Source: Candidatus Thorarchaeota archaeon
GTDB lineage: Archaea > Asgardarchaeota > Thorarchaeia > Thorarchaeales > Thorarchaeaceae
Length of the DNA: 32,000 bases
Reading direction: 5' to 3'
Assembly (NCBI GenBank): GCA_003345555.1
Contig: PRDJ01000077.1
Span: forward strand, 35,105-67,104
Part shown: one piece after another, positions 1-32,000 of the stretch
How positions within the stretch are numbered: position 1 is the first letter of the stretch
How the letters are laid out: each line of letters begins with the position of its first letter
Translations under genes and position numbers: made by a program
Notes under the pieces: model-generated
Seen by the model: only the letters and a program-made list of their open reading frames with translations
Told to the model about the DNA's origin: nothing
Databases searched by the model: none

Positions 1-147
1 GGCTTCATCGAAGCCGTCCTCGAGTATCTGACTGATTCCAACAAGATTGTGTACGAGAAACTCGTCGTTGTAGAGGAGACATGCATGGCTTCAGGCGGCG
101 AGGCATGCACCTTCAAGATGACACTGACCTACCCTGCCCGCGGCTGA
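1..147 (+). CDS. 3' end of a V4R-domain (4-vinyl reductase) protein, partial
   Basis: Frame 1 reads GFIEAVLEYL...VVEETCMASGGEACTFKMTLTYPARG*; E-x-C-x-A-x-G-x3-C-x-F is the V4R C-terminal signature. The 5' end lies outside the window. Confidence 0.7.
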   Translation, partial: GFIEAVLEYLTDSNKIVYEKLVVVEETCMASGGEACTFKMTLTYPARG

Positions 148-273
148 GCGTAGTCAGCACTTAGCAGAATGACATACGAAGACTCATGTGTCAAGGTTTA
201 TCCGCCTTGCAGTGGATGGTAGTACATCTGTACCACAAACATATCTCTTAATTGCATTAAACACAATTCCGGG

Positions 274-1044
274 ATGAGGCAAAGCATGAGCGGAAGTCAG
301 GCCAGAAAAGCGTTCGTTCTGCTACCGCTCTTGCTCTTTTTCTCCGGGATGCTGAGCGTCTATCTGTTTCAACTTGGAGTCAATTCCCATGATTTATCCT
401 TCCAGAATTCCGACACGCATCCCGTCGCAATCCAGTTGGCGGACAGCGTAGTTCTGGTTGCTCCAATTGGCGCCGGAACATCCATTGTCCTTGGGGCCGG
501 ACTACTGCAATCCTCGAACGGTCAGTTTGTCTTAGCCGTAGCCATCGGAACAGTGATTGCTCAGGCTAGGCAACAGGAGCGTACTTCCCGACTTCGTGAG
601 CGTATCCTCGATGAGGTCTCATCCAGCCCCGGTATACATCTGAGGGAAATGCACCGAATCCTTGGTTGTGCGATGGGCGCACTGCAGTACCACGTGAAGC
701 AGCTCGAAGAACAAAGGTTCATCACATCTGTCAGGAGTGGCAACACAAGACACTTCTTCCCATCTGAGTTCTCATGTGATGAGCAGGTTCTGAAGCTGAC
801 AGCATTGATACGGAATCCAATCATCAGTTCAATAATCATGCAGTGCTTGGCCAGTGACCGGACGACCCAAGCGGACCTTAGCAGGCTCCTGTCAATTGAC
901 AAGAGCTTGGTCTCATACTACGTAAGTCACCTGATAAGAGAGGATGTATTGAACACGATTCGTGTCTTTGGCCGCGAAAAGCCGCTGACGGTGACGGATT
1001 GGGCAAGGTATGCTCTTTCGACAGGGGAATCGGTGGTGCAGTAG
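274..1044 (+). CDS. Membrane-anchored tandem winged-helix transcriptional regulator
   Basis: Hydrophobic N-terminal segments (FVLLPLLLFFSGMLSVYLF; FVLAVAIGTVIA), then two wHTH units (PGIHLREMHRILGCAMGALQYHVKQLE; TQADLSRLLSIDKSLVSYYVSHL). Confidence 0.75.
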   Translation: MRQSMSGSQARKAFVLLPLLLFFSGMLSVYLFQLGVNSHDLSFQNSDTHPVAIQLADSVVLVAPIGAGTSIVLGAGLLQSSNGQFVLAVAIGTVIAQARQQERTSRLRERILDEVSSSPGIHLREMHRILGCAMGALQYHVKQLEEQRFITSVRSGNTRHFFPSEFSCDEQVLKLTALIRNPIISSIIMQCLASDRTTQADLSRLLSIDKSLVSYYVSHLIREDVLNTIRVFGREKPLTVTDWARYALSTGESVVQ

Positions 1045-1102
1045 CTCACCAACCTCTATACTTAAGGCACAATCGTTTTCAATCTAGAAACGTCACTCGG
1101 AC

Positions 1103-1127
1103 GAATCCTCACGTTATATCAGGATTC
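1103..1127. promoter_or_regulatory. Inverted repeat GAATCCT-N11-AGGATTC, candidate operator of the ABC operon
   Basis: Perfect 7-bp arms in the intergenic gap between the wHTH regulator and the ABC ATPase; an AGGAGG ribosome-binding site lies at 1135-1140. Confidence 0.45.
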
Positions 1128-1147
1128 TACGTTCAGGAGGCGACCTG

Positions 1148-1894
1148 ATGCCGAAGGAATCTACAACGACCAAGGATGATCTGAGCGAAGTCGATACCGA
1201 AATATCGGAAGGCGTTCAGCACGCTGTCCGTCTTGTTAACGTGTCCCGCGTCTACGCAATGGGCAACACAGAGGTAGTTGCCCTGAGTGATGTGAGTCTG
1301 GATGTGACCTCTGGCGAGCTTGTGGTTGTTTCAGGGCCATCAGGTTCTGGAAAGACAACTCTTCTCAATATGATTGGTGGTCTGGACTATCCATCTAGCG
1401 GAAGAGTCCTACTCATGGACGTCCCGATCGGCGACTATGATGAATCTTTTCGGGCCACCTTTAGACTCACCAATACTGGTTTTGTCTTTCAAAGCTACAA
1501 CCTGATTTCCACGTTAACTGCCATTGAGAACGTTATGTTTCCCATGCAGTTGTCGAACAAGGATTCCAAAGAGATACGCAAAGATGCCTCGATGCTCCTT
1601 GAGCGCGTGGGGCTGTCAGATCGGCTCAATCATCTTCCTTGGCAACTGAGTTCGGGCGAACAACAGCGGGTCGCCATGGCTCGTGCAATGGCAAATGATC
1701 CGCCCATCGTGATTGCCGATGAGCCCACAGCTAACTTGGACTCCGAAAGCGCAGAAATGATTCGTAGTCTGCTAATCAGCCTAAACAATGCAGGAAAGAC
1801 TGTATTTGTGGTGTCCCATGATGAGGATATAACTGGCCTGCCAAGCGCGCGGCATCTCAGGATGGACAAGGGAGTGCTGTCTGCCAATGCGTGA
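1148..1894 (+). CDS. ABC transporter ATP-binding protein, LolD/MacB/FtsE (type VII) family
   Basis: Walker [10 protein letters not shown]-loop GFVFQSYNL, signature LSSGEQQRV, Walker [11 protein letters not shown]-loop SHD. Confidence 0.95.
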
Positions 1895-3737
1895 CCTAGA
1901 CTACGCATCGACCGACTTGAAGCGCCGACCATTCAGGTCCACGACCGTGCTGCTGTCAATGACAACTGTTGTTGCGTTCACAACCTTTCTTTTCCTTTTC
2001 GCGAACACGCTCTTGGACGTTACATCTGCTGTGACATCTCTCGGACTGAGTTCTCCACTTGGAGTCCTCTATGGCGCGTTCATTTGGACAACACTGGTGC
2101 TCGTCCTCATTCTAGGAGCAGTTGTTGTATCGAGTACGGTTTCATTGGAGATGGTGAGTCGGAGGAAAGACATAGGACTCATGAAATCAATCGGTACTCT
2201 AGTGGACACGATTTTTGACCATTTCATGGCTCAGGCCGTTACGCTATTGCTAGCCAGCGTGGTACTCGGAGTAGCATGCGGCACACTAATGTACTTGGCA
2301 GGTATGCTCTGGCTCGCATATTCCATTCCGGCTCTTCAATTCTCATTCAACTACCCCCTCTACCAAATCGGAGGGCTCGCTCTGATCTATGTCTTTGTCG
2401 GCTACTTCGCCGCCCAGAAACCTATCTACGACGCAGTACAGGAGTCACCCATCTCTGCCCTGAGTCCTGATACAACTCTGAGGGTCGGACCTGCAGGTTT
2501 CCTTAGTGGATTCGGCCTTTCTTTCAGGATTGCTGCGAAGGCTACAGGGCGCCGGGTCAAGGGATCTAGGAGAGTAGTGGTCTCTCTCTTCCTAAGCGTC
2601 TCTCTTGCTTCCGTGCTTTGGATTGGCGGAGGGGTTGTCGAGAATACAACAGACGCCTATGTTGCTAGGGCAATGGGCAACAATGTCGTTGCTGTCGGCC
2701 ACCCTGATGTACTGTCCGAGTACTATAGCGCGTATTCGCTTCAAGGCGCCTCGCTAAATGAGAATGTGACTTTTCTTAACAGCTCGTACGTTGTACCCTC
2801 TTCTCTCATTCAACTGCTTGCAAATGCCCCCGGCGTGATTCAGATCGAGTCGCGGTTTGTCGTGTCCACCAGCGTCAAGGAAGGTCCTGCCATTGTCTGG
2901 AATCCGACCTTGGCACGATACGAACGAATCGGCAACGACCGAGTCTCGCAGGCGATTTTGGTGGGCGTGAATTGGTCACACACTATATCGACTTGGTATT
3001 ACGAAGGAGACCCAGTGAGTAAACCAGATGAAGTCTGGATTGGAGGAAAAATGGCGACATCGATGTACGTGGATCCTCTGGTCCAGACGCTGCAAGTCCA
3101 AGGAGCTTCTCTGAGTGTCAAAGGAATTGCATTTGACATCCTCAATGGAGGGATGGTGGCCATTATGGACCTCTCCTCAATGCTGTCTCTCTGGAATGTC
3201 ACAGGAGTGAATCTGGTCCTGGTTCAGTTGTACTCCTATGATGAGTCCTACATCTCGCAGATTCGGACTATGGCTAGTGCTTTCGGCATGGACGTGTACA
3301 GACAGCAAGATGTGCTCTTGGGCAATGAAAGAACAATAGGGGGCATCTGGCTATTGATGCAGCCTCTTCCTGTGATGGCCCTTTTCAGCGCATTCTTGAG
3401 TCTGATGTACTTCCTTCTTGTCTCCGTTTTTGGCAGATTCCGTGACTACATCATAATGCGGTCAGTCGGTGCTAAACCCTCATTTGTTGCTAAGACCATG
3501 ATTGCCGAAGGACTTGGTATTGGATTGAAGGCGGGACTGCCAGCTGCCCTCGTTGCCGCCTTGGTCAGCGTCTATGGCCTCATACCTGATGCGACAGTGC
3601 CATCACTGCTCTATCTTCCGGGCATGATATTCCTCATCATGTTGTCCTTAATTGGGACAGTCCTGCTCGCGTCCATACCCGTGTACTTGATATTCATAGG
3701 CCGATCCGACCTGAGGGTATCAGAGTTCTCGGCTTGA
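1887..3737 (+). CDS. FtsX/MacB-like ABC permease with two FtsX-type repeats
   Basis: Multiple TM helices; two family motifs [13 protein letters not shown] and [15 protein letters not shown]; overlaps the ATPase stop codon. Confidence 0.85.
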
Positions 3738-3785
3738 CGGTAATCTTCATTAGACATGGCCAACCGGAAGCGGCGGGATGTGCAG

Positions 3786-5453
3786 ATGTCAAATATCCCT
3801 CACGAAGAGGAATACTCAATTCACTGGATTCGACAAGTTGTCGACAGCGTGTTGGAGAGAGACGTTCCGAACTACCTCATATCTACCGGAAAGAGTCCAA
3901 GCGGCAGCATTCACATCGGATCACTCCGGGAGCTGATTATAGCGGACGTGATAAAGCGTCAGCTGCAGCAACTGGGAAAGAAAGCAAAGACGATGTTCAT
4001 TGTCGACGACTATGACCCTGTTCGATCGTTTCCACCCGGCATATCTCTTCCTCTCAAGGAATGGGCTGGCATGCCCTATTCGGACGTGCCGGACGAGTTC
4101 GGCTGTCACGAGAGCTTTGGATCCCATTGGGCGAATGAGTTCATTGACACGTTTTCCGAGTTCGGTCTAGCCCCGGAAATCGTTTGGACTCACGAACTCT
4201 ATGAGAAGAAAGAGATGCAGGATGCGGTTCGTATATGTTTGGAGAATACTGAGGTTATTCGAGAAATCATGATCGAGTTCGTGGCTCACGATTTCGACGA
4301 AGAGCAGAAGAAACAGTATATTGATTCGATGAAGACATGGTTTCCAGCGTCAGTCGTATGCCCAGAATGCGGCCACCTCCAAGCCGGCGTCAAGGGCGAG
4401 ATAGTCCCGAACAGGATTACTCGGTATAATAGGGACACGGAAGAGGTCACGTTTGAATGTCAAGCCTGCGGTCATACGGACACCGTCTCCAGAAGCGATC
4501 TTCGATTGAAGCTCACATGGAGAATCGACTGGCCCGCCAAATGGTACATTTTCAAAGTCACTTGTGAACCCGCAGGAAAGGACCATGCTGTCAAGGGCGG
4601 CTCATATGATACAGGGCTTGAAGTCTCGAAACGCGTGTTTGGATGGTCTGGTCCGGTGAAGGTGCCGTACGAGTGGGTACAGATAGGTGGCCACGACATG
4701 ACAACTTCCAAGGGTGTTGTTTTCAGGCCCAAGACTTGGCTATCAGTCGCCCCTCCGCAGCTCTACAGGTTTCTCATGCTAAAGACAGACCTGCAGAGGA
4801 CAATCAATGTACGGCCTGAACGAATCCCTGACATGTGTGACGAATACGAGAGGTTTGAGCGGCTCTACTATCGACTTGACGATGGAGCTGACACAAAGAG
4901 GGAGCTGATCGAACTGCTCTACCCATTGAGCGAGCCGAACGGAGCTAGAGCCACTTACATTCCGAAGCTTCCATTCAAATACGCCGTCCTGATGTCTCAG
5001 CTGCAAGATATCCTCGGACGCGAAACCGTGATCGAGCGTTGTGAGGATGCCATAAAGAAACAGCACAGTATCAAGAGAATACCCAAGGGTGCTCAATCGC
5101 TAATGACTATTCGTCTAGAACAGGCAAGAAACTGGGTTGAGCAATTTGGCTCGGCGACAGACAGGATTCGAGTGACACCTGAGGTTCCTATTGAAGTGCG
5201 TACCTCGCTGACAGCATCAGACCGAAGCTTCTTGTCAGGGATGGTCCGGGTTTTAAGCCCTCTGTCAATCAGCGATGATGAGATTCAGGCTGCGGTCTTC
5301 CAGACAGCGAGAGACTCGGGTTTGTCCGAGAAACAGGCGTTCGTTGTCCTGTATCGAGTTCTTGTCTCTCAGAAGTATGGTCCTCGGCTTGGGTCCTTCA
5401 TCAATATGCTTGGCAAGGACTGGGTAGTGCACCGTATTGAGAGCGTCCTTTGA
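3786..5453 (+). CDS. lysS: Class I lysyl-tRNA synthetase
   Basis: SPSGSIHIGSLRE (HIGH), WRIDWPAKW, EPAGKDHA, MTTSKG (KMSKS-like), GPRLGSF, two CxxC. ATG 3786 is preferred over the ORF-track start 3756. Confidence 0.97.
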   Translation: MSNIPHEEEYSIHWIRQVVDSVLERDVPNYLISTGKSPSGSIHIGSLRELIIADVIKRQLQQLGKKAKTMFIVDDYDPVRSFPPGISLPLKEWAGMPYSDVPDEFGCHESFGSHWANEFIDTFSEFGLAPEIVWTHELYEKKEMQDAVRICLENTEVIREIMIEFVAHDFDEEQKKQYIDSMKTWFPASVVCPECGHLQAGVKGEIVPNRITRYNRDTEEVTFECQACGHTDTVSRSDLRLKLTWRIDWPAKWYIFKVTCEPAGKDHAVKGGSYDTGLEVSKRVFGWSGPVKVPYEWVQIGGHDMTTSKGVVFRPKTWLSVAPPQLYRFLMLKTDLQRTINVRPERIPDMCDEYERFERLYYRLDDGADTKRELIELLYPLSEPNGARATYIPKLPFKYAVLMSQLQDILGRETVIERCEDAIKKQHSIKRIPKGAQSLMTIRLEQARNWVEQFGSATDRIRVTPEVPIEVRTSLTASDRSFLSGMVRVLSPLSISDDEIQAAVFQTARDSGLSEKQAFVVLYRVLVSQKYGPRLGSFINMLGKDWVVHRIESVL

Positions 5454-5546
5454 GCAAAGGGTGCTTCCGGGATTCATGCCTCAACACGTTTATTAGTCCA
5501 CCAACTCGGGCACCGGCTGGATTCTGGTTCTAGGTGTGTGTTGTTA

Positions 5547-6278
5547 ATGCTGGGCAGACTTCGAGAACATTATCAGAGGGCCATGATGCCTTTCGGCAAG
5601 GCACTTGCGAGAACGGGCGTCACTCCTAACCGCATAACTGCCCTGTCACTCCTTGTTGCTTTTTTCAGTGCGTATTATTTCTACATAGGCGAACTGCTTC
5701 TTGGTTTAGCGATAATGTTGCTTGCAGTGTTCATGGACATGCTTGATGGCGCGGTGGCAAGAGCCGCGAACATGGCGTCCAAGTTCGGGGCGACCTTCGA
5801 TCACACGCTTGATCGATATGCCGAATTCCTGTTTATCATGGGACTGGTGATGGGCCCTACCGCTCATGTCTCTATTCCTTGGTGGCCGGTTGCTGTCGGA
5901 GATACATTCGTTCCTTGGTTCTGGGGAGTTCTTGCTCTTTTTGGCATGGTTATGGCAAGCTTCACACGAGCGAAGGCCGAGTCAGTAGGTGGAATGAAGA
6001 GCTGTGCGGTAGGGATAGCAGAACGCCAAGAGAAGCTGATTTTGATGATTGCTGGCATTCTGTTGCTTGCGATACCTCAGACGAACGTGTGGCTTGATAT
6101 TCTCGGCGCGGCGCCTGCTCCGGTCTCAGATCTCTTCTTTGCGTTAGGCATCACAAACATACTGGCGCTTTGCATGGTGATAGTTGCTGTATTGTCCCAT
6201 GTGACCGTCGTGCAACGGCTTGCATATGCTCGCAAAATCATAGGTGCGTCCGAACGGGAAGCACAGGCAAGCACGTAA
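5547..6278 (+). CDS. CDP-alcohol phosphatidyltransferase, probably archaetidylinositol-phosphate synthase
   Basis: TPNRIT and the family motif DMLDGAVARA...GATFDHTLDRY, plus YxRAKAE-like FTRAKAES and GIAERQEK. The AIP-synthase call is inferred (ino1 is in the window). Confidence 0.88.
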   Translation: MLGRLREHYQRAMMPFGKALARTGVTPNRITALSLLVAFFSAYYFYIGELLLGLAIMLLAVFMDMLDGAVARAANMASKFGATFDHTLDRYAEFLFIMGLVMGPTAHVSIPWWPVAVGDTFVPWFWGVLALFGMVMASFTRAKAESVGGMKSCAVGIAERQEKLILMIAGILLLAIPQTNVWLDILGAAPAPVSDLFFALGITNILALCMVIVAVLSHVTVVQRLAYARKIIGASEREAQAST

Positions 6279-6296
6279 CAGCCAGATGGTCAAGAC

Positions 6297-6656
6297 TTAC
6301 GTGCTAGTCTTGTCGAATACCGTTTCAATGGTCTCATCGAGGAAACCTTTCGCGGTCACCATGGCTTTCCGGCCCTTGTCAGTTATACCATAGTACTTTC
6401 TAGGAGAACCGCTTTCTTCCATTTCTTGAATAAGGCCGTCCTTTACCAAGCGATAGATAATCGCGTACCCGCTGACTGTCGCTGGAGAAAACCTGAACCT
6501 CTCTGTCACCAGTTCCTTAATCTCATACCCGTAGTGTGGCCGTTCTTGCAGCAAACGGAGAATGTAGATCCATAGCATCTCCTTAGTGAGTTTGTTTACG
6601 AGTCTAGTGACTGCCTTAGGTTGAGCCGATGGCTCGGGGTCCGATACTCGCGGCAT
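6297..6656 (-). CDS. PadR-family transcriptional regulator
   Basis: ILRLLQERPHYGYEIKE...YAIIYRLVKDGLI...RKYYGITDKGR matches the PadR pattern. Confidence 0.92.
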   Translation of the reverse strand: MPRVSDPEPSAQPKAVTRLVNKLTKEMLWIYILRLLQERPHYGYEIKELVTERFRFSPATVSGYAIIYRLVKDGLIQEMEESGSPRKYYGITDKGRKAMVTAKGFLDETIETVFDKTST

Positions 6657-7261
6657 TAATCATTCATCCTCTCGTATTCTGATATGACGGCTGCCACGCA
6701 ATGGCTGCCCAAGTAACTGGTCTTTCCGAATGAAACATGAGGTATCCCGTACTGGTCAGCTATTTGAAGCGTCTTCGTGTCAAAGCCTTGATGGTCTCCG
6801 AGAATAAAACTGTTCTCAGCATTCCTGCACAGGTCTGAGACCTCCGAGAAGGGTTTGCCGTCAGCTTCCAAAAGCCAGACTGAGGAATCGGCGGTGGCCC
6901 TGCTGACCTTGATGGCCTGCTCTAGGCCGGATTGTCTGACCTTCACGAAGCCAGGCGGCCTACCTGCAAGAGAATCCTTGATTACTTGGGCCCATCTCAC
7001 CTCACCTAGAGGCAACAATGGGCCGGGTTCGCTGAAAGTGAGTGTGACCGAATCTTGGAGAATCGCACTTAGCTCTAGATGAGGTCTTGGCCATGAATCC
7101 GGTGCCCAATCGAAACAAGCACTGAGGTCGCGGCACAGAATATCTATCCTCTTTCCTGAACTTGGCAAGTCTTTCATGAGGAAATCATCTTTCGTTGGAG
7201 CGTGAGGCAGAATCTGAATGAACTTCAACAGCTGAGATGGCTTTGTCATTCGGCCTACCAA
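6656..7261 (-). CDS. trmY: tRNA (pseudouridine54-N1)-methyltransferase, SPOUT fold
   Basis: SGKRIDILCR, FILGDHQGF, SFGKTSYLGSHCVAAV. Confidence 0.85.
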   Translation of the reverse strand: MVGRMTKPSQLLKFIQILPHAPTKDDFLMKDLPSSGKRIDILCRDLSACFDWAPDSWPRPHLELSAILQDSVTLTFSEPGPLLPLGEVRWAQVIKDSLAGRPPGFVKVRQSGLEQAIKVSRATADSSVWLLEADGKPFSEVSDLCRNAENSFILGDHQGFDTKTLQIADQYGIPHVSFGKTSYLGSHCVAAVISEYERMND

Positions 7262-7328
7262 CTATCATGTTGAGCTTGACATTTCCGAAATGGCGGGTGT
7301 CCCGGAAGCTAACATCTCGATGACAATC

Positions 7329-7613
7329 TTAACGCTTGGACTCGTCTTTCCTGTCTACATGCTGCCTGATCTGGAGTTTGCCCGAGTGAATTGCACAACT
7401 GATGCAGTAGTAGCTCGTCAGACGTCTCGTTTCTATGTAGCTGCCCTGCTGTCTAAGCTCTCGTGCTAGCTGTGGGTCCACAGAGGAGACACGCTTGGTG
7501 AACTTCTTGGCCTTATCGGCTGGCACAAGGCGTCCGCACCTAGAACACTGTACATTGTGTGACGCACCGTGACCGCCCTGATGTCGACCACCAGACTTTC
7601 TTTTCTTTGCCAA
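7329..7613 (-). CDS. rps26e: 30S ribosomal protein S26e
   Basis: MAKKRKSGGR...VQCSRCGRLVPADKAKK...YCISCAIHSG...R. Confidence 0.97.
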   Translation of the reverse strand: MAKKRKSGGRHQGGHGASHNVQCSRCGRLVPADKAKKFTKRVSSVDPQLARELRQQGSYIETRRLTSYYCISCAIHSGKLQIRQHVDRKDESKR

Positions 7614-7727
7614 AGTCTTGCCCCACCAACAAGTGGATTCTGGCCCCGCCTCCTCGAGGGTCCTTAAAACCTTGTGCCTACTGCACTGATGCTACTGGAC
7701 ATAGGAGTCCGACGTCGTCGCACTCCA

Positions 7728-8801
7728 CTAGGAATATGCATCTAAGGTCTCCAATACCTGCTCTATGATGCTCTCATTCGTTTCAATGACAGATTCATTT
7801 GTCTCTCTCTCGATTTGGTCATCTAGCTTGGGCAAAGGATGTTTCGCCATGCCCGCTAGGCTCGCTTCTATGCAAGGACCAATCATCATCGGATTGTATC
7901 CTCCCTCAAGTACCCAGAATGACCCTGCACAATTGAGTCTCTCGACAAGTTTCGTCACAGTACTCCCCAAGTACCAGTACACCTTTGAGGTCACGTCCAT
8001 ATTGCCAACGGGATCGGCATAGTGTGAGTCATATCCAGCTGACACAGCAAGAATCTGGGGGCTGAATCTCTCAATGGCGGGGACTACCACTCTGTCAATC
8101 GCTGAGATGTAGGATGAATCAGGCGTCATGTCCACCAAGGGGATGTTGATCTTGGTGCCTATTGCTTCCCCATGACCCACTTCCATGTAGTGACCCAAGC
8201 CGAAGCTTTCGTAATCGTATTCATGTATCGAGACGATCTGCACATTTGGATCCGAATAGAATATCTCAGCAGTACCGTTTCCGAAGTGGTCATCAAAGTC
8301 GAGTATGGTGACCTTTGCTACTCCGAGGTGTTTCGTTGCATGGCGAACCGCGATGGCTACGTTGTTGAAGAAGCACAGGCCTGACGGAGTTGATGTCGAT
8401 GCATGGTGTCCGGGAGGTCTCATTAGTGAGAACGCATGGAGGGCCTTTCCTTTGGCCACAAGCTCCGCTGAGCGCATAGCACCGCCAACGGCTAATAGTG
8501 CCGTCCTGAACAGCTCCGGGCTGGCGTAAGCGCTCTCGCCGAGTTGACCCGTTCCGATCTCTGTCATCAGCTTGATAGAGTCGACTAGGTACGGGCTATG
8601 GACAAGAAGCGCAGCTCTCTCTTTGGCACGCGGAGACCTGATGCAAAGCAGGGTCTCTAGGATTCCTCTGTTTCTTAGATACGATTCAGCCATCTGCGTT
8701 CTTAACGGGCTTTCGAATGATTCGATATTGGGTCTAGGAAAAGGGGCCAGATGAGTGTTTGAGTCCGGATGGGAAATGAAGGCTATGCTGTCTCCACGCA
8801 T
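7728..8801 (-). CDS. Zn-dependent histone deacetylase family (HDAC/AcuC/APAH) protein
   Basis: RPPGHHA, GLCFFNNVA, DFDDHFGNGT, SAGYDSH and LEGGY catalytic motifs are intact. Confidence 0.95.
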   Translation of the reverse strand: MRGDSIAFISHPDSNTHLAPFPRPNIESFESPLRTQMAESYLRNRGILETLLCIRSPRAKERAALLVHSPYLVDSIKLMTEIGTGQLGESAYASPELFRTALLAVGGAMRSAELVAKGKALHAFSLMRPPGHHASTSTPSGLCFFNNVAIAVRHATKHLGVAKVTILDFDDHFGNGTAEIFYSDPNVQIVSIHEYDYESFGLGHYMEVGHGEAIGTKINIPLVDMTPDSSYISAIDRVVVPAIERFSPQILAVSAGYDSHYADPVGNMDVTSKVYWYLGSTVTKLVERLNCAGSFWVLEGGYNPMMIGPCIEASLAGMAKHPLPKLDDQIERETNESVIETNESIIEQVLETLDAYS

Positions 8802-8807
8802 GGTTAT

Positions 8808-10349
8808 TCATTGACTTGGTTTGGCATTGGCCCGCTTAAACTCTTCTTCGTTCTCAAGAGAGAACTCCGTCTCCAGTGGCATGACGTACGTGGAGAGGAT
8901 GTACAGAACCCTTCTTGAGACATCGGTGAGACTACTTGAGGGTTCAAGTCCGCGCACTCTGTGCTCTTCTATAATTGCCCGTGAAAGGTCAGACGCCGAG
9001 GTCCACTGTCTTTGTTCATCAACCCACAGGTGGCCATCTTTCTCGTATGCATCGGGATGCGCATTCCTGAATTCAACGCAGGGCCCATCTAGGCTCGTGG
9101 ATGGTCCTCTCCTTGGATACATCGCAGGTATCTCGGGTCTTTCTACAAGGATGCCGAGCGAAAACCTGGTTCCCTCAAAATACACTTCCGTAAGCACCTT
9201 TCCAAACCGTCTCTCACCGTTCTTCTCTCTCTCAAGTTCCGATTCGATTTTCGCAGCGATTCTGTAGAGCTTGTCTCTCAGAACCGTGTAGTGTACACTC
9301 TCATCAGACACGAACTCAAAAGCAAGAGCATGTGACGCTGCCCGCTCGGGCAGTGGCTCCACAGGGATCGGTCTTTCGATGAAGAACTCCATCAAATCGC
9401 GTTTGCCGCCTTGGGCTTTCTCAATTAGCTCGTTGATACGTCGTGACAGCCACAAGCAAGAACGTCGCGTGAAACTGGAGGCAACGTTCCTTCGCATGTC
9501 GGTCGGATCAATGATGAAAACATAATCGTCTTTGAACTGAGCTATTGCATGAAGCGTGTCAATGGATCTTTGCATTGGATCAAGGGGTGCTTCATTGAGG
9601 TCTCTGATGGCTGCAATCGCTGAATCCAGTCCGCCAGTCATGATGACGGCCAGCTCGAGGGAATAACCCGTGAAGCCCATCTTGCCAAGCGCCGCAATAT
9701 CCCCATAGGCATGGCTTGTTCTCACAAAGGATTTCAGAATCCTGACGTCCTCGCGCATTCTATCGTTCAAGTTTGCGACAATGTATCGCGTGTGATGGAC
9801 AGTTCTGTCGACAGCGGTTACGGGTCCAGTGTTGGCCAGCTCATTTGCGGGGATATCGAAGCACCCTATGATGTCAACATCGAGTCCCTTCATGACAAGT
9901 GACAGGAACGGATGCTGTGAGTATGTCTTGCGCACATTAGTTGCACGAAGATCTTTCGCGGCTGGGGTGAACCAAGTCTCGACGAGCCGGTTCAAGAGGT
10001 CGTCCAAGGACTGATGTCTTTCTTTCGTTTGCAGTGCAAGTATGTCCGAATAGTCACCGGGCCTTAAACCAACGAACAGGTCAATGTCTGCTGCCCCACG
10101 CAGCTGGGTCTGTTTTCTTCCCGTAGAACCTTGAGGCTCAATAAAAGAATACTGTAGGCCCATAGCCTTGGCGCGCCGACCAAGCGCTTCGACCAGACTA
10201 CTGGTGACCTGGTTCTGTCTACCAATCTCCTCGCGAGTGGGCACTATTCGCGCAAGGATTTTCTGTCGTAGAACGGGACTCAGGAGCTCATCCAAGGCTC
10301 TAACCCAGTCAGCGAAAGGAGCGGTCGCGCTAAGAACCTTCGCCTCCAA
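8808..10349 (-). CDS. cca: Archaeal-type CCA-adding enzyme (tRNA nucleotidyltransferase)
   Basis: GSTGRKQTQLRGAADIDLFV, YSQHPF, VDII, AVDRTVHH, GFTGYSLEL, IIDPTD..RNVASS. The true start may be TTG 10295. Confidence 0.92.
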   Translation of the reverse strand: MEAKVLSATAPFADWVRALDELLSPVLRQKILARIVPTREEIGRQNQVTSSLVEALGRRAKAMGLQYSFIEPQGSTGRKQTQLRGAADIDLFVGLRPGDYSDILALQTKERHQSLDDLLNRLVETWFTPAAKDLRATNVRKTYSQHPFLSLVMKGLDVDIIGCFDIPANELANTGPVTAVDRTVHHTRYIVANLNDRMREDVRILKSFVRTSHAYGDIAALGKMGFTGYSLELAVIMTGGLDSAIAAIRDLNEAPLDPMQRSIDTLHAIAQFKDDYVFIIDPTDMRRNVASSFTRRSCLWLSRRINELIEKAQGGKRDLMEFFIERPIPVEPLPERAASHALAFEFVSDESVHYTVLRDKLYRIAAKIESELEREKNGERRFGKVLTEVYFEGTRFSLGILVERPEIPAMYPRRGPSTSLDGPCVEFRNAHPDAYEKDGHLWVDEQRQWTSASDLSRAIIEEHRVRGLEPSSSLTDVSRRVLYILSTYVMPLETEFSLENEEEFKRANAKPSQ

Positions 10350-10474
10350 AGTCTACGACATACGTGTGACCGTACAAAGAGCATGCTCTCGAAGGTCCAC
10401 ATCTTTAAAGAGAGCTCCTCAGCCTCTTCCAATCATTACTATACTCGAAGGAACCTCTCTGGGAGTGGCGTGAA

Positions 10475-10966
10475 GTGACTCAGATACTGCCCATAGCAAT
10501 CACGATCCTTGAATGTGACAATCGATATCTCTTCATTAGGCGACAGAAAGAGCCGTACGCCGGTTTATGGGGTCTTGTTGGGGGCAAGGTGCATTCAGGG
10601 GAGCATATACGGGCCGCTGCTGTACGAGAGGTTATGGAGGAGACCGGCGCTCCGGAAGTGATGGACTACACTTTCAAAGGCACGATTTCGGAGCGTCTGG
10701 TCGGACCGACTGGTGAGCTGTTGTCGCATTTCCTTATTTTCGTGAGTCGAGCTAGGATTGACGAATATCAGCCCCACCATCGGGAAGGCGATCTTTCGCT
10801 GTTTGGGAAAGATGATATCGAATCAGAGCGTTATAGGTTTCTGCCTTCGGACCGCCGGATGTTCGAATGTTTTGAGGTCCAATGCTCATCGGCTGGAGTC
10901 TATGAGGTTGAGATGGTTCAAGAGAATGGGTATAGGCTGAGCTACTACAGGAAGTCTGAAACGTGA
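10475..10966 (+). CDS. NUDIX hydrolase
   Basis: Nudix box GGKVHSGEHIRAAAVREVMEETG. Confidence 0.93.
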   Translation: MTQILPIAITILECDNRYLFIRRQKEPYAGLWGLVGGKVHSGEHIRAAAVREVMEETGAPEVMDYTFKGTISERLVGPTGELLSHFLIFVSRARIDEYQPHHREGDLSLFGKDDIESERYRFLPSDRRMFECFEVQCSSAGVYEVEMVQENGYRLSYYRKSET

Positions 10967-11940
10967 TTGTCGGCGATATTGAGGTAGAGCCACTTGCAGC
11001 CGAGAGCATGGGACTGAGATCGATGTGCACGAAAGTGACGACCCCAGACTTGACCATAATCCTCGATCCATCAGCGGCATTGTCTGCAAGGTATGGTCTC
11101 GAGCCGCATCCTCAGGAGTACAGGCAACTTGAGCAATCGCTTCAGACCATCTTTGTTGCAGCGAGAAGTGCTGATGCCATTTCCATCAGTCATTACCACT
11201 ATGATCATGTCCGGCCAGGCTTCACCAACTACCGGTACAATTTCAGCTCACACGAGGAACTGCAACGCATGTTCGAGGGCAAGATGGTACTGGCAAAGGA
11301 CAATCGCGAGAATATCAATGCGTCCCAAAGACGTCGGGGTTTCTATTTTGAACGAGACATAAGGGAGGTCACTAAAGATATCAGATGGGCTGACGGTCAA
11401 AGCTATACCTTTGGGACCACGACAGTCAACTACTCTCCTCCTTTGCCGCACGGACCGAATGCCTCAGAACTGGGTTTCGTTCTCGCAACTGCCGTTTCCT
11501 GCCAAGGCAAACGGTTGCTCTTCGTCCCGGATGTGCAAGGTCCCGTGGACCGCGACTCACTGTCTTATTGCCTGTCTTTGACACCAGATGTAGCTATAGT
11601 AGGTGGGCCGCCCATATACTTGGGTCAATTCCGAGAATCGCATCGTCAGACCGCTCTCTACTCTCTTGTCAGATTGGCTTCCACGGTTCCGGTCTTGGCA
11701 ATTGATCACCATCTGATACGATCCCCCGACTGGGAGACGTGGATTGCCCCTGTGAAAGAGGCAGCAGCACAAGCTGGCAACCGGGTGATGACAATGGCTG
11801 AGCTGGCGGGAACAGATACAAACTGCTTGGAAGCACATAGAAAGGAACTCTACTCAGATCTTCCGCCCAGCGAGCAGTTCGTGCATTGGACCGAATCAGA
11901 CGATGAGTATAAGGAGCAGAACCGTCCTCCTATCGACTAG
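10963..11940 (+). CDS. Metallo-beta-lactamase-fold hydrolase, UPF0282 family
   Basis: LAAESMGLRSMCT, DPSAAL, ISHYHYDH, DVQGP, IDHHLIR; overlaps the NUDIX stop (GTGA). Confidence 0.9.
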   Translation: MIVGDIEVEPLAAESMGLRSMCTKVTTPDLTIILDPSAALSARYGLEPHPQEYRQLEQSLQTIFVAARSADAISISHYHYDHVRPGFTNYRYNFSSHEELQRMFEGKMVLAKDNRENINASQRRRGFYFERDIREVTKDIRWADGQSYTFGTTTVNYSPPLPHGPNASELGFVLATAVSCQGKRLLFVPDVQGPVDRDSLSYCLSLTPDVAIVGGPPIYLGQFRESHRQTALYSLVRLASTVPVLAIDHHLIRSPDWETWIAPVKEAAAQAGNRVMTMAELAGTDTNCLEAHRKELYSDLPPSEQFVHWTESDDEYKEQNRPPID

Positions 11941-12051
11941 GGCGCGGGCATTTCCCATCTGGACGCTTGTTCCTGATTGTGGGCGAGCCGAGCAATGTTC
12001 AAGAGTCTTTCACACTTCAAAAAGCCACTCTCATCACAGGTTTGAACGTAA

Positions 12052-12657
12052 TTGGTCGACAATATGACAAATGGTGAAAGCGTGACTGGCGACGAAGAAC
12101 CTTTGGTTTCCGAAAGCGAGGGTGAGTCCACAAGGTCGATTCTTGAAAGGTACCAGAGATCGACCAAGGAGGCTGACCTGTCACTCTATAGTGGGGAGTA
12201 CCAGCAGGCGATGGCCCACTACTATGATGCCAGTCAGTCAGCCGATGACATGTGTGAGCGATTCCTGGCACTATTAATCAAGACATCGGCAAGTGCTGCT
12301 CAGAAGACGCTGTTAGTGGAGGTCTTGAGCTGGCGTCTCCGTTATTACACTTCACAATATGACTATCACTTGGCTGTGGCCCAGACTCTCGCTGGTCTTC
12401 CTCGTGAGGAGTGGCTTGCGCGGCTTGAAACAATCCTCGTTCTCTCGCAGACTCTTGTTACGAAGCTCACACCCATCCTCAAGTCGACCAAAGACTTGGG
12501 CATCAGAAGCAGGATTGAGAGCGTATTGGGTGATTGGGTCTTGGGCATTCGGAATCTGGTCTCTAACTTGAGGAGTTGGGGAATGGCTAGCGCTCAGGCC
12601 TCAAGAGTTCTTGAATGGGCTCTCGACAACGACCTTGATTTTCACACTCGTGATTAG
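12052..12657 (+). CDS. Hypothetical all-alpha protein
   Basis: 201-aa ORF with amphipathic-helix composition that fills the space between real genes; no family recognised. Confidence 0.75.
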   Translation: MVDNMTNGESVTGDEEPLVSESEGESTRSILERYQRSTKEADLSLYSGEYQQAMAHYYDASQSADDMCERFLALLIKTSASAAQKTLLVEVLSWRLRYYTSQYDYHLAVAQTLAGLPREEWLARLETILVLSQTLVTKLTPILKSTKDLGIRSRIESVLGDWVLGIRNLVSNLRSWGMASAQASRVLEWALDNDLDFHTRD

Positions 12658-12704
12658 TAGCTGAACGGCAACCTACGTCCTCTCGGAAGCGTGATGCATA
12701 GAGC

Positions 12705-12920
12705 TTACTCTTTTGCTTTGGCTTCAATGAATGCCGAAGCAATCTCAGTATCCGCGACTTGGTAATGACTGTCGACATAACAGACAACGTAATGGTCCTC
12801 ATGTTTTATGATGACGGGGGTCGGGAATCGCTTGACATTCTTTAGGACCTTCTCCGGAACCTTCCAATAGACTGTCTCTTTGCAGATTGGGCATTGCAGC
12901 CACTTGAGCCCGTCAGTCAT
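12705..12920 (-). CDS. Small putative Zn-binding protein (CxxC ... HxxH)
   Basis: MTDGLKWLQCPICKE...RFPTPVIIKHEDHYVVCYVD. ATG 12920 is preferred over 12962. Confidence 0.7.
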   Translation of the reverse strand: MTDGLKWLQCPICKETVYWKVPEKVLKNVKRFPTPVIIKHEDHYVVCYVDSHYQVADTEIASAFIEAKAKE

Positions 12921-13052
12921 TGATACCACCAGTAGTCCACAGAGCCGAGTCAACGGCATCAAACAACAATCGGACTAAAAACGTTTCCCGTCAATTAGTC
13001 CGGCCCAGCTAGGCGGTCTTCAACAATAGGTAAGCCTGACCCACGGGCAGCA

Positions 13053-13883
13053 TTACTCATCTAGGTCGGCGTCCCATGCTCCTGGGTCCTTGAGGTCTCT
13101 GCTAAGTATGGGTCCTTTCCTGAGCGTCAAGCTTTCTGGGTCATACCTGCTTGCGTCTATGACGACTTCCTCCGTTTCCTCATCAAATGAAGCGGGTATA
13201 AGCCCCTCATCTATGCCCTTCTTGACTAATTCTCTCAGTCTGGTTTGATCTAGTCCAGTGCTCACTGCTAGACTGGCGATGGTGATTGCCGCCTCCGACT
13301 CGAGTGATGCACGCACGAACTCCGATAGGATGAGGAAGAAGTCTCTTTTGACCTTGCTGAGCTCGTCCTGCTCTAGGAGACCTGCAAGTACAGACTCAAT
13401 GTAGGTGTCTGCTTTGCCAAAGTCATACTCGCTAAGCATTAGTGCGAGATCAACAAGCTCCTTTCCCTTTCCTCTGGTTGTCTCTAATGCTCCATGGATA
13501 AGTTTCCTAGCCATGTCGAGATTTCCTCCGAGGATGGAGGAGAACGCGGCGTCCACGAGAGGCAGTGGGTCCTTTTCTTCATCGGCTGCTGCCATGTATG
13601 CATCGGATGCGATTTGGCAGTCAAGTCCGTACTTGTCATGTTCACCCTGTCTTGCCCATGCCCAAGCCGCTTTCATTATGGTTTCGGCTGCCGCCTTGTA
13701 TTGATGGCACAACATGCCATGTTCATATGCCCTTTCATAGCACATCGCGGTCTTGGAGAATGATTCCCATCTGCTCCAGCATTCGGCCGCCTGTAGGAAT
13801 CCGTACATGGCCTCTTCGTTCAACCCATTCTCGGCCATTGCCTCAGCCAAGCTTTCGGACTCTTGGCATTCTTTGCTGGGCAT
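13053..13883 (-). CDS. Helical-repeat (alpha-SNAP/TPR-like) protein with C-terminal PCI-like winged helix
   Basis: Aa ~20-105 have A-x-x-Y/F-x-x-A-A periodicity; aa ~199-243 ITIASLAVSTGL..LRELVKKGIDEGLIPASFDEETEEVVI fit the PCI winged-helix pattern. Confidence 0.7.
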   Translation of the reverse strand: MPSKECQESESLAEAMAENGLNEEAMYGFLQAAECWSRWESFSKTAMCYERAYEHGMLCHQYKAAAETIMKAAWAWARQGEHDKYGLDCQIASDAYMAAADEEKDPLPLVDAAFSSILGGNLDMARKLIHGALETTRGKGKELVDLALMLSEYDFGKADTYIESVLAGLLEQDELSKVKRDFFLILSEFVRASLESEAAITIASLAVSTGLDQTRLRELVKKGIDEGLIPASFDEETEEVVIDASRYDPESLTLRKGPILSRDLKDPGAWDADLDE

Positions 13884-13968
13884 TTCCGCTCAATCTCCGG
13901 GAACAGCCGGGTCATCTGCTTCATCCCGGGGAACTAGGCAGCTCGAGGTCGCCCGCGACCGCGGCTGG

Positions 13969-14670
13969 TCATTCCTGACGGCTCTTACTTTCCCCGACGA
14001 TGGCTCCGTCTTTCATTCGCAGAATGCGTTTGGCATACTTCACTAGTTCCTCATTGTGAGTCACAAGCACGACTGTCATTTTCCTATCCTTGTTCAGGCT
14101 TGCGATGATCTTCATGACAGTCTCGCCTGTCTTGGAGTCGAGGTTGCCTGTAGGTTCGTCGCAGAAGAGGATTGGAGGATTGTTCACGAGCGCCCTTGCT
14201 ATGGCGACTCTCTGTTGTTCTCCACCGCTCATCTGCCTTGGGAAATGGTCCTTCCTTTCAAGCATGTCGACCTCACGTAGGACCTCGAGCGCCATCGCTT
14301 CCTCCTTTTCCTTCTTTAGCTCAAGACTGGGCCAGAGCACTGCCTCGATATTCTCGAATGCGGTTAGGTCTTCTATGAGCAAGAACGCCTGAAAGACAAA
14401 ACCAATCTTCTGGGCTCGTACTTTAGGCATGTCTCGCTCACTGATGAGTGTCACATCGACTCCGTCGAGGAGTATCCTTCCAGAGGTCGGTGCTTCAAGT
14501 CCTGCCATGACATGAAGAAGCGTCGACTTGCCGCAACCGGATGGGCCCACTACGGCGACGAACTCTCCGGGCATTATCTCTATGTTGATGTCTTTCAGTG
14601 CGGCGACTGTCTTCTTTCCCCTGCCGTACTCTTTGTTGACACCCTGAACTTGGATTATTGGGTTCGCCAT
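13969..14670 (-). CDS. ABC transporter ATP-binding protein, LolD/MacB/FtsE family
   Basis: [35 protein letters not shown]. True start is ATG 14670 (MANPII) after GGAGG and the permease stop. Confidence 0.95.
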
Positions 14671-14672
14671 CT

Positions 14673-15197
14673 CTATTCCTCCCTTATCGCCATCATTGGC
14701 GGAATGTGGTTTGCTCTGAATTGCGCTAGTATTAGTCCAGGTATCTGAAGAACTACTATGAGGAACAGGGTGATGAACATGGGTCCGGCGCTGATTGTTA
14801 TGTAATTCGTAAGCCATGTGACCAGCGGCGTGCTCGTGGTACCGACGAAATACTGTGTCACGCCTAGGACCTCAACAGTCAGCTGGAACACGACAAGGAA
14901 TGCAGAGATCGAGACAACCACGACCTCGCCAATAAGGAGCAACATGACGTCCGGATTGCTCCAAGAGACGCATTTCAGGATTGCAATGTCTCTTCTTCTA
15001 AACTGACTAATCAGAATTGCGTACACCGTTGCCACCGAGAAGGCCACTATAGGCCAGAGCCACCAATCCGGACCCGGTGCCTCCAGGCCCTTGCCAACCA
15101 TTATGTACAGTACGGCGTATATTATGATGAACGCAAATATGCGTCGGCGTGACCGAAACGCGAATCTCATACTCTTGAAGAAGATCCTAAGGTTCAA
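14673..15197 (-). CDS. Minimal FtsX-like permease (no extracytoplasmic domain)
   Basis: Four hydrophobic segments, RRRDIAILKCVSWS motif and a C-terminal PPMMAIRE typical of FtsX-type permeases; TTG start after AGGAG. Confidence 0.85.
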   Translation of the reverse strand: MNLRIFFKSMRFAFRSRRRIFAFIIIYAVLYIMVGKGLEAPGPDWWLWPIVAFSVATVYAILISQFRRRDIAILKCVSWSNPDVMLLLIGEVVVVSISAFLVVFQLTVEVLGVTQYFVGTTSTPLVTWLTNYITISAGPMFITLFLIVVLQIPGLILAQFRANHIPPMMAIREE

Positions 15198-15356
15198 GCT
15201 TCTCTTGCTCCTACGGACTATCGGATGGTTGGCTGATGCACGTTTGAATCCTTAAAGTGTCTTCCGCGTATCTAGACACGGACTCTCCGGTCTGTAAGAA
15301 TATATGTCCTTATCGCGGAATCGTTCGTCTTACGATTTGTCCGATCTGCGCATTGG

Positions 15357-15542
15357 CTATCCTTCGGCTCTTGCATCAGATTGCTTTGAGACGGGCACAC
15401 CATCAATCCAGAGTTCCTTCATGAGCAGGTCTCTTATCGCGACTCTAATCGCTTCACTCCGTGATGGGTACATCCCGCGTTCGACGAGCTTATCGAGTGC
15501 GCTCACGTATATGTCGCTCATTTTGACGGTGACGAGCTGCAA
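15357..15542 (-). CDS. Ribbon-helix-helix (CopG/CdrS-like) regulator
   Basis: MQLVTVKM...LVERGMYPSRSEAIRVAIRDLL; TTG start preceded by GGAGG. Confidence 0.9.
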   Translation of the reverse strand: MQLVTVKMSDIYVSALDKLVERGMYPSRSEAIRVAIRDLLMKELWIDGVPVSKQSDARAEG

Positions 15543-15822
15543 TTTCGTTTCCTCCCGGCTAGCGCTACCCGCCAGCTAAGTCGAATATAACACCTTCTGA
15601 TGTCGAAGACTGGGCACCGGACCATGCTTTGTTCATTGAATGGACAGTCAAATCCACACATCCTCGGGACTGGCAGATTGAAGAAAAGCTGAGGTCCCAT
15701 CCTAGAAAGTCTAAATAGCGTAGGATGGAATCTCTTCGTGGTCCCCGTATTGCCCGGAGAACAAGCATAGGGGACCAGGCAAAGGCAAGAAAGCAGGGAC
15801 CGTTACGTCACAAGCGAAGACG

Positions 15823-16365
15823 ATGGTGTCAGTGTCTACGAACTTCGACTTCATGAGGAAAGTCGTTATGATTGGCGCGGGCGGAAGTGGGAAGACCGCA
15901 CTCGTCAATCGCTTTCTCACTCAGAAGTTCTCGGAGCAGTACATTGTAACCATAGGGTCCCAGTTTGCAGTCAAGACAGTCACTGTGGAGAATTTCAACG
16001 GGCACAGCGTGATTGTAAAGCTCCTTGTTTGGGATTTGGCGGGTCAAGAGCGTTTCGATTTCATTCGCAGTAGTTACTACAAAGGATCCAAAGGAGCGCT
16101 ATTGGTTTACGATACGACTCGAAGGAACACTTGGGCTGAGTTGCCCAAATGGATTGAAGAGACTGACAACGCGCTCGGACAGCGAATACCGATTATACTC
16201 CTTGCAAACAAGGTTGACTTGGCGAACGAGCGCGTCATTACTCCTGAGATGGGAAAAGCATTCGTCCAAGAGCACGGTCTTGTTGGTTATCTGGAAACGA
16301 GTGCACTTAACGGACAAAACGTAGAAGAAGCATTTACGCTCCTAGCGAGGTCAAGCATTTCCTAG
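15823..16365 (+). CDS. Rab-like small GTPase
   Basis: G1 GAGGSGKT, G2 TIG, G3 WDLAGQERF, G4 NKVD, G5 ETSAL; RabF-like IGSQF, KLLVW, YYKGS and LVYDTT. Confidence 0.95.
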   Translation: MVSVSTNFDFMRKVVMIGAGGSGKTALVNRFLTQKFSEQYIVTIGSQFAVKTVTVENFNGHSVIVKLLVWDLAGQERFDFIRSSYYKGSKGALLVYDTTRRNTWAELPKWIEETDNALGQRIPIILLANKVDLANERVITPEMGKAFVQEHGLVGYLETSALNGQNVEEAFTLLARSSIS

Positions 16366-16465
16366 TACGCATGTTGTTTCTTCTGCATGTGCCCCTACTT
16401 GCTAAGCATGACGTAGACGAAGTCGTTGTGAAGTCCGTGTCAATGAGATGCTGCTCAACTGGTCC

Positions 16466-17563
16466 CTAACGTTCTCTCTTGCCTTCGATGAATTGATCCA
16501 CGCGCTTGCGTCCTTCGAAGTCATCTATCTGGTAGCGAGGGTGCTTGAAGCTGTAGGAACTTATGCTTGAGAGTTCTCCTCCGATTCCCCTGTCCAAGGC
16601 TATCTTGACTGCCCTTGCTACATCGATAATAACGCCAGCACTGTTTGTCGAGTCCTGGACTGAGAGCTTCAGAAAGAGGTCTATTTGCTGGTCACCGAAG
16701 GACTTCGCTCTCATTGTGATATAGCAGACCTTGTTGTTTTCTAGGAATGGAACATAGTCGCTTGGTCCAATCTTGGTCGGCAGCTCATAGTCGACGCAAC
16801 TTGTCACAGCTGCAGTTTTGCTAATCCTTTTTGACTTCAATCTGGCTTCGACTTGCATATTCTCGAAGTCCGTATCTCCGCCTATGTTCAACTGGTATGT
16901 GTTCAGTACAACCAGTCCTCTCTGGTCAAAAAGCTGTGTAAGCACACGATGGAGAATGGTGGCTCCAAGCTGGCTCTTCACGTCGTCCCCAGCACAAGGG
17001 AGTCCCTTTCTCAGAAACTCCTTCTCATGAGGGCTATTCGGATCTGACACAATGAACTCGGGCATCGCATTGATGAACCCTATTCCAGCATCCAACGCGG
17101 CTTGCGCGTACATTCGTGCACCTGCCTCGCTTCCGACTGGAAGGTAGTTGATGAGGAGATCAGCCTTTGCCTTTCTTAGTTCTTCAGTCACATCCACCGG
17201 CTGGATTTCGCTCTCGTCGTAAGTGAAGAACGAATCCCTCATATGGGGTGCCACGCCATCCAAAATGGGACCCGGCATAACCTCAACCCCCGTCCTTGGA
17301 ACATCAGGGGCGAAGATCGGGGCACAGTTAGGCTTCACCCACATTGCCTCAGCAATGTCATGCCCTATCTTGTTCCTGTTGACTTCGAATGCCGCAACGA
17401 ACTTCAGGTCTCTAGGGAAATATCCCCCGAAATCAACATGCATGAGACCTGGAACATCCTCATCGGCTCTTGCGTTGCGATAGTAGTGCACTCCTTGGAT
17501 AAGTGCTGATGCGCAGTTGCCCAGCCCAGCTAGTGCGACACGAATCTCACCCATTATGGTCAT
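16466..17563 (-). CDS. ino1: myo-inositol-1-phosphate synthase
   Basis: AGLGNCASAL, NYLPVGS, GDDVKSQLGAT, QLNIGGDTDF, SKRISKT, DSTNSAG. The start may be ATG 17554. Confidence 0.96.
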   Translation of the reverse strand: MTIMGEIRVALAGLGNCASALIQGVHYYRNARADEDVPGLMHVDFGGYFPRDLKFVAAFEVNRNKIGHDIAEAMWVKPNCAPIFAPDVPRTGVEVMPGPILDGVAPHMRDSFFTYDESEIQPVDVTEELRKAKADLLINYLPVGSEAGARMYAQAALDAGIGFINAMPEFIVSDPNSPHEKEFLRKGLPCAGDDVKSQLGATILHRVLTQLFDQRGLVVLNTYQLNIGGDTDFENMQVEARLKSKRISKTAAVTSCVDYELPTKIGPSDYVPFLENNKVCYITMRAKSFGDQQIDLFLKLSVQDSTNSAGVIIDVARAVKIALDRGIGGELSSISSYSFKHPRYQIDDFEGRKRVDQFIEGKRER

Positions 17564-17618
17564 CTCTACGGAAGTATTCTTTAGCCATAGAATAGTCTCA
17601 TCTTTTAAAACTATCGAG

Positions 17619-18470
17619 CTAGGACAACTCTGCCGTATCGTTTCTCTTGGCTTCGGACTCTACTACCTTGTCTTCTGGGGATGCATCTGAGTAGTCTGAG
17701 AATAGGACCTTTCGAGCTGATGCCATTGTCTTTGGTCCTATGCCCGAGACCGCAATCCACTCGTCCGTCCTACTGATGACCTCGATTGGTGAGCGAAAAT
17801 GCTTGAGGAGGCTTCTTGCCCGCACGACGTTTATTCCCGGGAGGCCGGCGACAAAGAACTCTTGTTCGTTGCTGAGGGTCTCCAGACCTTTCCGTGTCCG
17901 AATCACTGGAAGCCTGCTTGTCTGCTCGTCATGTGTTTCTTCCTTTGCCATCAATAGTCCGTAAAGAAGTCCAGCTGAATGCAGCGAGTTGAAGCCCTCC
18001 AGCAAGTGTATACCTCTTTCACTGATGCTCTCAAGCAGGGCGTCCAATGCCTTGGGATGGATGTAGCTCACTCTCTCCATTGTTACCACGTAGGGTTTGC
18101 CCTTTGTCTGTCTGGTCTTGAATGGAATATAGATGCAGCCTTTCACAGGGTCTCTTCTGATTGCGAGTATGTCCTCAACCAGCAGGTGAGGTCTCTCGTA
18201 CTTCATGAGTCCGTCAAGCTGTCTGTTGAGACGAGGAACTCCAAGATTGCCGCCTCTGAGAGTGTTTACTAAGTCACTTACTGTCTTCCTCTCTATCGCG
18301 ATGCCATCTGATCCGAGCACATCACCAATTGGTATCTCCTGAACAGCATAGAGTATGCCTTCCTTCTGTAGCATTGACATCAGGTGCTTAGTAGCATTCA
18401 TGCCCTTGCCTGTTGTTTCATGGACGTCCACGATAACCTGTGGAACATTTCCGAACACGTCTGTCTGCAT
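17619..18470 (-). CDS. ERCC4/XPF-family structure-specific nuclease, short (helicase-less) form with (HhH)2
   Basis: IVDVHE, IGDV, IERKTVSDL (GD-xn-ERK-x3-D core); C-terminal LPGINVVRARSLL and GIGPKT HhH motifs. Confidence 0.9.
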   Translation of the reverse strand: MQTDVFGNVPQVIVDVHETTGKGMNATKHLMSMLQKEGILYAVQEIPIGDVLGSDGIAIERKTVSDLVNTLRGGNLGVPRLNRQLDGLMKYERPHLLVEDILAIRRDPVKGCIYIPFKTRQTKGKPYVVTMERVSYIHPKALDALLESISERGIHLLEGFNSLHSAGLLYGLLMAKEETHDEQTSRLPVIRTRKGLETLSNEQEFFVAGLPGINVVRARSLLKHFRSPIEVISRTDEWIAVSGIGPKTMASARKVLFSDYSDASPEDKVVESEAKRNDTAELS

Positions 18471-18472
18471 GG

Positions 18473-19111
18473 CTATTCCACTTCGAAGAGGGTAATGACG
18501 GCTGCCATCGAGACTTCTCTGGCTAGGTTGGAGTCTACGGCTGATCCGATGACGATTGCATCGCCATCTTCGGGCTTCACGCTATCTATCACTAGCGCAA
18601 CCTCATCTCCATACTCGGAGAGTATGTCGAAGTTGCCCGGAGGCATTGTCAACACGCCTTCTCTGTACTTGAGGGTCGTGGCACCTGCTTTGCCATAGCC
18701 TCCTTGGATGATTGCCTCATCTCTTTGTCTGATCCCGTCGCTTACGTTCTGTGCTCTGTCCTTCACGATATTCGCGTATGCATAGTCATACATGACGAGT
18801 CTCGGAACATCTAGAAACAAGCCCAAAGGAATGTCTCGTGTAATCTGGTCGAAGAGCGCGAGTCCTTTGCGCGTTAGCTTCTGACCTTGCTTCCCATCCG
18901 CGGTTGTGTATTCAGCTACTGTCAGCCTCTTGAGAAGAGTCCTTGCGCTGCCTTCACCGATTGACAGGTTATCACACAGTTCGTAGCGGCCCAAAGGCTG
19001 CTGTCTGCCAATCATGATCACTGCAACAGCTGCGTGGTGCGCCTTGAAGGCGTGCGGGACGCGCCCATCAGCGGGTTCAGCAAGCCGAATGAGTTCTTTT
19101 TTCCAGCTCAA
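18473..19111 (-). CDS. Winged-helix protein, DUF4443-like
   Basis: PLGRYELCDNLSIGEGSARTLLKRL wHTH; GIRQRDEAI..G..GATTL conserved block. Confidence 0.8.
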   Translation of the reverse strand: MSWKKELIRLAEPADGRVPHAFKAHHAAVAVIMIGRQQPLGRYELCDNLSIGEGSARTLLKRLTVAEYTTADGKQGQKLTRKGLALFDQITRDIPLGLFLDVPRLVMYDYAYANIVKDRAQNVSDGIRQRDEAIIQGGYGKAGATTLKYREGVLTMPPGNFDILSEYGDEVALVIDSVKPEDGDAIVIGSAVDSNLAREVSMAAVITLFEVE

Positions 19112-19149
19112 TCCAACATACTCTCCAGTGTCTAGACTATAGTTCTCTT

Positions 19150-19794
19150 TTATTCTTCACCCAGTGAAACAGGATGTTCAATGACATTACGCCAAATTGC
19201 CGCCCCGAATGACCTATCGATTAGGCGACTAATCACCGGCACAACGACAAGGAAGATGAAGAAGTTCGAGGTAACGTGCACCATCATGTAAGGGAGTCCA
19301 TAAGCGACCACGCCGAAGTACGGAAGGTCGAATGCCCATGAGAATCCTAGGTTAGTAATGAGATCAAAGAACAATGTTGTGACGGCACCCAAGACCCCGA
19401 ATTCTATCGGGCTGGTCTGGCTAGTTGGCGCCGTCCCGCGGTTCCTGCCTTCGATTGCTCCGGCCGCAACTACTACAAACCATCCTGCAAGTTGACAGAG
19501 ATATATCTGGGGCAAGAGAGCGCCCCACGGATTGAACATGCCGAAGATTATCGACATGATCAGAGTACACCAAATCGCCATATGAAATCCAAATACATAG
19601 GCGGTGACGAAGAGAATGCTTGAGCCCATTTCCACGTTTGGCACGCCCACCAATGCATAGTTGCCAAGGAGAGCAAGACCACTCATGATTCCTGTCAGGG
19701 CTACCCACTGACTTCGCCTAATTTCCTGGCCTTCACGTTCGTGGACGGTCTGGTTCTCCATCATCTTTTGATTCATCTCCGCTTGATGACACAT
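19150..19794 (-). CDS. ECF transporter S component, CbrT-like (probable cobalamin)
   Basis: About 6 TM helices; PNVE motif, FDLITNLG and HVTSN blocks; in an operon with a DUF4430-like gene. Confidence 0.75.
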   Translation of the reverse strand: MCHQAEMNQKMMENQTVHEREGQEIRRSQWVALTGIMSGLALLGNYALVGVPNVEMGSSILFVTAYVFGFHMAIWCTLIMSIIFGMFNPWGALLPQIYLCQLAGWFVVVAAGAIEGRNRGTAPTSQTSPIEFGVLGAVTTLFFDLITNLGFSWAFDLPYFGVVAYGLPYMMVHVTSNFFIFLVVVPVISRLIDRSFGAAIWRNVIEHPVSLGEE

Positions 19795-20516
19795 ACCAGA
19801 AGAACGATGACCACCCCTACTGAGAACACGACTGTGACCGTGAGTATGACCGAAGCGGGGGTATAAACCGACGACAATTCAATCGAGAGCCTGTAGGGGG
19901 TACCGAACGAGTAAGTGGTGTTTCCTCTCACGAGCAGGCCTGTTCCAGTGTCATAGGCTAGATACGTCCTCTGGGGTTCGCCGTAGGAAGTCTCGTCCTG
20001 TTCATAGTCGAAGACCAAGCAGTTGTAGGCAACTCCGCTTACTTCTACAACACCGCGGTGGGACGACATCGTACCATTCAGGTAGTTTCCCGCCAGTCTT
20101 TGGGCTGACTCGAAAGCCGTTTCATTCAGGTCATTGAGGTCTCCTTCTCCTGTCTTGACTATTAGTCCTGGAAGCCATGCCGTTAGACCCCATACCCCAA
20201 GGGCCAAGTCCTTTGCAAGATCTGTATCATTGGCGCGCCAAGTCCGGTTGCCCAGCGTTATGATGCCTTCAATGTCTTGCCCCACTGCAAGAACAGTCAA
20301 TGTCATCCTGCTGTCAGGCTGAGCAAGCCAGTAACCATTGCCAGACCAGTACAGGCTGAAGGGAGCACTGGGACAATCAGCAACTCTCCAGGTGATCTCT
20401 GTATTTCCCCATATGTTTGGGATGAGTATGGCGCCGTAGTCATTACTGATGAACGTCCCTCCGCCATGAATGATAGTTGCCAAGATGAATGCTGCTAACA
20501 GACATTTCTCCTTCAT
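19773..20516 (-). CDS. Hypothetical exported protein with C-terminal TM anchor
   Basis: N-terminal signal-like segment, beta-rich body, C-terminal hydrophobic helix ending KRR; overlaps the S-component start. Confidence 0.7.
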   Translation of the reverse strand: MKEKCLLAAFILATIIHGGGTFISNDYGAILIPNIWGNTEITWRVADCPSAPFSLYWSGNGYWLAQPDSRMTLTVLAVGQDIEGIITLGNRTWRANDTDLAKDLALGVWGLTAWLPGLIVKTGEGDLNDLNETAFESAQRLAGNYLNGTMSSHRGVVEVSGVAYNCLVFDYEQDETSYGEPQRTYLAYDTGTGLLVRGNTTYSFGTPYRLSIELSSVYTPASVILTVTVVFSVGVVIVLLVCVIKRR

Positions 20517-20520
20517 TTTC

Positions 20521-21030
20521 TCACTGGCCTCTCATTTTTCTCCTATAGAGTATACCCAAGAACACCAGAGTAAGCACCCCTAGTGTACTCGCCCCAAACA
20601 AGACGGAGTAATTGAACTGGCCTTCCTCGTTTGCATTGAAATGAGAGAGATCTCTTCGCCACTGAATAGAGTCGTTGTCTTCAAGCTCATACTTGTTCGC
20701 GGCCACAGGCCCCAGTTGTCCATTTACCCAATACTGCCACCACAGTCCCGCGGTGGGATCATTCGAGACACCGTCAATTGCTATCACAAATGCGAAATCG
20801 CCGTACCAGCTCAGTTCTACCTGCGCTATTGACTGCGTCGCATTCAGCACATTGGCTGCGTTGATACCAGCGTAACTCGCGTTCGTATAATTGCCGAAAT
20901 CGATACTGATGGTTATTCCTGAAGATTGCTGAGAATGCTCGTGGATATGTGTCACGACAGCGGAGGCCGGCGACAGGCACTGAGCAAAGAGAACAAGCAA
21001 CAATGATGTATACAGAGCGACAATCCGCAT
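20521..21030 (-). CDS. DUF4430 / transcobalamin C-terminal-like domain protein, membrane anchored
   Basis: Signal peptide; FVIAIDGV...WWQYWVNG...AANKYELEDNDSIQW; C-terminal TM followed by RRK. Confidence 0.85.
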   Translation of the reverse strand: MRIVALYTSLLLVLFAQCLSPASAVVTHIHEHSQQSSGITISIDFGNYTNASYAGINAANVLNATQSIAQVELSWYGDFAFVIAIDGVSNDPTAGLWWQYWVNGQLGPVAANKYELEDNDSIQWRRDLSHFNANEEGQFNYSVLFGASTLGVLTLVFLGILYRRKMRGQ

Positions 21031-21039
21031 TCCGGTTCC

Positions 21040-21061
21040 TAGGATAGGATATCCTATCCTA
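21040..21061. promoter_or_regulatory. Perfect 22-bp palindrome TAGGATAGGATATCCTATCCTA, candidate operator
   Basis: Read directly from the sequence; ends 10 bp upstream of the DUF4430 start codon. Confidence 0.7.
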
Positions 21062-21274
21062 TTCTGATTTAAGCATTGTCATCGAAATCAGTCCTTCCGG
21101 CCAGTCATAGGATTCGTGGAGGACTGCCCTCACGTCTAATTCAAGACTCGTGGTGCCATGAGATGAAAAGGTTCGTTCATCCAGAAATCATCTCCTGGAT
21201 CTATTACATCGTCAAACCATCCCATACATTGAAAACGAGGAGGCCTTAACCACCCGTCGAAGGCAGTCAGCCAA

Positions 21275-21928
21275 ATGAAGAATCGGAGAAGCCGCAAGGG
21301 CCTGCTCTTTGTACTAGAAGGCATCGACGGTTCTGGTAAGACTGCTGTAGCTGAGCTGGTTGTCACGCGTCTGACGGAAGAGGGGTATGATGCTGTCAAG
21401 CTTCATGAGCCCACGAGTGAGAGTGAATGGGGGCGTCAAATAAGGGATCGGTCCCCGAGAGGCGGATTAAGCCCGGCCGAGGAACTTGAGCTCTTCGTTC
21501 GCGATAGAGAATGGCACGTCCGAAATCGCATTCGCCCCGCTCTCAACGCAGGCAAGATAATTGTGTTGGACCGATATTTCTTCGCCAATGGAGCATACCA
21601 GAGCGCCAGTACTGGAATCCACTGGAGGGAAATCCTTCGAAGGAATAGGGAGGGAATTCACCCACCAGAGCCTGATCTGGTTTTCGTACTTGATGTCCCA
21701 GTAGAAACAGGTCTCGCAAGAGTGCTAGGTAGAGAGTACCAGAGTAACGAGCAATTCGAGAAGATTGAGCGGCTTGTCAAGGTGCGTCAGGCCTACTTGG
21801 AAATGGCACATGAGGATGCTGGCCTTTTCGAAATCGTTGATGCTACTCAGACATTAGAGCAAGTCGCGGACCAAGTGCACAGGAGAATACTAGAGTTCTT
21901 AGGACGGAAGGGCCGGAAAACGGGTTAG
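21275..21928 (+). CDS. tmk: Thymidylate kinase
   Basis: LEGIDGSGKT P-loop, HEPT, LDRYF, YQ, PEPDLVFVLDVP. Confidence 0.93.
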   Translation: MKNRRSRKGLLFVLEGIDGSGKTAVAELVVTRLTEEGYDAVKLHEPTSESEWGRQIRDRSPRGGLSPAEELELFVRDREWHVRNRIRPALNAGKIIVLDRYFFANGAYQSASTGIHWREILRRNREGIHPPEPDLVFVLDVPVETGLARVLGREYQSNEQFEKIERLVKVRQAYLEMAHEDAGLFEIVDATQTLEQVADQVHRRILEFLGRKGRKTG

Positions 21929-22083
21929 GAACTCGCTGGCCAGCGGCTCAGGAACGAGAATCGACGCTTGCAGTGGAATCAATATGACGGTTTTGTCACA
22001 AGCTTTTTTAATGCGGCGCCACGCAGCCATAAAAAAGACAAGCTCCTCGCACACTGGCGAGCAAGGGACCGGAGTAGAAGATC

Positions 22084-23223
22084 ATGCCCGTAGCAATGCT
22101 TCTGATTGACTGGGACAGCAAGATAGGGGCCGTGTTGAAAGCAAAGGTCCCCAATGATTTCGCTGACTACTACAAAGAAGACTTGAACACCGAAATCATG
22201 CGTATCTTTACGTCGCACGCTATGGGTGATGCCACAGCCGGTTTCTCATCTCTTAGTGTTCGAATTGGCGGCGAGGAGTATAGCGTTGCATCATACTACA
22301 CAGGCATTCTCCGTGAAGAGGAGCAATACTGTGTGTCACTGTTATTGACACCATCTGAAGATCCAAAGATGTACGAGGCAGCAATAACGTCTGTTGTTTC
22401 TCCGCTAACCAATGCGGTTGTATCGATGACAGATTCCGAGTTCCAAACAGAACTCGAGAACACCTACCGCAGAATAATCAGACTTGCTGGCATGACAGAC
22501 GAGTCGCGCTTGGCCCGCCTGTTTGCTGACGAAGTCTCAAGGGCTGTTTTTCCGAAACTCTGGAAGGGAGGAATATCCAAGGAGGACCTTGAGGAATGGC
22601 TCAAGATGGTCACAGGTCTTCCGAGCGTAAGCGTGGATTCAATACTAGCGCCGTTCGAGGAGCTAGGTATCATCAAGAGCGACTGGGTAGACGAAATAGG
22701 CAGAACCTGTGTCTTTATGATAAAGGATCTTGAGGTCTTCCGTGCTCCACCTCTCCAAGCTATGGAGTCTGCAAGTACTATGGTGGATCCCGAGCTCGCA
22801 GCAGAATACAAGGGCGAGGTGCTGGAATTTCTGACAGAATGGCAGAAGACACCGGACGATACAGTTGCCGTCGCTCAAGTTCTTGCAGACCCTGACTGCT
22901 ACGATATGCTGAACGAGCTGAGGCGTAGGCCAGCAAACATGTCCGAGCTAGAGGCCACACTGGGCATTCCCCCCAAGGAACTGAAAGAAGCAGTCCAGAC
23001 TCTGAAGAAGTACAGAATTGTCTCCGAGAAACGGAGAAAGGGGTCCTCTGGCGAATTTGACAAGTGGCTGTTTCTTCTCAACGACATTCGGGTGCGGTTG
23101 TTCTTCCCCGAATACTTCCTTCAATCTCTAATCGCTGATCTTGAAAAGACGCCTGACGATCCAAAAGCACGCGAAATGGTGCATCATCACTTGCGGCTGT
23201 TGCGAGACAATTTCCCACGCTGA
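22084..23223 (+). CDS. Longin/uDENN-like domain + two winged-helix domains (NPRL2-like architecture)
   Basis: Aa 1-135 follow a bb-a-bbb-aa longin pattern (LLIDWDSKIGAVLKAKVP; SVASYY; YCVSLLL; EDPKMYE); two wHTH-like units follow. Confidence 0.65.
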   Translation: MPVAMLLIDWDSKIGAVLKAKVPNDFADYYKEDLNTEIMRIFTSHAMGDATAGFSSLSVRIGGEEYSVASYYTGILREEEQYCVSLLLTPSEDPKMYEAAITSVVSPLTNAVVSMTDSEFQTELENTYRRIIRLAGMTDESRLARLFADEVSRAVFPKLWKGGISKEDLEEWLKMVTGLPSVSVDSILAPFEELGIIKSDWVDEIGRTCVFMIKDLEVFRAPPLQAMESASTMVDPELAAEYKGEVLEFLTEWQKTPDDTVAVAQVLADPDCYDMLNELRRRPANMSELEATLGIPPKELKEAVQTLKKYRIVSEKRRKGSSGEFDKWLFLLNDIRVRLFFPEYFLQSLIADLEKTPDDPKAREMVHHHLRLLRDNFPR

Positions 23224-23649
23224 GGGTCTTTCACACAGTGGGGAAACGGCCGATCTGTAGTGACGGACACAATCCTAGACAAGACCGCCCAGTTCGGTCA
23301 AGGAATTAATCTGCCATCGAACAATGATCCAGCAGACGCTCTCATGTCTATCAACTGGATGGCTGATGAAGAGCAGGGTCTGCAGTCTGCCGGCACGTTC
23401 TCTCCACACTATTTAATCCCCTTTCTTGATGGCCTCCATGAATGATAGTCTTTGTCTTCTTAATTGATACCGCGCGTAGAAGACTGTCAATCTGAAGATT
23501 GTGGGTGAATAGCTGGAGTAATTCTCGGTGAATAACCAAAATGAACACTGAGACACGTCCTGTTGTACCACCCGATGGGCCATGGTAAATCCCTGAATGA
23601 AGCCAACTTCATCCAGCGAGCAACCAGGGCAAACCAAACTTTGGCTAGT

Positions 23650-24215
23650 CTAAAGCCCGGTGCCGGTTCCGGGATTGGGACCGGCGCCCAAATCTCTTTT
23701 CAGATCCATATCTATGCCCGGCCGACTCTTTGACACGCGGGCATCCTGGCTGCCTCCCGGTCTGGTCGAGTCTATACGGAGGGTTGCGAAGAAACCGAAC
23801 TCCGGCATGACGAACCTCCGCTGCGCAATTGCTACCATACTGGAGTAGCTCGTCGTGAGTTTGGAAAGCCATACCTGATCATTAAGTCTCCCTGCTTCGC
23901 TTAATGGCGAATTGCTGTTTCATTTTACGTTTCGAAGACTAGATAGGTTCATATGCCTAGTCTGCCCAAGATTCTTGGTTGATTCCGGTTCCGGCCAGAG
24001 TCAATTCCGATGAGTGGTTTATGTCGAGGAGCACGGTCCCCCGTCTAGGAACTCGCATTCGCAACACGGTCCCAAATCTCCGAGTTTCTAAATTGGTCCC
24101 CCTTGCCATTGCAAGTACTTGCGCATTACCGGTTTTTGCCGTGCGACGCGACAATCGAGCTCAACGGAAGCGGGAGGTTCGCACGATGCGGGCTTCGGCC
24201 CGGCGAGCTCCCGCC
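23650..24215 (+). ncRNA. Candidate structured non-coding RNA (unassigned)
   Basis: Several stems contain G.U pairs that form only on the + strand (23659-23688, 24046-24090, 24170-24214), and there is a cUUCGg tetraloop; no credible CDS. Confidence 0.35.
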
Positions 24216-24233
24216 CAACCCTATGCACGTAGT

Positions 24234-25178
24234 TCAGGTCAGCTTGCATTCGTACCAGATTCGTTTGTACCGCTCCCGGTAACAGGCGGCCTTGTACATC
24301 ATCGATGCAGGGAAGTCAACAGTGTCGACAATCAGCTCCGACCGCTTAACGCCCATAGAAGCCGCGCGGACCAGAATCTCATTGAGTATCGAACTGCCAA
24401 AGCCATGGCGTCGAAAATGAGGGGTCACTCCGATGCCATCTATCACCAAGCGCCTTTCACCAACCTGACTGCCCATCGGACCCAACAGAGTTCCGATGCA
24501 GTACGCTATTGTATGCCCCTCGCATAGGCCGAAAAGGGCCAAGTCCCTGCAAAACGTGTCTGCCTGGGTTTTCCTGACGTAGTCTTCAGGGGTGACTTCT
24601 CTGTAGTTGAACGAACCCTTGAACAGACTGTTCTGGAGAGAAGCCCATTTACCGGCGTCTCGGTCTTCTATAGTTCGATAGGTCAACTTGGTCGAGCCCG
24701 TCTGACCATGAATATTGCCGATATCAGTATGAACAAGCTTGGCCCATTCCCGTATGGGCCTGAAGCCTCGCTTCTCCAAGAAAGATATTGCAGCTGGCCT
24801 GAAGCTTGGTACATTACAGGTGACCTTGCTAGCTCCCTTGTCTTGTGCACCTGCAATAAGATTGCCTAGCAGCTGGCTTCCTATGCCTGCTTGTCTGAAC
24901 GCAGGGTGCACATACATCGTCAAGAGCGAGCTTGGGTAAGCCCGCCCCATGACAGGTAGGATCGCGCCGAAAGCCACTGCCCGTCCAATCTTGTTTCGTA
25001 CAAGCATTACATCCCGCGTGATATCGACGTCAGGGATAGAATAGCTCTGTTTGAAATAGTCGCCATCTAGGTCCGTATGGTCTGGATTGTCGAGGCCGTT
25101 GGCTGCATTATAGACTGCAGCAATCTCTTCAAAAGCAGATGAATCGGCCGCATGGTGAACCGACATTTCTCTGTTCAT
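24234..25178 (-). CDS. Tandem GNAT acetyltransferase (MshD-like architecture)
   Basis: Two motif-A copies: VHPAFRQAGIGSQLL and VTPHFRRHGFGSSIL. Confidence 0.9.
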   Translation of the reverse strand: MNREMSVHHAADSSAFEEIAAVYNAANGLDNPDHTDLDGDYFKQSYSIPDVDITRDVMLVRNKIGRAVAFGAILPVMGRAYPSSLLTMYVHPAFRQAGIGSQLLGNLIAGAQDKGASKVTCNVPSFRPAAISFLEKRGFRPIREWAKLVHTDIGNIHGQTGSTKLTYRTIEDRDAGKWASLQNSLFKGSFNYREVTPEDYVRKTQADTFCRDLALFGLCEGHTIAYCIGTLLGPMGSQVGERRLVIDGIGVTPHFRRHGFGSSILNEILVRAASMGVKRSELIVDTVDFPASMMYKAACYRERYKRIWYECKLT

Positions 25179-25356
25179 GTTGTCTTGATGTCTCCAAGCA
25201 GTAGCTGGTCTTAGATAGATTAAAGCACCACAGCATCGAGACCCAATCGCGATTTTCGGGCATAAATCACGTGAAGCTTTAACTTATGTCAAACCCAAGA
25301 AGCACATGCTAGGATTGACCTGCCGGCTTCGGCACAATCTAATGCTGGTGTACTGA

Positions 25357-27006
25357 ATGATTCACAATACTTTCCTTGTCTATGGGCGAAAGATCCTCGC
25401 CTCATCTCAGTACTGGCCAACTACGGTGACTCCTGATGAAATCAACGAGTTCATCACAACGAGGGCGGACCTTCTCGCAGAGCATGGGGGTTTCATGGAT
25501 CTTCCGCTTATTGTTGGAGACAAGAAATTCCTTGCCCGGTCTGTCGAATCTGACATGCTGCTCATCTTTGTCAGTGACACGGGAGAAGATGAGCATGTCA
25601 TCTCCGAGAGACTAGACTCTGCAGCCAAGGAGCTAGGAAAGAAAATCAGAGCAAGCGGAGTTCGTGGTGTCGCGAAGCAGTACGCGTCACTCATTGAACC
25701 CATGATTACGACTCGACTCAAGATTGCCCTCGTGGGAGAGGGCGGAGTCGGAAAGACCACAACTCTGCAACTCCTCTTAGGCAACAGTCCTCCCCTATCA
25801 TACGTGCCGACGATTGCGCTGAACCTTGAAACGGTCGAGAATATTCGCTTCGGCAGCTATTCTCTTGTCCTCTGGGACTTCGCCGGTCAAGAGCGTTTCC
25901 GGACTCTGTGGAAGTTCTACTTTCATGGCGCTGATGTAATATTCTTGGTGTGTGATTCTACCTTGCGCAACGTGATTATCAGCAAGGACATACTGAAACT
26001 AATCAGACGCGACGCGCCCAAGGTACCTGTCTTTGCATTGGCGAACAAACAAGACAAGCCTAATGCAATGAAGCCCGAAGTCATTCAGAAGATTCTCGGC
26101 GTTCCCACATATCCTATGGTGGCAATCGACAGAGAGCGCAGAGATGAAATGCTCAAGATACTCTTGACGGCTGCTGCTCAGTACGTCGGTGTAACGTTAC
26201 CTGACGTACCCACATCAGAGCTATTCAGATTCAGTGACCAAGCTGTAAAGGGTGCGGTGAAGGGCAAGGCCGCTGCTCGCGAACACAAAGAGCCGGAAGA
26301 AGCGCCGCCGGAGGAAGTCGTAGAGGAAGTCCTGATTGACGAGCAGGGAAATGTGGTTGAGGCTTCAGAGGAATATGAGGTAGTCGATGAAGTAGTAGAG
26401 GTCCTCGATGAGCCGTCGGAGACTGCGCATGTTCCAAGCCCAGCATCTGTAGAGCAGGCGCCTCGGGAAGAGGGCGAGGCAGCGGAGGCTGGCTTTGACA
26501 TCGCAACCAGCGGCGCGGAATCCTTGGCAGAGGAAACAGGGCCAATGGTTAGCATGGATGCTGAAGAGCGACGCGAGGACTTGTTCTCGGCCTCTGAGAG
26601 AATCAGCGGTTCTTCCGACACGATGTCGGCGACAGTTGCTAAACAGCTGATTTCCGATGCCCTCGATGCAGACGATATAGTTGCCGCAGAGATAGATCGT
26701 ATTCCTCGTGAACATCTGGGTGCAGCAGTCGACGCCATCCGGTGCGATGAGACTGTCTCATCAGAACCTGAGAAGGAAAGCGTGCACGCCGTAGGCGCAA
26801 AAGCTATGCGCGATTTAGACAAAGTCTTAGGTCCCTCCGCAAGCAAGGAAACGAGTTCTCCAGAAGTCCGCAAGGTGTCTGAGAGCCCGATGGACGTGGA
26901 CGAAGAGACAATCCGTGAACTTGGTGCCATAATAGAAAAGCAAGAATCAGATACGAAATCGGAGTCTGGCCAAGCCAGGATGTTGCTTGACGACGAAGAA
27001 GATTAG
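25357..27006 (+). CDS. Longin domain - Arf-like small GTPase - acidic low-complexity tail fusion
   Basis: Longin pattern at aa 1-117; G1 GEGGVGKT, PTI, WDFAGQERF, LWKFYF, ANKQDKPNAM; ~265-aa E/D-rich tail. Confidence 0.88.
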   Translation: MIHNTFLVYGRKILASSQYWPTTVTPDEINEFITTRADLLAEHGGFMDLPLIVGDKKFLARSVESDMLLIFVSDTGEDEHVISERLDSAAKELGKKIRASGVRGVAKQYASLIEPMITTRLKIALVGEGGVGKTTTLQLLLGNSPPLSYVPTIALNLETVENIRFGSYSLVLWDFAGQERFRTLWKFYFHGADVIFLVCDSTLRNVIISKDILKLIRRDAPKVPVFALANKQDKPNAMKPEVIQKILGVPTYPMVAIDRERRDEMLKILLTAAAQYVGVTLPDVPTSELFRFSDQAVKGAVKGKAAAREHKEPEEAPPEEVVEEVLIDEQGNVVEASEEYEVVDEVVEVLDEPSETAHVPSPASVEQAPREEGEAAEAGFDIATSGAESLAEETGPMVSMDAEERREDLFSASERISGSSDTMSATVAKQLISDALDADDIVAAEIDRIPREHLGAAVDAIRCDETVSSEPEKESVHAVGAKAMRDLDKVLGPSASKETSSPEVRKVSESPMDVDEETIRELGAIIEKQESDTKSESGQARMLLDDEED

Positions 27007-27189
27007 CTCTTCTCAAACGCGGTTGTGCACCTCTATCGAGAGTTTGGATCGACTGCATGGCCATTGCTCAACTTGAGATTCGCAGGACAGCACAGCTGTA
27101 TCGCTCAGTATGCGCCATCAAGCAGCATGTCCTGCACCACACGGAAGACTCAATTGCATGTTAGAACATGTTCAGCAACGGGTTCTGTA

Positions 27190-27531
27190 TTGAAGCTGAA
27201 AGACTTGGAAGCCGACAAGAACGTCTCCGACCTTCTGGTTAGGGTCGTGTCTGTAGCTCCGCCCCGGATAATCTCGACGCGAACTGGCCGCAAGACTCAG
27301 CTTACCGAGGTACTTGTGGCGGACGAAACCGGCACAGCAGTCTTTTCCTTGTGGGGCTTTGGCGAAAGCGGATCTGTCTCTGCCGGGAAAGTGATTAGGA
27401 TCACAAACGGCTGGGCAAAGGAGTGGCAAGGGAAGATACAGTTATCATTGGGACGTTCAGGTAGTTTCGAAGAGGTACCGGACGATGGGTCGCTTCCGTC
27501 GATAAGCGAGCTCAAATCGAACAAGGCATAG
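27190..27531 (+). CDS. Single OB-fold ssDNA-binding protein (crenarchaeal SSB/hSSB1/RPA-like)
   Basis: MKLKDL...VLVADETGTAVFSLWG...GKVIRITNGWAKEWQGKIQLSLGRSG; TTG start at 27190 inferred. Confidence 0.88.
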   Translation: MKLKDLEADKNVSDLLVRVVSVAPPRIISTRTGRKTQLTEVLVADETGTAVFSLWGFGESGSVSAGKVIRITNGWAKEWQGKIQLSLGRSGSFEEVPDDGSLPSISELKSNKA

Positions 27532-27564
27532 GGCATAATCCAAACTGGCAGCAATGTGATACGT

Positions 27565-28056
27565 ATGGTTGAAGCATATCTCTCAGGACCCATTGTAAAC
27601 GCCAGCCTCAGGAAAGACGATTTCTACCGGGTCGTCGTTGACACATTAGAAGAGCTGGGCATTACGGTCTTTGCACCGCAGTTCAGTCCGAAAGTGAATC
27701 CTACCGAGACTTACAGACGTGACACGAACGCGGTAAGGATGTGTGACTTCGTTGTTGCAGAAGTCTCGAGCCCTTCTCTTGGAGTGGGCATGGAGATTAT
27801 GCTCGCGATTGAGTTGGTCAAGCCAATCCTTATGTTTTGTCGAAAAGACTCTAAGGACCTCTCCTACATGGTGCAAGGGGCCGACGGGAAAGCGCTCTTT
27901 GAGTACGAGTCGGTTAGCGATGTTCGAACCTTCCTGCTGGAACGCAGTCTTGAGAGCTTGATGGTACAGCAGTGTCCATCGTGCTCTTCACAAGTTGCAG
28001 AAATCACTGATGAAGGCCTTCGATGCATACTGTGTCTTCGCAAGTTCACGGTGTAA
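27565..28056 (+). CDS. Nucleoside 2'-deoxyribosyltransferase / DNPH1 (Rcl)-like N-hydrolase with C-terminal Zn ribbon
   Basis: YLSGP, DFVVAEVSSPSLGVGMEI; C-terminal CPSC-x13-CILC. Confidence 0.85.
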   Translation: MVEAYLSGPIVNASLRKDDFYRVVVDTLEELGITVFAPQFSPKVNPTETYRRDTNAVRMCDFVVAEVSSPSLGVGMEIMLAIELVKPILMFCRKDSKDLSYMVQGADGKALFEYESVSDVRTFLLERSLESLMVQQCPSCSSQVAEITDEGLRCILCLRKFTV

Positions 28057-28060
28057 GAAA

Positions 28061-29008
28061 ATGGGCGAGCCCAAGCTTATTGACGCACGGTATCATCTTC
28101 GTGTCATTCTGCTGCTCATCTTGTCAGTCTCGATGGTGTCGAGTGCCAGTATTCTAATACGCCTCAGTATATCGCCGCCACTTGTCAAAGTCTTCTGGAG
28201 AACGTTATACGGATCAATGATCATGGCATCAGTCGGCGCGTTCCGCGGGAATCTTCATGCCTTCAAGGAGCCTGTTCTCAAGGGCAGGTGGACGTGGCTG
28301 ATATTCATAGGCATAATGCTTTCTCTGCATTTCTCTGCATGGTTTGTTTCTCTCTCGATGACCAGCGTTGCAGCCAGCGTCGTGTTGACGGACTCATCGC
28401 CGATATTCACAGCTGTTCTGTCAACGCTAGTACTACGAGAGTCGCCTCGGGCAAGAGCATGGGCCGGTGTACTCATAGCATTCACAGGTGCATCTGTACT
28501 TGCGTTGGCCGACATCGAATCGAGCGGGACCGAGGCGTTTGCAGGCGATCTCCTTGCTCTTCTTAGCGCCTTCTTCCTATCAGTCTACTTCATCGGCGGC
28601 AGAAAATACGCAAGGGGAATCCCCAATTCTGTGTATACTACTGTTGTTTACTTCTCTGCTGCCCTAACAACGCTTGCACTGTGTTTGACTACAGGTGTAG
28701 ACGTGATAGTACTCATTCCGTCTGAGATAGCGCTGTTCATTGCACTTGCAGTCTTCCCAACAGCTCTGGGTCATTCGGTGAACAACTACCTCTTGACGCT
28801 GGTCCCGGCATATGTTGTGTCTTCTGCAGTGCTTGGGGAGCCTGTCGGGGCGACATTGCTAGCCGCTTTGATTCTTCAAGAGATTCCTTCTGCGATGACT
28901 CTTGTTGGGTTTGTGGTCATCCTTCTTGGAGTCGCTCTTGTGCTGATGGCGCTTCCAAAGGACGAAGGGACAACGCCCTCAACCCTTGATGACTCCGATA
29001 GGTCGTAG
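28061..29008 (+). CDS. EamA/DMT-family transporter
   Basis: About 10 TM helices in two repeats; SSPIFTAVLS..LRE, LGEPVGATLLAALILQE. True start is ATG 28061. Confidence 0.92.
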   Translation: MGEPKLIDARYHLRVILLLILSVSMVSSASILIRLSISPPLVKVFWRTLYGSMIMASVGAFRGNLHAFKEPVLKGRWTWLIFIGIMLSLHFSAWFVSLSMTSVAASVVLTDSSPIFTAVLSTLVLRESPRARAWAGVLIAFTGASVLALADIESSGTEAFAGDLLALLSAFFLSVYFIGGRKYARGIPNSVYTTVVYFSAALTTLALCLTTGVDVIVLIPSEIALFIALAVFPTALGHSVNNYLLTLVPAYVVSSAVLGEPVGATLLAALILQEIPSAMTLVGFVVILLGVALVLMALPKDEGTTPSTLDDSDRS

Positions 29009-30424
29009 TCTGACAGCTTTTGTGGCTATTCCAATCTCATGTGAGACCCTAACGACTTCGTCGACGTCCTTGTAAGCTCCGGGCGCTTCTTCGGCAATGC
29101 CTATCGCTTGAGGCGATTTGACAATTATACCGCGGGCTGCAAGTTCTCGCTGCACCTCGCCGCCTCTGAACTCCTTTGTGGCTCTCACCCGGCTCATGAA
29201 GCGGCCAGCTCCATGGGCAGTTGACCCAAAAGACAGCTCCATGCTCTTCGGATTCCCCACAAGAATGTAAGAGGCAGTACCCATGGTGCCCGGAATCAGA
29301 ACGGGCTGGCCCATATTCTTGTACTTTGCAGGAGTCTCGGGATGACCCGGTGGGAAGGCACGAGTTGCGCCCTTCCGATGAACCAACACCTTCCTCCTCT
29401 TGCCATCTATGGTATGTTCTTCTACCTTGCCCATGTTGTGACAGACATCGTATATCATATGCATGTCCAGTTCTTCACTGGATCTTTGCAGCACCTTTGC
29501 GAATACCTCTCTGGTCCAGTGCATCATGCACTGCCTGTTTGCCCAGGCGAAGTTTGCTGCAGCACTCATTGCACCCAAATACGCCTGCCCCTCGGGTGAT
29601 GTAGTGGGTGCACTGCAGAGTTCTCTATCGGGCACTTGAATGTTGTATTTCCTCATGGCTTGGGTCATCAACTTGATGTAGTCATCACAGACTTGGTGAC
29701 CCAGCCCGCGAGAGCCACTGTGTATCATCACAGTGACCTGGCCCTTTCTTGTGATTCCCATCGCCTTAGCCGCCGCTTGGTCATAGATTTCATCGACGAG
29801 CTGGATCTCGAGAAAGTGATTGCCTGAGCCCAACGTACCGACTTGGTTTCGTCCTCTGGCCTTGGCTTCTCCCGAGACCTTGGTAGCATCGGCAAATGGT
29901 AGTTGCCCTCCTGCTTCGGTGTACTCTGGGTCTTCCTCCCAGCCGAAACCGTGCTCGACTGCCCAAGCGGCTCCGTTGTTTAGTACGCCGTCAACTCCTC
30001 CCAAAGCCTGCAGGTCAATCTTGCCTGTTCGCCCAACGCCTGTGGGGACATCCAGGAACAGGCGGTCGATAAGGTCTTTGAGCTTAGGTCGGACATCGGC
30101 TTCATCAAGACTGGTCCTGACTACACGGACGCCACAGTTGATGTCGTAGCCGACTCCACCCGGTGATATCACACCTTGTTCGTAATCGGTCGCAGCTACT
30201 CCGCCGATGGGGAATCCATACCCTTGGTGTCCGTCTGGCAAGACTATGCTGTGAGTGTAGATGCCTGGAAGGCATGCAACATTGACTCCTTGCTCGAAAG
30301 TGGCGTCCTGCTGCATTTTCTTCACGAGCGATCCCGACGCGTATACTCTAACAGGCACTTTCATGCAATCCTTGGTGCCCTTCGGGATTTCGTACACGTT
30401 CTCAGCGATTCTCTTTACTTCCAA
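28979..30424 (-). CDS. rtcB: RtcB tRNA-splicing ligase
   Basis: PDGHQGYGFPIGGV, VGYDINCG, GTLGSGNHFLE, HSGSRG, HRKGAT, HGAGR, EEAPGAYKD. Confidence 0.98.
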   Translation of the reverse strand: MEVKRIAENVYEIPKGTKDCMKVPVRVYASGSLVKKMQQDATFEQGVNVACLPGIYTHSIVLPDGHQGYGFPIGGVAATDYEQGVISPGGVGYDINCGVRVVRTSLDEADVRPKLKDLIDRLFLDVPTGVGRTGKIDLQALGGVDGVLNNGAAWAVEHGFGWEEDPEYTEAGGQLPFADATKVSGEAKARGRNQVGTLGSGNHFLEIQLVDEIYDQAAAKAMGITRKGQVTVMIHSGSRGLGHQVCDDYIKLMTQAMRKYNIQVPDRELCSAPTTSPEGQAYLGAMSAAANFAWANRQCMMHWTREVFAKVLQRSSEELDMHMIYDVCHNMGKVEEHTIDGKRRKVLVHRKGATRAFPPGHPETPAKYKNMGQPVLIPGTMGTASYILVGNPKSMELSFGSTAHGAGRFMSRVRATKEFRGGEVQRELAARGIIVKSPQAIGIAEEAPGAYKDVDEVVRVSHEIGIATKAVRLRPIGVIKG

Positions 30425-30574
30425 GCTGGCTCATTCCGTCCTTCTGGTTGATTCTTCTCCGGTCGTGCTATAAGTATTGTGAACGCGTCTCGTCCCTCGT
30501 CTTTATTACGCACGTTCTCTCTCCGATGTATGGGGCCGCTAGCCCACACATGAACAGGAGGTTGATGTACCCAA

Positions 30575-31609
30575 GTGGCGAGAGTGCGTCTCACTGCAAT
30601 GGTTACTCAGCATGGATGATCCTGCAAGGTCCGTCAGCAAGACCTGACCCGACTTCTACAATTAGCGGGTCTGCTGCCGCTAGGCGCGTCATACTCCGGG
30701 GACATCGGTCATGATGCAGTTGTTCGTGTCCTTAGCGATGACATTGCTGTCGTCGAGAACGTGGATGTATTCACACCGATTCATGACGATCCTCATACTC
30801 AAGGTGAGATCGTTGCCTGCAATGCGACAAACGATGTCTACGCAATGGGCGCTGTCGACGTGATTTCTCTTCAGGCCTTTCTTGGGTACCCCGCTGAACT
30901 CCCCGAGGAGATTGCCGCAGAAGTACTGAAGGGAATGAATGACTTCATGGCAGGAATCGGATCGCAAGTTACCGGCGGACAGACGATAAAGAACCCTTGG
31001 CCAGTCTTCGGAGGGATATGCCTTGGTGTGGCCCACCCTCACGAAATCGTGTATCCAAATGGCGCGAAGGTAGGTGATGCTGTCGTCTTGACGAAACCGC
31101 TTGGTATACAGCCTGCGATGAGATCGTACAGGGAACTGAACGATGAAAGGCGTGACCGCCTACTCGAGCGTTTCGAGGAGCAAGACTTGCTGGCGGCGCA
31201 AGAAAGCGCTGTCCGGGTGATGACTAAAAGCAGCCTCGAAGTTGCTAAGGCAATGAGGGCGGTCGGAGTGAATGCGGCGACCGACGTCACGGGATTCGGT
31301 TTGATAGGTCATGCAAACAACGTTGCATGGATGAGCGGTGTTGATGTTGTCTTTGACCAGATTCCTGTCATTCGAGGAACTCTTGAATTGGCAGAGTTCT
31401 TTGGCCAGAAGCTCTCGAAAGGACTGAGTGCGGAAACAGCTGGCGGAATGCTGTGTTTCATGCAGCCAAAGAAGGTCGATCGATTCACCGAGATTCTGAG
31501 TCAATCGGGTCTTCCATGTTGGACTGTGGGCAGGACAGAGAAACCCAAGGGCTCTGCAAATGCAAGACTCGCAGAAGGGGTGCAGTTTATCGAGACCGAG
31601 TTCCCATGA
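30575..31609 (+). CDS. selD: Selenophosphate synthetase containing selenocysteine (in-frame UGA, Sec15)
   Basis: From GTG 30575: (M)ARVRLTAMVTQHG-TGA-SCKVRQQDL..., continuous with DVFTP, NDVYAMG, GGQT, LTKPLG, TDVTGFGLIGH and ETAGGML. Confidence 0.93.
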
Positions 31610-31645
31610 AGCTTCGAAAATCCTAGAAGGAGACGAAGCTAAGGA
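31606..31645 (+). promoter_or_regulatory. SECIS-like stem-loop starting at the selD stop codon
   Basis: AUGA, stem AGCUUCG/CGAAGCU, unpaired AAAA, mini-stem UCCU-AGA-AGGA. Confidence 0.55.
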
Positions 31646-31739
31646 TTGCCGCCGCGAGCGGCCGGTCTCATTTACGTCCGCTTGGTTCTGGTATCAACAG
31701 AATGGGGAGAGTCGTCTTTCGTCAATGAAAGTCGATCGA

Positions 31740-31949
31740 TTAGCCCAGCAAGTGCCTCAGTTTGTAGAGAAGATCGGCGATTCCTTCGAGCGGTCTAGTG
31801 TCGATTTCGGGATCGATGAATTTCCTGAGTTCCTTTAACTCTCCCTCGTCTTCTTCATGGAAGAGCCAAAACACATCACTTGTTGTTTCCTCAGACTGAG
31901 TCATTTGTAATCTCACTTCTTGCGCGTGCCTCTTTGTCTGTCTTGTCAT
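31740..31949 (-). CDS. Small hypothetical protein, probably leaderless
   Basis: Protein-like C-terminal half (ELKELRKFIDPEID...LLYKLRHLLG); BRE/TATA-like GAAAATGGTTATAT about 20-35 bp upstream on the minus strand. Confidence 0.55.
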   Translation of the reverse strand: MTRQTKRHAQEVRLQMTQSEETTSDVFWLFHEEDEGELKELRKFIDPEIDTRPLEGIADLLYKLRHLLG

Positions 31950-32000
31950 GTTCTAAACAATCTGTTGATATAACCATTTTCGACAAAAATACGGCATTTG

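Follow-up and report, generated by a model that had tools for sequence, protein, structure and literature searches.

The locus and the encoded protein

The window analysed here, a stretch of 32,000 nucleotides from a Candidatus Thorarchaeota archaeon, carries a gene whose product, P0001, is proposed to be soluble and cytoplasmic and belongs to a large family specific to Asgard archaea, which has the architecture of NPRL2/NPRL3 (Table 1). The frame has no internal stops and its translation starts with MPVAMLLIDWDSKIGAVLKAKVPNDF, as an earlier, sequence-only reading of this DNA had given it, and the codon of Arg77, the residue on which that reading centred, lies exactly where it had been placed (22084 + 3 x 76). 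When 5.8 billion proteins were searched by word index, 46 close homologues were obtained. Their sources are without exception MAGs of Asgard archaea including the window's own family (Thorarchaeaceae, here called Thor), and most of the homologues are 81-96% identical to P0001 and exactly 379 residues long. Some sources, including JGI, label the homologues as "ArsR family regulator". The whole protein has a net charge of -19.

The upstream neighbour of the gene encodes a thymidylate kinase. Directly downstream lies a spacer of about 1 kb, which reaches to a gene for a GNAT acetyltransferase, and beyond this follows the gene for P0048, a GTPase fused to a longin-like domain. The GNAT gene is missing from the corresponding spacer at two orthologous loci, L003, from a complete Thor genome, and L001, which holds the most divergent ortholog (65% identity).

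Table 1. Features of the P0001 locus, with positions counted from the first letter of the window
Feature	Position	Strand	Basis
NPRL2-like protein gene (P0001)	22084..23223	+	open frame, 379 aa
Longin domain, aa 1-136	22084..22491	+	beta-beta-alpha-beta-beta-beta-alpha-alpha (AF2 model)
Beta1-beta2 hairpin, W10-D11-x3-G15 and P23	22111..22152	+	family conservation, 62 members
Beta4-beta5 loop, aa 73-81 (TGILREEEQ), Arg77 at 22312-22314	22300..22326	+	AF2 model
Winged helix 1, aa 139-221	22498..22746	+	four helices and three strands (AF2 model); ends in family-invariant R220-x-P222
Winged helix 2, aa 256-340	22849..23103	+	four helices and three strands (AF2 model); ArsR/SmtB-like fold
C-terminal helical hairpin, aa 344-375	23113..23208	+	helices 344-355 and 360-375 (AF2 model); P342, L370 and L373 conserved
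Conserved non-coding element in spacer	24031..24225	+	collinear with L003 spacer, 74% column identity
GNAT acetyltransferase gene, between the partners	24234..25178	-	Pfam Acetyltransf_1, E 1.1e-20
Partner longin-GTPase gene (P0048), 549 aa	25357..27006	+	Pfam Arf E 3.5e-20, Roc 6e-18

Predicted structure and fold comparison

When only 20 close orthologs were supplied, AlphaFold2 (AF2) returned a model with a pLDDT of 55.6 and marginal Foldseek matches; an alignment of 100 family sequences gave a pLDDT of 95 and a pTM of 0.88. In the latter model, the N-terminal domain has strands at residues 4-11, 15-22, 53-61, 64-72 and 82-88 and helices at 31-46, 94-114 and 117-135, and the two winged helices that follow are linked by helices spanning residues 224-252. 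The longin fold and the two winged-helix units that had been suggested from the sequence are thus borne out by the model. Structural comparison with VIA-align was run twice, on the top 1000 chains from Foldseek and independently on 48,161 representative PDB chains, with identical ranking. The best match of the longin domain is a Lokiarchaeota longin (8yqg_B, Z 12.9), and human NPRL2 is second among the 48,161 chains, with Z 12.4-12.7 and an rmsd of 2.6-2.7 A over 127 residues in four GATOR1 entries (model residues 1-136 on residues 6-160 of 8fw5_B, for example, with Z 12.6 and 2.6 A). Yeast Npr2 follows with Z 11.2-11.4 and FLCN/FNIP2 chains with Z 10.4-11.4 (6ulg_N, Z 11.1), whereas TRAPP, AP sigma, DENND1, Lst4, VAMP7, Ykt6 and C9orf72-SMCR8 reach Z 9-10.6, the range of generic longins. 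The modelled domain therefore supports NPRL2, Npr2 and FLCN-FNIP as the nearest eukaryotic structures.

The likeness to NPRL2 may extend beyond the longin domain. NPRL2 and NPRL3 are described as a longin domain followed by two alpha4-beta winged-helix units (PMC3747258, Levine et al.), and the modelled P0001 has the domain order of both proteins and of their yeast counterparts Npr2 and Npr3 of the GATOR1/SEACIT complexes. Solved NPRL2 chains comprise 362-370 modelled residues. Human NPRL2 has a full length of 380 residues, close to the 379 of P0001. Foldseek aligned the full-length model with NPRL2 and NPRL3 chains over 320-470 columns (E 1e-3 to 5e-3), and the rmsd of these alignments is high; the GATOR1 chains have their domains in the same sequence as P0001, and the relative orientation of the domains differs. 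On the sequence level, neither P0001 nor 62 aligned family members matched the Pfam families NPR2/NPR3, folliculin or DENN at E <= 1, and HMMER searches of PDB sequences with full-length and longin-only profiles did not find NPRL2, FLCN or SMCR8 chains.

This absence of sequence homology, in the Pfam as well as in the PDB profile searches, is what would be expected if P0001 were a longin-type GEF or a GTPase-independent scaffold whose resemblance to NPRL2 reflects convergence of common domains. Longin and DENN platforms are mostly GEFs and not GAPs (PMC3747258, PMC10933270), and the best overall structural match is the Asgard longin and not NPRL2. However, the domains agree with those of NPRL2 in order, number and size, and the top eukaryotic matches are specifically longins of the GAP class, so that we regard a GEF or an independent scaffold as possible but rather unlikely.

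Family distribution and the possible role of the winged helices

A profile built from the orthologs was compared by HMMER with 1.84 billion cluster representatives and gave matches in 225 clusters with a limit of E <= 1e-3, of which 132 reached E <= 1e-10; most members are in the range of 350-400 residues. The family was found in 223 of 301 Asgard genomes sampled, including all 76 searched Thor genomes, and in a second Asgard family each of the 68 genomes was positive with at least six copies. The genome of the window (2.28 Mb, 93% complete) encodes two members of full length, besides which the longin was matched partially once; the second full-length member, P0052, has 372 residues and is 24% identical to P0001 over the full length (E 1e-17).

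Certain family members are giant proteins of 1,300-2,500 residues in which the module forms the C-terminus. Their other domains are of the Laminin-G/ConA-like, DUF2341 and Ig-like types, and only one hydrophobic helix (EIFPGIPTFYF...) is present, which is located about 95-110 residues N-terminal to the NPRL2-like module. There, the module is predicted to be the cytoplasmic end of giant single-pass surface proteins, and its occurrence there favours a role as adaptor or in signalling over DNA binding. Members extended at the C-terminus (518-700 residues) were checked for fusion to a GTPase and none was found; two of them have TPR or SIR2 domains.

DNA binding has to be considered since the second winged helix resembles that of ArsR/SmtB repressors. 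In such a scheme, P0001 would be an ArsR/Phr-type transcription regulator in which the longin senses the state of the GTPase and thereby wires this switch to gene expression. The domain superimposes on Pyrococcus Phr (2p4w_B) with Z 10.6 and an rmsd of 2.5 A over 84 residues and on CzrA, SqrR and HlyU with Z of about 10, and a profile match of P0001 to Phr 2p4w (E 0.054) reaches through the C-terminal helix. The database name given by JGI points in the same direction, as do a basic wing in the Thor clade (KKYRxxSEKRRKG) and the conserved, repeat-bearing element in the adjoining spacer. But HTH_20 scores only 15.5 bits on P0001, under its cut-off of 27 bits, and every Pfam HTH match in P0001 and the 62 family members is sub-threshold. 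Although the fold is that of ArsR/SmtB regulators, the family belongs to neither HTH_5 nor HTH_20 and on average lacks a basic reading surface: the mean charge across the family is -1.2 for the first and -2.2 for the second winged helix and -0.3 and -0.5 for the recognition helices, hence neutral to acidic. P0001 as a whole is strongly negative, and the recognition helix varies across the family. Moreover, NPRL2 and NPRL3 use similar winged helices for protein contacts (PMC3747258, PMC9646525). They are not known to bind DNA, and a module at the end of membrane-anchored giants would be awkward for a DNA binder. We therefore consider a transcriptional role unlikely.

Pairing with a longin-fused GTPase

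P0048 consists of a longin-like N-terminal domain (residues 1-115), an Arf/Roc-like G domain (residues 119-270) with a Ras-like P-loop (GEGGVGKT) and a catalytic glutamine, and an acidic tail. Its match to Pfam Gtr1_RagA is weak (E 8.9e-4) and below the cut-off. In the genome of the window, P0001 and P0048 are separated by 2.1 kb with the opposite-strand GNAT gene inside, and the two genes are therefore not part of one transcript here. At the L003 locus the ortholog of P0048 is the next gene, 465 bp downstream of that of P0001, and at the L001 locus a longin-GTPase of 314 residues is encoded 124 bp downstream while the upstream genes are entirely different. The gene of the paralog P0052 overlaps by 19 nt with that of a 290-residue longin-GTPase, which is 32% identical to P0048. 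Among the approximately 55 GTPase candidates of this genome, exactly two match the longin-GTPase profile over the full length, and it is these two that adjoin, pairwise, the two full-length family members.

Coordinates were tallied by hand in 40 Thor genomes with a completeness of 90% or more. In 36 of these genomes the P0001-type ortholog and the long-tailed GTPase are encoded on one strand of one contig, and the GTPase lies 397-2,896 bp downstream; in the other four the pair is split over separate contigs, and at least two of these orthologs are situated where their contig ends. For the paralogous pair, the two genes abut in 37 of 39 Thor genomes, with no more than 14 bp between them. A third Thor orthogroup of NPRL2-like proteins, which has no representative in the genome of the window, has no adjoining longin-GTPase.

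Three further Asgard families (f7, f19 and f28) have the pairing as well. Outside Thor, a longin-GTPase directly follows the member at each of the five loci that were retrieved for two other families, and at L007, and in one further Asgard family it precedes the NPRL2-like member. The largest clade, which is multi-copy and of Loki type, has no GTPase within 1.5-3 kb of a member. GTPase-adjacent members are found on four separate deep branches of a midpoint-rooted FastTree phylogeny, from which nothing is concluded on the position of the root.

This conserved gene pairing is the firmest functional clue for P0001. It also narrows the earlier suggestion of a link to the neighbouring GTPases: the connection holds for the longin-fused, Arf-like P0048 and not for neighbouring GTPases in general, as a Ras-like gene of the window (15823-16365) is absent from the L001 locus.

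Conserved hairpin and the Arg77 loop

In the 62-member alignment the near-invariant residues of the longin domain are W10, D11, G15, P23, H45, S70, Y71, G74, L88 and E92, and C-terminal of it these are E140, R220, P222, R280 and P342. Several of the former belong to the beta1-beta2 hairpin, where W10 is conserved in 57, D11 in 53, G15 in 60 and P23 in 61 of the 62 members. It had been noted that P0001 and human NPRL2 share a G-x6-VPxDF spacing in this region. The glycine and the proline of this match are indeed family features, and the remaining positions vary: the residue at V22 is usually Y, the aspartate at D25 is found in 18 of 62 members, and F26 is usually replaced by L, I or V. Since V22, D25 and F26 are not conserved in the family, the exact VPxDF match is in part a coincidence.

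The glycine would correspond to that of the GP motif that NPRL2 has in its beta1-beta2 loop (PMC12290439), and the following position 16 is A, V or T, with proline in 8 of 62 members (13%) and alanine in P0001. The motifs W33-D34 and G38-P39 of C9orf72 are described as neighbours of the pocket for the arginine finger in every longin GAP (PMC12290439), and the W-D-x3-G spacing of the P0001 family equals that of C9orf72 in the numbering of the same study; the hairpin of the P0001 family likewise lies beside the arginine-finger loop.

Arg77 is indeed found in the beta4-beta5 loop of the confident model, as had been predicted, and the block of residues 71-80 has the lowest pLDDT, 84. This loop is presumably equivalent to the one with NPRL2 Arg78. 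The idea derived from the sequence was that P0001 is a GAP of the GATOR1 type, whose Arg77 would act as an arginine finger by entering the pocket in which the partner GTPase holds its nucleotide. The catalytic arginines of NPRL2 (Arg78) and yeast Npr2 (Arg84) are in the longin lobe (PMC9646525). It speaks for this idea that Arg77 is presumably in the same topological loop as NPRL2 Arg78 and has nearly the same residue number, that the glycine of the neighbouring GP motif is conserved, and that the G domain of P0048 has a Ras-like P-loop and a catalytic glutamine. Arg77 is furthermore invariant in 20 Thor orthologs, and an arginine is kept in two relatives of 31-35% identity, P0054 (GMGREREQ) and P0058 (GIMRGRDQ), and in the hairpin of the paralog P0052 (RARPR, which reads RARPRW). 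The 20-ortholog alignment, with a mean column identity of 84%, is uninformative on Arg77 specifically because the entire YYTGxxREEEQYC stretch is invariant too.

In the wider family, 8 of the 62 members have an arginine at position 77, and lysine, valine and serine are found there in 7 members each. Any arginine in this hairpin occurs in only 15, lysine alone in 18, and neither of them in 29, and the f7/f19 clade, which is found in two other Asgard families and keeps the tightest GTPase operon, has the hairpin sequence GGW(D/E)(I/L)N, which contains no basic residue. The three invariant glutamates directly after Arg77, which give an acidic R-E-E-E-Q loop, would be unfavourable for a finger that contacts phosphate, and the proline of the GP motif is alanine in P0001. 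The arginines that are invariant throughout the family are instead R220 and R280 (in 100 sequences, R220 is 97% and P222 93% conserved). As Arg77 is missing in most members, including clades that retain the GTPase operon, it is a lineage-specific feature of the Thor orthogroup and not a catalytic signature of the family, and judged from the alignments it cannot serve as the general mechanism. It may be a GAP finger that was added in the Thor orthogroup. The claim of a conserved arginine finger is thus not upheld, and GATOR1-type GAP activity of P0001 is a candidate function, with the proposed catalytic arginine confined in the alignments to the closest relatives; we think that a GAP acting through Arg77 is distinctly unlikely. 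What stands of the sequence-only reading, which had offered a GATOR1-like GAP or GTPase platform, is the NPRL2-type fold and architecture and the pairing with a GTPase.

Proposed function and relation to known longin systems

Fold, architecture and gene pairing together support that P0001 is a regulator or platform which, in the manner of NPRL2/NPRL3, docks a GTPase, and that it is the partner of a longin-fused, Arf-like GTPase, and we think that this is rather probable. P0001 would bind physically to the GTPase encoded downstream as its dedicated docking partner, and its longin would pair with that of the GTPase to form a two-longin platform, as in NPRL2-NPRL3, FLCN-FNIP and C9orf72-SMCR8. 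The conserved surface of W10-D11, G15, H45 and S70-Y71-Y72-x-G74 would face the G domain and control or read out its nucleotide state, by whatever GAP or GEF activity the protein may possess, and the winged helices would make further protein contacts like the C-lobes of NPRL2 and NPRL3. Against this platform model it must be said that longin folds are widespread and that NPRL2 surpasses other longins by no more than some 2 Z units in the comparison with the predicted structure. The missing sequence link to NPRL2, the lack of a nearby GTPase in the largest clade and the separation of P0001 and P0048 by the GNAT gene also speak against it, as does a comparison of the family longin profile with the longin of the GTPase, which revealed no significant similarity (hhalign probability 9.7%). 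A complex prediction of P0001 with P0048(1-290), GTP and Mg, made without controls, gave scores of 0.26 and 0.00 relative to a mark of 0.32 and weighs on neither side.

In comparison with NPRL2, P0001 and its orthogroup likewise have an arginine in the beta4-beta5 loop, and both systems are associated with a small GTPase that bears its own longin or roadblock domain. As differences, sequence homology to NPRL2 is undetectable, the loop arginine is unconserved across the family, and most members lack the proline of the GP motif. On the side of the GTPase, an Arf/Roc-like G domain follows an N-terminal longin, whereas the GATOR1 target is a Rag with a C-terminal roadblock, and in the presumed dimer the second longin would come from the GTPase itself, which differs from NPRL2-NPRL3.

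With C9orf72-SMCR8, FLCN-FNIP and the Asgard longins of the FLCN/SMCR8 type (PMC12290439), the longin fold is in common (Z 9.9-11.1), but P0001 has winged helices after the longin instead of a DENN module. In MglB-MglA and Rag/Ragulator, as for P0001, the gene of a longin or roadblock regulator adjoins that of the small GTPase it serves. This arrangement points to a platform in the form of a dimer, onto which the G domain docks. P0001 differs from the roadblock proteins MglB and Ragulator in its longin fold and its additional winged helices, and in that the GTPase would supply one of the platform domains in cis.

A more far-reaching proposal would be that the two proteins of the Thor pair heterodimerise through their longins, with an arginine finger provided in trans by Arg77 (by RARPR in the case of the paralog), and that this represents a minimal archaeal forerunner of the GATOR1, FLCN and C9orf72-SMCR8 GAP complexes, with the finger gained or lost by clade and the surface-protein module coupling the cell surface to GTPase switching. 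We judge this scenario to be very unlikely.

Known Asgard NPRL2-like longins and the significance of the pairs

NPRL2-like longins have been recorded in Thor genomes among the asCOGs of Liu et al. (bioRxiv 10.1101/2020.10.19.343400; Nature 2021), and an "NPRL2-like longin domain" is listed as an Asgard signature protein, also for Ca. L. ossiferum (PMC9834061); P0001 is thus a type of protein that has already been reported. Like the P0001 family, the proteins of Liu et al. combine a longin with an NPRL2-type C-terminal domain and occur in most Thor MAGs. The P0001 family agrees with them in architecture and was found in all of the 76 Thor genomes searched, so that the two are probably one family or sister asCOGs. 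In the published accounts of Asgard NPRL2-like longins we did not find that two members are paired with two longin-fused Arf-like GTPases, that the arginine of the loop is restricted to a clade, or that the module is fused to giant surface proteins.

Asgard genomes encode dozens of small GTPases and of longin and roadblock proteins. In MK-D1, small GTPase genes are generally located outside of operons with roadblock or longin genes (Tran et al., PMC10933270), for which reason the layout of the genome cannot be used to match Asgard regulators to their GTPases. P0001 is an exception to this missing operon linkage, with two Thor orthogroups of NPRL2-like proteins, each of which is linked to a separate Arf-like GTPase with a fused longin. 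Such matched pairs allow it to be tested whether the longin-based regulation of GTPases of the GATOR1, folliculin and C9orf72 type is older than eukaryotes. The negative result for Arg77 is at the same time a warning against inferring GAP chemistry from a residue of one lineage.

The spacer element

An Rfam scan of positions 23150-25400 gave no match, and the MFE z-score of the conserved spacer element is -0.17. The element contains GGTCCC repeats and a CUUCGG-capped stem, which shows a compensatory change relative to the L003 spacer.

Genomic context and paralogous pairs

The genome of the window encodes a second pair of an NPRL2-like protein and a longin-GTPase (locus L005), the genes of which overlap by 19 nt. 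Of the two pairs in this genome it is the tighter and shorter one, and it is probably a better choice for biochemistry than the pair of the window. The acidic tail of the partner GTPase P0048 is confined to the GTPase orthogroup that is paired with P0001-type proteins, and these NPRL2-like proteins carry a basic wing, KKYRxxSEKRRKG, in their second winged helix. That the tail touches this wing via charge is pure speculation. Elsewhere in the same genome, a 304-aa ORF (locus L060) resembles the family at its N-terminus, where the match is limited to the longin portion of the profile (positions 1-114, E 6e-10).

Features around the NPRL2-like genes and elsewhere in the genome of the window (G000)
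Feature	Location	Strand	Remark
Paralogous NPRL2-like gene, 372 aa	L005:1318-2436 (G000 contig C39)	-	
Second longin-GTPase gene, 290 aa, without acidic tail	L005:464-1336 (G000 contig C39)	-	
Glu/Asp-rich low-complexity tail of partner GTPase, ~260 aa	window 26224-27003	+	
304-aa ORF	L060:1498-2412	+	G000:C36:64025-64351
GNAT acetyltransferase gene	window 24234-25178	-	between NPRL2-like gene and partner GTPase gene
Conserved non-coding element	window 24031-24225	+	between NPRL2-like gene and GTPase gene; counterpart L003 9250-9450
Ras/Rab-like GTPase, 180 aa	window 15823-16365	+	6 kb upstream

The GNAT gene has no counterpart between the partner genes at the ortholog loci of a complete Thor genome (L003) or of the most divergent ortholog (L001). 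In about ten other Thor genomes the partner genes are spaced 1.3-2.9 kb apart, which suggests that the insertion is common to some genera. The spacer also holds an element of ~200 nt with 74% column identity to the distant Thor genome of L003. It contains three copies of a GGTCCC(C) repeat, the palindrome TGCAAGTACTTGCGCA and a stem capped by CUUCGG, in which the bases have changed in a compensatory way (GCGGG/CCCGGC versus ATCAG/CTGGGC); it matched no Rfam family, and its folding z-score is just -0.17. The element may encode an ncRNA or serve as a regulatory site to which a protein binds. The upstream Ras/Rab-like GTPase is probably unrelated to the NPRL2-like module, since its gene is missing from the L001 locus, although synteny is kept in L003.

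The module on giant surface proteins

In giant single-pass proteins of 1,300-2,700 aa (P0105, P0120, P0125, P0126 and P0164), the NPRL2-like module forms the cytoplasmic C-terminus, and the ectodomains are LamG/ConA-like, DUF2341 and Ig-like. Five such giant frames lie in tandem in one genome (G210, contig C9, 430-465 kb).

Follow-up and report, generated by a model that had tools for sequence, protein, structure and literature searches.

The window analysed here is a stretch of 32,000 nucleotides from the genome of a Candidatus Thorarchaeota archaeon, and it contains a gene for selenophosphate synthetase (selD) on its forward strand. The gene occupies a single frame, which runs from a GTG at 30575 to a TGA at 31609 and holds one internal TGA at 30617–30619, i.e., at codon 15, translated here as U. 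The features of the coding part and its start are:

30575..31609, forward strand: selD coding sequence, 344 codons followed by a TGA stop, with a GTG start
30617..30619, forward strand: UGA codon 15, very probably read as selenocysteine (from the translation, structure alignments, orthologues and other assemblies)
30623..30628, forward strand: codons of Cys17 and Lys18 in the G-U-x-C-K active-site loop, almost invariant in the orthologues
30575..30760, forward strand: the 62 N-terminal codons missed by ORF callers that halt at UGA (ORF list and public gene calls)
30556..30562, forward strand: Shine-Dalgarno-like AGGAGGT, 12 nt upstream of the GTG start

The N-terminus of the encoded protein reads V-A-R-V-R-L-T-A-M-V-T-Q-H-G-U-S-C-K. 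Since the nearest in-frame stop upstream is a TGA at 30563–30565, the GTG at 30575 is the sole in-frame start ahead of the selenocysteine (Sec) codon. It lies 15 nt upstream of the codons for R-L-T and is kept in 16 of the 18 genomes of the family that carry the gene, several of which contain no in-frame ATG, while a GGAGG motif occupies the equivalent upstream site in all 18. Close to the Shine-Dalgarno sequence there is also an ATG (30564–30566), at the site used as the selD start (M-Y-Q-V...) in several other genera; here it is one base out of frame. On the other side, the gene for the RNA ligase RtcB (28979–30424, reverse strand) diverges from selD; the two have a 150-nt intergenic region in common, which includes A/T-rich boxes such as TTTATTA at 30505–30511.

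The initial annotation of this DNA had placed 62 extra codons, an in-frame TGA at 30617–30619 and an AGGAGGT at 30556–30562 ahead of the called start, and all of these coordinates were found to be exact in the sequence and its translation. Its further statement that SelD is truncated in the ORF track was likewise borne out. A plain ORF listing yields only the 282-residue C-terminal piece, from a GTG at 30761 to the TGA at 31609, and this truncated product is the exact gene call in three public assemblies. Ordinary gene callers thus cut off the active site of the enzyme because of the in-frame UGA.

The read-through protein shows clear similarity to selenophosphate synthetases (selenide, water dikinases). 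Its best NCBIfam model is PRK14105, which matches residues 3–340 with 291.1 bits (cut-off 291), and TIGR00476 matches the whole length, including the N-terminus, with 223.4 bits (cut-off 125). The Pfam domains AIRS (PF00586, 59.5 bits) and AIRS_C (PF02769, 62.1 bits), both of the PurM-like fold, are present as well. Among solved structures the best matches are human SEPHS1 and Leishmania SelD, with E-values of 5e-44 and 4.5e-41 and alignments that extend from residue 4–5 to residue 340; the structures concerned are PDB entries 3fd5, 9hjt and 5l16 (human SEPHS1/SEPHS2 and Leishmania SelD). In these alignments U15 lies opposite the catalytic cysteine of Leishmania SelD and opposite Thr29 of human SPS1 (SEPHS1), the latter being the Sec position of SPS2 (SEPHS2). 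The human and Leishmania proteins contain the same G-x-x-C-K loop, in which HG-U15-S-C17-K18 corresponds to G-C-S-C-K in Leishmania SelD and to G-T-G-C-K in human SPS1, so that Sec replaces the Cys of the former and the Thr of the latter. The residues for binding of ATP and metal ions in the motif V-D-x-x-x-P-x-x-D-D-P ... N-x-x-x-D (D, DD, N, D) are, by eye, the same as those of human SPS1. The eukaryotic proteins are 40–50 residues longer. The identity to the SPS protein of Lokiarchaeota is presumably about 40%. The proposed assignment as SelD is supported by both full-length family matches over their cut-offs, and by the position of the UGA at the catalytic site, followed by C-K; judged from these alignments, the gene is a full-length selD, for whose product the formation of selenophosphate is predicted.

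To assess the internal TGA, the gene was compared with 40 related genomes and with other assemblies. Within the family, 17 of the 24 further genomes contain a full-length SelD orthologue, giving 18 with the window's own. All 18 contain exactly one in-frame TGA, at the homologous codon, within the motif R-L-T-x-x-V-x-x-H-G-U-S-x-K; in one of these genomes V replaces the C of the G-U-x-C-K loop. Beyond this family, the same TGA is found in three further orthologues of the phylum, and the orthologues that bear it span at least 13 genera. The stretch of 58 residues that separates R-L-T from the called start shows 53–86% identity to the orthologues, a range comparable to that of the remaining protein (62–89%), and the extension is therefore coding. 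These data also bear on the idea that the real product is the 282-residue protein starting at GTG 30761, a truncated SelD-like protein with another role and an upstream frame that is not read through. The output of the gene callers in the three public assemblies agrees with this idea, but such a protein would lack the catalytic Sec/Cys-Lys loop, and the conservation of the 58 upstream residues and of the GGAGG ahead of 30575, together with the alignment of SelD profiles and solved structures from residue 3–5 onwards, makes it highly improbable.

The TGA, the start region and the 3′ structure described below are all present in the ENA assembly ERZ27227668 and in the Logan assembly SRR6436091, which differ from the window by SNPs elsewhere, and a 6.4-kb Logan DNA contig shows no difference from the window at any of these three places. 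An assembly or sequencing error, with a true codon TGT or TGC and a Cys-type SelD, would have to have arisen in three separately built contigs (the window, ERZ27227668 and SRR6436091) and in all relatives. The comparison was made at the level of contigs rather than raw reads, which leaves some room for an error, but given the recurrence of the codon this explanation is hardly credible. RNA contigs from two wetland metatranscriptomes match selD and its downstream region with 95–100% identity, at 30621–31421 and 31662–31800, thus not spanning the UGA; a third run (X3) gave a partial match of 32 nt only. These contigs hint at a population that is transcriptionally active in wetland soil, while proving neither transcription nor strand.

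Another possibility considered was that UGA stands for a standard amino acid, such as Trp, Gly or Cys, throughout the genome. Apart from the in-frame TGA itself, nothing was found in its favour. TGA terminates 452 of the 1012 open frames of at least 300 codons (45%), selD too ends in TGA, and Sec-specific machinery and a SECIS element are present. A general change of the codon is thus scarcely conceivable. With TGA as the normal terminator of 45% of the long frames, the recoding in selD must be specific to its site.

At the 3′ end of selD, alignment of the 18 family genes reveals a structured RNA element with the characteristics of a SECIS, the parts of which are:

31592..31669, forward strand: whole three-armed SECIS, which includes the final five sense codons and the stop codon (RNAalifold and pair counts in 18 orthologues)
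31592..31598, forward strand: 5′ strand GAGACCG of the basal stem, paired with CGGUCUC at 31663–31669 (7 pairs, 3 with compensatory changes, 100% paired)
31602–31604 with 31643–31645, forward strand: 3-bp helix of the RNAalifold consensus
31606..31609, forward strand: AUGA, the 5′ side of the SECIS core, of which UGA 31607–31609 is the gene's own stop (3′-end alignment)
31610–31616 with 31634–31640, forward strand: upper helix of 7 bp, 6 of 6 counted pairs covarying
31610..31640, forward strand: type II apical region, with unpaired AAAA at 31617–31620 and a mini-stem UCCU/AGGA (31621–31624 with 31628–31631)
31641..31642, forward strand: AA, the 3′ side of the SECIS core, which is GA in 17 of 17 relatives
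31648..31662, forward strand: 3′ side hairpin GCCGC/GCGGC (31648–31652 with 31658–31662) with the 5-nt loop CGCGA (5 pairs, 4 covarying, 96.7% paired)

Over the 18 genes, 95% of the aligned cells are paired and 14 of the 21 pairs covary, against 31–46% paired in slid controls; none of 500 shuffles matched the observed values. Compensatory changes are present also where the 5′ strand of the element codes for protein. The minimum free energy is −33.5 kcal/mol. All 18 genes end in TGA. The 5′ side of the core is AUGA or GUGA in the relatives, with CUGA in one, and the consensus of the side-hairpin loop is CGCRA. Among the 18 orthologues the AA on the 3′ side of the core is unique to this genome, and the A at 31641 was confirmed in two other assemblies and in the DNA contig. 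An Rfam scan of positions 31400–32000 with E-values up to 10 returned neither a SECIS nor any other family. PRK14105, the best NCBIfam model for the protein, describes the SelD of Methanococcales, a Sec-type archaeal enzyme with a SECIS in the 3′-UTR that contains a GAA_A bulge; the element found here differs from it in its kink-turn-like AUGA/GA core. According to the main text of Huang et al. (ISME J 2024, PMC11227280), an Asgard type II SECIS consists of a core NNGA...[G/A]A, an upper stem of 6–14 bp, a bulge of 3–6 nt and a mini-stem of 2–8 bp. The present element fits this model with AUGA...AA, a 7-bp stem, the AAAA bulge and a 4-bp mini-stem.

Similar elements accompany other selenoprotein genes of the same genome. 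A six-frame scan identified two vhuU-type mini-genes with the motif D-C-U-L-S-C-A-A-H, located as follows:

G000:C24, about 19894–20122, forward strand: vhuU mini-gene
G000:C36, about 6587–6800, reverse strand: vhuU mini-gene

In both, the UGA stop of the gene lies within the AUGA core of its own SECIS, and the SECIS folds into three arms like that of selD, with CGCA(A) in the loop of the side hairpin. The expectation of the initial annotation that other selenoproteins of this genome are mis-annotated too holds for at least these two mini-genes and does not extend to the five MvhD/FlpD homologues (PF02662), none of which has an in-frame stop. Scanning for the motif D-P-U-x-x-C gave chance matches only; the vhuU genes have D-C-U-L-S-C instead. 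In the own genome, a covariance model of the 18 selD elements detects the selD element and not those of vhuU; a second match, on contig C50 (13.7 bits, E-value 1.5), was rejected as noise.

The three-armed architecture is thus common to selD, where it covaries across 18 genomes, and to both vhuU genes. A rather speculative reading of this similarity is that the Thorarchaeial SECIS is a three-way junction, in which the basal stem closes the kink-turn arm and the 3′ side hairpin with its GNRA-like CGCRA loop, and that it serves as a putative docking site for an archaeal SECIS-binding factor. As part of this reading, the AUGA_AA core would be a natural variant that is tolerated through the extra contact.

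The assembly to which the window belongs (2.28 Mb, 82 contigs, 93.5% complete) contains a gene for SelB/EFSec, with 267.9 bits to TIGR00475 (cut-off 242) and a match to the domain aSelB_III (PF21440). It also contains a PSTK-like gene, adjoining tRNA-Sec in a conserved cluster, for which TIGR03574 is the best family match, although its 139 bits fall short of the curated 290.5-bit cut-off; the protein has a match to Pfam KTI12 too. An exact look-up returned a match for the 251-residue form of PSTK and none for the 258-residue form. Family searches of this assembly found neither tRNA-Sec nor SepSecS. Among the 24 family genomes, tRNA-Sec scores above the Rfam cut-off in 20 and SepSecS is present in 21, including all three congeners, and in most genomes the two genes are about 1 kb apart or less. 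Synteny in two congeners gives the gene order SelB, SepSecS, a small gene, tRNA-Sec and PSTK, and in the three genomes checked tRNA-Sec and SepSecS are located between SelB and PSTK. In the own genome, contig C42 ends 70 nt past the stop codon of SelB, with the start of SepSecS, by coordinates, within its last ~80 nt. Contig C24 ends inside tRNA-Sec; its final 52 nt, which begin with the loop CUUCAAA, match the 3′ part of a congener's tRNA-Sec without a difference and retain the UCA anticodon. A near-identical sibling contig of ENA assembly ERZ27227668 spans the intervening gap of 2.1 kb, with 99.96% identity to C24 over 6842 nt and 99.7% identity to C42 over 3785 nt. The regions concerned are:

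G000:C42, 75117–76677: end of the cluster on the SelB side
G000:C24, 27701–28563: end of the cluster on the tRNA-Sec side
L058, 6001–10448: the cluster on the sibling contig
L058, 7061–7711, reverse strand: 216-residue protein of family NF045535, between SepSecS and tRNA-Sec

The bridging sequence carries a complete tRNA-Sec (RF01852, 57.7 bits, cut-off 47; called tRNA-SeC by ARAGORN), a SepSecS with 437 bits to TIGR03531 (cut-off 225), and the 216-residue protein, which matches NF045535 ('Sel_Asgard, putative selenocysteine system protein') with 199 bits. The Sec cluster of the family is SelB, SepSecS, NF045535, tRNA-Sec and PSTK, and the draft assembly breaks inside it; tRNA-Sec and SepSecS appear to be missing because of a single assembly gap between C24 and C42. 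It had been proposed that the genome be searched for tRNA-Sec, SelB, PSTK and SepSecS, with absence of the first two pointing to a pseudogene. SelB is present, tRNA-Sec is partial at the end of C24 and complete in the sibling contig, and SepSecS is clearly identified in the latter, whereas the assignment of PSTK stands at the level of a best family match that scores under its cut-off. The Asgard setting suggested earlier agrees with the occurrence in this cluster of NF045535, an Asgard-only family, and the Thorarchaeota label also fits the selD SECIS features known from the literature.

These results allow a judgement on whether a nonsense mutation has killed selD in an organism that no longer uses Sec. 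The family searches of the own assembly, with neither tRNA-Sec nor SepSecS, would suit such a pseudogene, and so would the change from GA to AA on the 3′ side of the SECIS core, seen in this genome alone. But the two missing genes fall exactly in the contig gap and are both present in the sibling contig, and AUGA_AA cores are given as accepted variants of Asgard SECIS elements in the main text of PMC11227280. The gene contains no further stop or frameshift, its N-terminal part is conserved to the same degree as the rest, and an identical TGA occurs in every orthologue found, in at least 13 genera. A pseudogene is thus very unlikely. On the sequence comparisons, the TGA is neither an error nor a pseudogene lesion, and knowledge of the pathway would predict insertion of Sec at this codon.

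The NF045535 protein of the cluster is found in 23 of the 24 family genomes, including three (G005, G008 and G016) in which neither SepSecS nor SelD gave a match, and also in three genomes of other families that show no match to SepSecS. Its occurrence is thus not strictly coupled to use of Sec. Its AlphaFold2 model (pLDDT 91) comprises an α/β N-terminal domain and a helical bundle. A Foldseek search against the PDB gave generic matches only, with query-normalised TM-scores below 0.35, and the Z-scores of 10–11.5 obtained with VIA-align wide for the helical bundle and the α/β domain are in the common range of that tool. A fold like that of L7Ae/SBP2 was not seen in these fold searches, which is uninformative either way.

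Several genomes of the comparison contain further SelD-like proteins. Proteins of 750–780 residues with a SelD-like part (38–41% identity) and no in-frame stop occur at loci L050, L051, L052, L054 and L055 (genomes G014, G024, G009, G015 and G011, respectively) and resemble the NCBIfam 'oxidoreductase/SelD-related fusion'. In G009, G014 and G024 this fusion-type protein is the only SelD-like match, despite the presence of tRNA-Sec and SepSecS. In another family of the phylum, a TGA occurs in frame in a Sel_Asgard homologue and an extra in-frame TAA in selD homologues (G030:C1:349170-349682, G030:C1:553469-554221 and G040:C2:6102-7136); these homologues in G030 and G040 may be damaged genes or have another explanation.

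Taken together, the gene is very probably the selD of a Thorarchaeota-type Asgard archaeon whose product is itself a selenoprotein, with the UGA at codon 15 decoded as Sec under the direction of the SECIS. The initial annotation had considered UGA recoding very likely, and the conservation of the TGA in all orthologues, the covarying SECIS and the genes for SelB, tRNA-Sec and SepSecS argue for that view against a pseudogene. A point against it is that in the own assembly SepSecS is limited to its first codons, at a contig end, and tRNA-Sec to its 3′ part; both genes are complete in the sibling assembly and in congeners. In the proposed mechanism, translation would start at GTG 30575, and the archaeal SelB/EFSec would bring in Sec-tRNA(Sec) to decode UGA codon 15. 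As expected from established knowledge of the pathway, the eukaryote-like SECIS of type II, into which the gene's end extends, would direct this decoding from a distance of ~990 nt. The second UGA lies inside the SECIS core, and it is proposed that it terminates translation because the structure has been melted by the arrival of the ribosome. Sec15, Cys17 and Lys18 would form the catalytic loop, a mobile N-terminal element for the uptake of selenide, while the AIRS-type body would bind ATP and make selenophosphate. SepSecS could then use the selenophosphate for the conversion of phosphoseryl-tRNA(Sec) to Sec-tRNA(Sec).

Sec-type SelD proteins and SECIS elements of Asgard archaea, Thorarchaeia included, have already been published (PMC4989117 and PMC11227280). 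Mariotti et al. (Mol Biol Evol 2016, PMC4989117) described in Lokiarchaeota a Sec-type SPS, recovered as a gene fragment only, with a distinct lokiSECIS, type II-like in its shorter main stem and additional apical stem. The terminal UGA codons of the Loki genes are close to or inside the SECIS, for which a minimal-distance rule was proposed. The present gene is like that of Loki in its Sec-type SPS, its type II-like SECIS and its terminal UGA, but belongs to a different Asgard class. In the main text of the survey of more than 400 Asgard genomes by Huang et al. (PMC11227280), SelD is a selenoprotein in more than 90% of the Sec-using Asgard archaea, and most selD SECIS elements are of type II, with a core [A/G]UGA_[G/A]A, unpaired A's ahead of the mini-stem and G-A-G/C-U-C pairs in the lower stem. 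The same text mentions an Asgard-only hypothetical protein near secS, efSec and pstk, and the failure of SECISearch3 on Asgard SECIS elements. The cores it lists for Thorarchaeial selD are GUGA_GA or AUGA_GA, with AUGA_AA in other families; the gene studied here shares with these the type II SECIS and the lower-stem pairs, but differs in its AUGA_AA core. Neither the covarying 3′ side hairpin nor the AA core variant in Thorarchaeial selD was found in the main texts of PMC11227280 and PMC4989117. These two are minor details, the only ones that go beyond the 2016 and 2024 papers, and they leave the reading of the finding unchanged.

The main value of the finding lies in annotation. In public gene calls this selD is recorded as a 282-residue fragment that lacks the active site, and the small vhuU genes are easily missed, so that selenium use by Thorarchaeota is under-counted in metabolic reconstructions. 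Moreover, since tRNA-Sec and SepSecS lie no more than ~1 kb apart in this family, one gap can hide both, and a draft genome that apparently lacks these two genes can reflect a single break in its assembly.
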